From: an uncultured Candidatus Saccharibacteria bacterium
GTDB lineage: Bacteria; Patescibacteriota; Minisyncoccia; Phycocordibacterales; CAIRYW01
DNA: 64,000 nucleotides
Reading direction: 5' to 3'
Assembly (NCBI GenBank): GCA_964487135.1
Contig: CAZAOU010000002.1
Location: 934-64,933 of the forward strand
A model generated the notes under the pieces. The model was not told where the DNA came from and ran no database searches. It was given only the letters and a program-made list of their open reading frames with translations. The translations under genes were made by a program, and so were the position numbers. Shown here piece after piece: positions 1-64,000 of the stretch. Within the stretch, counting starts at the first letter, position 1. Every line of letters starts with the position of its first letter.

Positions 1-138
1 CCGAACAATGATCAAAAAAGATTTTTATACTGAGCAATCTGAGAAAAGTGTTGACGAAACGGAAGAATCTCCAGTCCAGTCTGAATAATTCTTTAAATTA
101 AATAAGTAAAATCTAAAATCTTTTGGGTGTGTTTTGTG

Positions 139-168
139 TTGACAATATAGTAATTATTGTGGCATAAT
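139..168 (+). promoter_or_regulatory. sigma70-like promoter (TTGACA-18bp-tgnCATAAT) upstream of 179..769 ORF
   Basis: TTGACA at 139-144, extended -10 'tgg CATAAT' at 160-168, ~10 nt before ATG at 179. Confidence 0.3.
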
Positions 169-178
169 CAGGAAGATT

Positions 179-769
179 ATGGACTTTGTCATGCCGATCT
201 GTGCAGTCATTATCGGGATAATGGCTGACAGACTTTACTTTCTGGAACTAGACAAAAAAACGGGACACCACAGACCAAACAGATGGTCATGGCTCATTTG
301 GTGTCTCACTTCCTATGTAGAGGTGGCCACCTTCAAAGGAATCTCGGCCGACTGGCTTAAGGTTATTCCTCTGGCAACAACCCCAATTGCCTGCACAATC
401 CTCTTTTGGAAAGTGTGGAAAATGAGAGAGGACAAGTGGGAAAGCCGGCTAGACAGGTTGATCGACATTTGCTCGGTCACCGCCTCCATCTCGGCAATCG
501 TGATTTGGGTGTGTTTCCAAGAGAAACTCTGGGCACACATTATCATGATTGTAGCCGTGCCAGTAAGCTACATCCCGACTTGGCGAAGTATTCCCAAAGA
601 AACTCACTCGGGTTGGGAGAGGTCGTGGATGTTGTGGACGATTATGGATGCATTAAACCTCGTCCTAAACATTCACCGCCTCAATAGCTTGGCTGAATTG
701 CCCTATGTCACGACAGAACTTATCTGTCATGGCAGTGTCTGGTTCTTAATATCCCGTCGTAGCACATGA
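179..769 (+). CDS. hypothetical polytopic membrane protein (Trp-rich), GC-rich relative to surroundings
   Basis: 196-aa ORF with several hydrophobic helices; locally elevated GC; no recognisable family motif. Confidence 0.45.
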   Translation: MDFVMPICAVIIGIMADRLYFLELDKKTGHHRPNRWSWLIWCLTSYVEVATFKGISADWLKVIPLATTPIACTILFWKVWKMREDKWESRLDRLIDICSVTASISAIVIWVCFQEKLWAHIIMIVAVPVSYIPTWRSIPKETHSGWERSWMLWTIMDALNLVLNIHRLNSLAELPYVTTELICHGSVWFLISRRST

Positions 770-870
770 AGATCCTTAAGTGGAACACTGGTGTGCTAAT
801 TTTATTTTACAAATTATAGAGTATAATTCTATACTATATAAAGATTGAAAAATAATCTTATTAAATAATT

Positions 871-1713
871 ATGGATGAAACTTTCAGCTCAATTGATCTT
901 GTAACCCAATGTCTTTTAGACAAAAAGAGGACAGAAAAATTTGATAAAGCTATCAAAAAAATAATAAAACCTGATAGTATTGTTTTAGATGTTGGTACAG
1001 GGTCAGGAATACTTGCCTTACTTGCTGCTCGTGCAGGCGCTAAAAAAATCTACTCAATTGAAATTGATCCTTATGTTGCGCAATTAGCACAACAAAACAT
1101 TATAAATAATGGTTACAACAACATTATTGATGTAATTTTAGGTGATGCTCGAAACATAGATCTACCAGAAGAAGTAACACATATAGATGTTGTAATAATG
1201 GAAATGCTTACGACCGGGATGATTGACGAATTTCAAATATGGGCAATTAATAACCTTCATCAAAAAAAATATATAAACAAAGAAACAATATTTATACCTT
1301 TTAAACAAGACACATATATATCACTGTCAAACACTGATTACAATGACTATGGACTTAACATGAGAATGGTTAAACACTTCTGGGATTCCATGTTTAAACC
1401 TAAAGTTAAATTTCTATCAGAAAAATATTTACTTAATTCAATACCCTTTAATAAACAAAGCAAAATAGATTTTTGCTTTGAGCAAATTATAGATGTCAAA
1501 AAAACGGGTGTTGTTAACAGTGTTTATTTTACAAGCATATCACTTTTAGATGATCATATTTCTATAGGGGATACTTCAGCACTAAACGGACCTGTTTCTT
1601 TTCCGCTAGAATATGATGTGTTAGTAAAAAAGGGTGAAAAAGTTAGACTTATTGTTAATTATAAATTTGGAGGGGGATTTAGAAATATGAAAGTATCATT
1701 AAATAAAATTTAA
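871..1713 (+). CDS. class I SAM-dependent methyltransferase, protein arginine N-methyltransferase (PRMT)-like
   Basis: Motif I 'VLDVGTGSGILALLAARAGAKKIYSIE' closely matches the PRMT1 motif I and post-I region. 'VDVVIMEMLTTGMIDEFQ' matches the PRMT double-E loop. 'IFIPFKQDTYIS' matches the PRMT beta-barrel start. Confidence 0.7.
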   Translation: MDETFSSIDLVTQCLLDKKRTEKFDKAIKKIIKPDSIVLDVGTGSGILALLAARAGAKKIYSIEIDPYVAQLAQQNIINNGYNNIIDVILGDARNIDLPEEVTHIDVVIMEMLTTGMIDEFQIWAINNLHQKKYINKETIFIPFKQDTYISLSNTDYNDYGLNMRMVKHFWDSMFKPKVKFLSEKYLLNSIPFNKQSKIDFCFEQIIDVKKTGVVNSVYFTSISLLDDHISIGDTSALNGPVSFPLEYDVLVKKGEKVRLIVNYKFGGGFRNMKVSLNKI

Positions 1714-1718
1714 ATTAT

Positions 1719-3416
1719 ATGGAATTATTGTGTCCTTGGGAACCGGCTAAATTTTTTATTTTTTCTAGCAATGTTCCAAAACTTTTATATTATTCTCATT
1801 TTATTGCAATCTTGGCTGCGCTAATATTCTCTTTAATTTTGTTTAGTAAGAGAAAGGATTCTTTAGTTATAAAAATATTTTTATTTAATGTAACCGCTTT
1901 TATAGCTTGGTCTGTAATAGATGTTTTATTATGGGCAAGTAATAGAGCTGATTTGGTGCTATTTTATTGGAACTTACAATTACTCCTTGAAACTTTTATA
2001 TACTCTAGTGCGTTATATTTTTCTTATATATTTATAAGAAAAAAAGATCTTAATACGCCATCAAAAATATATGTAGTGTTATCAATGCTTCCAATAATTT
2101 TGCTATTACCAACAAACTTACTTCTTCCAGGTATAGATATTTCATACTGTGATGCGATAGAATCAAAATTCTTAATTTATTATATATATACTTATGAAAT
2201 TATTCTTAGTTTATTTGTTGTCTTCTTTGCCATAAGACAGATTTATAAATCACCTGAAAGAAGGAAAGAAATTATTTTATTTGCAATAGGAATAATAATA
2301 TATTTAATAACTTTCTCATCAGGAAATATAATAGGTTCATTTACTGAGGACTGGGTATTGGCACAAGTGGGATTATTTGGAATGCCAATATTTATAGCTT
2401 TTCTTACTTACAGTATTGTGAAATTTAATTTATTCAACATAAAGCTAATTAGTAGTCAAGCTCTCGTGGGAACAATATGGCTACTTACACTAGCCATATT
2501 GTTCGTAAGAAAAATTGAAAATGTAAGAGTTATTGTCGTTTTCACATTATGTTTATTTACAGTGCTTGGGTATCAACTTATTAAAAGTGTGAAAAGGGAA
2601 ATTGAAATTAGAGAAAAAATTGAAAAACTAGCTCTTGATCTTAAATCAGCAAATACAAAACTCGAAGAACTAAATCAACAAAAAACAGAATTTATTTCTT
2701 TCGCATCACACCAGCTTCGCGGACCACTTACTTCAATCAAGGGATATGCCTCACTTATTCTTGAAGGAGATTTCGGAAAACTAACAGATGATATAAAAGG
2801 AGCGGTTAATACGATATATCAGTCAACTCAGTCACTTGTAACAATTGTGGGAGATTATCTTGATGTATCACGAATAGAACTCGGCAGAATGAAATATGAT
2901 TTCAAAAAATTTGATTTTAGAAATTTGGTAAAAACCGTTGTAACAGAATTTGAACCTAATATTAAAAATTCCACTCTTTCTTTTGATTTTAAAGATTCCC
3001 CTGGACACACTTTAGTTTATGGTGATGAAGGAAAAATAAAACAAGTTATTTCAAATCTTATTGATAACTCAATGAAATATACAAAAAAAGGAGGGCTTAC
3101 CGTTGAGCTTATTCCTATGAATAATAAAGTGAGATTTGTGGTGTCTGATACTGGGGTGGGAATAAGTCCAGAAGTAATGCCTAATCTTTTTGAAAAATTT
3201 TCTCGTGCACCAGATGCTTCAAAAACCAATATACTAGGAACTGGTCTCGGTTTGTTTGTAGCTAAAAAAATGATCGAAGCTCATAAAGGAAAAATTTGGG
3301 CGGAATCAGAAGGAAAAGATAAGGGTTCTAAATTTATTATAGAGCTAGACACAACAGAAGTAGATACTGTTGATAAAATACCTGAATCAGCAAAAAATTT
3401 CGCAAAAGATTTGTAG
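1719..3416 (+). CDS. membrane-bound sensor histidine kinase (multi-TM N-terminal sensor, HisKA + HATPase_c)
   Basis: ~7 predicted TM helices; H-box 'FASHQLRGPLTSIKGY'; N-box/G-boxes 'NLIDNSMKYT','DTGVGIS','GTGLGLFVAKKMIEAHKG'; no response regulator adjacent. Confidence 0.8.
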   Translation: MELLCPWEPAKFFIFSSNVPKLLYYSHFIAILAALIFSLILFSKRKDSLVIKIFLFNVTAFIAWSVIDVLLWASNRADLVLFYWNLQLLLETFIYSSALYFSYIFIRKKDLNTPSKIYVVLSMLPIILLLPTNLLLPGIDISYCDAIESKFLIYYIYTYEIILSLFVVFFAIRQIYKSPERRKEIILFAIGIIIYLITFSSGNIIGSFTEDWVLAQVGLFGMPIFIAFLTYSIVKFNLFNIKLISSQALVGTIWLLTLAILFVRKIENVRVIVVFTLCLFTVLGYQLIKSVKREIEIREKIEKLALDLKSANTKLEELNQQKTEFISFASHQLRGPLTSIKGYASLILEGDFGKLTDDIKGAVNTIYQSTQSLVTIVGDYLDVSRIELGRMKYDFKKFDFRNLVKTVVTEFEPNIKNSTLSFDFKDSPGHTLVYGDEGKIKQVISNLIDNSMKYTKKGGLTVELIPMNNKVRFVVSDTGVGISPEVMPNLFEKFSRAPDASKTNILGTGLGLFVAKKMIEAHKGKIWAESEGKDKGSKFIIELDTTEVDTVDKIPESAKNFAKDL

Positions 3417-3439
3417 ACTTGGTATAATTCAACAACAAG

Positions 3440-4159
3440 ATGCTTGCTTCTTATGTACATTTTTTTGGTAGTGCAATTTTTTTCTTCTTATTTTTGCTGT
3501 TTCTACATATATACCGATCAAAACATAACCTATATATATTTTTTTACTCAATAACATTTCTTTTTCTGTTTCTCTTTACCTTTGCAAGTTCAGTTCCGAT
3601 AATAATTTATGGTGGTAATAATATTTCCGCTTGGGCAAATGTTGGAGCAAATATTTTTGTATTTTGTTTAATTGCGACCTGCTTAAGAGTTCAGCTGGCA
3701 GTTCAAGATCCATTTTTAATCAAAAATATTAAAAAATTAGATATTATTCTTTTATTAGTAGCTCTCGTATCTACAACAATTCAAATAATGCATTTACAGA
3801 ATCCTGAGGTAAGCCCCAAAGGAGTTGTTTGGCATTTAAATCCGATATCAGGATGGATAATAACAATAACTGCGTTCTGTTACGGAATATACTGGAGTTA
3901 TTTTTTTGGAAAAATTGCACGCCTTTTAAAAGATACGAGATTAAAAATAAATATGTGGATTCTTTCTGTAAACGGTGTGGTGCAGGGTAGTTCGGCATTA
4001 TTCTTTTTTGTAATGGAATCTCCACAAAAACAACTTTTTGGCTTAATACTACTCTGCGGAAGTGGTCTAATAAGTCTTATATTATTTCTTATCCCTGAAA
4101 TTATTTTTCACATAAAACTATCTAGGGATAATAGAAAAATGGTAGGGGTGTCTACTTAA
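3440..4159 (+). CDS. hypothetical integral membrane protein
   Basis: 239-aa ORF, highly hydrophobic with ~6 helices. Confidence 0.45.
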   Translation: MLASYVHFFGSAIFFFLFLLFLHIYRSKHNLYIFFYSITFLFLFLFTFASSVPIIIYGGNNISAWANVGANIFVFCLIATCLRVQLAVQDPFLIKNIKKLDIILLLVALVSTTIQIMHLQNPEVSPKGVVWHLNPISGWIITITAFCYGIYWSYFFGKIARLLKDTRLKINMWILSVNGVVQGSSALFFFVMESPQKQLFGLILLCGSGLISLILFLIPEIIFHIKLSRDNRKMVGVST

Positions 4160-4207
4160 TACCACCAATCATTTCTCTGGTAAAATAGGTATATTTTTGA
4201 TACTATT

Positions 4208-5161
4208 TTGCCTATGAAAAAAAAGCTTTTAAGCGGAATTAAACCGACCGGCAGAACCCATATAGGTAATTATTTTGGTGCTATAAAGCAGTGGCTTAAA
4301 ATGATGGATTCGGGAGAGTTTGACTGCACATGCATGATTGCAGACTATCACACCCTCAATTTTGTTCACAATAAGGACGAAATGAAAAATCTGACCCGCG
4401 ATATGGTATTAGACTATCTCGCTGTCGGTCTTGATCCTAAAAAAGTTACAATTTTTAAACAGTCAGACGTTTCGGCTCATACAGAACTTACATGGATTTT
4501 TGACACACTTGTTACTGTTCCATATCTAATGAGAGCTCACGCATATAAAGACGCGGAAGCAAAAGAAAAAGAAATTTCTGCGGGAACATTTAATTACCCA
4601 GTTTTAATGGCGTCTGACATTCTTCTTTACGACACAGACATCGTTCCTGTTGGAGCTGATCAAAAACAGCACATAGAGTATGCTCGAGATATTGCACAAA
4701 AATTTAATACTACTTTTGGAGAAACATTTAAACTTCCAAAAGAACTTATTATTCCTGAGGTTGCGATTGTTCCAGGAATTGATGGCAGAAAAATGAGTAA
4801 AAGCTATAGCAATACAATTCCACTTTTTGCAACAAAAGAAGAAATAACCAATGCTGTGATGGCTATTGTAACAGATTCAGGAAGTGATATTCCAACAAAT
4901 GTATACACGATTCATTCACTTATAAAAGATAAAAGTGCTCTAGATTCTATTTATAATGAAAATAAAGGTAAGTATAAAATTCTTAAAGATATGTTAATTG
5001 AAGACTTAGATGCTTTTATAAAACCAATGAGAGATAGAAGGAGTGAGTTTGAAAAAGATTCAGAAATTGTAGACAAGGTTTTAGAAGAAGGAAAATCCAA
5101 GGCAAATGAAATTGCAAACGCGACACTTACAAAAGCAAAACAAGCAATAGGGGTAATATAA
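4208..5161 (+). CDS. trpS: tryptophanyl-tRNA synthetase
   Basis: Class I HIGH-like 'TGRTHIGNY' and 'KMSKS' present ('GRKMSKSYSN'); length 317 aa typical of TrpRS. Confidence 0.9.
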   Translation: MPMKKKLLSGIKPTGRTHIGNYFGAIKQWLKMMDSGEFDCTCMIADYHTLNFVHNKDEMKNLTRDMVLDYLAVGLDPKKVTIFKQSDVSAHTELTWIFDTLVTVPYLMRAHAYKDAEAKEKEISAGTFNYPVLMASDILLYDTDIVPVGADQKQHIEYARDIAQKFNTTFGETFKLPKELIIPEVAIVPGIDGRKMSKSYSNTIPLFATKEEITNAVMAIVTDSGSDIPTNVYTIHSLIKDKSALDSIYNENKGKYKILKDMLIEDLDAFIKPMRDRRSEFEKDSEIVDKVLEEGKSKANEIANATLTKAKQAIGVI

Positions 5162-5165
5162 AAAC

Positions 5166-6494
5166 ATGGAAAGAACATACATCGGAAATTTAAAAGAAAA
5201 GATTGGACAGGAGGTGTTGGTGAAGGGTTGGGTTGATACAAGGCGCGATCAAGGAAAACTTATTTTCTTTGATTTTAGAGACATGACTGGCTTTGTACAA
5301 GGAGTGATTTTACCGAACACAACAGAAGCTCACGCTGTTGGTGAAAAAGTCCGTCCAGAATGGGTTGTTGAAGTAAAGGGAAAAGTAAACAAGCGCCCAG
5401 AAAAAAATGTTTCTGCTGATAAACAGAATGGAACAATCGAGTTAGAAATTCTTTCTATGGAAGTTCTAAACGAAGCAGAAACACCTTTTGAATTGGGTAG
5501 CGAGCTTAATCTAGATACATATTTAGATTATCTGCCATATACTTTGAGGACCCAAAAAGCGAAAGATATCTTTACAATGCAAGCATCAATTGTTGATGCT
5601 TATAGGCAATCTCTTATTAAACAAAATTTTACAGAGTTTATGGCACCAGCCATAGTTGGAGGTGATGCAGAAGGAGGAGCTGCAGCTTTTAAAGTTGAAT
5701 ATTTTAAGGATAAAACAGCTTTTTTGGCTACGAGCCCTCAATTCTACAAACAAATAATGGTAGGTCCTTTTGAAAGAGCTTTTACTGTTGCAAAAATATT
5801 TAGAGCTGAAAAAAGCGCTACAACAAGGCATATAAGTGAGGCGGTCTGTGTCGATTTTGAAATGGGATTTATAAAAGACGAAAAAGAACCAATGCAAGTT
5901 TTAGAAAATTGCATTAGAGATGTTGTAAAATCGGTTTCTGAAAAAAATCAAGATATTTTTAAAAGATTTAACGTAGAAGTTCCAAAAATACCAGAAAAAA
6001 TTCCTGTATTTACATTGACCGAAGCTCAGGAAACAATAAAAAAAGAATTTGGTAGAAATATAGAAGACATAAACGACATGTCACCAGAAGATGAGAGACA
6101 AATTTGTGAATATTCCAAAAAAACTTATGATTCTGATTTTGTTTTCATAACTCGGTTTCCAACAAAAAAACGAGCATTTTATACTTACGAAGATGCTAAT
6201 GAGGCTCCTTTTTCGCGTGGATTCGATCTTTTGTTTAGAGGCCTAGAAATAAACAGTGGTGCTCAACGTATACATAATTATGACTCATTGGTTGCAAGGA
6301 TGGTTGAAAGGGGACTAGATCCTCAGAAATTTTCTTTTTATCTCCAAGCTTTTAAATATGGAATGCCTCCTCATGGGGGATCCTCAACTGGTTTAGAGAG
6401 ATTTACTGCGCGAATGTTACAACTTTCTAACATAAAAGAGGCAACATCATTTCCAAGAGATATGTCGCGAATTGACAATCCTCTTTCAAATTAG
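5166..6494 (+). CDS. class IIb aspartyl/asparaginyl-tRNA synthetase (AsnRS or archaeal-type non-discriminating AspRS)
   Basis: N-terminal OB anticodon-binding region; motif 2 'FRAEKSATTRHISE'; motif 3 'GGSSTGLERFTARM'; 442 aa. Confidence 0.85.
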   Translation: MERTYIGNLKEKIGQEVLVKGWVDTRRDQGKLIFFDFRDMTGFVQGVILPNTTEAHAVGEKVRPEWVVEVKGKVNKRPEKNVSADKQNGTIELEILSMEVLNEAETPFELGSELNLDTYLDYLPYTLRTQKAKDIFTMQASIVDAYRQSLIKQNFTEFMAPAIVGGDAEGGAAAFKVEYFKDKTAFLATSPQFYKQIMVGPFERAFTVAKIFRAEKSATTRHISEAVCVDFEMGFIKDEKEPMQVLENCIRDVVKSVSEKNQDIFKRFNVEVPKIPEKIPVFTLTEAQETIKKEFGRNIEDINDMSPEDERQICEYSKKTYDSDFVFITRFPTKKRAFYTYEDANEAPFSRGFDLLFRGLEINSGAQRIHNYDSLVARMVERGLDPQKFSFYLQAFKYGMPPHGGSSTGLERFTARMLQLSNIKEATSFPRDMSRIDNPLSN

Positions 6495-6529
6495 AGGATT
6501 TGTAATATTTTAATTTTTGTTGTATAAAT

Positions 6530-6785
6530 TGGTTCAAACAAGCCAATGAATGCACAAAAAGAAACGTCCAAACCACGCAGACACATCCCGACCTGGCGCA
6601 TCGAAAAAGATGCCCAAACAGCACGCAGTGCACACCAACACACCTATGACCCCAAAGTTGCCGGCACAGCAATTTCCTGGTCTGGCGTGGCGAACTCCGG
6701 GATTAAGCGCTGAAGAAAGGCGCAAACTCGGTCTTGGACCTTAGTAAGGAGGATGGCAGACGGCCACCTCTATTTTTTATGCTCA
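6530..6785 (+). ncRNA. GC-rich (~55%) intergenic segment, candidate structured RNA ending in an intrinsic terminator; identity unknown
   Basis: Sharp GC jump between aspS/asnS and scpA. Hairpin 'gcgc-tgaagaaag-gcgc'. 3' hairpin 'gaggatggc-agacg-gccacctc' followed by TATTTTTT at ~6745-6780. The 64-aa ORF here has no protein-like features. Confidence 0.2.
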
Positions 6786-6806
6786 AAATGCTAGAATAAT
6801 TAATAC

Positions 6807-7538
6807 ATGCAAGATTTCAAAATAAAAACTGAGCAATTTGAAGGACCACTCGACTTGCTTTTAAGTCTTATAGAAAAACGAAAACTTCTCATCAATGAGA
6901 TTTCTCTTAACCAAGTAACTGATGACTATATAGAACACATAAAATCTATATCAGAATACTCACTCAAAAATAGAGCTGACTTTATTGCTGTTGCCTCAAC
7001 CTTAATTCTTATAAAATCTCGCTCACTTCTTCCAAACCTTTCTCTTACCGACGAAGAAGAACAAAGCGTTCAAGATCTAGAAGAGCGTCTAAAAATTTAT
7101 AAAAAAATCAAAGAATTATCTTCCCATGTTGAAAAAAAATTTGGAAAAAATTCAATATATTTTGCGGAAGAATCAAAAATAATAAATCCTGTATTTTCGC
7201 CACATGAATCTATAAAAACCAGTATTCTAAAAGATGCTTTGTATGGGCTGTTAGCAAGAATTCCTATTCCACAAAAGAAAAAAGAAGTGATTATTAAAAA
7301 AGTTATTTCGATGGAAGAGATGATAGAAAATTTAACAACAAGAATTCAAGGTGCTCTTAAAATGTCTTTTAAAAAATTCAGTGGGGCAGGAGAAGAAAAA
7401 ACAGAAAAAGTAAATGTTATTGTGAGTTTCTTGGCACTATTAGAACTTGTAAAACAAGGAATTTTAGACGCAAAACAAGATACTCATTTTGATGATATTG
7501 AGATGGAAACAGTAAGCGTTGGAGTGCCTAGATATTAA
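6807..7538 (+). CDS. scpA: segregation and condensation protein A
   Basis: N-terminal 'FEGPLDLLLSLIEKRKLLINEISLNQVTDDYIEHI' matches the ScpA signature. Confidence 0.8.
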   Translation: MQDFKIKTEQFEGPLDLLLSLIEKRKLLINEISLNQVTDDYIEHIKSISEYSLKNRADFIAVASTLILIKSRSLLPNLSLTDEEEQSVQDLEERLKIYKKIKELSSHVEKKFGKNSIYFAEESKIINPVFSPHESIKTSILKDALYGLLARIPIPQKKKEVIIKKVISMEEMIENLTTRIQGALKMSFKKFSGAGEEKTEKVNVIVSFLALLELVKQGILDAKQDTHFDDIEMETVSVGVPRY

Positions 7539-7695
7539 GGGACGCTTCAGAAAATACAGTCCCAAAATGCACAAAAATTTATTGCTATAAATTTTCTCTG
7601 TCCGGTGTCGCCACACCTACCAAGGCATTTTAAGACTATATTTTCTTCCTCTTTTAAGTTTAAAGCCCTTTTTAATAAGTCAAAAAAGGGTTAAA

Positions 7696-8253
7696 ATGGA
7701 GGTTATGCAAGAATTAGATAAACGTATCGAAGCAATCCTTTTTTTTGAAAACCAACCCGTAAGTATTAAAAAACTTTCCACACTATTTAAAGTATCTTCT
7801 GACGATATAAAGAATTCTTTAGAGATACTAAACGACCGTCTTCAAGGTGGAATTGTTCTTATACAAAAAGACGACGAGGTAATGCTTGGCACATCACCTG
7901 AAGTTTCAGAAATAATAGAATCAATAAAAAAAGAAGAGTTATCTAAAGAACTTTCTAAGGCAGCTCTGGAAACCTTAACCATAATTATCTACAAAGGACC
8001 ACTGCGAAGAAGTGAGATTGATTTTATACGAGGAGTAAATTCTCAATTTATAATACGAAATCTAGAAATGAGAGGTCTTGTTGAAAGAATCACTGATCCA
8101 AAAGATGAAAGGGCGAGCTTGTATAGACCGTCTTTTGAACTTCTTTCATTTTTAGGAATAAAAAATATTGAGGACATGCCCGAGTTTGATGTTTTAAAGA
8201 AAAAAGTTGAGGACTTAGAGGAGTCTCTTAAACAAACCGAAGAAAATCAATGA
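7696..8253 (+). CDS. scpB: segregation and condensation protein B
   Basis: 'EAILFFENQPVSIKKLS' and second wHTH 'LETLTIIIYKGPLRRSEIDFIRGV'; SD GGAGG upstream. Confidence 0.8.
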   Translation: MEVMQELDKRIEAILFFENQPVSIKKLSTLFKVSSDDIKNSLEILNDRLQGGIVLIQKDDEVMLGTSPEVSEIIESIKKEELSKELSKAALETLTIIIYKGPLRRSEIDFIRGVNSQFIIRNLEMRGLVERITDPKDERASLYRPSFELLSFLGIKNIEDMPEFDVLKKKVEDLEESLKQTEENQ

Positions 8254-9305
8254 TTATAAATATAATAAAAATTTTTTTTCCAACAGCGGTAGCATTTTTT
8301 GTGGGTATTGGAATAACACCTTTTATAACAAACAAATTATACAAATATAAGGCTTGGAAAAAACAGGCTGGAAAGATTGATTCTTTAGGTAATACTGCCG
8401 AAACTTTTAATAAACTTCATCAAAACAAGGAAGTTGGAACACCTAGACTTGGTGGAATTATTATTTGGGCAAGCACACTCATAACAGCGGTGGGATTCTG
8501 GATTGTTTCAAAATTTTTTCCTGATGCTTTTTCAAAATTTGATTTTATATCCAGAAATCAAACATGGATACCTTTGGTAACACTTTTAGTTGGAGCATTT
8601 GTTGGTGCTATAGATGATTTTTTGGAAATAAAAAGAGGAAATGGAGGTTTACCACTTTGGCAACGACTTCTAACTGTCACCGTAGTTGGGATACTTGCAG
8701 GATTTTGGTTTTACGAAAAACTAGACGTTGTTAGTGTAGGACTTCCTTTTGGTGGAGAAATATTTGTTGGAGCCCTAATTATCCCAATTGTTGCATTGGT
8801 AATGCTGTTTATTTATTCTGGTGGAGTAATAGATGGAATTGATGGTCTATCAGGAGGAGTATTTGCTGTTATATTTGTTGCTTATGCTGGAATTGCATTT
8901 TCTCTCAATCAAATAAACTTGGCTGCGCTATCTGCCGTAATAGGTGGATCAATTCTCGCATTTTTATGGTTCAATATTCCACCTGCAAGATTTTACATGA
9001 CAGAAACTGGCTCAATGGCCTTAACGATGGCACTTACAATAATTGCATTTATGACAGATACCATTGGGGGTGGTTATGGTCTCATTTGTCTTCCTATCGT
9101 TGCATTTCCGCTTGTTATAACAACAATTTCTGACATCATACAAATTGCTTCAAAAAAAATTCGAGGTAAAAAAGTATTTTTGGTAGCACCTCTTCATCAC
9201 CATTTTGAAGCTCTTGGATGGTCACGAGAAAAAATAACGATGCGATACTGGATACTGTCTGTAATTTTTGGAATTATTGGTCTTTGTTTTGCGCTTATTA
9301 GATAA
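8250..9305 (+). CDS. mraY: phospho-N-acetylmuramoyl-pentapeptide transferase
   Basis: 10-TM protein; 'GGVIDGIDGLSGG' (NxxDGxDGL motif), 'PRLGGIII'; start overlaps scpB stop. Confidence 0.9.
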   Translation: MIINIIKIFFPTAVAFFVGIGITPFITNKLYKYKAWKKQAGKIDSLGNTAETFNKLHQNKEVGTPRLGGIIIWASTLITAVGFWIVSKFFPDAFSKFDFISRNQTWIPLVTLLVGAFVGAIDDFLEIKRGNGGLPLWQRLLTVTVVGILAGFWFYEKLDVVSVGLPFGGEIFVGALIIPIVALVMLFIYSGGVIDGIDGLSGGVFAVIFVAYAGIAFSLNQINLAALSAVIGGSILAFLWFNIPPARFYMTETGSMALTMALTIIAFMTDTIGGGYGLICLPIVAFPLVITTISDIIQIASKKIRGKKVFLVAPLHHHFEALGWSREKITMRYWILSVIFGIIGLCFALIR

Positions 9306-9319
9306 ATTTTAAGAGGTAA

Positions 9320-10411
9320 GTGAAAAAAACTGTTGATAAAACATTTCTTGTGAGTGTAATTACACTAAGTGTTGCTGGATTATTTATCTTTGCATCAGCA
9401 TCTCTTGGAATACTGGCAAAAAACAAAGAGCAGTTTGTCGCCATAGCAACAAATCAGGTTCTGCTTGGTTTTGTTTTGGGTATGATTGCTCTAACAGTAA
9501 CGTCCCACATTCCTTATGAAATATGGAGAAAATACTCTCTGGCACTTTTTATATCTGCTTTTGTTCTTTCGCTTTTAGTTTTTGTCCCAGGAATAGGAGT
9601 GCGCCATGGTGGAGCACTTAGGTGGATAGATTTAGGCTTTACATCATTTCAACCAAGTGAAGCATTAAAAATTGGATACATCATTTACATAGCAGCGATA
9701 CTTTCAAAATACAAAGACAAAGTAGAAAAAGCACGATACGGCCTACTTCCATTTGTGGTAATTACTGGTTTGGTAGGAACATCTCTTCTGCTTGAGCCTG
9801 ATAACGATACTTTTTTTATGACTTTTCTTGCTGGAATTTCTATGTTCATAGTTGCAGGAGCAAGAATAAAACATCTTGTATACCTTGGACTTATTGGTGT
9901 TATAGGTATAGGAGCAATTATTTATACAAGACCATATGTAAAAGACAGAATTATGACTTTTCTTGATCCCGCCAAAAACCCTCTTTCATCTGGCTACCAA
10001 GTTCAACAATCTCAAATAGCCATAGGTTCTGGAGGCATTTTAGGTAAGGGATTTGGACAAAGCACCCAAAAGTTTGGATTTCTCCCTGAACCCATTGGGG
10101 ACTCAATTTTTGCCGTTTTAAGCGAAGAATTCGGCTTTGTAGGAGGGAGCACCCTTATTATCCTATTCATTTTGTTTGCCTTAAGGGGCCTAAAAATAGC
10201 CTCGGGAAGCACGGATATGTTTGGTAGACTCTTGGCCACAGGAATTGTTATAATTATCGTGTCGGGGTCGTTTATGAATATTGCTTCAATGATAGGTATT
10301 ATGCCTCTTTCAGGAACGCCTTTATTGTTCGTAAGCCACGGCGGAACCGCACTTCTCATAGCTCTTGCTGAGGTTGGAATTATTCTTAATATTTCGCGTA
10401 AAAAACGCTAA
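9320..10411 (+). CDS. ftsW: SEDS family peptidoglycan glycosyltransferase FtsW/RodA
   Basis: GTG start; 'LGFTSFQPSEALKIGYIIYIA', 'GGILGKGFGQSTQKFGFLPEPIGDSIFAVLSEEFGFVGG'; sits between mraY and murG. Confidence 0.85.
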   Translation: MKKTVDKTFLVSVITLSVAGLFIFASASLGILAKNKEQFVAIATNQVLLGFVLGMIALTVTSHIPYEIWRKYSLALFISAFVLSLLVFVPGIGVRHGGALRWIDLGFTSFQPSEALKIGYIIYIAAILSKYKDKVEKARYGLLPFVVITGLVGTSLLLEPDNDTFFMTFLAGISMFIVAGARIKHLVYLGLIGVIGIGAIIYTRPYVKDRIMTFLDPAKNPLSSGYQVQQSQIAIGSGGILGKGFGQSTQKFGFLPEPIGDSIFAVLSEEFGFVGGSTLIILFILFALRGLKIASGSTDMFGRLLATGIVIIIVSGSFMNIASMIGIMPLSGTPLLFVSHGGTALLIALAEVGIILNISRKKR

Positions 10412-10418
10412 AACTAAA

Positions 10419-11549
10419 ATGAAAGTAGTATTTTGTGGGGGAGGCTCTGGGGGCCACTTCTATCCAATAATAGCCATAGCCGAGGCCATAAGAGATGTGG
10501 CTCACAAAAACAAATTGCTTCAAGCAAAACTGTATTATCTTGCACCCGATCCATACGATGAAGGAATGCTTTTTGATAATGAAATAGAATTTGTAAAAAT
10601 AAGAGCAGGAAAAATGCGACGTTATTTTTCTATAGCTAATTTTATTGATTCCATAAAAACAGCTTTCGGATTTATAGAAGCAATTATAAAAATATTTTTT
10701 ATATTTCCTGATGTAATTGTGAGTAAGGGAGGAATGATGAGTTTACCCGTTGTTGTTGCTGGTAGAATTTTAGGAATTCCTGTAATTATTCATGAAAGTG
10801 ATTCTGTCCCGGGACGAGCAAATTTGTTTGCATCAAAATTTGCAAAAAAAATTGCGCTTTCATTTAGCGAAGCAGGAGAATATTTTGATCAATCCAAAAC
10901 AGCTCTGACCGGAAATCCTATAAGAAAAGAACTGCTAAATCCTATTTCAGAGGGTGCCAGAGAATTTTTACATCTTGAAGATAATACTCCAGTACTTTTT
11001 ATTCTTGGAGGATCAGGTGGTGCAAAAAAAATAAACGACACAATACTTGATGCTTTGCCAGAATTAATCAAAACATTTGAAATAATTCATCAAACAGGAA
11101 AAGTTAATTTTAAAGAGGTCTCCGAAACAGCCAGCGTGTCACTAGAAACAAATGTTCACGAGCATAGATATCACCCTTTTGATTACTTAAACACTTTAAG
11201 CGAAAGAATGGTAGCAGGAGTCGCAACACTTATAATATCGCGAGGAGGTTCGCAATTATTTGAAATAGCTGCATGGGGAATACCCTCAATAATTATTCCT
11301 ATAACAGACTCAAACGGCGATCACCAAAGAAAAAACTCTTTCAATTATGCACGAAGTGGCGCCGCCGTTGTTATAGAAGAAAATAACCTAACACCCGAAA
11401 TATTACTTTCAGAAATTGATTTTTTAATGAAAAGCCCTGAAAAACAAAAACAAATGAGTGAAGCAGCAAGAAATTTTGCAAAGACCGATGCCGCATATAA
11501 AATCGCTGAACAAATAATTTCTATATCACTACAACATGAGCACTCCTAA
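10419..11549 (+). CDS. murG: undecaprenyldiphospho-muramoylpentapeptide beta-N-acetylglucosaminyltransferase
   Basis: 'MKVVFCGGGSGGHFYPIIAIAEA' (G-loop), C-terminal GT-B 'GGSGGAKKIN'; ATG at 10419 in frame within longer track ORF. Confidence 0.85.
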   Translation: MKVVFCGGGSGGHFYPIIAIAEAIRDVAHKNKLLQAKLYYLAPDPYDEGMLFDNEIEFVKIRAGKMRRYFSIANFIDSIKTAFGFIEAIIKIFFIFPDVIVSKGGMMSLPVVVAGRILGIPVIIHESDSVPGRANLFASKFAKKIALSFSEAGEYFDQSKTALTGNPIRKELLNPISEGAREFLHLEDNTPVLFILGGSGGAKKINDTILDALPELIKTFEIIHQTGKVNFKEVSETASVSLETNVHEHRYHPFDYLNTLSERMVAGVATLIISRGGSQLFEIAAWGIPSIIIPITDSNGDHQRKNSFNYARSGAAVVIEENNLTPEILLSEIDFLMKSPEKQKQMSEAARNFAKTDAAYKIAEQIISISLQHEHS

Positions 11550-12990
11550 AAAAGTAGTAACAAGATTCGCACCAAGTCCAACAGGATTTATGCATATAGG
11601 AGGGGCTAGAACCGCTCTTTTTGCTTGGGCATTTGCTCGCAAAAATAAAGGAACTTTTATATTGCGTATAGAAGATACAGACAAAAAAAGGGAAGTAGAA
11701 GGATCAATTTCTCATATTATCGAATCTCTAAAATGGTTGAAAATAAATTGGGATGAAGGTCCTGACATAGGTGGTCCCAACGCCCCTTATCTACAATCAG
11801 AAAGGCTTAGTTCGTACAAAAAATATGCACAAATTTTAGTAGACAAAGGTCTAGCTTATGCTGATCCTTATACACCAGAAGAATTGGAACGGTTTAGAAA
11901 ACAAGCTGAGGAATCAAAAAAACCCTTTCTTTATAGAAACCACAGACCAGAAAATCCTCCAACATGGGATGGTACCAAACCTTTAAGATTTAAAAATACA
12001 AATATTTGCGAGAGATCGTGGAATGATCTTGTAAGAGGAAATTTAAAAGCTGGGGTTGATGCTCTGGATGATATTATTTTGATAAAAAGCGATGGTTACC
12101 CAACATACAATTTTGCTCACATAATTGATGATTTAGAAATGGGAGTTACACACATTTTTAGAGCTGATGAATTTATATCATCGGTTCCAAATTATCTATC
12201 ATTATATGAAGCTCTAGAAATAGAGAGACCTGAATTTGTTACACTTCCTCCGATAATGGGTCCGGATGGAAATAAAAAATTAGGAAAAAGAGACGGGGCA
12301 AAAGATTTGCTTGATTATAAAAAGGAAGGATATTTACCTGACGCTGTTCGTAATTTTTTGGCATTTATAGGATGGAACCCAGGAGATAATCGTGAAATAT
12401 TGAGTAAAGAAGAGTTTATAGATTCATTTAGTATTGAAGGAATTCAAACTGGCGGAGGAAAATTTAATGAAGAGAAGCTACAGTGGTTTAACAGAGAATA
12501 CATAAAAAATGTTCCAAAATCTTTGGCTCTAGAAAAAATAAAAGAATTTGTTCCTAAAAACATTAACAACGACACTGTTTTAGAAAAATTAGTTCCAGTT
12601 ATTATTGAGAGAATAAACACATGGAACGATGTAGATAAACTCTGGCAAGAAGAATTTAATTTATTTTTTTCAGAACCCTCAGTACAAAAAGAGAATCTAA
12701 TTTGTGGAGAAAAAATGAGAAAAGGTGTTAATGTAAATTTTGAAGATATAAAAAGACACCTTGAATACATAATTGAAAAAATAAATCTATTAAAAGATTC
12801 TTTTAATCCTGAGGATGTAAAAAATATCCTATGGGATTATGCAACACAAGAGGGGAGAGGGATTGTTTTGTGGACTATGAGATATGCCCTATCAGGAAAA
12901 GAAAAATCCCCAGACCCTTTTGTTATCACTTATGTATTGGGAAAAAATGAGACAATTAATAGACTTTCCCATGCCAAAGAACTTTTATAA
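11536..12990 (+). CDS. gltX: glutamyl-tRNA synthetase
   Basis: 'VTRFAPSPTGFMHIGGARTALFAW' HIGH region, 'ILRIEDTD'; KMSKS-like 'KKLGKRDG'. Confidence 0.9.
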   Translation: MSTPKKVVTRFAPSPTGFMHIGGARTALFAWAFARKNKGTFILRIEDTDKKREVEGSISHIIESLKWLKINWDEGPDIGGPNAPYLQSERLSSYKKYAQILVDKGLAYADPYTPEELERFRKQAEESKKPFLYRNHRPENPPTWDGTKPLRFKNTNICERSWNDLVRGNLKAGVDALDDIILIKSDGYPTYNFAHIIDDLEMGVTHIFRADEFISSVPNYLSLYEALEIERPEFVTLPPIMGPDGNKKLGKRDGAKDLLDYKKEGYLPDAVRNFLAFIGWNPGDNREILSKEEFIDSFSIEGIQTGGGKFNEEKLQWFNREYIKNVPKSLALEKIKEFVPKNINNDTVLEKLVPVIIERINTWNDVDKLWQEEFNLFFSEPSVQKENLICGEKMRKGVNVNFEDIKRHLEYIIEKINLLKDSFNPEDVKNILWDYATQEGRGIVLWTMRYALSGKEKSPDPFVITYVLGKNETINRLSHAKELL

Positions 12991-14275
12991 AAAAAATAAA
13001 AAAATATCCCAAATACTAACAATCACAATATTGGCAATTTTGTTTTTTCCATTTCAATCAAATGCTTCAATAATTGACACAATAAAAGATAAGATAAAAA
13101 ATCGCGCCGAAGATATAAAACAACTAGAGCAAGATATAAAAAAATATACAGAAAACCTGAATGAAACAAAAGCCGAAAAACAAACACTGCAAAAAGATAT
13201 TTCTGAACTAACAAACACCAAGAAAAAACTTGATACAAATATTAAAACTACAGAAAAAGACATCTCCAAAACAACTTCCAATATACTTACACTGCAAGAA
13301 GAAATAGACGATAAAGAAGAAAGAATTGCTTTATTAGCTCGTTCTTTGTCTTCATCTTTTGAAAACCTACATCAAGAGGAATCAAGAGATCCGATAGAAA
13401 TCATGCTCTCAGATAGTAATGGACTAGCAGGCCTTGGAGAACTTATAGAAACTTCTGACAAATTTCATGGATCAATAAGCGACACTCGAAATGAACTAAA
13501 AGATCTTAGAGAGTCATTAAAATCAAAAAAACTAGAGGCCGAGGGAAAGAAGAAAACTTTGACCAATCTTAAAAACGAATTATCTGGACAAAAAAAATCA
13601 GTAGTAGAAACAGAAAATCAAAAAACTCAGTTACTTTCAGTAACAAAAAACAAAGAATCAAACTATCAAAAAATTTTAGAAGAAAAAATGAGATTGCGTG
13701 AAGAATTTGAAAAAGAATTATTTGATTTGGAATCAAGTCTTAAAGTTGCAATTGATCCATCAAAATATCCTGAAGCCAACAGAAATGTATTATCTTGGCC
13801 ATTACAAAATGTCTACATAACCCAACAGTTTGGTGCGACAGTTGCAGCAAAAAGACTATATGTATCTGGATCACACAATGGTATAGACCTTAGAGCGTCT
13901 GATGGAACCAAAGTTATGTCAGCACTTTCTGGAAGTGTTGAAGCCACCGGAAACACTGACATAATAAAAGGTTGTTATTCCTATGGAAAATGGATTCTAA
14001 TAAAACATCCGAACGGACTATCTACAATATACGGACACCTATCATCAATTGCCGTCTCAGCAGGAGATACAGTATCAACTGGAGACACGATAGGTTATAG
14101 CGGGAGAACCGGTTATGTAACAGGACCACATTTACACCTTTCTCTTGCCGCCTCTCAAGGTGTTAAAGTTATGGCAATCCCGTATAGTAAAAGCAAAAGT
14201 TGTGGAGGGGCAGTTATTCCTATTGCAGACCCAAGCGCATTTCTAGATCCTATTCAATATTTACCAAGACAATAA
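12971..14275 (+). CDS. M23 family metallopeptidase with N-terminal coiled-coil (EnvC-like)
   Basis: Signal/TM 'ILTITILAILFF', long coiled-coil, C-terminal LytM domain 'HNGIDLRA','GHLSSIAV','GPHLHLSL'; start chosen at Met 12971 (overlaps gltX end). Confidence 0.75.
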   Translation: MPKNFYKKNKKISQILTITILAILFFPFQSNASIIDTIKDKIKNRAEDIKQLEQDIKKYTENLNETKAEKQTLQKDISELTNTKKKLDTNIKTTEKDISKTTSNILTLQEEIDDKEERIALLARSLSSSFENLHQEESRDPIEIMLSDSNGLAGLGELIETSDKFHGSISDTRNELKDLRESLKSKKLEAEGKKKTLTNLKNELSGQKKSVVETENQKTQLLSVTKNKESNYQKILEEKMRLREEFEKELFDLESSLKVAIDPSKYPEANRNVLSWPLQNVYITQQFGATVAAKRLYVSGSHNGIDLRASDGTKVMSALSGSVEATGNTDIIKGCYSYGKWILIKHPNGLSTIYGHLSSIAVSAGDTVSTGDTIGYSGRTGYVTGPHLHLSLAASQGVKVMAIPYSKSKSCGGAVIPIADPSAFLDPIQYLPRQ

Positions 14276-14299
14276 ATTATTAGATGTTATAATTTTTAT

Positions 14300-14542
14300 A
14301 TGAAATCACAACAAGGTTTTGTAAAAACAATTATTCTTATTGTAATAGCACTAATTGTATTAAAATTTGTTTTTGGAATAAGTTTATCTGACATAATAAA
14401 TAGCCGAATCATAAAAGATATTATAGAAATATTAAGAATGCTTCTAAAACTTTTGTGGGAAGCACTGACGACAACGCTAGATTTTATAAAATTAGTTTTA
14501 ATGAAAGGTAGAGAATTTCTACAAAGTATCCCCACAAAATAG
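14300..14542 (+). CDS. small hypothetical membrane protein
   Basis: 80-aa ORF with one clear TM helix; overlapping antisense ORF 14296..14637 is less protein-like. Confidence 0.3.
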   Translation: MKSQQGFVKTIILIVIALIVLKFVFGISLSDIINSRIIKDIIEILRMLLKLLWEALTTTLDFIKLVLMKGREFLQSIPTK

Positions 14543-14594
14543 TTTCTAAATAGTTTCTTGCTTTTTAAAAGGCAAGAACTATACTTGATCCGAA

Positions 14595-14735
14595 ATGATT
14601 GATCCGAACACAGAACCAACTTCGTCTTTACCACCAAGAATTTCTGTTGCAGATGACGACGGGGAAGAACCTCTTGAGGAAAGTCTTAAAGGGAAGGAAG
14701 AGGCACCCTTAAGCGACGCGCAAGACGAAGACTAA
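14595..14735 (+). CDS. small acidic hypothetical peptide (46 aa) in a GC-rich patch
   Basis: ATG at 14595, TAA at 14733; 'MIDPNTEPTSSLPPRISVADDDGEEPLEESLKGKEEAPLSDAQDED'; below the ORF-track size cut-off. Confidence 0.15.
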   Translation: MIDPNTEPTSSLPPRISVADDDGEEPLEESLKGKEEAPLSDAQDED

Positions 14736-14794
14736 GGCAAGAAATAATCATCTTGACCTTATTTTTTTATTTTAATTAATAATTTACAATTCTA

Positions 14795-14810
14795 ATATAT
14801 TGTGCGACAT
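14795..14810 (+). repeat. 16-bp direct repeat 'atatattgtgcgacat', copy 1 (copy 2 at 15341..15356)
   Basis: Exact 16/16 identity; the two copies bracket the HAD-hydrolase ORF. Confidence 0.6.
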
Positions 14811-14821
14811 GATTTTATTTT

Positions 14822-15286
14822 ATGAAAAATAATAAATGGATCTTCTTTGATTGGGGTCGAACACTTCACGACCCTGACACTAAACACCTTTTTCCAGAAA
14901 CTTTAGATATTATTTCCCATTGTAAATCTAAAAACTATAAACTTGGAATAATTTCTTTAGCAAAACACCAAAGCGGTCAAACCAAAGAAGAAAGAACGCA
15001 AACAATTCAATCTTTTAACTTAAAACCTTATTTTGACTTCATAGAAGTAACAGATCAAAGTAAAGAGGATCTATACAAGGAGTTAATAGCTAAATTTAAG
15101 ATAAAAGCTAAAGACCTAACAGTTGTAGACGACAGAACCATAAGAGGTATTGCTTGGGGAAATAAATTTGGTGCAAAAACTATTTGGCTTAAGAGGGGAA
15201 AATTTTCTGAAGAATTGCCAAATGAAGGTACTGGTAATCCAACCCACACCATAAAAAATCTTCTGGAACTTAGGGAAGTGCTTTAA
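14822..15286 (+). CDS. HAD-superfamily hydrolase-like protein
   Basis: N-terminal 'IFFDWGRTL' (HAD motif I-like), 'VVDDR' (motif IV-like); 154 aa. Confidence 0.45.
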   Translation: MKNNKWIFFDWGRTLHDPDTKHLFPETLDIISHCKSKNYKLGIISLAKHQSGQTKEERTQTIQSFNLKPYFDFIEVTDQSKEDLYKELIAKFKIKAKDLTVVDDRTIRGIAWGNKFGAKTIWLKRGKFSEELPNEGTGNPTHTIKNLLELREVL

Positions 15287-15340
15287 CAACAATAAGTATT
15301 AGCTAAGGGCTTCTTCCTATATATTAGCATTACCAAAGAT

Positions 15341-15356
15341 ATATTGTGCGACATAC
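15341..15356 (+). repeat. 16-bp direct repeat 'atatattgtgcgacat', copy 2
   Basis: Exact match to 14795..14810. Confidence 0.6.
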
Positions 15357-15530
15357 ATAGTATCTTCCCCTGAGCATTAAAATATTCAATAAAAGACCTG
15401 TGCTCTCTCTAAAACTTGATCATTAAATAAACTATTTTTGTTTAAAAAAAATCAAAGAAAATATATTTTATAAATTTAATACAAAAAAAATACCGATTTC
15501 GCAGAAAAATTCTACTTATCGGCCTTTGAA

Positions 15531-15908
15531 TCATCGAGTTTTGATGTAGCCACGCTTCTTTTTGATAGTCGGCTCTTTTCGGTTACGCCTATAACCACTT
15601 TTTGGTGGGAAAGCCTTGTCAATCCACTGATTTAGGCATTCAGGTCTAACCTTGATGCGGCCTGTTTCAGGAATAGTTACCACAAAAACCTCCTGTGGCA
15701 CGCAAACTTGTAGATGTTGCCAGTCTGACAACCCAGCCATAGTTCTGCGACAGCTCATCAGATCCTTTACGTTAACCTCCACCCTACCTCGATTGGGAAC
15801 TTCTAAAATCAATACACAGGTCACCATTCTCGACAACGCCTTTATATGGCCATTCTGAACCATCCCAACTCGACATTCCACAACAGGAACAATTTTTTTG
15901 TATTCCAT
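15531..15908 (-). CDS. hypothetical protein, GC-rich, basic C-terminus
   Basis: 125-aa ORF, ~45% GC against a ~30% background; no recognisable motif. Confidence 0.35.
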   Translation of the reverse strand: MEYKKIVPVVECRVGMVQNGHIKALSRMVTCVLILEVPNRGRVEVNVKDLMSCRRTMAGLSDWQHLQVCVPQEVFVVTIPETGRIKVRPECLNQWIDKAFPPKSGYRRNRKEPTIKKKRGYIKTR

Positions 15909-15985
15909 AAAACTTCATTACCATGATTTCATGGATATAAAATTTTGTAAATTAATTTCAGACAAAGTGATAGAATATAAGCAAT

Positions 15986-17065
15986 ATGCACTCGTGGAAA
16001 TTTTATACAAATACTGCCGAAGCCTGGGAAGCAATGCTAGAGGCTTTAGAAAATGCAAAACACTCAATAGATCTTGAACAATATATATTTTACCTTGATG
16101 GAATAGGTTTAAAGTTTATAGATGTATTAAAAAGGCGTGCTTTGGATGGTATTTCTATAAGAGTTATATGCGACGGAGTTGGAAGTTACAGTATCTACAG
16201 AAGCAATATTCCTGAAGAATTAAGAGATCTTGGAATAAAATTTAGAATATTTAATCCTCTCCTGCCTTGGAGCCCAAACAACGAATCATGGTGGTATTTT
16301 AGAGATCACCAAAAACTTTTAATCATTGATGGAGTGATTGGCTTTACAGGAGGAATTTGCCTTGGCGAAGAAATGAAGGGTTGGCGCGAAAGCCATGTAA
16401 AAATAATAGGTCCTGCAGTTGAAGAAATGAGTAAGAGTTTTGAGCTCATGTGGCAAAAACAATACCGTAAACCACGGTACTTAATTAACAGAGCAAAGAA
16501 AGAATTTTTGATGCGACCGGAAAAAGAGTTTAGCTATGTCACAAACTATCCAATACCCGGAAAAAGATTCATGTATTATGAGCTTTTAAGAGCTATACGA
16601 AAGGCAAAAAGATACATCTATATTACCACTCCGTATTTTTTACCTGACAGGAAGTTATTAAAATCTATAAAAAAGGCGGTTCGCAGAAGAGTAGATGTTA
16701 AACTTTTAATTCCCTTTTCACCCAATCATACTTTGGCCGACATCGGAGCTAAAACTTTTTTTACAGAAGTTCTGGAAGCTAATGTAAAAATTTTTAGATA
16801 TCGATCAATGATACATTCAAAGACGGTTGTGATTGACGACTCATGGTCAACAATTGGAAGTCTAAATCTTGATAACTTAAGTCTTAAATATAATTTTGAA
16901 GCCAATCTAGTTAGCTTAAACAAAGAATTTGCCCTAGAACTTAAGAGTCAATTTATGAAAGATCTTTCATACACTGGAGAATTAACCCTAAGAGAATGGG
17001 ACAAGAGAGGTCTAAAAGAAAAAATCCTTGAATTTCTAATATTTCCGTTCCGAAAGCTAATTTAA
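15986..17065 (+). CDS. phospholipase D family protein / cardiolipin synthase-like (two HKD motifs)
   Basis: HKD-1 'FRDHQKLLIIDG', HKD-2 'IHSKTVVIDDSWSTIGSLNLD'. Confidence 0.8.
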   Translation: MHSWKFYTNTAEAWEAMLEALENAKHSIDLEQYIFYLDGIGLKFIDVLKRRALDGISIRVICDGVGSYSIYRSNIPEELRDLGIKFRIFNPLLPWSPNNESWWYFRDHQKLLIIDGVIGFTGGICLGEEMKGWRESHVKIIGPAVEEMSKSFELMWQKQYRKPRYLINRAKKEFLMRPEKEFSYVTNYPIPGKRFMYYELLRAIRKAKRYIYITTPYFLPDRKLLKSIKKAVRRRVDVKLLIPFSPNHTLADIGAKTFFTEVLEANVKIFRYRSMIHSKTVVIDDSWSTIGSLNLDNLSLKYNFEANLVSLNKEFALELKSQFMKDLSYTGELTLREWDKRGLKEKILEFLIFPFRKLI

Positions 17066-17075
17066 AATAAACAAA

Positions 17076-17106
17076 AAAACTACCCCCTATTATAGGGGGT
17101 AGTTTC
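17076..17106. terminator. bidirectional intrinsic terminator (perfect hairpin ctaccccctat/tatagggggtag)
   Basis: Palindrome flanked by A-run and T-run between convergent genes. Confidence 0.6.
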
Positions 17107-17110
17107 AATA

Positions 17111-17644
17111 TTATTTGACCGCAACAAGATTCGATCGCTTAGCCCAACATGGAGAAGAAGACTTCCATGGTGCTGCTCCCTGCTTCTCAAAGAGATATCT
17201 TGCATATTTAAGATTTCCCTCGAGAGTAAAGATATCCAGACCCATTTTCTTTGAATCTTCCAAGTGATACATTGTATTAATCTGCATCACTCCTACATCG
17301 TTTGGGTTCACTAAACCCCTAAATATAGTTCCATCTGAATTTGTTTGTCTCATTCTAGATTCGCACCATGCGATATCGTCCATGAGAGGAATGTCGCTAA
17401 AATAATTTTCAACAACTTCTCTTACCGTCTTACCTGATCCGACTTCCGGATCTTTGTAACTTCTTTCTATCTGTGAAGGTGCACTTGTTGCTGTCGCTGT
17501 GATCTCTGTCTCTACTTTTATTGTTCCTGAAGCTAAGAGACTAAGACCTGCAATGATTTCTATAATAAGCCTATTCTTAGATTGTAATCTACGCGTCCAT
17601 TTCGGTTTGTCTTTTTTAAAAAAAGACCGTGCGTAGTTGCACAA
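17111..17644 (-). CDS. membrane-anchored lysozyme-like / lytic transglycosylase-like protein
   Basis: N-terminal TM anchor; 'DIAWCESRMRQ...GLVNPNDVGVMQIN' resembles the SLT/lysozyme-like catalytic E-S and G-hMQ motifs. Confidence 0.5.
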   Translation of the reverse strand: MCNYARSFFKKDKPKWTRRLQSKNRLIIEIIAGLSLLASGTIKVETEITATATSAPSQIERSYKDPEVGSGKTVREVVENYFSDIPLMDDIAWCESRMRQTNSDGTIFRGLVNPNDVGVMQINTMYHLEDSKKMGLDIFTLEGNLKYARYLFEKQGAAPWKSSSPCWAKRSNLVAVK

Positions 17645-17860
17645 TTTAAATGACCAGAGGATATCTGGTCGGGGTATATAATAGCATTTTTGGATTAAAA
17701 AGTCAACGACAAAATGGAAAAAATCATATTAAAGTAGCCAGAAAATCCTTATTTTATAAGGATTTTCTGGCATATGGGGTTGACGCAATATACACAAATA
17801 TTGCATAATTTTTAATAAAAACCCATCACCCCAACTTCCTAGCTACATTTTAGAAATATA

Positions 17861-18445
17861 TTAAAAAGGAACCTCAAATTTTTTGTAAGAATCGTAAAAA
17901 TTCTTACCGAAAAACAATCTATAAAATGCCTCTGCTTCTATCCTAGCCCCATTTATTGCAATATGAGGATGAGATTCTGGAGGTATGCCGACGTATTCCA
18001 TAATTTTATCTGAATTTAAGTCTGATCTATTATGTGAAATTGGAGGTTTAATTCCCCTCTGCAACATATGGGAGACACATACACTATGCAAATCTATAAT
18101 TCTTTTTGGTATTGAAAAATTCAATCTAACCCTCTCAGAAGCGGCAATAATAAAACCCGTATCAAAGTGTGGATTTTGTCCCGCAACAGTATGATCTAAG
18201 ACTCCACTCATCCAATTTAAAAAATCTTTCACTATTTCTCCTTCGGTTTTTTTGGAAGAGTCATTTATTTGTTCTTCAGTAAAACCGTTTACAGAGAGTG
18301 CCTCTTTGGCAACATGGGCACCATCAAAAGCGCGACATTCCATATAAAATTCATTTTTAGGATTATCAAAATCTAAAGCCCCTATTGAAAGGATACTGTG
18401 ATACCTAGAATCTGACCCTGTTGTTTCTACATCTACTACGATCAT
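17861..18445 (-). CDS. DEDDh-family 3'-5' exonuclease (DnaQ-like)
   Basis: Exo I 'VVDVETTG', Exo II 'GQNPHFDTGFI', Exo III His/Asp near the C-terminus. Confidence 0.7.
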   Translation of the reverse strand: MIVVDVETTGSDSRYHSILSIGALDFDNPKNEFYMECRAFDGAHVAKEALSVNGFTEEQINDSSKKTEGEIVKDFLNWMSGVLDHTVAGQNPHFDTGFIIAASERVRLNFSIPKRIIDLHSVCVSHMLQRGIKPPISHNRSDLNSDKIMEYVGIPPESHPHIAINGARIEAEAFYRLFFGKNFYDSYKKFEVPF

Positions 18446-18484
18446 AAAATAAGTTTAATAGTTTTTAGTTGAGAGTTGATAGAG

Positions 18485-18889
18485 TTATTTACAACCTGAT
18501 GCCAAAGTGTAACCCGCCTTCTTGGCTTCTTCTTCACTTTTAAAGTATATCTTATTTTTTGCAGAAATTCTGTTTGCACCAGAACAATATGAAAAGTAGT
18601 ATCTAGTGCCATTTTTTGATGCTGTAATCTGGAGATTATTGTCTTTAGCATCTTGGGCCTTGAGCGTTTCTTTAGCAAAAGCCGTCTGGCTTTCCTTAGG
18701 AATTTTAAGCAAACCGGATGACAAATTTGATGAGTTTTTATAGTCTTTTTCCTCTAAGACAGATATTCTCCCTATCTCAAAACTAGAAAAAGCCACCAGA
18801 ATAACAATAATAGAGAGCCAAATCTCTCTTTTGTTATCCTGCCAAAAGGTCTTGATTTTTAATGAATATTCTTCTATAATCTTCCCCAT
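18485..18889 (-). CDS. membrane-anchored protein with C-terminal Ada-Zn-binding-like small domain
   Basis: TM 'IWLSIIVILVAFSSF'; C-terminal 'YYFSYCSGANRISAKNKIYFKSEEEAKKAGYTLASGCK' resembles the Ada N-terminal metal-binding fold; likely co-transcribed with the exonuclease. Confidence 0.45.
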   Translation of the reverse strand: MGKIIEEYSLKIKTFWQDNKREIWLSIIVILVAFSSFEIGRISVLEEKDYKNSSNLSSGLLKIPKESQTAFAKETLKAQDAKDNNLQITASKNGTRYYFSYCSGANRISAKNKIYFKSEEEAKKAGYTLASGCK

Positions 18890-18920
18890 ACCTTAATTAA
18901 CATTATAGAACATAAATTAA

Positions 18921-19193
18921 ATGGCACATAAAAAAGCCGGAGGCTCAAGTAAAAACTTAACAGATTCAGGACCACAGTATTTAGGCGTGAAGCTTTTTGA
19001 GGGTGAAACTGCAAAAACAGGGAGCATTATTGTAAGACAAAGAGGAACAAAGGTTCTTGCTGGAAGAAATGTTGGCATAGCAAAAGATCACTCACTCTTT
19101 GCTTTAGCTCCTGGAAAAGTTTCTTTTGGAGACAAAAGAAAGAAAAATTTTGACGGAACAACAACAAAGAGAAAGATTGCTCACGTAGACTAA
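18921..19193 (+). CDS. rpmA: 50S ribosomal protein L27
   Basis: '[12 protein letters not shown]...[11 protein letters not shown]' canonical L27. Confidence 0.9.
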
Positions 19194-19204
19194 ACATTAA
19201 GACA

Positions 19205-19238
19205 AAAGCCCCGTTCGCCTAGGCGAACGGGGCTTTTT
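19205..19238. terminator. bidirectional intrinsic terminator
   Basis: 'aaaagccccgttcgcctaggcgaacggggctttttt' perfect hairpin plus T-run. Confidence 0.65.
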
Positions 19239-19249
19239 TGTTTATGTAT

Positions 19250-19693
19250 TTATTTTGCCTCTATAACCAACTTCACTGTTGCTTTCTTTCCTCCTGCAAC
19301 CACATGAATTTCATGCTCTCCCACTTCTTTTATTGGCTTTGGAAGCTCAATAAAATCAGGAAGTATTTCAACATGCTGAGATTTTTTAATAAACTGAGCT
19401 ACATCAGTCTGATGAACTCCAGCAAACAAATGTCCTTTGTTATTAGCAGGAAGAGAAATTTCAACTGCCTTTCCATCTATTTCATGAAGAGTCTTTGACA
19501 AGAGATCCTCCTGAACTTTTTTCTCAGCTTCTGCCGCTGCCTTTAGAGTATCTAATTCTTTAAGCGCAGAAGGAGTAGCGGCCTTAGCGTCTCCCTTTGG
19601 AATTAAAAAATTCAGAGCGTGTCCGTCAGCAATATCTTTAACCTCAAACTTCTTTCCAACCTTTGCAATATCTTTAAGTAATATAACCTTCAT
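19250..19693 (-). CDS. rplI: 50S ribosomal protein L9
   Basis: 'MKVILLKDIAKVGKKFEVKDIADGHALNFLIPKG' canonical L9 N-domain; start set at internal Met 19693. Confidence 0.85.
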   Translation of the reverse strand: MKVILLKDIAKVGKKFEVKDIADGHALNFLIPKGDAKAATPSALKELDTLKAAAEAEKKVQEDLLSKTLHEIDGKAVEISLPANNKGHLFAGVHQTDVAQFIKKSQHVEILPDFIELPKPIKEVGEHEIHVVAGGKKATVKLVIEAK

Positions 19694-19759
19694 ATGTTTT
19701 TTTGAATTCAAATAATAAGATGAATAGAGTATAGCCAAAACCAGATGTTTGTCTACCAA

Positions 19760-21025
19760 CTAGAAGCCCTTTATAAGATCTATCGCTTTTTGCTTTTGAG
19801 GATCACGACCTGCTTTGTAATCTTCTTCTTTCATTTCAACAACAAAATCCGGTTTTAATCCCCCTTCAGCCAAAGACTTACCTTTAGGAGTTAACCACTT
19901 CGCAACGGTAATTTTAAGAGATGTATTGTTAGTTATCGGCACAACTTCTTGAACAGAACCCTTTCCAAAAGACTGCTCACCAACTAGAGTGGCAATTCCA
20001 TATTCACTAAGTGCTCCTGCAAATATTTCTGAAGCAGAAGCACTGCCTTTATTTATTAGGACCACAATTCTAAAATTTGGGTTAAACAAATCATATCCCT
20101 TACTCCTGTAAATTATAGCGTCTCGCTTAGTTCCAAAGTCTTCTGTCACAATTATTTTTCCTTGAGACACAAACCAACTAGTCATATCAACCGCTGCATC
20201 AAGATATCCTCCAGGATTATCTCTTAAGTCAATAATCATCTTTGTATATCCACCGGTTATAAATTCTCTCAGAGCAACTCTAAACTCGTTAGCAACATTT
20301 GAGCTAAATGTATTGATCTTGATTATAAGAGTAGTGCTATCAACTCGCTCTGTTTCTACAGCTGGAACAACAATTAAATCTCTTATGAGTGCTTTTTCTA
20401 ATTTACTTCCATCTCTTTCAAAAGTAATTTTCACTTGTGTCCCCTTTTTTCCTCTTATGAGCTTTACCGCTTCTTCAACAGAAATTCCAGCAGTGTCCTT
20501 TCCGTCAATTAATACTATTTTATCCCCCGCTAACACCCCGGCTTTTGAAGCAGGAGAATTTTTTACAGGAGATATAACAACCAATTGTTTTTCCTTAATT
20601 CCAACAACCATTCCAACCCCTTCCAAGCTTCCTGCTAATTCTGTTTCAAAATTAGTGTTTTCTTCTGGAGTAAAGAAAGTTGTATAGGGATCACCCAAAG
20701 AAGCAACCATACCTTTAATTGCTCCGTGTAAGCGAGCCTCGTCTGTTGTTGTGCTTGTTGTTGTACCAACAAAATTATCGTTAATTTCTGACCAAACTTT
20801 CCAAAACGGAGAAAAATCAACTTTTCCATTAGTTCCCTGAATAACTGTATTGCCCGAAGTAGAAGGATTGGTGTCCTTTACCGCTACAAAAGAAGCAATT
20901 TTTGCATAACTAAAAACGCCAGCAAAAAAAGAAAACGAAAGTATAAAGACCGTAAGAGACGCAATTCCAACTTTTTTAGACCAACTTTTAAAATCAAAAT
21001 TATTGTGATTTAAATTCATTATCAT
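19760..21025 (-). CDS. ctpA: carboxyl-terminal processing protease (S41, PDZ-containing)
   Basis: Signal/TM, PDZ 'GDKIVLIDGKDTAGISVEEAVKLIRGKKGTQV', catalytic 'LINKGSASASEIFAGAL...GKGSVQ'. Confidence 0.85.
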   Translation of the reverse strand: MIMNLNHNNFDFKSWSKKVGIASLTVFILSFSFFAGVFSYAKIASFVAVKDTNPSTSGNTVIQGTNGKVDFSPFWKVWSEINDNFVGTTTSTTTDEARLHGAIKGMVASLGDPYTTFFTPEENTNFETELAGSLEGVGMVVGIKEKQLVVISPVKNSPASKAGVLAGDKIVLIDGKDTAGISVEEAVKLIRGKKGTQVKITFERDGSKLEKALIRDLIVVPAVETERVDSTTLIIKINTFSSNVANEFRVALREFITGGYTKMIIDLRDNPGGYLDAAVDMTSWFVSQGKIIVTEDFGTKRDAIIYRSKGYDLFNPNFRIVVLINKGSASASEIFAGALSEYGIATLVGEQSFGKGSVQEVVPITNNTSLKITVAKWLTPKGKSLAEGGLKPDFVVEMKEEDYKAGRDPQKQKAIDLIKGF

Positions 21026-21109
21026 TGCAAGATTATCTCAAAATTATAACAAAATGTACACAAGTGCTTCTGTTTTGGTCATAAACATTGTGTTTGATAT
21101 AATCTTTCT

Positions 21110-22027
21110 ATGCTTAGAACACACCAACACAAAGACGTTACATGGCTCGATTTAGAAAATCCTCAGCCGGAAGAAATTAATCAAATAATGCACTCTTACA
21201 GTATTCCAAACGAGGCCGCTGAAGACCTTCTATCTCCGACCCCAAAACAAAGAGTGGTTAAATATGATAACTGTGTTTATATTGTCATGCATTTTCCCGC
21301 TCTCAGTCATCCAATAGCAAAAAACCACCAAAGACAAGAAATTGACTTTATTATTGGTAAAAAATTTCTTATCACTGTTCATTACGACAAAATAAAATCT
21401 ATAGATAATTTTGGAGAGTCTTTTATTACCGAAATTCAATCTGGATTAGAAGATACCGAACACAACGCCGGACACATATTCCATAAACTAATGAGAAAAC
21501 TCTATCACAACATTCTTCAAGATGTTGAAATGACCAGAGACAGTCTTCATAGAGTTGAAAATGCAATATTCAAAGGTGAAGAAAAAAGAATGGTTATTGA
21601 AATATCTAAAATTCACAGAGACATATTAAGATTTAAATCGGCAACAGGCCCCCACAAAGAAGCCATAACCACCCTTTACCAAGTTTTTAGAGAGTTTCTC
21701 GGCAATGAATACGAATATTTTATTCATGATATGTCTAGTGAGTATCAGAGAGTTGAAAGACGCATGCAGGCAAACAAAGATCTTTTAGACGAGCTACGAC
21801 TTACAAATGATTCTCTCTTAGAATCAAAACAAAATGAGGCAATTAAAAGTCTTACAATGATGGCATTCATGACATTTCCTCTTACACTGATTGCAACGCT
21901 TTTCACAATGAGAACAGACTACATGCCCATAATCGGTATGCAAAATGATTTTTGGATAATTATTGGAATTATGTTTGCAGTCGTAATTTCCTGTATTTCT
22001 TTTTTCAGTTATAAAAAATGGCTGTAA
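21110..22027 (+). CDS. CorA-family divalent cation transporter homolog with non-canonical signature
   Basis: CorA-like N-terminal domain plus two C-terminal TMs. The position of the GMN motif reads 'LFTMRTDYMP', i.e. TMR instead of GMN. Confidence 0.65.
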   Translation: MLRTHQHKDVTWLDLENPQPEEINQIMHSYSIPNEAAEDLLSPTPKQRVVKYDNCVYIVMHFPALSHPIAKNHQRQEIDFIIGKKFLITVHYDKIKSIDNFGESFITEIQSGLEDTEHNAGHIFHKLMRKLYHNILQDVEMTRDSLHRVENAIFKGEEKRMVIEISKIHRDILRFKSATGPHKEAITTLYQVFREFLGNEYEYFIHDMSSEYQRVERRMQANKDLLDELRLTNDSLLESKQNEAIKSLTMMAFMTFPLTLIATLFTMRTDYMPIIGMQNDFWIIIGIMFAVVISCISFFSYKKWL

Positions 22028-22109
22028 AAAAGCAACACGCAGTAAGCAATAAGAATCAAGAAAATAATAGTTTAAAACCCTTAATGCTTGACACATAATA
22101 CTTAATGCC

Positions 22110-23483
22110 ATGAACATCTTTCTCCAAAACACACTTACAAAAAATAAAGAACTGTTTAAACCTCTAAAAGAAAGCGAGATTTCGATGTATTCTTGTGGCC
22201 CAACGGTTTATAACTATCTTCATATAGGAAATTTACGCGCATATGTTTTTGCAGATATTTTGAAGCGCGTCTTGCAATACAACGGATACAAAGTAAATCA
22301 TGTGATGAATATTACAGACATCGGCCACTTAACCAGTGACGCTGACGATGGTGAAGACAAAATGGTAAAAGGATTGAAGCGCGAGGGCTTAGATATGTCA
22401 CTTGAATCTCTTAAGAAACTCGCTACAAAATACGCTGATGCTTTCAAAAAAGATTTTGAAGAAATAAATATTATTCCGGCAGATAAATTAGTTTTTGCGA
22501 GTGATGAAATTCCTGAGCAAATTAAACTAATTGAGGAATTAACCGATAAAGGATTTGTTTATAAAACATCTGACGGAATTTATTTTGACACAGAAAAACT
22601 TCCAACTTACGGAAGACTTGGAGGTTCTGCATCTACTGAACATTCTCGTATAGGGGTAAACAACGAAAAGAAAAATCCTAAAGATTTTGCAGTTTGGAAA
22701 TTCGCAGATAAAGACGGAATTGGTTTTGAAGCACCTTTTGGAAAAGGATTTCCCGGTTGGCACATAGAATGTTCTGCGATGAGTATGAAATATTTAGGCG
22801 AGCAATTTGATATTCACACCGGAGGAATTGATCACATACAAGTTCATCATAATAATGAAATTGCTCAGAGTGAGGCTCTCACCGGAAAAATTCTTGCAAA
22901 TTACTGGATGCACAATAATCACCTAACTATAGGTGAAGACAAAATGGCGAAAAGCGGAGAAAACTTTTTGACTCTTTCTGTATTAAAAGAAAAAGGAATT
23001 TCTCCCCTCGCCTACCGATATTGGCTCTTGCAATCGAGATATTCGACAAGAATGAATTTTTCTTGGGAAGCACTTGAAGGAGCACAAACTGGACTCGAAA
23101 GACTTAAAAACACATTATCCAAAATACCTGATGGAGGAATAATTGATATTGCTTATAAAGATAGATTTATTGAAGCTATTAATGATGACCTTGATACTCC
23201 AAGAGCTTTAGTAATTATAAGAACACTTTTAGAATTTCCAATTCGCGATGAAGACAAAAAAGCAACTATCCTAGATTTTGATAGAGTTCTTGGACTTGGA
23301 CTTGCTGATATTAAAAAAGAAGAGTTTGAAACACCTTCCGAAATTCAAAAACTTTTAGATGAACGAAAAACTGCAAAAGAAAATAAAGATTTTCAAAAAG
23401 CCGACGAAATCCGAGAAAAAATAAAATCTCTTGGTTTTGAGGTTCTAGACACCTCAGAAGGACAACAAATCAAAAAGCTGTGA
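22110..23483 (+). CDS. cysS: cysteinyl-tRNA synthetase
   Basis: 'MYSCGPTVYNYLHIGNLRAYV' HIGH motif, Zn ligand 'WHIECS', 'KMAKSGEN' (KMSKS). Confidence 0.9.
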   Translation: MNIFLQNTLTKNKELFKPLKESEISMYSCGPTVYNYLHIGNLRAYVFADILKRVLQYNGYKVNHVMNITDIGHLTSDADDGEDKMVKGLKREGLDMSLESLKKLATKYADAFKKDFEEINIIPADKLVFASDEIPEQIKLIEELTDKGFVYKTSDGIYFDTEKLPTYGRLGGSASTEHSRIGVNNEKKNPKDFAVWKFADKDGIGFEAPFGKGFPGWHIECSAMSMKYLGEQFDIHTGGIDHIQVHHNNEIAQSEALTGKILANYWMHNNHLTIGEDKMAKSGENFLTLSVLKEKGISPLAYRYWLLQSRYSTRMNFSWEALEGAQTGLERLKNTLSKIPDGGIIDIAYKDRFIEAINDDLDTPRALVIIRTLLEFPIRDEDKKATILDFDRVLGLGLADIKKEEFETPSEIQKLLDERKTAKENKDFQKADEIREKIKSLGFEVLDTSEGQQIKKL

Positions 23484-23525
23484 ATTTGACAATTCCGTTT
23501 TTTAATTGTAATTTAAGCGCGACTT

Positions 23526-23858
23526 ATGAAACAAGTGGCTCTTTTTTTGCTGGCAATACTGGCCGTATTCCTAATAACCGCGACTATTTTTCCCGACCAA
23601 ACAAAATTGATGTGGAGACTAGCCATAGCTATTTTATTTTTTTGGGCGATGATAGTGCCTTCTCCGCCGACAAAATCGGCAATGAGTATCGCGAAAATCA
23701 GGACAGTAACATGTGTGGCGGTTGTCTTTCTTGTGTGGAAAATTTCTCCTCTATCACAAGAACTATTTCATAACGCTTTCCCGTTTTTTTTCATTGGGGG
23801 AGGTTGTGGAACAATATACAGTTTTTTATTATTCCTTCTAACCAAAGAAAGGAAATAA
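23526..23858 (+). CDS. hypothetical small membrane protein
   Basis: 110-aa ORF with 3-4 hydrophobic helices; competing overlapping ORF 23480..23773 is not protein-like. Confidence 0.3.
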   Translation: MKQVALFLLAILAVFLITATIFPDQTKLMWRLAIAILFFWAMIVPSPPTKSAMSIAKIRTVTCVAVVFLVWKISPLSQELFHNAFPFFFIGGGCGTIYSFLLFLLTKERK

Positions 23859-23900
23859 AAAAAACACCAGCACAGGATCGGAAATAGAGCCGATCATTTT

Positions 23901-24590
23901 TTATTTAATACTCAAAAAAGTTTCGGCAACTGCCAAATCTTCTGGAGCTGTAATTTGAAGCCAAAAACGAGATTGAACAGCTTTTATATTTATATTTTTT
24001 TTTGCAGACAAAATTGTTTGGGGTAAACCAAACTCCCCGCCCGGAATTGAAACTTGTGCATAATCAAAAATTTTTGAACTTAAACAATACATTCCAGCAC
24101 AAACAAAACCCTTTTCTTCGTTTGGATATTTTTCGACAATATCTGTAATATGTCCCGATTCATCAAAAATCACTTTTGCTCTTCCCTTTATTGAATCAAC
24201 CTCTCTTATTGCAATAGCCCAGCCGTTTTTAAGACACTCGTCCATATCCTCTTTGCAATAAATATCATCACCCATTAATACCAAAAACTTTTCTTCATTT
24301 TTTAACAATTCTTTACACAAAAAAAGTGCCCCAGCTGTGCCGTTTAATTCTTCTTGAACAACATAAGTTATTTTTTTGCCTTTGTATGAATCTCCCAAAT
24401 AATCAGTAATTGCATTTTTTAAATGTCCAACAACAATAACAACTTCCGTTATTGATTCTGGAAGCATATCTAGTTTGTGCTCTAAAAGAGTTTTGCCGAG
24501 CACCTTAAGCATTGGTTTTGGAGTTTCTAAACTCAAATTTCCCATTCTAGTTCCCTTTCCCGCCGCTAATATTACGCATTTCATAAACAA
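23901..24590 (-). CDS. sugar-phosphate nucleotidyltransferase (NTP_transferase family)
   Basis: 'MKCVILAAGKGTRMG...TPKPMLKV' G-x-G-T-R motif; 229 aa. Confidence 0.7.
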   Translation of the reverse strand: MFMKCVILAAGKGTRMGNLSLETPKPMLKVLGKTLLEHKLDMLPESITEVVIVVGHLKNAITDYLGDSYKGKKITYVVQEELNGTAGALFLCKELLKNEEKFLVLMGDDIYCKEDMDECLKNGWAIAIREVDSIKGRAKVIFDESGHITDIVEKYPNEEKGFVCAGMYCLSSKIFDYAQVSIPGGEFGLPQTILSAKKNINIKAVQSRFWLQITAPEDLAVAETFLSIK

Positions 24591-24641
24591 AGATTATAAG
24601 TCTAGCGGATTAAAATAGTTATTGACTAATAGTTTTTTTAA

Positions 24642-24995
24642 TTGTATTTTAAAAACATGAAAGCAATCCTGTTTATTCTGCTCGCCATCGTCGTTCTTTT
24701 CACAGCCAACCAAGCCTTGGCGCAAAAACCCGACTTCTCCGAACTAGAGAAGAAAATCGAGAAATATGAGCCGCTTCCGGATGGAAGCGGCTACCAGATC
24801 ACCCTCAAACCTGAATACGAGGATGAGCTGAAGAAAAATCCCATACCCATCATCTCGATGCTCTTCGTTTGGGTCGTGGAAACAAAGCTCAAAGGGCTTC
24901 ATGGCGAATGCCTCGCCAACGCGAAAGGCCGAGTGGTGACCTTCAAAATCAATCTCAAAGAGACACCACCCCCTCGTCCCCCGCAAAGAGCATAG
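24642..24995 (+). CDS. hypothetical secreted protein with Pro-rich C-terminus; GC-rich gene
   Basis: Signal peptide 'MKAILFILLAIVVLFTANQALA'; ~50% GC; ends 'TPPPRPPQRA'. Confidence 0.4.
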   Translation: MYFKNMKAILFILLAIVVLFTANQALAQKPDFSELEKKIEKYEPLPDGSGYQITLKPEYEDELKKNPIPIISMLFVWVVETKLKGLHGECLANAKGRVVTFKINLKETPPPRPPQRA

Positions 24996-25043
24996 CTTCT
25001 GGCGGGGTACAATTTTATACTTATTTTTAGTGTCTTTCACTTT

Positions 25044-25080
25044 CCACTTCACACTATCCACTGTTCACTATTTCTTATCC
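25044..25080 (+). promoter_or_regulatory. DnaA-box-like motif cluster upstream of dnaB
   Basis: Contains CTATCCACT, GTTCACTAT, CTTATCCCC and TTTATCCAG, ~70-100 bp upstream of the dnaB ATG. Confidence 0.3.
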
Positions 25081-25148
25081 CCATTTTATCCAGCTTATTT
25101 CCCCTTTTGTAAATTCCCTTCTCTCTTTGCCTGCTATACAATTAGCAC

Positions 25149-26537
25149 ATGTCTTCAAAGCCCATAAAAAAAGAAAGTTTGATGGTTCCTCCTCAACACC
25201 TAGAAAGTGAAATGGCTCTTTTAGGATCAATAATGCTCAAACCAGATGCAATGTATGATATTGCAGATATTGTTTCTCCCGATTCTTTTTATGCAGAAAA
25301 ACACAAAATTATTTTTTCTGCAATGCAAGAACTTTTAGCAAAAAACGAACCTATTGATCTTCTTTCTCTTTCAACAAAATTAGAATCGAAAGGATCACTT
25401 GAAGCAATTGGTGGAAGAAGTTATCTAGCAGAACTTATTCAAAGTGTTCCATCTGCTTCAAACATCACATATTATGCAGATTTAATAAAACAGAAATCAC
25501 TTTTAAGAAGACTTATTGAAGCTGCACAAAAAATTACAGAATTGGGTTTTGCAGAAAATGGCGAAATAGAAGAAATTTTAGACAAAGCCGATAAACATGT
25601 TTTTGCTGTATCTCAATCAACAAGCTCTAGAAAATTTACAGAACTTAAAGATACACTTGGAGAAGCGTGGAACCGTCTTGAAACTCTTCATCAATCAGGT
25701 GGACAGCTTAGAGGAATTCCAACTGGTTTTAGAGATTTAGACAATATGCTTTCTGGTTTCCAAAAATCAGATCTTATTATTCTTGCAGCACGACCTTCCA
25801 TGGGAAAAACTGCTCTAGCTCTTGATATTGCTCGCCAAGCAGCGGTAAATCACAATGTGTCTGTTGGAATTTTTTCTTTGGAAATGAGCTCGGGACAGCT
25901 TGTAGACAGAATGCTTGCCGCAGATTCAAAAGTAAACTCTTGGAAGCTTCGAACCGGAAAACTATCGGTTGATAAAGATTTTGATTTAATTAGAAATTCT
26001 TTGGATAGACTTTCAAAAGCTCCTATTTATATAGATGACGAACCGGGAAGTAATTCACTAAAAATGCGCTCAATCGCAAGGCGTTTGAAACGAGAAAAAG
26101 GATTAGGAATGATTGTTGTAGATTACCTACAACTAATGAGTCCAGTGCAGAGCAAAAATTCAGACAACGTTGTTCAACAAGTTACAGAAATTTCCAGATC
26201 TTTAAAACACTTGGCAAGAGAGCTTGAAGTGCCTGTTTTAGCTCTTTCACAGCTCAATCGTTCTGTAGAAACGCGGGGAGGTACTGGCCGACCAAAACTT
26301 TCAGACCTTAGAGATTCAGGATCTATTGAACAAGATGCTGATGTGGTGATGTTTATTCATCGTGAAGATAAATATAAAGATGATTCCGACAGAAAAAATG
26401 TTGCACAAATTCATGTTGATAAACACCGAAATGGGCCTGTAGGAAGTGTTGAACTATTCTTTGATGAAGAAAGAACAACTTTCCTTAATCTTGAAAGATC
26501 AAACATTTCTGACTTTACTAATGATGATGTTTTTTGA
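25149..26537 (+). CDS. dnaB: replicative DNA helicase
   Basis: DnaB N-domain, Walker A 'ARPSMGKTALAL', Walker B 'IVVDYLQLM', 'SQLNRSVE'. Confidence 0.9.
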   Translation: MSSKPIKKESLMVPPQHLESEMALLGSIMLKPDAMYDIADIVSPDSFYAEKHKIIFSAMQELLAKNEPIDLLSLSTKLESKGSLEAIGGRSYLAELIQSVPSASNITYYADLIKQKSLLRRLIEAAQKITELGFAENGEIEEILDKADKHVFAVSQSTSSRKFTELKDTLGEAWNRLETLHQSGGQLRGIPTGFRDLDNMLSGFQKSDLIILAARPSMGKTALALDIARQAAVNHNVSVGIFSLEMSSGQLVDRMLAADSKVNSWKLRTGKLSVDKDFDLIRNSLDRLSKAPIYIDDEPGSNSLKMRSIARRLKREKGLGMIVVDYLQLMSPVQSKNSDNVVQQVTEISRSLKHLARELEVPVLALSQLNRSVETRGGTGRPKLSDLRDSGSIEQDADVVMFIHREDKYKDDSDRKNVAQIHVDKHRNGPVGSVELFFDEERTTFLNLERSNISDFTNDDVF

Positions 26538-26543
26538 TAAAAA

Positions 26544-27140
26544 ATGGATAGTTTTGAAAAATTAGTAAAATTATTTGAAGAATTTCCCGGAATAGGTGGA
26601 AGACAAGCTAGACGCTTTGCATATTTTTTACTTTCTAAACAATCTAGTTTTATAGAAGAGCTAACATCTCTAGCAAAAGAAATTAAAAGAGATACTGCTC
26701 AATGCCCTCTTTGTATGAGATTTAGTTCTAAAAAAAACGATTCTACATGCAGTATCTGTATAGATGAAAATCGAGACAAAAACACTTTAATGATTATAAG
26801 CAAAGATACCGATCTTCGTTCAATTGAAGAAAGTGGTGTTTATAACGGACTTTATTTTGTTTTGGGTGGATTACTACCAATCTTAGAGAAAGATCCTAAT
26901 AAAAAAATAAGGATTGATGCATTAAGAAAACGGATAGAAAAAAACAACCTAAAAGAAATAATTCTAGCTTTTAATGCAACTTCAGAAGGAGAAAACACAA
27001 TATTGTTTTTAAAAGAAAATCTAAAACCTTTTGGTATAAAAATATCTGAATTGGGTAGAGGTATCTCAACAGGAACCGAAATAGAATACATAGACGCCGA
27101 AACACTAAAAGGCGCCCTCCAGAACAAGCACCCTGCGTAA
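26544..27140 (+). CDS. recR: recombination protein RecR
   Basis: HhH 'FPGIGGRQARRFAYFLL', C4 zinc finger 'CPLCMRF...CSIC', Toprim. Confidence 0.85.
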   Translation: MDSFEKLVKLFEEFPGIGGRQARRFAYFLLSKQSSFIEELTSLAKEIKRDTAQCPLCMRFSSKKNDSTCSICIDENRDKNTLMIISKDTDLRSIEESGVYNGLYFVLGGLLPILEKDPNKKIRIDALRKRIEKNNLKEIILAFNATSEGENTILFLKENLKPFGIKISELGRGISTGTEIEYIDAETLKGALQNKHPA

Positions 27141-27145
27141 ATAAA

Positions 27146-27188
27146 AAGACGAGGTTTAGTCCGCTTAAGCGGACTAAACCTCGTCAGG
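27146..27188. terminator. bidirectional intrinsic terminator
   Basis: 'gacgaggtttagtccgcttaagcggactaaacctcgtc' 17-bp perfect stem between convergent recR and rplU. Confidence 0.7.
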
Positions 27189-27196
27189 AAAAAATA

Positions 27197-27550
27197 TTAT
27201 TTTAAGGCAGTAACCTTAACCGCAAAGAAAGGCTGTCTGTGACCATTTCTTTTTAGGTATCGGCTCTTTGCTTTGTATTTTACAACCTCTACCTTCTTTG
27301 CTCTTCCAATTTCAACAATTTCTGCAATAACTTTTGCTCCGGAAATAAAAGGCGTTCCGATTGTCACATTAGATCCATCATCAACAAGAAGAACCTCAGA
27401 AAATTCAACTTTATCACCTTCTTTGTGATCTCCTTTGATTTTTTCAATTTTTACTGTCTCGCCAACAGACACGCGGTATTGCTTACCACCAGTCTGTATA
27501 ATGGCAAATTCGTCTTTATTAGATTTTGCTGTCTTTTTAGGCATGGGCAC
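27197..27550 (-). CDS. rplU: 50S ribosomal protein L21 with N-terminal extension
   Basis: 'FAIIQTGGKQYRVSVGETV' canonical L21. Confidence 0.85.
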   Translation of the reverse strand: MPMPKKTAKSNKDEFAIIQTGGKQYRVSVGETVKIEKIKGDHKEGDKVEFSEVLLVDDGSNVTIGTPFISGAKVIAEIVEIGRAKKVEVVKYKAKSRYLKRNGHRQPFFAVKVTALK

Positions 27551-27612
27551 AATTCTACCCCCTTTTTAGGTAAAAATCAAGTCCAAATAACAGATAGGAA
27601 TAAAGCGGAAAT

Positions 27613-28275
27613 CTATACAATGGCCATTTCCCTCACTCGTATGGCAGCCGGCTTATTAAAATCCGCCTCAAGCTCTTCCGCTGCTTCTTCAACAATAGTA
27701 TTAAATTCGTCCTTTGAAATTCCAAAAATACTTTTAAAATGAAGCAAATCTTCATTAATCTTCTTTTCACCCATCTCACTTAAAGACAATCTTAATGCCA
27801 ATAGAGCATCTTCCTTCCATGAAGAAAAATCGTAATTAGGATAGACCAAATCAGCAAATTTCAATATCTCAACAAAATCATACGATTTCATTATCTTACC
27901 AAACTCTTTCTCAAATTCTTCTTTTAGAGACTCATCAGAGTTAGTGGAATTTAAAAAATCAGAAATATTTGATGAAATATTTTTAATATCAAATATTTCT
28001 CTAATTTTAGACGCTTCTCTAAACTTTTTAAATTTAAATTGTTGAAGTATCACCATTTCTGCAAGCTGTCTCGTTTCCGGATCACTAACAATTTTTTCTT
28101 TTAGATCTTTAGGGATTATTAACGATGGAATATATTCACCAGTATCGTTAGTTGCTTTATCTAAAGACGCGGGTTCTGATAGATAGTTTAAAAGTCGCTC
28201 TCTTATTGATTTTATACCACTCTCCACAATATCCTCGTGACTAACATTTACATCTTCAGGGACTTCGTATGGCAT
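27613..28275 (-). CDS. hypothetical highly charged soluble protein, downstream of rmuC in the same orientation
   Basis: 220-aa ORF, no recognisable family; 9-bp gap to rmuC. Confidence 0.45.
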   Translation of the reverse strand: MPYEVPEDVNVSHEDIVESGIKSIRERLLNYLSEPASLDKATNDTGEYIPSLIIPKDLKEKIVSDPETRQLAEMVILQQFKFKKFREASKIREIFDIKNISSNISDFLNSTNSDESLKEEFEKEFGKIMKSYDFVEILKFADLVYPNYDFSSWKEDALLALRLSLSEMGEKKINEDLLHFKSIFGISKDEFNTIVEEAAEELEADFNKPAAIRVREMAIV

Positions 28276-28283
28276 ATTTATAC

Positions 28284-29336
28284 TTAATCTTCCAAAGAAG
28301 GTTTTTCTAAAACATCAACTTCAATCCCTGGACTATTTCCCGCAATCCTCAAGATATCTTTATCAATCTTCTTTAGTTCTTTTCCTGAAGCGTTGTAATG
28401 GTTAACCACTACAGACATAGCATTGCCAAGTTTTAAATGATAATCTTCGTAACTTTTTAGATGTTTACCCAAATCATCTACGCGTTTAATAATATCTTTT
28501 GCAGTCTCTTCAATTTGAAGTTGTTTTAGACCCTGAAGAACTGTTTGCAGATAAGCCAAAAACGACGTTGGAGAAACAATAATCACCTTATACTTCCCTG
28601 CAGCACGCTGAATTAAGCTTTCTGAGTCTTCTTTTAGAGCTCCTATTTTATTTATAAGTAAATCATAATAAATTGCCTCATGTGGTATAAACATAAAAGC
28701 AAAATCCGTTGTTCCGTTTTCTGGCTGAATATATTTTGAAGTTTCTACAATCCTGTTTTTGAGATCATTTACAAAAATCTTCTCTAATTTTTCTTTTTCA
28801 ATCTCATTTCTTTCATCAACAATACGATTATAATTTTCCAGAGAAAATTTTGAATCAACTGGAATAATTTTATCTTTTACAAAAACAGCCGCATCAACAA
28901 TGGTGCCGTCCGAAAAAGGATACTGCATCTGGAAACTTCCGGGAGGTAAAACATTTTTAAGAAGTGTTTCTAAATAATATTCTCCCAAAATTCCCCTTTG
29001 TTTTGGATTTTTTAAAACATCTTGCAAACTTTGAAGTTGGTCAGCAAAAGAGACTACTTGCCTATTTGTTTCATCAAGTTTGGTAAGACCCTCCGTTACA
29101 TCTTTGATGAGGCGTGCAGATTCACCGAATTGAGTTTTGACTGCGTCATGAATAAACCTATGTGACTCCCCTATTTTGTTATCTACAGTTCGTGAAAGAT
29201 TGTTTAGTTGATCCAAAATAAGTCTAAGACCTGTTCCATCTTCTTCTTTTGGTTTCTTTTTTAAAACAAAAAATAAGACAGCTATGTTAGCTGCGAAAAG
29301 TATTATAATTATTGCTATAAATCCCGTATTAGACAT
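28284..29336 (-). CDS. rmuC: DNA recombination protein RmuC family
   Basis: N-terminal TM, coiled coil, 'QRGILGEYYLETLL', 'PVDSKFSLENY', 'FAFMFIPHEAIY' matching RmuC conserved blocks. Confidence 0.75.
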   Translation of the reverse strand: MSNTGFIAIIIILFAANIAVLFFVLKKKPKEEDGTGLRLILDQLNNLSRTVDNKIGESHRFIHDAVKTQFGESARLIKDVTEGLTKLDETNRQVVSFADQLQSLQDVLKNPKQRGILGEYYLETLLKNVLPPGSFQMQYPFSDGTIVDAAVFVKDKIIPVDSKFSLENYNRIVDERNEIEKEKLEKIFVNDLKNRIVETSKYIQPENGTTDFAFMFIPHEAIYYDLLINKIGALKEDSESLIQRAAGKYKVIIVSPTSFLAYLQTVLQGLKQLQIEETAKDIIKRVDDLGKHLKSYEDYHLKLGNAMSVVVNHYNASGKELKKIDKDILRIAGNSPGIEVDVLEKPSLED

Positions 29337-29372
29337 GCCACTTAATTATAACAAAATATTGAGGTATTATAT

Positions 29373-29825
29373 ATGCATATGCAAAATGAAATAAAAGAAA
29401 AAATAAAAGATGCTATGCGAGCTAAAGACGAAATTAAGCTTGCGGTATTTAGGAGTATCTCAGCAGCTTTTACAAATGATTTAGTTTCAAAAAACAGAAC
29501 ACCTCAAGATATTCTAACGGATGAAGAATGTATGGATGTTGTTAGACGCTTAGCAAAGCAACGAAAAGATTCTATTGAACAGTTTGAAAAAGGAGGACGG
29601 CCAGAACTTGCTGAAGCAGAAAGAAAAGAACTATCGGTATTAGAAACACTTCTTCCTCAAATGATGGATAAGATGGAGATTAAAAAATTTGCTGAGGCAA
29701 AGAAAACAGAAATGGGAATAACCGACAAGACTAAATCTGGAATTTTGATGGGTGCTTTAATGAAAGACCTAAAAGGAAAAGCTGACGGCTCTGATGTTAA
29801 AGAAGTTGTTGAATCTCTTTTCTAA
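29373..29825 (+). CDS. GatB/YqeY domain protein
   Basis: 'IKEKIKDAMRAKDEIKLAVFRSI...DILTDEECMDVVRRLAKQRKDSIEQFEKGGRPELAEAERKEL' typical YqeY. Confidence 0.75.
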   Translation: MHMQNEIKEKIKDAMRAKDEIKLAVFRSISAAFTNDLVSKNRTPQDILTDEECMDVVRRLAKQRKDSIEQFEKGGRPELAEAERKELSVLETLLPQMMDKMEIKKFAEAKKTEMGITDKTKSGILMGALMKDLKGKADGSDVKEVVESLF

Positions 29826-29837
29826 ATCTTATAAATT

Positions 29838-30236
29838 TTATAGTTTTTGGCATCCTGATTCTGTACACCTGACAGCATCTGTAGTATTTCGGGCTGTAAA
29901 TGTAAAAGTGCCCGCCGCCTGATCGGTATCAAAATTAGTATCATCAGATACATCATATGCCCAGCCAGTTGGTAAATTTAACCAATTTGTAGAAGAACCA
30001 TCACACAAAGCTCCTCCACCACCATTTTGAGTAGCTGTAGGTTGGTTTAAGTTTTTACTATCCAAAATACACTGAAATCCAATACTAACCAGAGATCTCA
30101 TTGAAGCCTGAACACTTGCAACACTCGCCTTTCCTCTGGCATTACTAAGAGACGCTAAAACAACAGAAGATAAAATACCAATAATTGCAATTACAACAAG
30201 AAGTTCTATGAGTGTGAATCCGCGTTTCTTTGACAT
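29838..30236 (-). CDS. type IV pilin / pseudopilin (class III signal peptide)
   Basis: '[25 protein letters not shown]' prepilin cleavage/methylation motif; C-terminal Cys pair. Confidence 0.75.
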
Positions 30237-30332
30237 TCATATATTATATATCATTAATAAAACCAAAACATCATTTTGCCAATAAACCAAAAAACTGTTA
30301 TATTTTTTTTGTTTTTAGTTTATTCCTGTATT

Positions 30333-30364
30333 CTCTATCCACTATAAACTACTAACTATCCACT
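30333..30364 (+). promoter_or_regulatory. two copies of CTATCCACT motif in the tRNA-Glu/pilin intergenic region
   Basis: 'ctatccactataaactactaactatccact'; first copy fused to a TATAAA -10-like hexamer ~27 nt upstream of the tRNA. Confidence 0.3.
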
Positions 30365-30372
30365 TCTGCAAC

Positions 30373-30444
30373 GGCCCTATCGTCTAACGGTTAGGACATT
30401 GCCTTCTCAAGGCAGTAATCGGGGTTCGATTCCCCGTGGGGTCA
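30373..30444 (+). tRNA. tRNA-Glu (anticodon CTC)
   Basis: Manual fold gives a 7-bp acceptor ggcccta/tggggtc, D-arm gtct/ggac and anticodon stem ttgcc/ggcag. The loop ttCTCaa gives anticodon CTC. A 4-nt variable loop precedes the T-arm cgggg-ttcgatt-ccccg. CCA is not encoded. Confidence 0.75.
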
Positions 30445-30530
30445 CAAAAAGATACTCGTTCAATCTTTTTCACTAAGAAAGCTTCTACCGTCATATTGAC
30501 TTTTAATGAAAACATGTCAAATTTGTTGCT

Positions 30531-30707
30531 ATGAAAAAACTATTCTTCGTAGGGAGCTACACCTTCGTAGCAGGATGCCTTGCTAACGCATTTGGTTGGT
30601 GGTGGTTAAAGTCTCCCTGCCTTGTCCAACTCGGACATTTACTCATGGGATTGGGAGGTGGATTTTCCATATTGGGAGCATGGAAGAAAATGTCTGGAAA
30701 TGAATAG
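30531..30707 (+). CDS. small hydrophobic peptide (58 aa), Trp-rich
   Basis: 'MKKLFFVGSYTFVAGCLANAFGWWWLKSPCLVQLGHLLMGLGGGFSILGAWKKMSGNE'; GC-rich; below the ORF-track cut-off. Confidence 0.2.
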   Translation: MKKLFFVGSYTFVAGCLANAFGWWWLKSPCLVQLGHLLMGLGGGFSILGAWKKMSGNE

Positions 30708-30806
30708 TATTTCCCTATGAGTAATTAAAGTGCTCGAAGTCTTCTGACCTAGGGCGCATTTTTTATAATAATTGACAGCAACAATCTAAATGCTAGTCTC
30801 ATAAAC

Positions 30807-31199
30807 ATGAAAACCTACTCCACCCAATTTCGGGTCGAGGAAGCGCACCTTGATAAAGGAAACCACATGAATTGGCTGGCTCAACTTGCAATTGCTCAAG
30901 AACTTCATTTCCAATTCAGAGAAGAATTGGGATTGGGACTCGAGGAACTGCAAACGAAGCACAATTTGTTTTTGGTTATGGGGGTAGTGAAAGATGTCAC
31001 CTATCGTAGACAATTAAGATGTGGCGACATTGTAGATGTCGAAATGACGATGTCTATCTTAAGTCTCACAAGACTAGAGTTTCACTGCACTTTTCGCATC
31101 CATGGACAAACTGCCACGGAAATGAGTTGGGTAATGCCACTCGTATCTGGAGAACGTCCTGCCAAAATTCCTATGTGGATGACAACAATCATCAATTAA
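30807..31199 (+). CDS. hotdog-fold acyl-CoA thioesterase (4HBT/YbgC-like)
   Basis: 'FRVEEAHLDKGNHMNWLAQLAIAQELHFQF' matches the 4HBT catalytic-region pattern; GC-rich. Confidence 0.6.
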   Translation: MKTYSTQFRVEEAHLDKGNHMNWLAQLAIAQELHFQFREELGLGLEELQTKHNLFLVMGVVKDVTYRRQLRCGDIVDVEMTMSILSLTRLEFHCTFRIHGQTATEMSWVMPLVSGERPAKIPMWMTTIIN

Positions 31200-31329
31200 C
31201 CCGCCACCATGACAAGCTAGTGAGAAGCTAGTCAGCATTAGCGGGTATTTTTTACAAAAATTTCACTTAACTTAATAAACGGAATTTTTTACTGGATTCT
31301 TATTTTATTATATTTAAACTTAAAACGCC

Positions 31330-32355
31330 CTAATTCCTACGGTTTCTCAATTGTGTTTGATAATCTGCTATTCCCCATGATTCTCCCCTAAGTCTTACAA
31401 GATCAAGCTCATAATCTCTAATTGTTTCTGAGGGAGAACGATCAAAAGTATACCCGTCGCTTAATTTGGGACGATAATCTGGACTCAGCACATGAGCAAC
31501 ATCACGAATTCCACGACTAACCCTTCTAACAAAACCACTGAAAGTTTGTCTTTTTTTAATTTCTTCTATTTCTTGTTCAATGCTTTCAGAAGCTTTTCTT
31601 ATAGCAACAAGCATTTTATCAGTTTCTTCTAAAGAAGGGTGTTGTCTTACCAAATCTTCAAAAGTCTTAAATCGAGCCCATGACTCAATAGATTCTTCTC
31701 TTCGTCTTTCCAAACCTTTAGAATTAAATCCTTTCCCTTCATCAGATTCTGCACCTTTTTTAAAACTGTCAGATTCTACTTGTTTTCCAGTTAACCACCT
31801 CCTAAAATCCGCTACATCTTCATGATCTCTTTCTTTTACTGCTCTAAAAAAATTAGCTAACATGGACAGAGATACATACTCAACAGAAAACTCACCTTTT
31901 TTACGTAACGCTTCATCCTGTTGTTTAAAAGTATCTTCCATCATTTTTTGTACCTCGTCTGCAATAGGGAATCCTTTTTTACTACTATCCCATTTATGCC
32001 AGACATCTTGAGATTCATCTTTACCACCTTCTTCAAAATTTGAACTAGATTCTCTATCAATCATAGTAAGAATCTTTCCTGCATTTTCTGCAATAAGTTC
32101 TTTTCCTTTAGTTTTTCCTGTAATTTCTCTCTTACTATCTGGATGTGTTTTTCTAATTTGGACCGCTTCAAAAAATGAGCTGTCTTCTAAAGCTTTAAAA
32201 TATAACCGCGAAGAAATTCCTCTCTCTTTTTGTCTTTCTTTTGGATCAATATCGGTATCACTACGTTCAATGGTTGTTTCAGGTACGATCGGGCTATCCT
32301 CTAATTTTTCAGCATCATCCGGTCCTGATACTACTGCTGGTTCTTCAAATGACAT
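31330..32355 (-). CDS. hypothetical acidic/charged soluble protein
   Basis: 341-aa ORF, no TM, no recognisable motif. Confidence 0.45.
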   Translation of the reverse strand: MSFEEPAVVSGPDDAEKLEDSPIVPETTIERSDTDIDPKERQKERGISSRLYFKALEDSSFFEAVQIRKTHPDSKREITGKTKGKELIAENAGKILTMIDRESSSNFEEGGKDESQDVWHKWDSSKKGFPIADEVQKMMEDTFKQQDEALRKKGEFSVEYVSLSMLANFFRAVKERDHEDVADFRRWLTGKQVESDSFKKGAESDEGKGFNSKGLERRREESIESWARFKTFEDLVRQHPSLEETDKMLVAIRKASESIEQEIEEIKKRQTFSGFVRRVSRGIRDVAHVLSPDYRPKLSDGYTFDRSPSETIRDYELDLVRLRGESWGIADYQTQLRNRRN

Positions 32356-32441
32356 AAATTTATGTTTATAAACTTTAATAAGTGTTTTAATTATACGCCT
32401 TGGTTTTCACAATTCAAATATAAATCTGATACAATAATGTA

Positions 32442-32747
32442 ATGGCTATGCGCCTAAACCCCTATATAAATGCAGTTGCGGCGTCATCATACATTTGTAT
32501 GATTGGGGCATTTTTCAGATTTATGAATTTAACCCAGTCTGATAAGCCAGACACCATAATGGCTCCAATGATTGCTCTTTCGCTTCTTGTATTCTCTGTA
32601 GCACTTATGGCTTTTCTGTTTTTTTACTATCCCCTAATACTTCTTTTAGAAAACAAGCGAGATCAAGCTGTATCATTTTTCTTAAAAACTTTGGGAACAT
32701 TTTTTATTTTTGTTCTTGTATTACTAGCATCAATTAGTATTCAGTAA
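32442..32747 (+). CDS. hypothetical small membrane protein
   Basis: 101 aa, 3 hydrophobic helices; directly precedes the glutaredoxin-like gene. Confidence 0.4.
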   Translation: MAMRLNPYINAVAASSYICMIGAFFRFMNLTQSDKPDTIMAPMIALSLLVFSVALMAFLFFYYPLILLLENKRDQAVSFFLKTLGTFFIFVLVLLASISIQ

Positions 32748-32996
32748 ATGAACATCATTATTTACACAAAAACTGGTTGCCCATGGTGCAACGACGCCTT
32801 AGCAATGTTAAAAGAAAAAAATATCCCTTTTGAGGAACGCGAGGTTAGAAATAATGAAAAACACTACGAAGAATTGGTTGAAAAATCTGGGCAAGACAAA
32901 ACACCAACACTTGATATAGATGGGTTTATTTTGGCAGATTCTGACAAAGATCAAATCGCCCAATATTTAAAAGAAAAAGGATTTAAGGGGTTTTAA
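32748..32996 (+). CDS. glutaredoxin-like protein (CPWC active site)
   Basis: 'IIIYTKTGCPWCNDALAMLKEKNIPFEE' thioredoxin-fold CxxC. Confidence 0.7.
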   Translation: MNIIIYTKTGCPWCNDALAMLKEKNIPFEEREVRNNEKHYEELVEKSGQDKTPTLDIDGFILADSDKDQIAQYLKEKGFKGF

Positions 32997-34285
32997 GGTC
33001 TTTTTAGCCATTCTATCTCCTGGCGCACCAGAAGCTCGGATTTCTTTTCTGGCTCAGCCATCAAAGCTTCAACAACACGCTCCATTCTCATGCTTTGAGA
33101 ACCTTTTACATATACGACATCACCTTTCTTTATAATATCAATAAGTTTTTTTCCGGCATCAATAGAATTTTCAAAAAATAAAACGTTTTCCCTATCTGCC
33201 CCAACCTCAAGAGCTCCGTGAGCAAACTCTTTTGAGCGAATTCCAACACTAGCAACAATATCTGAAACTTTTCCAGCAATCTCACCCAATCTTCTGTGCT
33301 CAGAAGAAGAATGTTTACCTAATTCAAGCATATCACCAACAACAACAATTTTTCTTCCTAAAATTTTTAATGACTCAACCAGTTTCAAACCCTCTTCAAC
33401 AGCTGTTGGTGAAGCGTTGTATGTATCGTCAATAATTGTTGAATTATTTATACCTTTTATTATATGCATCCTACCTTTTGGACTTTCATGCAAAGAAAAT
33501 GCTTCAGAGACTTCTAAAAGATTAACCCCTTTTGCATGAGCAACAGCAAAAGCAGCCAAAACAGGATAAATATGTTGGACACCAAGACAATCTTTTAAAA
33601 CTATAGGAAAACTATTCCCCCCCAAATCAACACGAGCTGTCATTCCTGAAGGATTTTCTTCTTTGTCGTAAGCAACAGAAATATAAGATCCGTATAAATC
33701 TGCATGTTCTTTTATACCGAATGTAATAATTTTTGCAGAAGTTAAAGCTTTCATCTCTACAACATCAGGATCATCTGCATTTAGAATAACCACTCCGTCT
33801 GATTTTGTTCCTTTTACTAATTCACTCTTTTCTTTTGCAACCTGAGCTGGAGATTTATAAAACTCAACATGAACAGGCACCTTACCTACTCGAGTAACAA
33901 TAGAAATATCTGGTTTTATCCAAGAAACTGCGCTCTTAATTTCTCCCGGTCTATCAGCCCCAATTTCAAGAACAAGCAGTGTTGGATAAGAACGTCCAAG
34001 AGCAACAAATGCACCTCGAATAATATTTAGTATCCATTGTTTAGTATCGTTCCAAGGATTTTCAAGTCCCAAAATTGTAAGAGGAATTCCGATCTCACTA
34101 TTAAAACTTTTTGCACTTTTTCTAACATGAAAAAAAGGAGTAAGAGCAGTATAAACAGCATCTTTGGTAGATGTTTTGCCAACACTTCCAGTAATAGCAA
34201 CCACAAAAGGTTTATGCCGTTTTAAAGCAATTTTAGATTCTAATGTAAGAATATAGACAACAATTTTTTTTATAGTATTTTTCAT
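32993..34285 (-). CDS. murF: UDP-N-acetylmuramoyl-tripeptide--D-alanyl-D-alanine ligase
   Basis: P-loop 'AITGSVGKTSTKD'; 'IIDDTYNASP' (MurF DDSYNANP signature); directly downstream of ftsI. Confidence 0.75.
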   Translation of the reverse strand: MKNTIKKIVVYILTLESKIALKRHKPFVVAITGSVGKTSTKDAVYTALTPFFHVRKSAKSFNSEIGIPLTILGLENPWNDTKQWILNIIRGAFVALGRSYPTLLVLEIGADRPGEIKSAVSWIKPDISIVTRVGKVPVHVEFYKSPAQVAKEKSELVKGTKSDGVVILNADDPDVVEMKALTSAKIITFGIKEHADLYGSYISVAYDKEENPSGMTARVDLGGNSFPIVLKDCLGVQHIYPVLAAFAVAHAKGVNLLEVSEAFSLHESPKGRMHIIKGINNSTIIDDTYNASPTAVEEGLKLVESLKILGRKIVVVGDMLELGKHSSSEHRRLGEIAGKVSDIVASVGIRSKEFAHGALEVGADRENVLFFENSIDAGKKLIDIIKKGDVVYVKGSQSMRMERVVEALMAEPEKKSELLVRQEIEWLKRP

Positions 34286-34289
34286 GTTT

Positions 34290-35993
34290 TTATCTGTCTG
34301 GTGGAATATTGTAATAATTGATTAAAAATTTAGACAATGAAAGAAACGGCTCCGCAAGAGTCTCTGCCGCAAACTGCACTCCTTTCGGGTAGACAGTATA
34401 CATTAGAACCAAAAATTGAGGGTTATAGGCCGGAAAATAGCCCACAAACGAGTGTAAAACCCTATCAGAGTAATATCCCCCTTCTGGACTTGCTATCTGC
34501 GCAGTGCCCGTTTTGGCTGCTACAGAATAATGAGGGTTTTTACCTTTTCCATTCAAAAGAGAGGTATCAACAACTTTTACAAGCATACGCGTTATTTCGT
34601 CTGCTGATTCTTTTTTGATAGCTTGTTTGCCTACATAACCTTCTAAGGGATCAAAAGAAATACCATCAGAATATTCTATTTTTTTTACAACATGAGGTTT
34701 TACCAAAACACCCCCATTTGCAAGAGCCGACATAGCCCTAACTGTTGAAACCGGAGTTAGAGCAATTCCCTGACCAAACGAAGCAGTTATATATTCAATG
34801 GTTCTTGGACTCTTTAAATTTCCAACGATATTTTGGGCTTCATTTGGCAAATCAATTCCAGTTTTTTCTCCAAGACCATAGCTCATCATATATTCACCAA
34901 ATTTTTTAGTTCCAAGTTTAGTAACAACATAAGAAACACCTGTATTTAAAGAATGATTCAAAACTTCCTGCATTGATATTTGTCCTCTACCTTTTTTGTC
35001 ATAATTGTAAATTGTTTCAGTATCCACAGAAAAACTTCCCTTATCAAAATATGTTGACGAAGGAGTTACAACACCCGCATCAATACCTGCAGCCATCGTA
35101 AGTGGTTTAATAATTGAACCCATCTCTTTTACCTCCTCAACTAGTGGGTTAGAAAAAACCAACGCTGATTTTTCTTTTGAAAAATTATTTGGGTCAAAAT
35201 TTGGAAAACTAGCCATTGCATAAATCTCGCCATTTTTTGGATTAATTATTATTCCCGATGTTTCCGCAGAAGACCATCCGGTATGAACTTTTTTTAGAGT
35301 CTCTTCCAAAGAAGTTTGCACTGTTGGTTCTATTGTTGAAAGCAAATCACCCTCTCGTTCTCCCCCATTAAGACCGGACTTTATATTCGAAAATATCTCA
35401 ACAAAAAAATTTGCATATAAATCCTTTTCTTTTCGAGAAAGTGTTTTGTCATAAAATTTTTCAAGTCCATATCTTCCAGCCAGTTCATCACCTTTATAAG
35501 CAACAATACCCAAAACATGAGAAGCATTTTCACCGCCCGGATAGACTCTCCAACGCTCTTTTACCAAACGAACTGAAGGAATTTTTAAGGCGGAAATTTT
35601 TAATGCAGTTTGTTCGTCAATTTTTTTTGCAATTTCTTCGTATGGATCGTTTTCTTTTTTTGCTTTTTCAATAAAAGAATCTTTATCAAGTGAAATAAAT
35701 TTACTTAGGGTTTCAAAAAGTTCTTCGGGATTACTAATTGCTTTTGGAATAATTGCTATAGTAAATCCCGTCTTTACACCGGCAGCAGAAATACGAGAAC
35801 CGTCTTTGTGTTCAAAATAAATGTTTCCTCTATTAAAAATTCCGCCTGATGATTTTGAATATTGTCTATCAGCCAAACCAACAAATTGATCATGCCTTAA
35901 AATCTGTAAAAAATATAATTTGGCAATAAAAACAAAGCCAACTGCCACTACGCATAAAGATAATATGCGTATTGATAAAGTTGACCTCTTCAT
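34290..35993 (-). CDS. ftsI: penicillin-binding protein (class B transpeptidase, FtsI-like)
   Basis: N-terminal TM, SxxK 'SIIKP', SxN 'SLNTG', KTG 'KTGTAQ'. Confidence 0.85.
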   Translation of the reverse strand: MKRSTLSIRILSLCVVAVGFVFIAKLYFLQILRHDQFVGLADRQYSKSSGGIFNRGNIYFEHKDGSRISAAGVKTGFTIAIIPKAISNPEELFETLSKFISLDKDSFIEKAKKENDPYEEIAKKIDEQTALKISALKIPSVRLVKERWRVYPGGENASHVLGIVAYKGDELAGRYGLEKFYDKTLSRKEKDLYANFFVEIFSNIKSGLNGGEREGDLLSTIEPTVQTSLEETLKKVHTGWSSAETSGIIINPKNGEIYAMASFPNFDPNNFSKEKSALVFSNPLVEEVKEMGSIIKPLTMAAGIDAGVVTPSSTYFDKGSFSVDTETIYNYDKKGRGQISMQEVLNHSLNTGVSYVVTKLGTKKFGEYMMSYGLGEKTGIDLPNEAQNIVGNLKSPRTIEYITASFGQGIALTPVSTVRAMSALANGGVLVKPHVVKKIEYSDGISFDPLEGYVGKQAIKKESADEITRMLVKVVDTSLLNGKGKNPHYSVAAKTGTAQIASPEGGYYSDRVLHSFVGYFPAYNPQFLVLMYTVYPKGVQFAAETLAEPFLSLSKFLINYYNIPPDR

Positions 35994-36295
35994 TATCTCC
36001 TAAATGAAACCTCACTATTTGAGGCCTTAGCTATTATTGTGTCTTTTGCTTCAACAAACCCTCTATCAACAGCCATTTGCTCGTTTATTGAAGATTTTAA
36101 TGATAAATATGAAAATTCTAGTTCGCTTAAAGTGGTAGACAATTCTGCGCTTCTTTTTTCAGCATTTTGGCGTGCCAAAGTATTATTTACTGTTATTCCA
36201 ACAAAATACATATAAAGAAAAACCATTACCACACAGGCGCTACTTATTGACCAAAAAGATCTTTGATATTTATAAAGTGATGGAACTGTTGTCAT
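35993..36295 (-). CDS. ftsL: cell division protein FtsL-like (single TM + coiled coil)
   Basis: 100 aa, TM 'VVMVFLYMYFVGITV', position between rsmH and ftsI. Confidence 0.55.
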   Translation of the reverse strand: MTTVPSLYKYQRSFWSISSACVVMVFLYMYFVGITVNNTLARQNAEKRSAELSTTLSELEFSYLSLKSSINEQMAVDRGFVEAKDTIIAKASNSEVSFRR

Positions 36296-37182
36296 ATTTT
36301 TTCAATGATACGAAGTTTGGAACTTCGTGAACGAGGATTTTCTTTTTGTTCCTCGCGTGAAGGAGTAATTGGTTTTTTGACTACAAGTTTTGCTTTTTTT
36401 GTTACTGACAGATTTTTAAAGAATTGCTTTACCTCTCTATCAGAAACACTCTCAAAACTTATTACCGCTATTCGTCCTCCACTAGAGAGTCTTTCAAAAG
36501 TTGCTGAAAGGCCCTCTATAAGAGACTGAATCTCATCGTTAACCACGACCCTAATTGCTTGAAACGTTTTTGTTGCTGGATGAATTTTTCTTCTTCGATA
36601 CCAAACCGGCACAGCGTTCCAAATTATTTCGCGAAGCTCTTCTGATGTTTGAATCGGTTTTATTTCTCTGGCCTCACATATAGCTTTGGCAATTCTTTTT
36701 GAAAAAGATTCTTCACCGTACGCCTTAATGATTATGTCTAGATTTTCTAGAGAAAATGAATTCACGACATCTTTTGCCGTTAAATCTTCTTTTGTAGGAT
36801 TAGATTTAAAGGTCATCAAAAGAGGTTCGTTCTTTTGAAAACTAAATCCTCTGCCTGAATCTTCAAGCTGATCGGAACTTAATCCCAAATCAAACATTGC
36901 GCCGTTTATTTTTAAAATACCAAGATCATCAAGATATTTTTTTATATTCTTGAAATTTGACTCGATACCAAAAACTTTTGCTCCAGTTTTTTTTACCGCA
37001 TCAACACCTTTTTGTAAGGCAACTCCATCAGCATCAAAACCTACAATGGTGCAATTACCTTTAAGTAATTTTGATAAAAAAACCGAATGTCCCCCGCTAT
37101 TTAATGTGCCATCCAAATAGATGCCGTTATTTTGCGGAAGAAGCGCGTTCACTGTTTCTTGTAAAAGAACTGTCTTGTGCAT
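36292..37182 (-). CDS. rsmH: 16S rRNA (cytosine1402-N4)-methyltransferase
   Basis: 'HKTVLLQETVNALLPQNNGIYLDGTLNSGGHS','GFSFQKNEPLLMTF'. Confidence 0.9.
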   Translation of the reverse strand: MHKTVLLQETVNALLPQNNGIYLDGTLNSGGHSVFLSKLLKGNCTIVGFDADGVALQKGVDAVKKTGAKVFGIESNFKNIKKYLDDLGILKINGAMFDLGLSSDQLEDSGRGFSFQKNEPLLMTFKSNPTKEDLTAKDVVNSFSLENLDIIIKAYGEESFSKRIAKAICEAREIKPIQTSEELREIIWNAVPVWYRRRKIHPATKTFQAIRVVVNDEIQSLIEGLSATFERLSSGGRIAVISFESVSDREVKQFFKNLSVTKKAKLVVKKPITPSREEQKENPRSRSSKLRIIEKI

Positions 37183-37185
37183 ATT

Positions 37186-37620
37186 TTAGAAAGCGCCAGT
37201 TGAAGAAAGTTTCTCAGCTAGACTGTCTGCCTGACTAACAACTTTTCTCTTATATGCCTCCCATCGTTTTTCATTCCACATTTCAATGCGCTTGTGCACA
37301 CCAATAAAAACGACTTTGCCTTTAATATCAGAAAAGTTTCTTAGGTGTTCTGGCATCAGTATTCGTCCAAGATTATCTATCTCTACTTCTACTGCGCCTC
37401 CAAACATAAACCTATTAAACTCTCTGGTATCAGCTTTCATCATTCCGAGCTTTGCTATTTCTTCTGAGATTTTTTCCCACTCCTTTAAAGGATAAAGAAA
37501 TAAGCACTGCTCTAACCCATAAGTGGCAACAATTTTTTTACCCATCTCCTTGCGAAACTTAGACGGCAAAGAAATGCGGTTTTTGTCGTCTATTGAATGT
37601 GTGTATTCGCCGATAAGCAT
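37186..37620 (-). CDS. mraZ: transcriptional regulator MraZ
   Basis: Two MraZ/AbrB-type repeats, 'DDKNRISLPSKFR' and 'EIDNLGRILMPEHLR'. Confidence 0.9.
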   Translation of the reverse strand: MLIGEYTHSIDDKNRISLPSKFRKEMGKKIVATYGLEQCLFLYPLKEWEKISEEIAKLGMMKADTREFNRFMFGGAVEVEIDNLGRILMPEHLRNFSDIKGKVVFIGVHKRIEMWNEKRWEAYKRKVVSQADSLAEKLSSTGAF

Positions 37621-37659
37621 TATTTTTTAAACTCAGAAAGCGTGGTCGCTCGCTTTCTA

Positions 37660-37732
37660 AATTCCACTTTATACCACTTGCTTACCATTTTATACCACTC
37701 TGTTACATATGCAATCCAAAGTTTTCCACAAA
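37660..37732 (-). promoter_or_regulatory. putative MraZ operator: phased GTGG direct repeats in the mraZ upstream region
   Basis: On the gene strand, GTGG repeats (CCAC on + at 37664, 37674, 37695, 37726) spaced 10, 21 and 31 nt apart. Two occur within 'agtggtataaa', which overlaps a -10-like TATAAA. Confidence 0.35.
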
Positions 37733-37735
37733 ATA

Positions 37736-37765
37736 AAAACCGCAATTATCATTGCGGTTTTTATT
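37736..37765 (-). terminator. intrinsic terminator downstream of lysS
   Basis: 'aaaaaccgcaattatcattgcggttttt' hairpin plus T-run. Confidence 0.55.
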
Positions 37766-37783
37766 TTGAATTTATACTTATTT

Positions 37784-39244
37784 TTAGGATTTTAGTCTCA
37801 TTAAAGGAAATATTTGAGCTTCTCTAATGGATTTTTCTGAAAGCAATGAAAACAACCTTTCACTAACCCCAAACCCAAATGCTGGCGGCATTCCATGCTC
37901 AAGTGCTTCAATAAAACTATCGTCCTTCATATGTGCCTCATCATCACCCCCATCACGCAAAGATTCTTGATAAGAAAATCTGTCCGCTTGATCTATTGGA
38001 TCATTAAGTTCACTAAAGCCCTTACCCATTTCAGAACCTCCTAAAATTATTTGGAAACGTTCAACCACTCGTGAATCTTTTTCTGATTTTTTTGCTAGAG
38101 GTTCCATATATACCGGCACATTTATTAAAAATCCTGGACCAATGATTTTTTTACGACAAACTTTCCAAAGCAAATCCGTTCCTCTTTCTTTGTTTATATT
38201 TTTTGAATCAAATTCAATTTTATTTTCTTTTAGAGTTTCTATAATCTGTTTTTCTGATGACTCCAAAACATCAATATTAAATTCCTTTTTTACTATATCA
38301 ACATAATTATAAACCACCCAATCAGAAGCTAAATCAACATCCTGACCATTTATATTAAAAACAGTTTTGCCAAATGTTTCTTTAGCAACATACACATAGA
38401 GATCACGGACCATATCCATTCCTTTTTTATAATCGCTGTATGCTTCGTAAAATTCTATTTGAGTATAATCCTGTGCGTGTTCGTGCGAAATTCCTTCATT
38501 TCTAAAAATTCTTCCTATTTCAAAAACTTTAGGAAAGCCTGCAACAAGAAGTTTCTTCTGCCAAAGTTCTCCGCAAGAAATTCGAAGATATACATCAATG
38601 TCTAATGCATTGTGGTGAGTAATAAAAGGTCTAGCATCCGCTCCTCCAGTCGTAGTTTCAAGAACCGGAGTTTCAACCTCTATATAGTCTCTTTTTAACA
38701 AGAAATTTCTAAATGCGTTCCAAAACTTAGACCTTCTTTGGATACTTTCTCTTACAGATTCATTTAAAATAATATCTATATATCTTTTTCTAAATATTTC
38801 ATCTTCATCTTTAAGTCCATACCAAGAATCTGGCAAAGGCAGAAGAGATTTTGAAAGAATTTTCCAATCCGAGACTTTTATTGTCTGCTGTCCTGATTTT
38901 GTAACAAAAACAGAACCATTTACTTCAACAAAATCCGCAGTATCAATCACTTCTCTCCAAAAATCAAAAGATGATTCGTCCATTTCGTCTTTTTTAAGGA
39001 GTCCTTGCATCCGAGCGGTGCCATCAAAAAAATCAAAAAAGATGAGCCCACCTTGACCTCTCTGCGACAACACCCTACCAACCAGGGTGATTTTTTCTTC
39101 TGATTTAGATAAAGAATCAAAATCTTTTAAAGCTTCAGATATATAATGAGTTTTTGCAGTTAAATTAGGGTAAGGATTAATACCTTTATCCTTAATTTTC
39201 TGTAGTTTTTCTAATCTAACATTTCTTATTTCTTCAAGTGACAT
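37784..39244 (-). CDS. lysS: lysyl-tRNA synthetase (class II)
   Basis: OB-fold N-domain, motif 2 'FRNEGISHEHAQDYTQIEFY', motif 3 'GMPPAFGFGVSERL'. Confidence 0.9.
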   Translation of the reverse strand: MSLEEIRNVRLEKLQKIKDKGINPYPNLTAKTHYISEALKDFDSLSKSEEKITLVGRVLSQRGQGGLIFFDFFDGTARMQGLLKKDEMDESSFDFWREVIDTADFVEVNGSVFVTKSGQQTIKVSDWKILSKSLLPLPDSWYGLKDEDEIFRKRYIDIILNESVRESIQRRSKFWNAFRNFLLKRDYIEVETPVLETTTGGADARPFITHHNALDIDVYLRISCGELWQKKLLVAGFPKVFEIGRIFRNEGISHEHAQDYTQIEFYEAYSDYKKGMDMVRDLYVYVAKETFGKTVFNINGQDVDLASDWVVYNYVDIVKKEFNIDVLESSEKQIIETLKENKIEFDSKNINKERGTDLLWKVCRKKIIGPGFLINVPVYMEPLAKKSEKDSRVVERFQIILGGSEMGKGFSELNDPIDQADRFSYQESLRDGGDDEAHMKDDSFIEALEHGMPPAFGFGVSERLFSLLSEKSIREAQIFPLMRLKS

Positions 39245-39275
39245 GTGACAATGATACTAAAATTATCAGAAAAAA

Positions 39276-39312
39276 CAAAAAAGCCCCGCCAGCTATGCAG
39301 CTGGCGGGGCAA
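39276..39312. terminator. intrinsic terminator (gccccgccagctatgcagctggcggggc)
   Basis: 12-bp GC-rich perfect stem flanked by A/T runs, between greA and lysS. Confidence 0.6.
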
Positions 39313-39321
39313 AAATAAATT

Positions 39322-39789
39322 TTATTTAACTTCAGTAATTTTATAACCAACCTTACCTGCCGGAGTTTTAAGTTCTACCCTCTCTCCCTTAGATTTACCT
39401 ATAAGGGCAATCCCCACTGGAGACTCATTAGAAATTTTACCCGTTGCAATGTCTGCCTCCTCACTTCCTACAATCTGATATGTTTTTTTTGTTTTGTCTG
39501 ACTCTTTTTCAATAGTCACCACAGCACCAATACCAACAACACCCCCATGATGTTCTGGAAGAAATTCTACATTGGACAAAATCTGTTCTAATTTATTTAT
39601 TCTTTCCTCAACTTCTGCTTGTTTTTCTCTAGCTTCTTGATACTCAGCATTTTCAGAAAGATCACCCATACTTTTTGCATATTCAAGATTGTCAGCAATT
39701 TCTCTTCGCTTTATTTTTTTCAAATAATCTAACTCTGCAGTTAATTCTTTGTGTTTTTCTTTTGTAAGATATTCTTTTGTTTCAGCCAT
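39322..39789 (-). CDS. greA: transcription elongation factor GreA
   Basis: 'LTKEKHKELTAELDYLK...MGDLSENAEYQEAREKQ' coiled-coil plus FKBP-like C-domain; start at internal Met 39789. Confidence 0.85.
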   Translation of the reverse strand: MAETKEYLTKEKHKELTAELDYLKKIKRREIADNLEYAKSMGDLSENAEYQEAREKQAEVEERINKLEQILSNVEFLPEHHGGVVGIGAVVTIEKESDKTKKTYQIVGSEEADIATGKISNESPVGIALIGKSKGERVELKTPAGKVGYKITEVK

Positions 39790-39870
39790 TATATTTATGG
39801 AAAGGCTTAAAAATGCGTCTCGAAACGCGCCCAAATTGTATAAATATGGAAGCAATAAGTCAATGAGACT

Positions 39871-41568
39871 CTAGTTAGTATTGACTAACTCCTTTTTATC
39901 TGTTGTTATCCAATTTAACACAGACCCCATAACTCTCATAGCACTGACTTTATATGTTGGTGGTCCCTGCTCTAAAACAACGGCAAAGGTATATTTTGGA
40001 TTTTCGTATGGAAAAAATCCTTCAACCCAAGAATTTACATACTGTTTCCTTGCACCCACTTCTGCGGTTCCAGTTTTTGCAGCGACAGTAAGTCCTGGAA
40101 TGAGTAAAGCTCCGGCGGTTCCGTTAGTGACGGCCAATCTCATACCTTCATGAACAATATTATATTTAGCTTCATCAATTTTTGGTAATTCAGATATTTG
40201 TCCTTGTTCATCTTTTCTTATAACTGGTTCAACGATTTTACCTTTGTTCGCTATTCCTGTCATCGCTCTTGCTATCTGAAGTGGAGTAACCTGAAAACCG
40301 TATTGCCCAATTGAAGTATGATATGTATTTCCCAGAGTCCATTCCTCTCCATTAAAAGTTTCTTTTTTCCATTCTGGTGTTGGAATATTTCCTGAAGGAC
40401 CAGATAACGCCCCCGTAGTAGGAATTCCTAGTTTAAACAGTGTAAAATATTTATCTAATTTTGTAATTCCTAAACCTTTTTGATCTGCATACCCTCCACC
40501 GACTGCATAAAAATAAACATCAGATGACACAGCTAACGCCTCTCTCATATCTGTAAAGCCGTGAACTTTCCAGTCCTTAAAAATACTTTTTTTGGAAGGA
40601 TCGTAAGGATTTGGAATAGATATTGATCCCTTACTTTCTATTTTTTTATTTGGACTTATTATGTTTTCTTCTAATACACCAACTGAAATATATGGCTTTA
40701 CAATAGAGCCCGGGGCATAAAGACCCGATATTGCTCTATCAAGTGAGGGTTTTCTCTTGCTATTAAAATAAAAATTTATAAGAGAACTGTCTTTTCCCTC
40801 TGTTAGGACAGAAGATTTATATTCAGGATAAGAAGAAATTGCTAAAACCTCACCTGTTTTTGCATCCATAATGACACCTGCACCACCCTCAAATCCCGAT
40901 TCATCAACTGCATAAGATAAAAAATGATAAAGTCTTTCCTGTAAAGATGCATCAATAGACAACGAAAGTTTTTCTCCTGAAATTGGTTCTTCAAGAATAC
41001 TTTGAGACTCCACCTCTCCTGTCGCATTTACTTCTGTAAGCTTTACTCCATTAGTTCCTGAGAGAATTTCATCAAAATATTTTTCCAAACCATCCTGACC
41101 GTTTATTTTAGTCTCATAAAAAAATCCTGAAGAATCTTTTCTTGGATATTTCACGAAACCAAGCAAAGTTCCGAAGCCACTTTGTTCAATATATCGGCGC
41201 ACCGGAAAAACAGAATCGGCAGACAATTCATTCCAAGATAAAGGAATATCGTTTCTATCCGTTATTACTCCCCTATGAGCAAATACAATATCTTTTCGAA
41301 GGAGATTATTTTTACTTTTTTCGCTATAAAAATTTGCTTTAACTATTTGTAAATCTACCGCCCTGTAAATAAACATTAAAATAATTATCAAAAACAAAAT
41401 ACCCCCTATTAAAAAGGGTTTGGATCCTATCGGCTTTTCTATTCGACCCTCAAATTGATATTTATCATAAGATGGAATATTTGTGGCATCCAAAAATACT
41501 TCATCTGGATCGATAGATTTAATCTTGTGAGAGCGATTATAAAAAAAGTTTTTTATGAAAAAAAACAT
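39871..41568 (-). CDS. mrdA: penicillin-binding protein 2 (class B, elongation-type)
   Basis: SxxK 'SIVKP', SxD 'SSDVYF', KTG 'KTGTAEV'; follows mreBC(D). Confidence 0.8.
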   Translation of the reverse strand: MFFFIKNFFYNRSHKIKSIDPDEVFLDATNIPSYDKYQFEGRIEKPIGSKPFLIGGILFLIIILMFIYRAVDLQIVKANFYSEKSKNNLLRKDIVFAHRGVITDRNDIPLSWNELSADSVFPVRRYIEQSGFGTLLGFVKYPRKDSSGFFYETKINGQDGLEKYFDEILSGTNGVKLTEVNATGEVESQSILEEPISGEKLSLSIDASLQERLYHFLSYAVDESGFEGGAGVIMDAKTGEVLAISSYPEYKSSVLTEGKDSSLINFYFNSKRKPSLDRAISGLYAPGSIVKPYISVGVLEENIISPNKKIESKGSISIPNPYDPSKKSIFKDWKVHGFTDMREALAVSSDVYFYAVGGGYADQKGLGITKLDKYFTLFKLGIPTTGALSGPSGNIPTPEWKKETFNGEEWTLGNTYHTSIGQYGFQVTPLQIARAMTGIANKGKIVEPVIRKDEQGQISELPKIDEAKYNIVHEGMRLAVTNGTAGALLIPGLTVAAKTGTAEVGARKQYVNSWVEGFFPYENPKYTFAVVLEQGPPTYKVSAMRVMGSVLNWITTDKKELVNTN

Positions 41569-41810
41569 TATTCAATTCTAAACGAAGTCTTAACAATATG
41601 CGATACCAAATAGATAACAATGCTCGCAACAATTATATAAAAATACGAAAACAAATCTCCCTTGGAAAAGGCGCTGACCCATAAAGGGGCCCAAATAAAT
41701 ATTTCCAAAAAATCCCAAGTAAAAGCACATCCTATAATTATTATTGGCGCCACATACCACGGACACAAAAATACTGATATCAAAATTGCAATGTTAGCAA
41801 AAATTCTCAT
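41568..41810 (-). CDS. small membrane protein in the mreD position (possible minimal MreD)
   Basis: 80 aa, 3 TM helices, between mreC and pbp2. Confidence 0.35.
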   Translation of the reverse strand: MRIFANIAILISVFLCPWYVAPIIIIGCAFTWDFLEIFIWAPLWVSAFSKGDLFSYFYIIVASIVIYLVSHIVKTSFRIE

Positions 41811-42571
41811 TTTATAATTGAGTGGGAAACGATAACATTCTCAATTTCAAAAGGATTGACCAAAGGCCTTACAATTAATCTTTTTAAAGTATCAGACTCT
41901 TTTTCTATAATCCTTTCAACCTTACCAGCAATACTTTTGTTATCTTGAAAAATTACCCCTTCGCCAACCGATACATTAACAGCAATAGGCACATAACTTT
42001 CATATACACCACCACCAATACCTTTAAGCTCTATAGGCACACGAGAAATTGATAGTCTGGCCTTTGATAATTTATCGTTAGTTGTTAACAATTCCACCTG
42101 AGAAAATTTATCGGAAACTTTTGATATAAAACCAATGGTAGTTGAAGAAAACAAAACATGATCACCGGATAAAACCCCATCAAGTGATCCTTTGTCTATA
42201 AAAAGAATATCGTAGGGTGTGTATCCGGGGTTACCTAAAATATAAGCATTCAAAAAACCTTTAGAATTTTCTGTGTCTGAATTATTTTCTTGGTTAATTA
42301 ACTTATACTCTGACAACATAGTTTGAAGTGATATCACTTCTTGTTTTAGTTTATTATTTTCTTCTTGAAGAAAATGTTTAGTAGTAAAAATATCTAAAAA
42401 TGGCATAGAAAAAAAAGACTGCCGAACAGAAAGTTTTAAAGAATTTATTGGATTATAAATAAAATAAAATATTGCTGATACAAAAATCGCAATGAGTACA
42501 ATAAAACCCGATTTCAAAAAAAATCTATTCTGACTTTCCTTTTTTTTTCTAGCGGACGAAAGGTAAATCAT
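41807..42571 (-). CDS. mreC: rod shape-determining protein MreC
   Basis: N-terminal TM, coiled coil, beta-rich C-domain; follows mreB. Confidence 0.7.
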   Translation of the reverse strand: MIYLSSARKKKESQNRFFLKSGFIVLIAIFVSAIFYFIYNPINSLKLSVRQSFFSMPFLDIFTTKHFLQEENNKLKQEVISLQTMLSEYKLINQENNSDTENSKGFLNAYILGNPGYTPYDILFIDKGSLDGVLSGDHVLFSSTTIGFISKVSDKFSQVELLTTNDKLSKARLSISRVPIELKGIGGGVYESYVPIAVNVSVGEGVIFQDNKSIAGKVERIIEKESDTLKRLIVRPLVNPFEIENVIVSHSIIK

Positions 42572-43610
42572 CTTCGTTATCTATAAGAGCATCCTTAAAT
42601 TCGTCTAGGCTTGATAAAATTATGCCAGCACCCCTAGCCACCGCGGTAAGAGGTTCATCTGAAATATAAACAGGAATTTTTAAACTCTCCTCTAATAATT
42701 CCTTAAGACCTCTAAGCAAAGCACCTCCACCTATTAAATGTATTCCTTTATACATAATATCGGAAACAACTTCAGGTGGTGTAATTTCTATAACCTCTTT
42801 TATGGACTCTATCAGTGTATCAATCGATAACCCGATTGCCTCTCTTACATCAGAATCTGTAATAACAACTTCTCTTGGTAATCCGGTAACCAAATCTCTA
42901 CCTCGCACAGGCATTTCCAGACTTTCTTGACCTGGAGTTACATTTCCGATGCCAATTTTTATTTCTTCTGCAGTTTTTTCACCAATTAAAATTTTAAATT
43001 CGTTCCTTAAATAAGAAACAATGTCGTTGGATAATCTATCGCCAGCAATTTTAATGTTTCTTGAATGAACAATTCCTCCAAGAGATATGACAGCAACATC
43101 AGTTGTTCCTCCTCCAATATCAACAATCATATTTCCAACCGGATCATGAATAGGCAAACCAATTCCAATTGCTCCAGCCATCGGCTCTTCAACAATAAAG
43201 ACATCGCGCGCTCCAGCATTTTTTGCAGCATCCCTTACCGCCCTTCTTTCAACGTTTGTAATTCCAGACGGTACCCCAACAACAACACGCGGACCAAGCC
43301 ATTTTTTTCTATTTTCTGTTGCCTTCTTTATCAAATAAGAAAGCATTTCTTCACAAACTTCAAAATCAGAAATTACCCCATCAACAATGGGCCTGACCGC
43401 AACAATATGCCCCGGAGTCCTTCCAAGCATATCTTTAGCTGATGCCCCAACAGCAACTACCTGACCAGTCTTTTGATTTACAGCAACAACAGAAGGTTCA
43501 TTTATTACAATACCTTCACCCTTAACCCAGACTAAAGTATTTGCGGTCCCGAGGTCAATACCAACATCTTCAGAAAATAATGAAAAAAATTTTTCTTTAA
43601 GAGTTGACAT
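42549..43610 (-). CDS. mreB: rod shape-determining protein MreB
   Basis: 'GIDLGTANTLVWVKGEGIVINEPSVVAV', actin-fold phosphate/adenosine motifs. Confidence 0.9.
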   Translation of the reverse strand: MSTLKEKFFSLFSEDVGIDLGTANTLVWVKGEGIVINEPSVVAVNQKTGQVVAVGASAKDMLGRTPGHIVAVRPIVDGVISDFEVCEEMLSYLIKKATENRKKWLGPRVVVGVPSGITNVERRAVRDAAKNAGARDVFIVEEPMAGAIGIGLPIHDPVGNMIVDIGGGTTDVAVISLGGIVHSRNIKIAGDRLSNDIVSYLRNEFKILIGEKTAEEIKIGIGNVTPGQESLEMPVRGRDLVTGLPREVVITDSDVREAIGLSIDTLIESIKEVIEITPPEVVSDIMYKGIHLIGGGALLRGLKELLEESLKIPVYISDEPLTAVARGAGIILSSLDEFKDALIDNEDDLPFVR

Positions 43611-44850
43611 GTTTTTTTATAATCTGCTCTAAAGATAACTTTTCTTCTTGTTTAGAAATTCTGTCGCTATACTCAAACACCTCTTCCTCAGCACTTTTTT
43701 TACCTACAACAATTCTTACAGGAATCCCAATTAGATCAGCGTCCGCAAATTTCTCTCCCGCCCTACTTTCCCTATCGTCATAAAGAACATCTGTATATTT
43801 TGATAATTCATTAAAAGCTTTTTCGGCAACACTTTTTGTTTTCTCATCATCTCCAATAGCAATTAAATGTATAGAAAATGGAGAAATCTCATTTGGCCAA
43901 AACATTTCTTTTTCTGTAGCACAAACCTCCACCACTGTTCCCAGAAGTCTTGTTATTCCTATTCCGTAACTTCCCATAATTACAGGATTACTCTGACCCT
44001 TATCATCTTTAAACATCAAACCTAGGGGTTTAGAATAAAAAGTTCCTAATTTATAGATATTACCAACCTCTATGGCCTTTTCTTGAACTAATTCACTTTC
44101 TGATACACCAAGCTCCTTAAGAGTCTCCTCATTTAAAACTTCTTTGTTAATAGCAATATTTTTTTGTTTGTGAATATAAATTGTGTCTTCACCAGAAGAA
44201 GTAATAGTTTGAAACTCGTGAGAATACTTAGTGCCAAAAGTTCCACCACTAGCCAAAGTTAAATAGGTTTTTCCACCAAGACCAACGCGCTCAAATATTT
44301 TATTGTAAGCATCTATTGATTTGTCATAAAAAGAATTTAATTCTTCTTCCGTTTTTGAAAAAGAATATAAATCTTTCATCAAAAATTCTCTTCCTCTAAG
44401 AATTCCACTTTTTGCCCTAAGTTCATTTCTAAATTTAGTTTGAAATTGATAAGGATATACAGGCAAATCTCTGTATGAAGAAATATATTCTTTCATAATT
44501 TCAGCAAGAATCGCCTCATGAGTGTAAGCAAGACCAAGCTCTGTTCCGTTTTTTAGTTTCGTCTTAAACCAATTATCAACAACTTCGTCATCCCATCTGC
44601 CAGTTTTTTCCCAAACAGTTTTTTCTTGAAGTGCTGTAAGTTTTATTTCCTGTCCTTCAATTTTATTCATCTCTTCCCTAACAATATTTTTTATTTTTTC
44701 AACAACTCTTAGTCCAAGTGGTAATAGAGAATAAACTCCCGCAAGATCTTTATGAATAAAACCTCCTCTAATCAAAACAGATGCATTTTTTGCCACTTCA
44801 TCTGAAGGACTTTCAAATCTAGTTTTTGTAAAAAGTTGTGATTGACGCAT
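43597..44850 (-). CDS. proS: prolyl-tRNA synthetase (short form, no editing insertion)
   Basis: 'MRQSQLFTKTRFESPSDEV...GLRVVEKIKNIVREEM', motif 2 'FRNELRAKSGILRGREFLMKDLYSF'. Confidence 0.85.
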   Translation of the reverse strand: MRQSQLFTKTRFESPSDEVAKNASVLIRGGFIHKDLAGVYSLLPLGLRVVEKIKNIVREEMNKIEGQEIKLTALQEKTVWEKTGRWDDEVVDNWFKTKLKNGTELGLAYTHEAILAEIMKEYISSYRDLPVYPYQFQTKFRNELRAKSGILRGREFLMKDLYSFSKTEEELNSFYDKSIDAYNKIFERVGLGGKTYLTLASGGTFGTKYSHEFQTITSSGEDTIYIHKQKNIAINKEVLNEETLKELGVSESELVQEKAIEVGNIYKLGTFYSKPLGLMFKDDKGQSNPVIMGSYGIGITRLLGTVVEVCATEKEMFWPNEISPFSIHLIAIGDDEKTKSVAEKAFNELSKYTDVLYDDRESRAGEKFADADLIGIPVRIVVGKKSAEEEVFEYSDRISKQEEKLSLEQIIKKHVNS

Positions 44851-44948
44851 ATTTAGTCAAGCTATTTTACTATAAAGAAAAAACTATCGTACTTTGACAA
44901 TAAACAAAAATTATGATATAATGCAACAATCTTAAAGCACCCCCCCTC

Positions 44949-46019
44949 CTACTTATGTAAAAGCTTAGACAAGTCAGAACTTGTAATTGCAATCATAAAA
45001 AAGATTAACAAAATAAAACCAACTGCATTTATAGCTGTAACCACTTTAGAAGATATTGAGCGACGAATTATTGCCTCAATTGCAACAATCAGAAGTCTTC
45101 CCCCATCAAGAGCTGGAAAAGGAATTAAATTTATTACAGCAAGATTAAGTGAAATTAAAGCAGCAAAAGAAAGTAGATATCCTCCCCCAAATTTTGAGGC
45201 ATCTCCAACCAAACCAACAATACCAACAGGCCCTGCAACTTGACTTAGGTCGGCTTTAGCAATGATTGCTCTAGATAAAAACTTAGCAATATCTTTTGTT
45301 GTCTGAATAAACCCGATATATGTTGTTTTTAACCCTTCATAAATTGCTAAGTGAATTGGTAATTTTTTTATTGAAATTAGAGCCATTTGAATTCCAATCA
45401 TGTAATCATTAGACGAAGTTTTTTCTGCAGAAATTATTTTTTCTTCATCAACGCCTTTATGTGAGACAACAACTTTTAGGGGTTTTCCAAAAGATTTAGA
45501 CACAGCACTTCTTACAACATCAGGAGAAATATCGCTATTAACCTGATCAATTTGTTTTATAAAATCTCCAGCAACAATTCCAGCTTTTTCTGCTGGAGAT
45601 CCAGCTGTTACGGCGGTTATGACCAAACTTGCATCTTTTGTAGAAGAAGCATCTGTTGGTGTTCCAAAATACAAAGCAACCGAAAACAACACCCATGCAA
45701 ATAAAATATTAAAAACAATACCTGCAACCAAAACTATTGCTTGAGAAAGTTTAGACCGAGAAGAAAAACTCCTAGAAGAATCCAAACCACCTTCCACCTC
45801 CTCTCCCGGATTTTCACCAAAAATTTTTACATACCCACCAAAAGGTATCAGATTTATTGCGTATATTGTTTCGCCTTTTTTCCAAGAAAAAATTTTAGGC
45901 GGAAAACCTATTGCAAACTCATCCACCCTCATCCCTGTTTTTTTTGCAGCCAAAAAGTGACCTAACTCATGAACAAATACAAGTGCAGTAATTATTACAA
46001 TAAAAATAATGACGGACAT
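44949..46019 (-). CDS. rseP: RIP metalloprotease RseP (site-2 protease, PDZ)
   Basis: 'FVHELGHFLAAK' HExxH, PDZ domain, C-terminal LDG motif 'FPALDGGRL'. Confidence 0.85.
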   Translation of the reverse strand: MSVIIFIVIITALVFVHELGHFLAAKKTGMRVDEFAIGFPPKIFSWKKGETIYAINLIPFGGYVKIFGENPGEEVEGGLDSSRSFSSRSKLSQAIVLVAGIVFNILFAWVLFSVALYFGTPTDASSTKDASLVITAVTAGSPAEKAGIVAGDFIKQIDQVNSDISPDVVRSAVSKSFGKPLKVVVSHKGVDEEKIISAEKTSSNDYMIGIQMALISIKKLPIHLAIYEGLKTTYIGFIQTTKDIAKFLSRAIIAKADLSQVAGPVGIVGLVGDASKFGGGYLLSFAALISLNLAVINLIPFPALDGGRLLIVAIEAIIRRSISSKVVTAINAVGFILLIFFMIAITSSDLSKLLHK

Positions 46020-46022
46020 AAA

Positions 46023-46583
46023 TTAACCTCCGAGAATTTCGGCCTCTTTCTTTTTGTAATGATTATCAAAAGACTCATTTGCTTCTTTTATTGTTTTTTC
46101 TACTTCGTTTTTTTCGCGCATCATCTGATCTTCACTCATAACACCTTCTTTCTTTTTCTTTTCCAGAACATCAATAATTTTGTTTCTATCTTGTCTTAGA
46201 CGAACTTTTGCCTCCTCAAGTTTTTGTTTGGCAACTTTTACAAATTGAGTTCTACTTTCAGTTGTTAATGGAGGAAAAGAAACCCTAACCCCCTTCTCAT
46301 CAGAAGAAACAGATACTCCAGTGTTGGATATCATTATTGCTTTCTCAATTGCCTTTATATTTGAAGAATCCCAAGGAGCAATTCTCAAAGTTTTAGGATC
46401 TTCTAAAGAAATACTAGCAACCTCATTAATTTTTACTTGGTTACCATACGCTTCAACCCTTATATCATCAAGCATTTGTGGAGTAGCTCGGCCCGTTCTA
46501 ATTGTCCCAAATTCTTTGGAAAGCCATTCGTTTATTTGTTTTACAGATTGTGTAATTTCTTGTGTTGATGCCATATGCCCCAT
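46023..46583 (-). CDS. frr: ribosome recycling factor
   Basis: 'LDDIRVEAYGNQVKINEVASISLEDPKTLRIAPWD' canonical RRF. Confidence 0.9.
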   Translation of the reverse strand: MGHMASTQEITQSVKQINEWLSKEFGTIRTGRATPQMLDDIRVEAYGNQVKINEVASISLEDPKTLRIAPWDSSNIKAIEKAIMISNTGVSVSSDEKGVRVSFPPLTTESRTQFVKVAKQKLEEAKVRLRQDRNKIIDVLEKKKKEGVMSEDQMMREKNEVEKTIKEANESFDNHYKKKEAEILGG

Positions 46584-46595
46584 TATACCAAAGCA

Positions 46596-47270
46596 TTACG
46601 AAAGAGCGACTAATGATAAAAGTTGTTTTACGGAAGCAGAGTGAGAGGGTAAATAATTTAATGCAACCGCAATACTTTCTAAACTTTTTGTATTTTTTGA
46701 AACATCTTTTAATAATTCTTCATGCAAAGCCATTAAAAAATCTTCTACCTCCTCTTTTGAAATTTCTTCATTTTTATATTTATCTGCCATAGATTCAGCG
46801 TAAGAATTTTTCTTTCCAATTGATAATCTTAAAAAAGATTCTGCCTCTTTTTGAAATTTATTTTTTTGGTCTATTTTAATTTCTCGGCTTTCAACCATTC
46901 TAGAAAAAAGAGTAGGAAGTAATATATTTCTTGGGGCTAAAACATAAAAACAAACAGACTCCGATGGTTCTTCAAAAGTTTTTAGAAGAGCATTTTGAGA
47001 TATTGAATCTGCACTCCAAAAAGAAACTAGGATATGTAATTGTGACTCTTTTACTGGAACAGAAAGTGTTCTTTCTTTTATTAATCTGGCATCTTCAATA
47101 AGCAATTTATCGTATTCAAATACTAAAACATCTGGGTTAGCTGAAATTGAAGACGATAGTTTTGTTTCAATAAAATCTTTTAGTTTATCTAAAGATACAT
47201 TTTTTCTTTCAAAAAATAATGCGTGGTGATTTATGGTGGATAGTGGATAGTGAATAGTGGATAGTGACAT
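46596..47270 (-). CDS. minimal DNA polymerase III delta'-like clamp-loader subunit (HolB-like)
   Basis: 'NALLKTFEEPSESVCFYVLAPRNILLPTLFSRM' matches the clamp-loader sensor-1/SRC block; degenerate P-loop region 'HHALFFERKN'; no Zn module. Confidence 0.55.
   Translation of the reverse strand: MSLSTIHYPLSTINHHALFFERKNVSLDKLKDFIETKLSSSISANPDVLVFEYDKLLIEDARLIKERTLSVPVKESQLHILVSFWSADSISQNALLKTFEEPSESVCFYVLAPRNILLPTLFSRMVESREIKIDQKNKFQKEAESFLRLSIGKKNSYAESMADKYKNEEISKEEVEDFLMALHEELLKDVSKNTKSLESIAVALNYLPSHSASVKQLLSLVALS
47229..47266 (-). repeat. tandem DnaA-box-like repeats (CACTATCCACT x3 plus a variant) overlapping the holB-like start
   Basis: + strand 'ggtggatagtggatagtgaatagtggatagtgac'; on the gene strand it reads atgTCACTATCCACTATTCACTATCCACTATCCACC. 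Confidence 0.5.
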
Positions 47271-47327
47271 AAAAATTATTTAAGTTCCATATTTTTTTCT
47301 ATACACCATCAACCATTAACTTCTTTA

Positions 47328-48341
47328 CTACCTTTTCGCGATAATAGTCTTCTTGTATGTATCAAGATGCTCAAGAGCAACGCCTGTTCCCAAAACAACA
47401 CAATATAATGGCTTTTCTGCCAAACTCGCCTTAACCCCTGTTCGTCTAAGAACTAACTCTGGAAGATTTCGAAGCTGTGATGAGCCCCCTGTCATAATAA
47501 TCCCCTGATCAATAATGTCAGATGCAAGCTCGGGAGGAGTCTCTTGTAATACATCTTTTATTGCTTGAATCATTTCACGAAGTTCTTTTCCAAGAGCTCT
47601 AACAACCTCATTTGTTTTTATCTCAATAGAACGAGGAAGCCCAGAAATACAATCTCTTCCTTTTACCATCATGGACAATTCCTCTTCAACAGGCACGGCC
47701 GAACCAACAGCTATTTTTATTTCTTCAGCAGTCTTATCGCCAATCAAAAGATTGTGAGCTTTTTTCATATAATCAACAACTGCTGAATCCAACTTATTAC
47801 CCGCGCACTTAACAGAAGTTGATGAAACTATACCTCCCAAAGATATAACTGCCACATCCGTTGTTCCTCCTCCTATATCAACAACCATATGTCCTCTTGG
47901 CTCATATATAGAAATCCCAGCACCAATTGCTGCAAGAATTGGTTCTTTTACAACAAACGCATTTTTAGCTCCGGCCTTTATTGCCGCCTCAATAACAGCC
48001 CTTCTCTCTGTTGAAGTGACTCCTGCCGGCACAGATATCATTACTTCTGGTTTTAAAAGACTCCACTTACCAAGAGCTTTTGTCATGTAGTATCTAAGCA
48101 TTGCCTCAGTTACTCTGTAATCCGCAATCACACCGTCTTTTAGAGGTCTGTAAGCAACAATAGTATCTGGTGTTTTTCCTATCATATCTTTGGCCTCCAA
48201 ACCAACCGCCAATATTTTGTTACCCTCTTTTGAAACCGCAACAACAGATGGTTCGTTTAGGACGATTCCCTTTCCTGGAGCAAAAACAAGCGTATTAGCT
48301 GTGCCTAAATCTATACCTAGTTTATTGCTAAATAACGCCAT
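47328..48341 (-). CDS. MreB/Mbl-family actin homolog (second paralog)
   Basis: 'LGIDLGTANTLVFAPGKGIVLNEPSVVAV'; 337 aa; ~55% identical in its N-terminus to the mreB at 42549. Confidence 0.8.
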   Translation of the reverse strand: MALFSNKLGIDLGTANTLVFAPGKGIVLNEPSVVAVSKEGNKILAVGLEAKDMIGKTPDTIVAYRPLKDGVIADYRVTEAMLRYYMTKALGKWSLLKPEVMISVPAGVTSTERRAVIEAAIKAGAKNAFVVKEPILAAIGAGISIYEPRGHMVVDIGGGTTDVAVISLGGIVSSTSVKCAGNKLDSAVVDYMKKAHNLLIGDKTAEEIKIAVGSAVPVEEELSMMVKGRDCISGLPRSIEIKTNEVVRALGKELREMIQAIKDVLQETPPELASDIIDQGIIMTGGSSQLRNLPELVLRRTGVKASLAEKPLYCVVLGTGVALEHLDTYKKTIIAKR

Positions 48342-48444
48342 AAGTAGAAGAAGTATAAAGGCTATTTAAGTTAATGCCAAGGGTTAAAAATGAACAAAAA
48401 ATAAAATAAATTTATAAAAACTTTGTGCTATACTCTCTCCTACA

Positions 48445-49761
48445 ATGTTAAAAACCGAGTCTAAAAGTTTAAATTTTAAAATAGAAGGAGGTAAAAAATT
48501 GAGGGGCTCTATTGAGATAAAAAAGTCCAAAAATGCTGCGGTATCTCTTTTGTGTGCCTCACTTTTAAATCAAGGAAAAACTACTCTAAAAAAAGTTCCT
48601 AAAATTGAAGAGATTTTCCGCATTATAGAAGTGTTTCAGAGTATTGGAATAAATGTTGAGTGGAATAAAGAAGACTTAATAATTTCACCTAAAAAAATAA
48701 ATCTAAAAAAAATTAATACTGAATCGGCCAAAAAAACTAGAACGGTTATTATGATGATTGGTTCTCTGGTTCATCTATTTAAAAAATTTACACTGCCATA
48801 CGCAGGTGGATGTAAATTAGGTAAAAGAACAGTTACCCCACACTTTTATGCTTTAGAAAATTTTGGGGTATCAATTGAAACAAAATCAGACGAATACGAA
48901 ATAAAAGCCAACAGATTAAAACCTGCTGAAGTGGTCTTATACGAAATGGGAGATACTGTGACAGAAAATACTATCCTAGCAGCTTCATCTATATCAGGAA
49001 CCTCTGTAATAAAGTTTGCTTCCTCAAACTACATGGTTCAAGACCTTTGTCATTTTTTAGAAATTTTAGGAGTTAAAATTGAAGGCATAGGAACATCAAC
49101 ACTCATTATTCATGGCAAAAAAAATATAAACACAGATGTAACTTTTGAGATGAGTGAAGATCCTATAGAAGCAATGTTTTTTATAACATCAGCCATAGTA
49201 ACAAAATCATCAATAACAATAAAAAAATGTCCGATTGATTTTTTACTCTTAGAATTATTAAAACTCAAAAAAATGGGTTTTAAATATAAAATTGAAAAAG
49301 AGTATTTAGGAGAAAATGGTTTTATAAAATTAGCGGACATTAAAACATTTCCATCACAACTAAAATCACCTGTAGAAAAAATACATCCCTTAACCTATCC
49401 CGGAATAAATATTGATAATCTTCCGTTTTTTGCAATCATAGCAACCCAAGCCGATGGAGAAACATTAATTCATGACTGGGTTTATGAAAATAGAGCGGTT
49501 TATTACACAGAACTTACAAAATTAGGAGCTGAAATGAATTTGGCAGACCCTCATCGAATTTATATAAAAGGAAAAACAGAGTTAAAACCAGCAGATATAG
49601 CAACGCCGCCGGCCTTAAGGCCGGCGGCCATAATCCTTATCGGAATGCTTGGAGCCAAAGGAACTTCAATCTTGCGAAATGTATATTCAATAAATAGAGG
49701 CTACGAAGACCTATCAGAAAGACTAAAAAAATTAGGGGCCAAAATACAAATTTCTGAATAA
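48445..49761 (+). CDS. murA: UDP-N-acetylglucosamine 1-carboxyvinyltransferase
   Basis: EPSP-synthase fold repeats; active-site Cys loop 'YAGGCKLGKRTV'. Confidence 0.8.
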   Translation: MLKTESKSLNFKIEGGKKLRGSIEIKKSKNAAVSLLCASLLNQGKTTLKKVPKIEEIFRIIEVFQSIGINVEWNKEDLIISPKKINLKKINTESAKKTRTVIMMIGSLVHLFKKFTLPYAGGCKLGKRTVTPHFYALENFGVSIETKSDEYEIKANRLKPAEVVLYEMGDTVTENTILAASSISGTSVIKFASSNYMVQDLCHFLEILGVKIEGIGTSTLIIHGKKNINTDVTFEMSEDPIEAMFFITSAIVTKSSITIKKCPIDFLLLELLKLKKMGFKYKIEKEYLGENGFIKLADIKTFPSQLKSPVEKIHPLTYPGINIDNLPFFAIIATQADGETLIHDWVYENRAVYYTELTKLGAEMNLADPHRIYIKGKTELKPADIATPPALRPAAIILIGMLGAKGTSILRNVYSINRGYEDLSERLKKLGAKIQISE

Positions 49762-49800
49762 TTTGGCATAATCTGGCTTCGTGAGAAAATTAATATACTC

Positions 49801-51678
49801 ATGAGCATGTATGTAATAACAATTATCCCAATACTCCGATCAATAAATAAAGAGAGTCTCTCTTACCTTTCAAGTGAGTATTTTGAGGAAGGAAGTATTG
49901 TCTTAATTCCAGTTAGAAATAAATCTGTTCCGGGAATAGTAATTTCCATAACAAAAGCCGAGAATCAGAAAAGTGAAATAAAAAAATCGTCTTTCCAATT
50001 AAAAAAACTTCAGGCCTCAGTAAAAGCAAAAATCAATCCAAAACTTATAATGGCCAGCAAAAAAATGGCATCTCTTTACGCAACAACACCGGGAGCCATA
50101 CTTGGACATTTTATAAATGAAAACAATTTAAACTATTTATCAAACATACAAAATAAAACAGAGTCCAACGTTGCAACTCCAGAAAATAAAAAAAACTTAA
50201 AGCCTGAAAAATTTGCCATACAATCCGATGAAGAAGATCGTTTAAATATCTACAAAAGTCTCATAAGGGAATCGTTCGCTAAAAAACATTCAATTTTTTT
50301 GGTTCTACCCACAGAAGAGAAAGCTAAGAAAGTATTTTCAAAACTATCTAAAGGTATAGAAGATTATGTTTTTTTATTTAGTAATTCCCTATCAAAAAAA
50401 AGAATTGGAGAAAACATAAATTCCATAAATGAAAGCATTCACTCGGTTGTTATTATTGCAACATCATCATATCTTCCCTTTGCAAGAGATGATATAAAAA
50501 CAATAATTATTGAAGCGGAATCTTCAAGATTTTATGTAAAAGAAAGGAGACCTTATATAGACGTAAGATCACTACTAGAAATATATGCCGAAGAAATAGG
50601 TTCTTCACTTGTATATGGAGACACCCTATTAAGAGTTGAGACCCATTTTCAAATTGATGAGGGTAAAATACTTGAATACGGAAGACTCTCTAACAAAATA
50701 AATCATCCTATCCAAACACTGATTGTAAATACCAAAAAAGAAGATGACGAAAAATCACCGTTTGAAATATTTTCTAAAGAACTAAAAGAAATGATTTCTT
50801 TTGTTGTTAAAAAAAACAAAAAGATTTTTATTTTAGTTCTCAGAAAAGGACACTCCCCAGAAACAGTATGTAGAGACTGTGGTAAAACCGTTTTGTGTAA
50901 AGAATGTGAGGCACCAGTCGTTTTACACAAAGGATCCAAAGAAAATATATTTATTTGCCATCACTGCGGAAAAAAAAGAAGCGCTAAGGAAACATGTACT
51001 AATTGTGGAGGATGGCGTCTCGAATCTTTTGGTATTGGCATAGAAAGAGTAAAGGAAGAAATAAATAAAATATTTTCAATATCACCAATTATTATTGAAT
51101 CGGAAAAAGATTCAAAAACTTTTCTTGAAGATAAAACATCGATTGCTTTGGGAACGGAAAAATCTCTTGAATATTTGGAATCAAACAGTTTGCCGTATGT
51201 AGCAATAGCAAGTATTGATTCTTTATTTGCTATCCCAGACTTCCATGTGAGAGAAAAAATCATGCATATTTTACTTGAACTAAAATCAAAATCTTCAGAA
51301 TACTTATTGATACAAGGCCGAAATACCGAAGACAACATAATAGAACAGGGATTATCTGGTGATTTAAGGAATTTTATAAAAGAAGAAATAATATCGCGAA
51401 AAAAATGGGGTTACCCACCCTTTTCAGTCTTTATTAAAATAACAATATCTCTAGAAAAAGAAAAAATAAAAAAAGAAATAGAAGTCCTTAATACTTATTT
51501 TAGTAGTTACGAAAAAATTATTTTTCCAGCATTTATAAAAGTTAAAAAAGGAAAATCAATCTGCCATATGCTTATTAAAATCAAAAAAGAAAACTGGCCA
51601 GATAAGATTCTTATAGGAAAACTATTGTCACTCCCTCCTTACATAGAAGTTAGGATAAATCCAGAAAGTTTGTTGTAA
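49801..51678 (+). CDS. primosomal protein N' (PriA)-like with degenerate helicase core
   Basis: PriA N-terminal DNA-binding region 'GSIVLIPVRNKSVPGIVISI' and Cys-rich Zn module 'CRDCGKTVLCKECEAPVVLHKG...CHHCGKKRS...CTNCGG'. The Walker A position reads 'SDEEDRLNIY' and the DEEH position reads 'EAES'. Confidence 0.65.
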   Translation: MSMYVITIIPILRSINKESLSYLSSEYFEEGSIVLIPVRNKSVPGIVISITKAENQKSEIKKSSFQLKKLQASVKAKINPKLIMASKKMASLYATTPGAILGHFINENNLNYLSNIQNKTESNVATPENKKNLKPEKFAIQSDEEDRLNIYKSLIRESFAKKHSIFLVLPTEEKAKKVFSKLSKGIEDYVFLFSNSLSKKRIGENINSINESIHSVVIIATSSYLPFARDDIKTIIIEAESSRFYVKERRPYIDVRSLLEIYAEEIGSSLVYGDTLLRVETHFQIDEGKILEYGRLSNKINHPIQTLIVNTKKEDDEKSPFEIFSKELKEMISFVVKKNKKIFILVLRKGHSPETVCRDCGKTVLCKECEAPVVLHKGSKENIFICHHCGKKRSAKETCTNCGGWRLESFGIGIERVKEEINKIFSISPIIIESEKDSKTFLEDKTSIALGTEKSLEYLESNSLPYVAIASIDSLFAIPDFHVREKIMHILLELKSKSSEYLLIQGRNTEDNIIEQGLSGDLRNFIKEEIISRKKWGYPPFSVFIKITISLEKEKIKKEIEVLNTYFSSYEKIIFPAFIKVKKGKSICHMLIKIKKENWPDKILIGKLLSLPPYIEVRINPESLL

Positions 51679-51739
51679 AAAATTTGCCCCAAAATTAAAT
51701 AGAAGTTTAATTTTGGGGCATTTACTATTTACTTTTTTA

Positions 51740-52040
51740 AAATTTTGTAAAAAATTTTTTCGAAATGGCAGTAAACCGAGTTCGCATTCCCGAAGGAACA
51801 CAAATCTGTGTTCTTAATCCCCACCAACACATCGAAACCCGTGCCACAGGAAAAGAAACTCTTGCGAAGACCATCGTCCGATTGCTTCGCGAAAACGACC
51901 TGTGGTTTCCAACACACAAAGTTCTTTCGGCCCTAAGACGGCATGAAATCAAATTCGGAATAATAATAGTCACTATTCCGCTTAACACCTGACGCCCCCC
52001 CAGAGAGGCGCCATTTTTATTTATTGTTATATATAGTAAT
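51740..52040 (+). ncRNA. GC-rich (~50%) intergenic block upstream of def, candidate structured RNA; identity unknown
   Basis: Abrupt GC rise. Hairpins 'gaacaca-aatc-tgtgttc' and 'cggaata-ataatagtcact-attccg'. Ends in a C-rich hairpin plus T-run near 51990-52020. The overlapping 60-80-aa ORFs on both strands are not protein-like. Confidence 0.2.
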
Positions 52041-52048
52041 CTTTAGAC

Positions 52049-52576
52049 ATGGAAAATAGCATAATCCAAAGAGACAACCCCATATTAAGACAAAAAGCTA
52101 AAGAAGTAGGGATATCGGAAATAAAAAGTGCTTATGTCCAAAATGTTATAAAAAACATGAATAGTGCCCTATCCAAAGAAAAAGATGGCGTGGCCTTAGC
52201 TGCACCACAAATAGCAATATCTCTTAGAATTTTTGTTGTCGCGGGAATTGCTTTTGACATTGCAGAAGGTACATACGAAGAAAACAGGGAAAGCGCACGA
52301 AAAAACATGGTATTTATAAATCCAGTAATAACAAAAACATCAAAATCACGGAAAGATGTTGAGGAAGGATGTCTTTCTGTAAGATGGAAATATGGAAAAA
52401 TTTCTAGAGCCACCAAAGCAACAGTTGAAGCGTATGATGAAAATGGTAAAAAATTTTCTTACGGAGGCACAGGACTTATTGCTCAAATCTTTCAACATGA
52501 AACAGACCATCTCGACGGCAAACTATTTATAGACAACGCCCATGACATTATAGATTTACCCCCAAAACAAAAATAA
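52049..52576 (+). CDS. def: peptide deformylase
   Basis: 'GVALAAPQIA', 'EGCLSV', 'QHETDHLDG' three canonical PDF motifs. Confidence 0.9.
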   Translation: MENSIIQRDNPILRQKAKEVGISEIKSAYVQNVIKNMNSALSKEKDGVALAAPQIAISLRIFVVAGIAFDIAEGTYEENRESARKNMVFINPVITKTSKSRKDVEEGCLSVRWKYGKISRATKATVEAYDENGKKFSYGGTGLIAQIFQHETDHLDGKLFIDNAHDIIDLPPKQK

Positions 52577-53430
52577 TGAAATTCGTTTTTTTTGGTTCAT
52601 CTGAAATATCGGTTATTGCTTTAGAGACTTTAAAAAAAGAAGGTTTAATTCCCTCACTAATAGTTACATCTCCCGACAAGCCTCAGGGAAGAGGTCTCTC
52701 TCTTATGGGAACAATAGTTAAAACATGGGCAACATCCAACAACATACCCTTTATACAACCAACCTCCCTAAAAGAAACAGAAATTATAGAAAAATTATCT
52801 AGAGAAAACGCACCCCTTTTTGTATTGGTGTCTTATGGAAAAATAATTCCAAAAGAGATCTTGGAAATTCCCCTTCAAGGAATTCTAAATCTTCACCCTT
52901 CAATTCTTCCCAAACTTCGTGGTCCATCTCCTATAGAATCATCAATATTGCTTGACCAAAAAGACAATTTTGGAATTTCAATAATTATGCTTGATGAAGA
53001 AATGGATCATGGGCCGATTTTAGCCCAAGAAAAAATTGAGCTCGCCGAATGGCCACTATCAAAAGAAACCTTAACAACAATTGCCGGATCACAAGGAGGA
53101 CTTCTTTTAGCAAAGACAATGAAACTATGGAGCGAAAGAAAAATATCCCCAATAGAACAATCACACCACAATGCTACTTATACTAAAAAAATTGGTAAAG
53201 AGAATTCTTTTATTAATTTAGAAAACAATCCTTACAAAAATTATCTTATATATTTAGCGTGCGGTAATAATCCAGCTCCATACTTTTTTGTAAACCATTT
53301 AGGAAAGCAAATAAGAGTAAAAATAACTAAAGCTTCTTACAACAACAATACATTTACAATTGAAAAAGTAATACCCGAAGGCAAAAAAGAAATGTTCTAC
53401 GAAGATTTTAAAAGAGGATTAAAATCCTAA
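52576..53430 (+). CDS. fmt: methionyl-tRNA formyltransferase
   Basis: 'MKFVFFGSSEISVIALETL', 'LNLHPSILPKLRGPSPI' formyltransferase SLLP motif; def-fmt operon. Confidence 0.9.
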   Translation: MKFVFFGSSEISVIALETLKKEGLIPSLIVTSPDKPQGRGLSLMGTIVKTWATSNNIPFIQPTSLKETEIIEKLSRENAPLFVLVSYGKIIPKEILEIPLQGILNLHPSILPKLRGPSPIESSILLDQKDNFGISIIMLDEEMDHGPILAQEKIELAEWPLSKETLTTIAGSQGGLLLAKTMKLWSERKISPIEQSHHNATYTKKIGKENSFINLENNPYKNYLIYLACGNNPAPYFFVNHLGKQIRVKITKASYNNNTFTIEKVIPEGKKEMFYEDFKRGLKS

Positions 53431-53937
53431 AACCTCTTCGATAGTCTGTTTATCTATCAAACTCATTTGTCTTGGGCCATGTTTTGCCCTAACAACAACC
53501 TTTTTACCTTCTATAATTTCTTTAAGCCACTCGTATGTTCCGGGCATTAATTCTTTGTCTGGAATTTCATGAAATTCAAACCATTTCAAATCAACCATTG
53601 CGCCATCTTCACTAGGAGTAGGTTCACCTTCCCAATTTCTTAGTAAGTATGTATGAACAAGAATATTCCACATTAGACCCTCTGCAGTTGTATTATCAAA
53701 ATAAAGCTCAGCCATTTTTTCCAAATCACTTTCCAAAGAATTTATTCCGCACTCTTCTTTCAGTTCTCTAACAGCACAAGCAAGCAGAGTTTCTCCATCT
53801 TCTATCCCTCCTCCATATCCATTTCTGCAACCCTCTCCAATTTTTCTAGTTTTTAGTGGAAGCAAAATCTTATTATCTTTTATAAGAAAAATAAGTGTTG
53901 CCTCTTTTAGTGTCTTTTCCTTTTCTAAATGTTTCAT
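53419..53937 (-). CDS. NUDIX hydrolase
   Basis: Nudix box 'GGGIEDGETLLACAVRELKEECGI'. Confidence 0.75.
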   Translation of the reverse strand: MKHLEKEKTLKEATLIFLIKDNKILLPLKTRKIGEGCRNGYGGGIEDGETLLACAVRELKEECGINSLESDLEKMAELYFDNTTAEGLMWNILVHTYLLRNWEGEPTPSEDGAMVDLKWFEFHEIPDKELMPGTYEWLKEIIEGKKVVVRAKHGPRQMSLIDKQTIEEVLGF

Positions 53938-54308
53938 TATTTACTCCTAAAAACACCTCGAAGCATATCTTTGATTTTTTGGTGCCCCCTTTTTAGAAGA
54001 TGAAACTGTTTTCTTTTAGCTCTGCTAACCTCAGCAAAAATTTCATCCCTCATACCATCGATGGCAGCATAGAGATCCGATGTTTCAAAAACAGCCCTAA
54101 AATCTTTATCTGAAATTTTCAGATTTATTTCTGCTCTAAAAATATCTCCTTTATTATGATGATGACTAGTTTTTCCAACCTCTATACGAGCGAGCGCTTC
54201 AACACCGTCTTCAACAAATTTTTCAAGACTCTGAATTTTCTTTTCTACATAATTTTCTATAGCTTCCGTAAGTTCTATATTTGTAGCCTTGATATGTTTT
54301 TTGAGCAT
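53937..54308 (-). CDS. hpf: ribosome hibernation promoting factor / RaiA family
   Basis: 'IKATNIELTEAIENYVEKKIQSLEKF...RIEV' sigma-54 modulation protein family. Confidence 0.8.
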   Translation of the reverse strand: MLKKHIKATNIELTEAIENYVEKKIQSLEKFVEDGVEALARIEVGKTSHHHNKGDIFRAEINLKISDKDFRAVFETSDLYAAIDGMRDEIFAEVSRAKRKQFHLLKRGHQKIKDMLRGVFRSK

Positions 54309-54336
54309 ATTTATTTTTTATCTTTTAATAACTAAA

Positions 54337-54573
54337 TTATAACAAATTTTTTTGTGGTTCACGCACATCACAAATCTTGTTGGGTCTGGTTTTACCACGC
54401 ACTATCTGTATAGATAGAGCATCAGGAAAATAACCTCTTAAAAGATTAATTAAAGATTCGTTAGCTTCGTTATTGCGCGCCCAAGCTTTAACCTTGGCTT
54501 CAAATACACCCTCTTTTTTACAAACCAATTCGTCTTTAGAGCTCTTTGGAAAGACTTTTACACGAATAAGCAT
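54337..54573 (-). CDS. DUF167 (YggU-like) protein
   Basis: 'RVKVFPKSSKDEL...EAKVKA...NEANESLINLL' DUF167 pattern. Confidence 0.6.
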   Translation of the reverse strand: MLIRVKVFPKSSKDELVCKKEGVFEAKVKAWARNNEANESLINLLRGYFPDALSIQIVRGKTRPNKICDVREPQKNLL

Positions 54574-55106
54574 TATTGTTTTTGGTAAGTACCCATAAGC
54601 TCTCCCTCCGCCAAGATGTGTCCGCTCATAGCATTCATCAAATCAATTTTGCTAGAACCTCCAGCCAAATCCAAAACAGTATCTAAAGCAAAAATTCTAA
54701 AAAAATATCTGTGAACACCGTCTGGGGGGCAAGGCCCTATGTAAGAAAGGTTGCCAGCACTTCCCCTTCCAGATATTCCTCCTGGATCACTAGACTCATC
54801 AATAAAAGAAAGATCTGGGGGTAAATTCCACTTTAACCAATGAATCCATGTTCCAACAGGAGCGTCAGGATCTTCCATTATTAAAGCCAGAGACTCTGCC
54901 TCTTTTGGTATATCACCAATTTCAAGAGTTGGATTTATATTTTCAGCATCACAAGTATACCGAGATGGAATCGCACCACCATCTTCAAAAACAGTGCTTC
55001 TTATTTTCATAAGGGGTATGTTGGGATTATCTAATAAATTAAAAATAATAAAAAATGAAGAGACAATTATCACAAGGATTGAAACACCAACAATAGTTTT
55101 TATCAT
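54573..55106 (-). CDS. phosphatidylethanolamine-binding protein (PEBP/YbhB) family, secreted
   Basis: N-terminal TM/signal; 'MEDPDAPVGTWIHW', 'GPCPPDGVHRYFFRIFALD'. Confidence 0.75.
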   Translation of the reverse strand: MIKTIVGVSILVIIVSSFFIIFNLLDNPNIPLMKIRSTVFEDGGAIPSRYTCDAENINPTLEIGDIPKEAESLALIMEDPDAPVGTWIHWLKWNLPPDLSFIDESSDPGGISGRGSAGNLSYIGPCPPDGVHRYFFRIFALDTVLDLAGGSSKIDLMNAMSGHILAEGELMGTYQKQ

Positions 55107-55154
55107 ACATACATTTTCTCATACTTTTTATACTCTTAAAACAATATTTCTAAG

Positions 55155-55364
55155 TTGTATAATATAAATGTGAAATTCCTGACTTTTCTTCTGGTTCTTT
55201 CGTTGGCTTCCACACTAACTTCTTGCACACCCTTGGATCTGGTGAAAATGAGTCGTGATCCTGCATTTCACAAATTGATAGCACCAACCACACCCCCAAC
55301 AAACAGTGTTGCCCAAGAAACAAACGAGGAGACAGCACCAGCCTCCGCTACCCCGCCACTTTAG
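55155..55364 (+). CDS. small putative lipoprotein (69 aa)
   Basis: Signal 'FLTFLLVLSLASTLTSC' with lipobox-like L-T-S-C; Pro/Thr-rich tail; GC-rich. Confidence 0.3.
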   Translation: MYNINVKFLTFLLVLSLASTLTSCTPLDLVKMSRDPAFHKLIAPTTPPTNSVAQETNEETAPASATPPL

Positions 55365-55436
55365 GCGGATTTTTAATCTTTGATTTCTTTGATAATTTTG
55401 ATACTATCTAATGCGTTCTTTTAAAGAACAAGATAT

Positions 55437-55512
55437 TCCGCGATAGCTCAGCTGGTAGAGCGGCCCGCTGTTAACGGGTTGGTCGTAGGTTCGAATCCTA
55501 CTCGCGGAGCCA
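55437..55512 (+). tRNA. tRNA-Asn (anticodon GTT), CCA encoded
   Basis: Manual fold gives a perfect 7-bp acceptor tccgcga/tcgcgga, D-arm gctc/gagc and anticodon stem gcccg/cgggt. The loop ctGTTaa gives anticodon GTT. T-arm gtagg-ttcgaat-cctac; 3' gCCA. Confidence 0.85.
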
Positions 55513-55758
55513 GTTAGGACTGTCAGCCAGTTCTAGTACTAAATTAAACGGAGAAGCTATTGTAAAATATAGCTTTTTTCCGTTTACGGTCGGGTTCTGA
55601 AGTATGTAGTTCAAAAACTGTCTTTTTCTTGCTGGTTCAGAACTATTATCAAAAATTGTTTTTGCTCTGCGTGCTACAGAAATAACAGTAGCAACGGTAT
55701 TTTGGTATTCGTAATCAGCTTTACTGTGTTCAGACATTTCAATTTCAAGTACTTGCAT
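55498..55758 (-). CDS. short orphan ORF abutting the 3' end of tRNA-Asn (possible gene remnant)
   Basis: 86 aa, no start-proximal motifs; overlaps tRNA 3' end by 15 nt. Confidence 0.25.
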   Translation of the reverse strand: MQVLEIEMSEHSKADYEYQNTVATVISVARRAKTIFDNSSEPARKRQFLNYILQNPTVNGKKLYFTIASPFNLVLELADSPNWLRE

Positions 55759-55952
55759 TTGGTCCTGTAGTTCTTGATGTTTCTTGTCATAGACATCCTT
55801 AGTAATTCACCCGATTCAATACCTGATGATTCAAAATTTAGCATTCATAAATTATACTTATTCTCTGAAGTTTTATCTATAAAATAAGTGTTTATAAAAA
55901 TCACCCTTTCCACATTTGCGGTTAGGGCGGTTGAGAGCGAGAAAAGAGTTTC

Positions 55953-56519
55953 CTACTGAACCAAGACCGCAATCATTTGGTCTGGTTCAATTGGCGCACT
56001 GGAAGGACGAAGCAGAGCTCCGAGATATGGGTCTCCGTCTTTGGAACACCCAACCTCAAGAACAATACTGTCGCCCATGCCGGGGACATCGATAGGTTGA
56101 TGGGCCAACCAGATTTTCTCTCCGGCAGGCTGTTTTGCCATAACCTCCCTCATAAACAGTCCGAGGATAGGATCAATCTTCGGGGCCTGACCGAAGAAAC
56201 TCTTCTCGGCAATCCCAGCCACACCAAGTCGCCCTGCCGAGCAAATACGAACCTTGTATAAGCCCGGTGGAATCTGTTTGATCAATCCTTGCTCGACAGC
56301 CCTTTTGACATGGTCAGAGACCATCTCTCGGGGACTGATACGGAACCGATCCAAATTGTTACAAAGGATAGCTGGAGTGACATAATCAACAGGGATATCA
56401 ACCACCCGATCAAGAATGGTGACTTTCGCACGGCCTTCAAGAAAGGCCGTGACTGCCTCAAGTTCTTGATCTGATCCGCGTCCAGCACGGATCATTTCCT
56501 GACGGATTTTTTCAATCAT
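55953..56519 (-). CDS. hypothetical wHTH-containing protein (AbiEi-antitoxin-like fold?), GC-rich
   Basis: 188 aa, ~52% GC; 'ISPREMVSDHVKRAVEQGLIKQIPPGLYKV' resembles helix-turn-helix + wing 'RGxY'. Confidence 0.35.
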   Translation of the reverse strand: MIEKIRQEMIRAGRGSDQELEAVTAFLEGRAKVTILDRVVDIPVDYVTPAILCNNLDRFRISPREMVSDHVKRAVEQGLIKQIPPGLYKVRICSAGRLGVAGIAEKSFFGQAPKIDPILGLFMREVMAKQPAGEKIWLAHQPIDVPGMGDSIVLEVGCSKDGDPYLGALLRPSSAPIEPDQMIAVLVQ

Positions 56520-56572
56520 AATCTGAATTCCTAAGCTGGGCGGGTTTAATTTGGTTTAAGTTTTGTTAGTTT

Positions 56573-56616
56573 CGCCACAGCAGAAAATGGCTTTAAAGCC
56601 ATTTTCTGCTGTGGCG
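56573..56616. repeat. perfect 44-bp palindrome (22-bp arms, no spacer)
   Basis: 'cgccacagcagaaaatggcttt|aaagccattttctgctgtggcg' between the GC-rich island and the DUF1211 gene. Confidence 0.8.
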
Positions 56617-56684
56617 AATATACTCTTTTCTCTCAAAGAACTTGAGAAGTTATACAACTTTTTATAGAAAAGTCAATTGTTATG

Positions 56685-57305
56685 CTAGTTTTCTATTTTT
56701 TCTGGAAGAAGCTCATCTATTGGTCCTGGAAGAATATAGAGAATTGGAGTAATTACAAAAAGGAAAAAACTTACTATTGGACTAAAAAACGCTAGAGCTA
56801 TTGAGATTACATATAAAGATGGGGCTACAAAAAGAGCTCTCGTTGATTTTTTTATAAATTGCTCTTCAAGACCTGATTTTATAAATTTTTTGTGCACCGC
56901 GTATTTCCAGACAAATAGATAAAATATACTGCAAACAAATAGTGTTAATCCATAAACAACAGAACCAGAAAGTGTCCAAGGGTAAGTTCCAATAAGATTA
57001 GCAGAAAAAGGAATAAAACAGATAAATAACAACAAAAGATTATTGAGACACATCAATCTAATATTTACTAATTCAATATAATGAAACATTACCCTATGCC
57101 CTATCCAAAAAACTCCGATTACAAAAAATGTTGAAGCGTAGACAATTATTTTTGGCCAGAGATTCATAAGCTCTTGAATGAGGCCCCCTTCACTAAAAGA
57201 AGACATAATTGGCACGGAAACATTTAAAACTAAAAGAGTAAGAGCGACAGCAAAAACACTGTCGCTTAGACTTATAATCCTATCTGCTGATATTCCTAAT
57301 TTCAT
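56685..57305 (-). CDS. DUF1211/TMEM175-family membrane protein (putative K+ channel)
   Basis: 'RIISLSDSVFAVALTLLVLNV' matches the TMEM175 signature helix 'R(L/I)xxFSDGVFAIAITLLVL'. Confidence 0.7.
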   Translation of the reverse strand: MKLGISADRIISLSDSVFAVALTLLVLNVSVPIMSSFSEGGLIQELMNLWPKIIVYASTFFVIGVFWIGHRVMFHYIELVNIRLMCLNNLLLLFICFIPFSANLIGTYPWTLSGSVVYGLTLFVCSIFYLFVWKYAVHKKFIKSGLEEQFIKKSTRALFVAPSLYVISIALAFFSPIVSFFLFVITPILYILPGPIDELLPEKIEN

Positions 57306-57359
57306 GAAAATATTATAACAAAATATAAACTTGTATTTAAGTTCTGATATAATTTCAAA

Positions 57360-57923
57360 ATGACAGAAATATTTGTAATAGTCGCCTCCTTGTTCGCCGT
57401 CGTTGGCAATGTTCCGTATCTCAAAGATATATTAAAGGAAAAAGTAAAACCTCATCCATACACTTGGTTTGTGTGGTCGCTAGTCTCTGGAATAAATCTT
57501 TTTGGACAAGTGGCAAAAGGAGCTGGAATTGGAGCAATACCAACCGCAGCATCAGAAATATTTACAGTCATCATTTTTTTCTTCTCACTTAAATATGGTT
57601 TTAAAAATATTCAAAAAAGAGACACTTATTTTTTAATTATTGCACTTTTAGGAATAATTCCTTGGATAATAACAAAAGATCCAACCATTTCCGTAATTAT
57701 TGTTGTGATAATAGATTTAATAGCATTTATACCAACACTTCAAAAGACATGGGCACACCCCGAAACAGAAAATTCTATTTTATATAAAATGAATGTATTA
57801 CGACATGGCTTAACGCTGCTTTCTTTGCAAAGTTATAACATCGCCACAACCCTACACTCAATTTCGATGATAATAACTAACACTTTGATGACAGTGTTTT
57901 TGTCAAAAAATAGAAAAAAATAA
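57360..57923 (+). CDS. hypothetical integral membrane protein
   Basis: 187 aa, ~6 hydrophobic helices. Confidence 0.45.
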   Translation: MTEIFVIVASLFAVVGNVPYLKDILKEKVKPHPYTWFVWSLVSGINLFGQVAKGAGIGAIPTAASEIFTVIIFFFSLKYGFKNIQKRDTYFLIIALLGIIPWIITKDPTISVIIVVIIDLIAFIPTLQKTWAHPETENSILYKMNVLRHGLTLLSLQSYNIATTLHSISMIITNTLMTVFLSKNRKK

Positions 57924-57996
57924 ATTTATATAGTGTTAGAATATTAGAAATACCTCCCAAACATCAACTCAACCTTCAAATTCAAAACTAATCGTC

Positions 57997-58560
57997 ATGT
58001 TCTTTGTAACAGTGTTTGCGTTCGTCATGTTTTGCCCCTTCTACTCATCTGTTTTTGAGTGGATACTTCATCGCTACGTTATGCACCGACCTGTCGGTAA
58101 ATTTCGATACGCCTACGAAGCTCACGCTCTAACCCACCACCGTATTTTCGGGTCAACAAAAACATACCACCTCCAAAACCCTAAGGACAAGGAAACAATT
58201 CCCATGGCGTGGTGGAATGGACCCCTGTTAATAATCATTGCATCACTGCCAGCAGTTCCGATTTGCTGGCTCATTGATGTGTGGTGGCCATTATGGGTGC
58301 TGGCATTTGAATTTACTCTATACTACGGAGCATACGAGTGTCTTCACTGGTATATGCATCTCCCGAAGGCTCGGCGGATTGAGTTTTGGGGAATATTCAA
58401 GTGACTAAACGGACATCACCTGCTACACCACAGGTATCCGGGCAAAAACTTCAATGTAGTATTTCCATTTGCCGACTGGCTTTTTGGAACACTACTCAGG
58501 AAATCACTGGCAAGTTTTGACCAGCCCCGAGGAATTGGAGTCCCTGACGTGCAACCGTAG
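57997..58560 (+). pseudogene. fatty acid hydroxylase / sterol desaturase-family gene interrupted by an in-frame TGA (58402-58404)
   Basis: His boxes 'HRYVMHRP' and 'HALTHHRIF' lie before the stop; after it the same frame continues 'LNGHHLLHHRYPGKNFNVVFPFADWLFGTLL'. That segment holds the third His box and the WxRLFGT-like motif. GC-rich. Confidence 0.6.
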
Positions 58561-58621
58561 ACAGCTTTCAAGTCTCGCTCTAAGCCACACAGCAAAGAGC
58601 GAATTTTTTATAATTACAAAC

Positions 58622-58656
58622 AAAAGCCGGGCACCCTAGGGCGCCCGGCTTTTGTT
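58622..58656. terminator. intrinsic terminator (gccgggcaccctagggcgcccggc)
   Basis: GC-rich hairpin with A-run 5' and T-run 3'. Confidence 0.6.
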
Positions 58657-58676
58657 ATTAAATTATTTTGCCTTCC

Positions 58677-58829
58677 CAAGAATGCAGTACATTCCTGTTC
58701 CGCAATCAGGACACTTTCCTTTCATTGCTTTTCTTCCGTTCTTCATTTCAACCTCCTTCGCCTCAGCCATTTCCTTTTTTGCTTTGCACTTAACGCAATA
58801 TGCTGTTGTTGCCATATGTTTTAGTTAAC
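58677..58829 (-). CDS. small zinc-ribbon protein (50 aa; CxxC...CPxCG)
   Basis: Reverse-strand ORF 'MATTAYCVKCKAKKEMAEAKEVEMKNGRKAMKGKCPDCGTGMYCILGKAK'; missed by the ORF track (<60 aa). Confidence 0.5.
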
Positions 58830-58909
58830 TAATAGTCTTACTGTGTATTCTACCATAAAAAGGAAGTCATGCCAACTCCTAGTGTTGAAAATACCTTAGA
58901 ATCCTTTAT

Positions 58910-59815
58910 TTGACATGGTATTATAGAATCCTTATGGTAAAAATTTCAGAGATCTTTAACTATAAAAATCGTCTCACTATGATGCTTTTTTTTCTTATAA
59001 TCGGCATTGCATACGGTCATGTACAAAAACAAAATCTTGAAAAAGATTTAATGAAAGCATCTGACGAGATATCAAAGCAAAGCGAAGAACATCTTGGAGC
59101 AGAACTACGATTTATGAACCAGCAGAGAGAGTTACAAGGAAAATTATCTGAGGAAAAAAACCGTAACGATTCTTTTGAAGACCAAATAGGCCAAATATCA
59201 TCAACCGTTGGAACTCTTACCAAATTAAAAGAAACAGATAAAGAACTACTTCAAAAATATTCGAAAGTTTATTTTTTAAATGAACACTACATCCCTAAAG
59301 AATTATCAACAATACCCTCTCAATACACTCTATACCCCAATAATGAATACAAAATTCATTCAAAGGTTTTACCTTTTCTAACAAGACTGTTAGATGATGC
59401 AAAAAAAGAAGGAATAACAATAGAAATAAATTCAGCATATAGATCTTTTTATGAGCAAGCATCAATAAAATCAAGCAACAGGGTGGTTTATGGCTCAGGA
59501 TCTAACAAATTTTCTGCAGATCAAGGATATTCTGAACACCAACTAGGAACAACGGTGGATTTTTCTTTTAATAAAAAAAGTGGAGTGGGTTCTGGTTTTG
59601 AAAAATCACTGGCATACAAATGGCTAACTGATAATGCTTACAAATATGGTTTTGTATTATCATATCCGGAAAAAAATCAGTATTATGTTTTTGAACCTTG
59701 GCACTGGAGATTTGTTGGATCAAGACTTGCCGAAAGAATACATGAAGACAAAAAATATTTTTACGATCTTGATCAAAGAAATATTGATGAATATTTGGTA
59801 AATATTTTTGATTGA
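58910..59815 (+). CDS. D-alanyl-D-alanine carboxypeptidase, peptidase M15B (VanY-like)
   Basis: 'SAYRSFYEQ', 'SEHQLGTTVDF', 'EPWHWRFVG' M15 zinc-binding motifs; N-terminal TM. Confidence 0.8.
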   Translation: MTWYYRILMVKISEIFNYKNRLTMMLFFLIIGIAYGHVQKQNLEKDLMKASDEISKQSEEHLGAELRFMNQQRELQGKLSEEKNRNDSFEDQIGQISSTVGTLTKLKETDKELLQKYSKVYFLNEHYIPKELSTIPSQYTLYPNNEYKIHSKVLPFLTRLLDDAKKEGITIEINSAYRSFYEQASIKSSNRVVYGSGSNKFSADQGYSEHQLGTTVDFSFNKKSGVGSGFEKSLAYKWLTDNAYKYGFVLSYPEKNQYYVFEPWHWRFVGSRLAERIHEDKKYFYDLDQRNIDEYLVNIFD

Positions 59816-60461
59816 GATGAAAATAAAAGAAATTATAAAAAAAATTTCACCAAAAGATTTATCGATTTTAAAGAAACTAAATAGTCCAATAAAAATTCAA
59901 AATTTTTTGGATAAAATGCCTATTAACCATGAAAAAAATGGTGAAACTTACATGTCGGCACTTTCTTCTTTAAAATTTAACAAAGCCCACTGCTTAGAAG
60001 GCGCTCTAATTGCCGCTCTAGCCCTATTTATTCATAAAAAAGAACCACTGATTTTAGATCTAAAGACCAAAAAACCAGATATTGATCACGTGGTTGCTGT
60101 ATATAAAATTAATGGATATTTTGGAGCCATAAGTAAGACAAATCATGCAACCCTTAGATTTAGAGACCCTATATATAAAACAATTCGAGAACTTGCTCTA
60201 TCATATTTTCATGAATATTTTTTAAATAAAAATGGAGAAAAAACTTTAATAAGTTATTCAAAACCATATAATTTAAAAAAATATGGTGAGAAATGGATAT
60301 TTAGTAAAGATAATCTATGGGATTTGCCAGATATATTAGATCAACTTCCCCATCAATCTATAATCCCCAACAAAAATAAAAAATATATTAGAAAGGCTGA
60401 TGCAATGGAAAGACAGGCAGGAGAAATTATTGAATGGAAAATAAATAACCCTAAGACTTAG
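59808..60461 (+). CDS. hypothetical protein with possible Cys/His catalytic pair
   Basis: 217 aa; 'KAHCLEGALIAALAL' ... 'DHVVAVYKINGYFGAISKTNH'; no confident family. Confidence 0.4.
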   Translation: MIEMKIKEIIKKISPKDLSILKKLNSPIKIQNFLDKMPINHEKNGETYMSALSSLKFNKAHCLEGALIAALALFIHKKEPLILDLKTKKPDIDHVVAVYKINGYFGAISKTNHATLRFRDPIYKTIRELALSYFHEYFLNKNGEKTLISYSKPYNLKKYGEKWIFSKDNLWDLPDILDQLPHQSIIPNKNKKYIRKADAMERQAGEIIEWKINNPKT

Positions 60462-61683
60462 AAACTTCTTTTTGTATCAAAAAGTGTGCAATAACAAGTG
60501 TGAGTGCTGATAAAATAAGTGGGGCGGTTGCAGAAAAAAATATAGCTGAAACACCAGCAATAAGTGGAGGGAAAATCTCCCCTATAGCTTGCATACTAGC
60601 GTTTATTCCCATCACCTCTCCACGATTTTGACTGTTTGTTTTTGACGACAAAAAACTCATAAAATAAGAGAGGGTGAAACCCACCCAAATAGCGGCAAAA
60701 GGAGGAACAAGATACAAGAAGAAAATAGATTTTGGTAATAAATACAAAAGAACCGATAATGCAGTCATAAGAAAAGAGATAGCCAAAACATTTCCGTCAG
60801 AAAACTTACGAGAAACAGTAGGAATTAGAAAGATCTGAACAATAGCAATCCATAGTCCACTATAAGCAAAAAATATACCTATATTTCTTGGCGAAAAATT
60901 AAATATTTCTTTTAAATAAATAGCAAAAAAAGAAGAGTAAAAGCCGAAACCAACAGTAAAAACAAATGATACTAAAAATAACCTTCTTAAATCAGTATCT
61001 TTAAAAGCTTTAGCGATATGAGAACAAGAAGATAGGATTGAAAATGATTTTTCCGTTTTTAAATTATTAACTGTCTCCGGAAGAAAAAACCAAACGAGAA
61101 TAAATGATACAACCGAAAGAACTGCAGCAAACAAAAAAGGGATTGTGGGAGAAAACCAAGAGACCAAAGAGCTATCAGAAAGAACACCTCCAACAAAAGG
61201 CCCAAAAATAAAACCTAAGCCAAAAGCGGCTCCTATAATTCCAAAATTTTTTGAACTATCTTTAGGAGAAGAAATATCTGAAATAACGGCTTGAGCTGTA
61301 GAAATATTACCCCCTGTTATACCATCAATTAATCGGGCAATAAATAAAATTTCTAAAGACTGCAATAAAATTCCATAAGAAAATAAAAAATATCCAGATG
61401 CAGTACCTATAAGAGAAATTGCTAGAATTTTTTTTCTTCCAAATAAGTCGGACAAATCACCAAGAAATGGTGCCCCGAAAAAACGTCCAAGAGAATATAT
61501 TGCAATTAAAGCACCATAGAATAAATACTCAATTTTTTGATCAAATACATTTCCAAATAACAATAAGGGCTTAGCGGTAGTTTCAAATAATTCTGGGAGT
61601 ATAGGGATAATAATTCCTACACCAAGCAAATCCAAAAATACAACCAAAAAAATTATATTGAGAATCTTTTTGGATTGGGACAT
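60451..61683 (-). CDS. MFS transporter
   Basis: 12 TM; MFS motif A 'GDLSDLFGRKKIL'. Confidence 0.8.
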   Translation of the reverse strand: MSQSKKILNIIFLVVFLDLLGVGIIIPILPELFETTAKPLLLFGNVFDQKIEYLFYGALIAIYSLGRFFGAPFLGDLSDLFGRKKILAISLIGTASGYFLFSYGILLQSLEILFIARLIDGITGGNISTAQAVISDISSPKDSSKNFGIIGAAFGLGFIFGPFVGGVLSDSSLVSWFSPTIPFLFAAVLSVVSFILVWFFLPETVNNLKTEKSFSILSSCSHIAKAFKDTDLRRLFLVSFVFTVGFGFYSSFFAIYLKEIFNFSPRNIGIFFAYSGLWIAIVQIFLIPTVSRKFSDGNVLAISFLMTALSVLLYLLPKSIFFLYLVPPFAAIWVGFTLSYFMSFLSSKTNSQNRGEVMGINASMQAIGEIFPPLIAGVSAIFFSATAPLILSALTLVIAHFLIQKEVSKS

Positions 61684-61696
61684 CGTAAACTAATAA

Positions 61697-63370
61697 TTAT
61701 TGTCCCCAATAACACGCACCACCCTGAGCATTACATGAACTTATCGTACTGAAAGACGAACAATTTATACTTGAAGGACCGCACGAACCGGATTGAGGAA
61801 TATAAGTATAGCTACAACCATATCCACTACTGCTGTACTGTTGACAAGTAGATGAATCTAAACCTGAACAACTTCCGGAAGCATAAACGGGGTGTTCTCC
61901 ATTACAAGCATTTGAAGCACTATCAAACGAACAACCTTGTAAGCTATTACAATAATCCACCTTCTGCTGATAATCTTCATCCTCTGGATTACCGCCGTAA
62001 TAGATATTGCAACTTTGATTGCCTGTATAATAACTATAATCACCTGTGCAAGAATAACCCTCCGCCGTGCCGTTCCAAATACACAGGCCACCAGTTGCAT
62101 TACAATTAGAACTTGAATTTATATACTGGCAACTTGCACTATCATAATTGTGACAACTTCCTCCTCCCGGCTCACAAATATCTCCCACACCATTATTATC
62201 GTAGTCATCCTGCCCTGGATTATAATTTGTCGGACAATTGTCTAAACTATAAGCAATTCCATCGTAGTCAGGATCATAACAAGCATCCCCAGCTCCTCCA
62301 GCTGAACCTTGCGCTGACTGACTAGGGTTATAAACATTTGGACAATTATCACTTGAATTAGGAATTCCATCGGCATCAGAGTCAGCATCAGGATCACACA
62401 CATCTCCTATACCATCATTGTCAGAATCAGCCTGGTTTGCGTTAGAAGTGCTTGGACAATTATCTTGAGAATTAACAATTCCATCACTATCACTATCTAT
62501 ATTATCTTGATCACACACATTTCCTATTCCATCATTGTCAGAATCAGCTTGATTAGCGTTAGAAACTGATGGACAGTTGTCTGTTTCATTAGGTATTCCA
62601 TCGCCATCTGAATCGGCGGCTGTCTCACACACATCTCCTATTCCATCATTATCAGAATCAGCTTGGTTTGCATTAGAAACTGACGGACAGTTGTCTGTTG
62701 AATCTGGCACGCCATCACCATCTGTATCTACTGGATTATTACATGTGTCTGTGGAATCTGTCGGACAAGAATCGCAAGAGTCTCCTCTACCATCATTATC
62801 TGTGTCTGTTTGAAGAGCATTTGAAACAGATGGGCAATTATCTGCATTATCTTTTACTCCATCATCATCTAGATCGTCATCCGTTGTGGTTTGAGTGGTT
62901 GTAGCAAAATATGTTGAATATCTAATTGATACAGTATTTTCAGGACATAAATTTAAACTACCACTTTGAATATACTGACTTGAAGAACAAGAGTTATAAA
63001 CAATTCCCTGCTGTTCACCATTTTCGTCGGTAATAATAGGAAATTCCAAAGACTGTTCCCCAAATGGAGCAAAACTCGAATTTATACGCGTTGTAACAAC
63101 CTGACCATTTACCATACAATCATCGGCAGTAATACAACAATATGAAGAACCCTCATCACAACTTGGATATCCTCCATTGTCTTGATTATATTCTTCAAGA
63201 GCCAATTGAACTTGGTGAGCTTGAACAACTGTTTTTGCGTCATTTGCTTTCTTCTTACTCGTTGCAACAGAAGCTGATACCACACTTGAAAGAAGTGAAA
63301 TTATAGAAATTACCATCATTAACTCTATGAGGGTAAAACCTTTTTTAAAAAACTCTTTTTTAAAATACAT
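61697..63370 (-). CDS. large type IV pilin-like protein with thrombospondin type-3 Ca-binding repeats and a Cys-rich C-terminal domain (putative pilus adhesin)
   Basis: N-terminal 'KKGFTLIELMMVISIISLLSSVV' prepilin motif. About six repeats of 'D-DGxGDxCD…DxDGDGxPDxxDNCPxVSNANQADSDNDGIGDVCD'. C-terminus has >25 Cys. Confidence 0.7.
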   Translation of the reverse strand: MYFKKEFFKKGFTLIELMMVISIISLLSSVVSASVATSKKKANDAKTVVQAHQVQLALEEYNQDNGGYPSCDEGSSYCCITADDCMVNGQVVTTRINSSFAPFGEQSLEFPIITDENGEQQGIVYNSCSSSQYIQSGSLNLCPENTVSIRYSTYFATTTQTTTDDDLDDDGVKDNADNCPSVSNALQTDTDNDGRGDSCDSCPTDSTDTCNNPVDTDGDGVPDSTDNCPSVSNANQADSDNDGIGDVCETAADSDGDGIPNETDNCPSVSNANQADSDNDGIGNVCDQDNIDSDSDGIVNSQDNCPSTSNANQADSDNDGIGDVCDPDADSDADGIPNSSDNCPNVYNPSQSAQGSAGGAGDACYDPDYDGIAYSLDNCPTNYNPGQDDYDNNGVGDICEPGGGSCHNYDSASCQYINSSSNCNATGGLCIWNGTAEGYSCTGDYSYYTGNQSCNIYYGGNPEDEDYQQKVDYCNSLQGCSFDSASNACNGEHPVYASGSCSGLDSSTCQQYSSSGYGCSYTYIPQSGSCGPSSINCSSFSTISSCNAQGGACYWGQ

Positions 63371-63391
63371 AATTATTTAAATTATAAAAAA

Positions 63392-63817
63392 TTAATTTAA
63401 AATTTTTGAAACAAGAAAAGATACGAATCCACATAAAACACCTCCCCAAAGCATATCAACGATAGCCACCTTAACTGGCCACAAACTTAAAGTACTCATA
63501 TTGGTCATGTCGTATATTCCATAAGAAATAATACCGAAAATTGCACCGAATACTAATGCTTGAATAGGACTACCTCCCGAACGAGGTATCACAAATAATA
63601 TAATTCCTAGCACCAAAAAAACATAAGCAATAAGACCTGGTAGTATAAGAGGGTTCATGGTGCCATTAGCACCAATTCTAAGTAAAGGTCTTAAGTTTGA
63701 TATATAAAAATTAGAAGCCAATACTTGTAGCCACACATAATCAATTGCCAATATAGCAATCATACTAACTAAGAATTGTTTTATAAAATAAATCATAGTA
63801 TATGTGCCATGTACCAA
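63392..63817 (-). CDS. hypothetical membrane protein (DUF2177-like)
   Basis: 141 aa, 4 TM helices. Confidence 0.4.
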   Translation of the reverse strand: MVHGTYTMIYFIKQFLVSMIAILAIDYVWLQVLASNFYISNLRPLLRIGANGTMNPLILPGLIAYVFLVLGIILFVIPRSGGSPIQALVFGAIFGIISYGIYDMTNMSTLSLWPVKVAIVDMLWGGVLCGFVSFLVSKILN

Positions 63818-63835
63818 TATGATATATTGTACACT

Positions 63836-64000
63836 ATGAAAGAAATAATAAAAGGAAGATTTAAAAGTTTTAAATACGCATTAAACGGTATTAAAACTGT
63901 TTTGAAAGAAGAAAAAAATTTTCAAATTGAAATCGTTTTTGCAGTTTTGGTTATTTTTTTAGGATTATTTCTTAAAGTTACATCAATAGAATTTAGCCTG
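63836..64000 (+). CDS. partial (5' end) diacylglycerol kinase / DgkA-family protein
   Basis: 'RFKSFKYALNGIKTVLKEEKNFQIEIVFAVLVIF' parallels the DgkA N-terminus 'xxKAxGYSWxGLRAAWxxEAAFRQE'; runs off the window end. Confidence 0.4.
   Translation, partial: MKEIIKGRFKSFKYALNGIKTVLKEEKNFQIEIVFAVLVIFLGLFLKVTSIEFSL

Follow-up and report, generated by a model that had tools for sequence, protein, structure and literature searches.

Modular pilins, whose pilin module is connected by a linker to a C-terminal domain of a kind not confined to pili, are widespread and also occur in the CPR (PMC8179133). Their prototypes are PilB, with a vWA module, and PilC, with a lectin module, from S. sanguinis (Raynaud et al., 2021, PMC8179133; PMC9934059), and the module of PilB is metal-dependent and serves adhesion (PMC8179133). 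Within the superphylum to which the gene described here also belongs, the saccharibacterial PilX1 and PilX2 are large pilins whose C-termini bear accessory domains proposed as tip adhesins, and PilX2 of N. lyticus TM7x is required for efficient host binding, not for filament extrusion (PMC11623550). The thrombospondin type 3 (TSP3) repeat (IPR003367) does not appear among the 264 published pilin architectures (Dataset S1, PMC8179133). It has been found N-terminal to a PilY1/PilC carrier in 3 + 1 + 1 proteins (Dataset S2, PMC8179133). In at least part of the accounts of bacterial TSP3 repeats (5wtl, Dai et al., 2017; Myxococcus TraB), Ca2+ binding is described as disulfide-dependent and the repeats as an inter-domain linker (PMC12045341).

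The window, that is, the whole stretch of DNA that was analysed (64 kb), comes from an uncultivated, ultrasmall bacterium of Patescibacteria type and encodes a protein of 557 amino acids made up, from the N-terminus, of a pilin module, a TSP3 block and a Cys-rich tail (Table 1). We consider this protein, at a probability of roughly 60%, to be a modular and probably minor pilin in which the TSP3 block forms a Ca2+-stiffened spacer and the tail a distal binding module. Most likely, the protein is an adhesin displayed on a pilus and belongs to a known kind, that of the modular pilins, and not to a new type of system; its location at the tip, its adhesive function and its Ca2+ binding are what we infer.

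Table 1. Positions of the pilin gene, its encoded modules and related features in the window.
Feature	Coordinates	Strand	Basis or remark
Modular pilin CDS, 557 aa	61697..63370	(-)	ORF listing; stop codon 61697-61699
Class III prepilin leader MYFKKEFFKKG, aa 1-11, Gly-1 last	63338..63370	(-)	Sequence; Pfam N_methyl aa 9-31
Pilin alpha-1 helix, aa 12-65, F1, E5, hydrophobic N-half	63176..63337	(-)	AF2; phmmer
Globular beta head, aa 66-155, 6 Cys	62906..63175	(-)	AF2; family alignment
Thr/Asp-rich linker ...ATTTQTTTDD..., aa 156-165	62876..62905	(-)	AF2; composition
Six double TSP3 units, aa 166-402	62165..62875	(-)	Pfam, phmmer, Foldseek, AF2, TRF
Cys-rich tail, aa 403-557, four 4-Cys units	61700..62164	(-)	S/G/Y/N-rich
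Terminal double 4-Cys unit, aa 489-557, ends ...GACYWGQ	61700..61906	(-)	End-anchored motif; alignment A4
Promoter-like site TTCAAA-18-TATAAT	63381..63410	(-)	Consensus scan, 10/12 matches
Second prepilin gene, 132 aa	29838..30236	(-)	Motif scan; Pfam N_methyl 39.9 bits

The N-terminus of the protein reads MYFKKEFFKKG/FTLIELMMVISIISLLSSVV (the slash marks the predicted cleavage), and G-1, F+1 and E+5 are all present in its prepilin motif, KKG/FTLIELMMV. The protein thus has the complete set of type IV pilin N-terminal features, namely a basic leader, a Gly, F/M at +1, Glu at +5 and a hydrophobic stretch of ~20 residues, and cleavage of the leader after the Gly is predicted from them. Both PF07963 N_methyl (27.4 bits, cutoff 21.2) and TIGR02532 (31.3 bits, cutoff 16.3) score above their cutoffs. 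In phmmer comparisons, the pilin module matches GspG 5wda (aa 12-76) and PilA 6xxd (aa 12-98), and also a PilE structure. AF2 confidence is 70-88 (pLDDT) across most of the module and ~50 at aa 130-160: a helix at aa 14-65 (pLDDT 80-88) precedes the strands of the beta head at aa 77-151 (pLDDT ~50-88, minimum at aa 130-146). The modelled helix and antiparallel beta-sheet head have the pilin 'lollipop' shape, which holds at the level of the model and not as a confident superposition, because Foldseek matches between the head and solved pilins are weak (9iuf, E 0.07; 1ay2, E 0.43). GGYP, C79, C85, Y125 and C142 are conserved columns of the head in the family alignment. Judged by its sequence, the head, with its Glu5, falls into the major-pilin/GspG type, which gives no specific pointer to a tip-most subunit. 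Membership of GspG itself was rejected, both models scoring below cutoff (TIGR01710, 46.5 bits, restricted to aa 10-74, with a cutoff of 88.85; PF08334, 14.8 bits with a cutoff of 21). The Thr/Asp linker is predicted to be flexible, with a pLDDT of ~49 at aa 141-160 and <50 at aa 157-161.

The central block is recognised by Pfam TSP_3 (PF02412) well above its gathering threshold and in several tandem copies (E 1.7e-51, 172 bits, cutoff 25), as seven stretches that resolve to six double units of 36-49 aa each. At least 10 acidic DxDxDG loops are intact, with five intact and one partial loop of the N-type and five intact and one degenerate loop (the fifth) of the C-type. The 14 Cys of the block are C202/C210 and six pairs with a spacing of 20-21 residues, and 54 of its 237 residues are Asp. 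Loops and paired Cys conform to TSP3 by motif, which makes Ca2+ binding and disulfide bonding putative properties of the block. Its phmmer matches are COMP 3fby (1.7e-42), TSP-2 (1.5e-40), TSP-1 (2.4e-21) and a bacterial OmpA-family protein, 5wtl (2.6e-8), and Foldseek also retrieves 3fby (5e-13). The AF2 model of the block has nearly no secondary structure, with a pLDDT mostly of 72-88 that drops to ~50 in two stretches, aa 201-210 and aa 351-360. The similarity to 3fby, 1yo8 and 1ux6 is confined to the repeats (aa 214-348) and does not include the L-lectin-like C-terminal domain, which places the protein outside the thrombospondin/COMP signature. It is likewise not a PilY1/PilC tip adhesin: Pfam found no match to the PilY1 beta-propeller (IPR008707/PF05567) in it at E<=1, and its models are without a propeller.

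The tail consists of four 4-Cys units (C406-414-423-430, C441-454-474-480, C489-501-509-519 and C530-537-546-553), each of which closes with C-x-[W/F/Y]. Its 155 residues match neither a Pfam family nor a solved fold, and as the query of a word-index protein search they returned no match; the model is of moderate confidence (pLDDT 69) and resembles no known binding fold. The part conserved among the tails of the family is the terminal double 4-Cys unit. An HMM of the 4-Cys unit scored negative under composition correction, and a motif test anchored at the C-terminal end, accompanied by shuffles, was used instead. The motif was found in 11 of 150 head-family representatives, compared with 0.1-0.4% of composition-preserving shuffles, and in none of 118 TSP3 proteins that are not pilins. 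Tail-against-tail BLAST was also significant among family members. The tail is likely to be one new small domain without a family or fold assignment, and a role for it in binding is our conjecture.

The head belongs to a pilin family of Patescibacteria, and an exhaustive search with the head alone retrieved 410 relatives at E<=1e-10. They are mostly pilins of 150-200 aa, named from Yonath-, Sung- and Taylorbacteria and Paceibacterota, and the pilin module (aa 1-155) aligns with such short pilins from end to end. Long and differing tails occur in 32 of the 150 closest head-family cluster representatives, six of which have TSP_3 tails; the other long tails include an InlB B-repeat, an FGE-sulfatase-like domain and many sequences without a known match. 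One homologue (P0061) is 52% identical and has the same architecture, with three TSP_3 stretches compared with seven in the present protein. Three relatives share one gene neighbourhood yet differ in their tails. A search of genome contigs with the pilin head returned no match, and scans of genome and metagenome contigs with a generic GFTLIEL pattern gave, among the matches listed, distantly related pilins that have neither TSP3 nor a Cys tail. Close orthologues suited to a comparison of repeat number were not found in the genome and metagenome contig scans or in the 90% clusters.

The first-pass annotation had described this gene as encoding a giant pilin-like protein with about six TSP3 repeats and a C-terminal domain of more than 25 Cys. 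It passes both of the refutation checks that it had named: the type IV pilin signal is borne out by the prepilin motif and by both N-terminal models, and the profile search confirms that the repeats are of the TSP3 type. A Cys-rich C-terminus is present, although with fewer Cys than claimed: the whole protein has 36, which fall into 6 in the pilin head, 14 in the TSP3 block and 16 in the tail. The count is even in each of the three modules, as would fit an extracellular location and full disulfide bonding. 'Giant' is a relative term here, as the protein is ~3 times the family median of 191 aa, yet relatives reach 688 aa.

The architecture is not a chance product, because the ORF extends for 1.67 kb in a window of 34.7% GC, its Pfam scores lie far over cutoff and P0061 is a homologue. 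An identical protein (P0001) accounts for the one copy in the public collection, and the window proteins that were checked all form singleton clusters at 90% identity. GC3 is 0.19-0.26 in the pilin gene and 0.19-0.28 in host genes; codon usage is thus native and gives no indication that the TSP3 block was acquired horizontally. As an orphan, the gene is flanked by a DUF2177 membrane-protein gene and an MFS-transporter gene, both on the same strand, from which it is separated by intergenic gaps of 21 bp and 13 bp. A connection with these two genes, to which the short gaps alone point, was rejected; relatives occupy other neighbourhoods. The promoter-like site lies directly 5' of the start codon and overlaps the last part of the DUF2177 gene upstream. 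In such AT-rich DNA, a consensus scan is weak evidence for a real promoter, and co-transcription with the flanking genes is equally possible because the gaps are so short. None of the assembly genes PilB/C/M/T/D was detected among the ~50 ORFs scanned in the window, and the type IV pilus is for this reason assumed here from knowledge of the phylum. A PADLOC scan gave no defence-system match. The second prepilin is 41% identical to the modular pilin over the N-terminal 82 residues only, and is a candidate for the major or another pilin of the same organism, unlinked to the longer gene.

On the reading that we prefer, a prepilin peptidase would cut after Gly11 and methylate Phe12, and the pilin would be held in the membrane by its hydrophobic helix before assembly. 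Pilus machinery encoded elsewhere in the genome would then incorporate it, at low abundance, as a subunit of a type IV pilus, most likely at the tip, because an appendage of 390 residues would be hard to pack within the shaft. Each loop of the TSP3 block would bind about two Ca2+, like the loops of COMP/TSP, and the block would act as a highly acidic spacer, stiffened by disulfides and Ca2+, that keeps the tail off the filament. The disulfide-knotted tail, rich in aromatic residues, Ser and Gly, would be the ligand-binding module, and its ligand would probably be a glycan or another polymer exposed by a host cell or substrate. Within the family, the conserved carrier would be the pilin module, while the tail would be exchanged or diversified. 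A bolder version, which is possible but doubtful, takes the tail as an undescribed disulfide-rich domain (4-Cys, with a C-x-W end, at the extreme C-terminus) that determines host or substrate for Paceibacteria-type pilins. The carrier would be genomically stable, TSP3 or other stalks and tails would be shuffled and would diversify quickly, in the manner of phage receptor-binding proteins, and the Ca2+-TSP3 stalk would set reach and stiffness. If this were true, the host range of uncultivated episymbionts could be predicted from tail sequences and then tested by experiment.

That a type IV pilus would present an added module, as the first-pass annotation proposed, agrees by analogy with the logic of modular pilins (PMC8179133) and with the precedent of PilX2 (PMC11623550). 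Its designation of a candidate tip adhesin goes beyond the sequence, as Glu5, the major-pilin/GspG type of head and the low-confidence linker are also compatible with display along the shaft or from the membrane. Display from the membrane would make this a surface protein that does not polymerise, in which the pilin N-terminus provides a peptidase-dependent signal and anchor, and TSP3 and tail together form a short-range adhesin that projects from the membrane or wall of a monoderm-like cell. The gene lies outside a pilus locus in a window without the machinery, its relatives are also orphans amid cell-envelope genes (glycosyltransferases, FtsW), and a single hydrophobic helix would serve to hold an ectodomain of ~390 residues. 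We nevertheless find this unlikely, since the head is a full pilin module shared with hundreds of short pilins, including the filament-packing residues (F1, E5 and the GGYP/Cys pattern), whereas a plain anchor would need no conserved head, and known modular pilins do enter pili (PMC8179133). A role as the major or an abundant shaft pilin, covering the filament with flexible Ca2+-binding appendages, would suit the type of head with its Glu5. The low-confidence linker could free the appendage from the shaft, an arrangement that Raynaud et al. do not exclude (PMC8179133). It is very unlikely, however, given that a separate pilin of 132 aa is encoded in the window, that most family members are short and that small pilins are major and large ones minor in the Patescibacteria studied (PMC11623550).

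Which part of the appendage is adhesive bears on a further claim of the first-pass annotation, which had assigned adhesion to the TSP3 repeats. The block itself could be a Ca2+-dependent adhesive or cohesive element, as annotated for MtsC of Myxococcus, with the tail as a structural cap. The best NCBIfam match is indeed MtsC 'cell-cell cohesion' (NF047638, 177.7 bits), and a few genomes encode fusions of TSP3 with the pilus adhesin PilY1 (PMC8179133). In P0279, P0295 and P0350, moreover, TSP3-type motifs end at or near the C-terminus and no Cys-rich module follows. The MtsC score, however, comes from the repeats alone (aa 292-401) and is half of the cutoff of 350, and MYXO-CTERM is absent, which rules out membership; the C-terminus, ...GACYWGQ, has no hydrophobic sorting segment. 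The TraB model, for its part, describes TSP3 as a Ca2+-binding inter-domain linker. In the present protein, P0061 and P0276, the TSP3 block sits as a spacer between the head and the Cys-rich tail, and most tails of the family have no TSP3 yet retain the 4-Cys end module. An adhesive TSP3 block is therefore quite improbable, and the tail is the more likely adhesive part, because the conserved element specific to the family is the terminal 4-Cys module. The repeats had also been described as near-identical at the DNA level and open to changes in copy number by slippage or recombination. The tandem periodicity is real, at 114-117 bp (TRF: period 114, 3.2 copies, 75% matches, 62338-62703), but near-identity is not: units are 63-85% identical in nucleotides (83% for the best pair, U2/U3), the longest exact direct repeat in the array is 20 nt, and roughly a third of the residues shared between units are encoded by different codons. 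This pattern points to old duplications under selection at the protein level, not to active slippage. A phase- or length-variable adhesin arising from slipped-strand mispairing or recombination within populations is accordingly extremely improbable, despite the tandem period. Repeat number does shift over evolutionary time, as the difference in TSP_3 stretches between P0061 and the present protein indicates. A competence pilin acting as a DNA receptor is also unlikely, as the mature protein has 85 acidic and 9 basic residues.

Little is known of the means by which ultrasmall episymbionts locate their hosts and stay attached to them, and the leading candidates with experimental support are type IV pili. 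The present family suggests that, beyond the few cultivated Saccharibacteria, pilins of Paceibacteria-type organisms bear long, interchangeable appendages. The appendage described here is a candidate for expression and binding studies, and the pilin head combined with the terminal 4-Cys unit provides a signature with which metagenomes could be mined for determinants of host recognition. One architecture and likely one new small domain are added to the modular pilins, and no new machine.

Among known systems, the repeats most resemble those of COMP and thrombospondin (3fby, 1yo8, 1ux6), with which they share 35-42% identity over 130-300 residues, the alternation of DxDxDGxxDxxDNC and DxDxDGxGDxCD loops and the paired Cys. 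The model of the block is also a 'wire' without secondary structure, like the thrombospondin type 3 repeats. Unlike thrombospondin, the protein lacks EGF repeats ahead of the TSP3 block as well as an L-lectin-like domain behind it, and its tail is unrelated. The bacterial proteins 5wtl and TraB have few repeats and are periplasmic or outer-membrane proteins of diderms, whereas the present protein has 12 loops on a putatively extracellular pilin appendage. The combination of TSP3 repeats with a pilus-targeting carrier is common to this protein and the PilY1/PilC fusions, although the carrier is a beta-propeller (IPR008707) in the latter and a pilin here. CofB and TcpB, which are initiators and adapters located at the tip, also combine a pilin module and a flexible linker with beta-rich C-terminal domains that signatures do not detect (PMC8179133). 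They are type IVb proteins that form trimers and are encoded in pilus operons, and no likeness of their tails to the present one was detected in sequence or fold. PilX1 and PilX2 carry a jelly-roll-like domain and a seven-bladed beta-propeller in the place of TSP3 and 4-Cys units, and their genes lie in pilus loci and lack the canonical PilD signal, whereas the present gene is an orphan with a canonical G/FTLIE. With the modular pilins of S. sanguinis, the protein shares an N-terminal pilin motif (IPR012902), a short linker and an extra domain; it differs from them in carrying a TSP3 array and a 4-Cys repeat instead of a vWA or lectin module, and in being encoded outside a pilus locus.

The 557-residue protein is built from a pilin-type head (aa 1–155), a short linker (aa 156–165), a block of thrombospondin type-3 (TSP3) repeats (aa 166–402) and a Cys-rich tail (aa 403–557). 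Its signal motif, pilin-type module, TSP3 loops and conserved tail are directly visible, as is the pattern of its family. Codon usage in all three parts of the gene resembles that of the host genes (window GC 34.7%), and the public protein collection has one identical entry, from a 73,298-bp NCBI contig. The N-terminus, MYFKKEFFKKG/FTLIELMMVISIISLLSSVV (slash, predicted cleavage site), has a short, basic leader with Gly at −1, Phe at +1 and Glu at +5, followed by a hydrophobic stretch. It scores 27.4 bits with Pfam N_methyl (cutoff 21.2) and 31.3 bits with TIGR02532 (cutoff 16.3), which upholds the prepilin N-terminus proposed in the first-pass annotation. In an AF2 model of the entire protein, built on a 34-sequence alignment, the head comprises a helix (residues 14–65) and a small beta head, with pLDDT mostly 70–88, about 50 at aa 130–160 and below 50 in the linker (aa 157–161). 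Pilin matches to the head were weak in Foldseek searches of the PDB (CofA filament 9iuf, E 0.07; gonococcal pilin, E 0.43); phmmer against PDB sequences returned GspG (7e-6) and PilA (4.5e-5).

The TSP3 repeats, likewise proposed earlier, are borne out by profile search (Pfam TSP_3, 172 bits, E 1.7e-51, seven stretches). By inspection, the block consists of six double units of the pattern DxDxDGxxDxxDNC...DxDxDGxGDxCD, whose two Cys are separated by 20–21 residues; at least 10 acidic loops remain intact, alongside a degenerate C-type loop and a partial N-type loop. Its model (pLDDT mostly 72–88) has practically no secondary structure, in keeping with the thrombospondin ‘wire’. Foldseek matched the repeats to COMP (3fby, E 5e-13), TSP-2 and TSP-1, and phmmer to COMP (1.7e-42), TSP-2 (1.5e-40), TSP-1 (2.4e-21) and the bacterial OmpA-family TSP3 protein 5wtl (2.6e-8). 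COMP/TSP crystal structures (1UX6, 1YO8, 3FBY) hold about two Ca2+ per loop, and by analogy each loop here would bind about two. At the DNA level, the repeats had been called near-identical and potentially subject to slipped-strand or recombinational changes in copy number; the first description does not fit and the second is unsupported. TRF reports a 114-bp period with 3.2 copies and 75% matches (85% in the best sub-array), in-register units are 63–84% identical to a reference copy, the best pair in a unit-by-unit comparison reaches 83% nucleotide identity, and no exact direct repeat exceeds 20 nt. About a third of the amino acids identical between units use different codons. From these sequence comparisons, the repeats are judged to be old, diverged duplications kept up at the protein level. 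No strain-level relative for a comparison of repeat number was found in the collections searched.

The tail contains 16 of the 36 Cys (head 6, TSP3 block 14), fewer than the >25 first ascribed to the C-terminal domain. They form four 4-Cys units, each closed by C-x-[W/F/Y]; in an alignment with ten family tails, the Cys of the last two units are invariant and a Trp two residues past the last Cys is nearly so. Pfam and NCBIfam scans of the tail gave no match, a word-index protein search with it found nothing, and its AF2 confidence is low. Eleven of 150 head-family representatives show the end-anchored pattern C-x4-9-C-x5-9-C-x4-8-C-x-[WYF]-x0-7-end, against 0.1–0.4% of composition-preserving shuffles of the same termini and none of 118 non-pilin TSP3 proteins. 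BLAST between tails of different members is significant (e.g., relatives P0061 and P0253, E 2e-8). On this sequence evidence, the tail is considered a conserved, undescribed module, probably a new small domain.

Taken alone, the first 163 residues match pilins of 150–200 aa, and organism-named matches to the head come from Yonath-, Sung- and Taylorbacteria, Parcubacteria or Patescibacteria. An exhaustive HMMER search with aa 1–170 returned 20,557 proteins at E ≤ 1e-3, 410 at E ≤ 1e-10 and two at E ≤ 1e-30, namely the protein itself and P0061 (485 aa), which has the same three-part architecture (52% identity over 370 residues) with fewer canonical TSP3 units. Among the best 150 cluster representatives of the head search, the median length is 191 aa, the mature length is at least 250 aa in 32, and TSP_3 exceeds the Pfam gathering score in six (this protein, P0061, P0276, P0279, P0350 and P0337). 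An InlB B-repeat or FGE-sulfatase-like domain is found in other tails, and most tails gave no match in the Pfam scan. G−1, F1, I4, E5 and P69 are invariant in the head alignment, and T2, L3, G67, Y68, C79, C85, Y125 and C142 nearly so. By sequence, the head falls in a Patescibacteria pilin family whose tails vary. A second recurrent tail repeat of about 30 aa (GCTDxxAxNYNxxAxxDDGSCxY), absent from this protein and without a Pfam match, occurs in P0253, P0269, P0272, P0276 and P0293 and is in tandem in several family tails.

During maturation, the leader would be cut off after Gly11 and Phe12 would be N-methylated, with alpha-1 holding the protein in the membrane until machinery encoded elsewhere inserts it into a type IV pilus; such pili are reported to be well conserved in Patescibacteria (PMC11623550). 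The protein would be low in abundance and probably located at the pilus tip, as modules of large size would clash within the shaft; a flexible linker may nevertheless allow display along the shaft (PMC8179133). The first-pass annotation was largely right in its observation and reasonable in its general interpretation; the tip-adhesin role is still putative. It had assigned adhesion to the TSP3 repeats. The tail is the more plausible ligand-binding end, since TSP3 repeats in the bacterial TraB model are described as a linker that binds Ca2+ and joins domains, the block lies between head and tail in this protein, P0061 and P0276, and many relatives without TSP3 retain the terminal 4-Cys unit. 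That the TSP3 block is itself cohesive is a live alternative: in three relatives, TSP3-type motifs come at or close to the C-terminus and no Cys-rich module lies beyond them, and the best NCBIfam match of the protein is MtsC, annotated as a cohesion protein, although that match reaches half its cutoff.

A promoter-like hexamer pair lies directly upstream of the gene, and no terminator-like site follows it. The roughly 50 window ORFs scanned are housekeeping genes (mur/PBP/FtsW, two MreB, MreC, aminoacyl-tRNA synthetases, DnaB, PriA, RecR, ribosomal proteins), with no pilus assembly genes among them. A second prepilin, also outside any pilus locus and adjoining a tRNA-Glu gene, could serve as the organism's major pilin. 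The relatives are likewise orphan genes. Long-tailed pilins P0276, P0275 and P0280, from three other lineages, share a neighbourhood of Bac_transf, a GT4 glycosyltransferase, a ~100-aa single-pass membrane protein, the pilin and a convergent FtsW; their tails differ strongly, consistent with a conserved carrier whose appendage diversifies. The ~100-aa protein, which has no family match, is conserved, ends in ...LPxxIQxKII.. and either overlaps the start of the pilin or lies directly against it. On the contig carrying pilin relative P0241, a sortase adjoins a 996-aa SpaA-like protein that has a dockerin match; the pair resembles a sortase-type surface fibre in that same genome, which appears to be of Patescibacteria type. 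The paired MreB and PBP2-type genes, found with MreC and a full mur/FtsW block, are cell-shape and cell-wall duplicates in an apparently small genome. In an otherwise gene-poor stretch of overlapping spurious ORFs, one 50-aa ORF has two CxxC pairs (MATTAYCVKCKAKKEM...KCPDCGTGMYCILGKAK) and looks like a small zinc-ribbon protein. Each of the window proteins matched exactly (DnaB, MreB, CysS, a GltX-type synthetase, the small pilin and the modular pilin) is a singleton cluster at 90% identity, and all come from a single NCBI contig, and the exact sequences of the DUF2177 and MFS neighbours are absent from the public protein collection; the source lineage has apparently been sampled a single time.

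Coordinates of the modular pilin gene, its surroundings and the loci of its relatives
Feature	Location	Strand	Remark
Modular pilin	window 61697–63370	minus	557 codons; single ORF in ORF listing
114-bp repeat (TRF)	window 62338–62703		
DUF2177 membrane protein		minus	flanks modular pilin, 21-bp gap
MFS transporter		minus	flanks modular pilin, 13-bp gap
Second prepilin	window 29838–30236	minus	132 aa; canonical KRG/FTLIELLVV
tRNA-Glu	window 30373–30445		
PBP2-type transpeptidase	window 34290–35993	minus	
PBP2-type transpeptidase	window 39871–41568	minus	
MreB	window 42549–43610	minus	
MreB	window 47328–48341	minus	
CxxC ORF	window 58663–58815	minus	
Shared pilin neighbourhood	L081 2521–4153		
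Shared pilin neighbourhood	L165 1–2308		
Shared pilin neighbourhood	L166 9708–11485		
Sortase/SpaA-like locus	L164 34–3754		

Assignment to the thrombospondin family was rejected on the absence of the L-lectin domain, and the protein does not qualify as MtsC, GspG or PilY1. By the definition of Raynaud et al. (2021), it is a modular type IV pilin; these authors described more than 1,200 such pilins in 264 architectures, CPR examples included (PMC8179133). The candidate tip adhesins of cultivated Saccharibacteria include large minor pilins that bear accessory C-terminal domains, one of which, the pilin PilX2, is required for efficient host binding (PMC11623550). The TSP3 InterPro entry, present here, is absent from the pilin-architecture catalogue of Raynaud et al.; their PilY1 catalogue does include TSP3 fusions, but to PilY1 (PMC8179133). 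What is new is one architecture and a probable new small domain within the known class of modular pilins.
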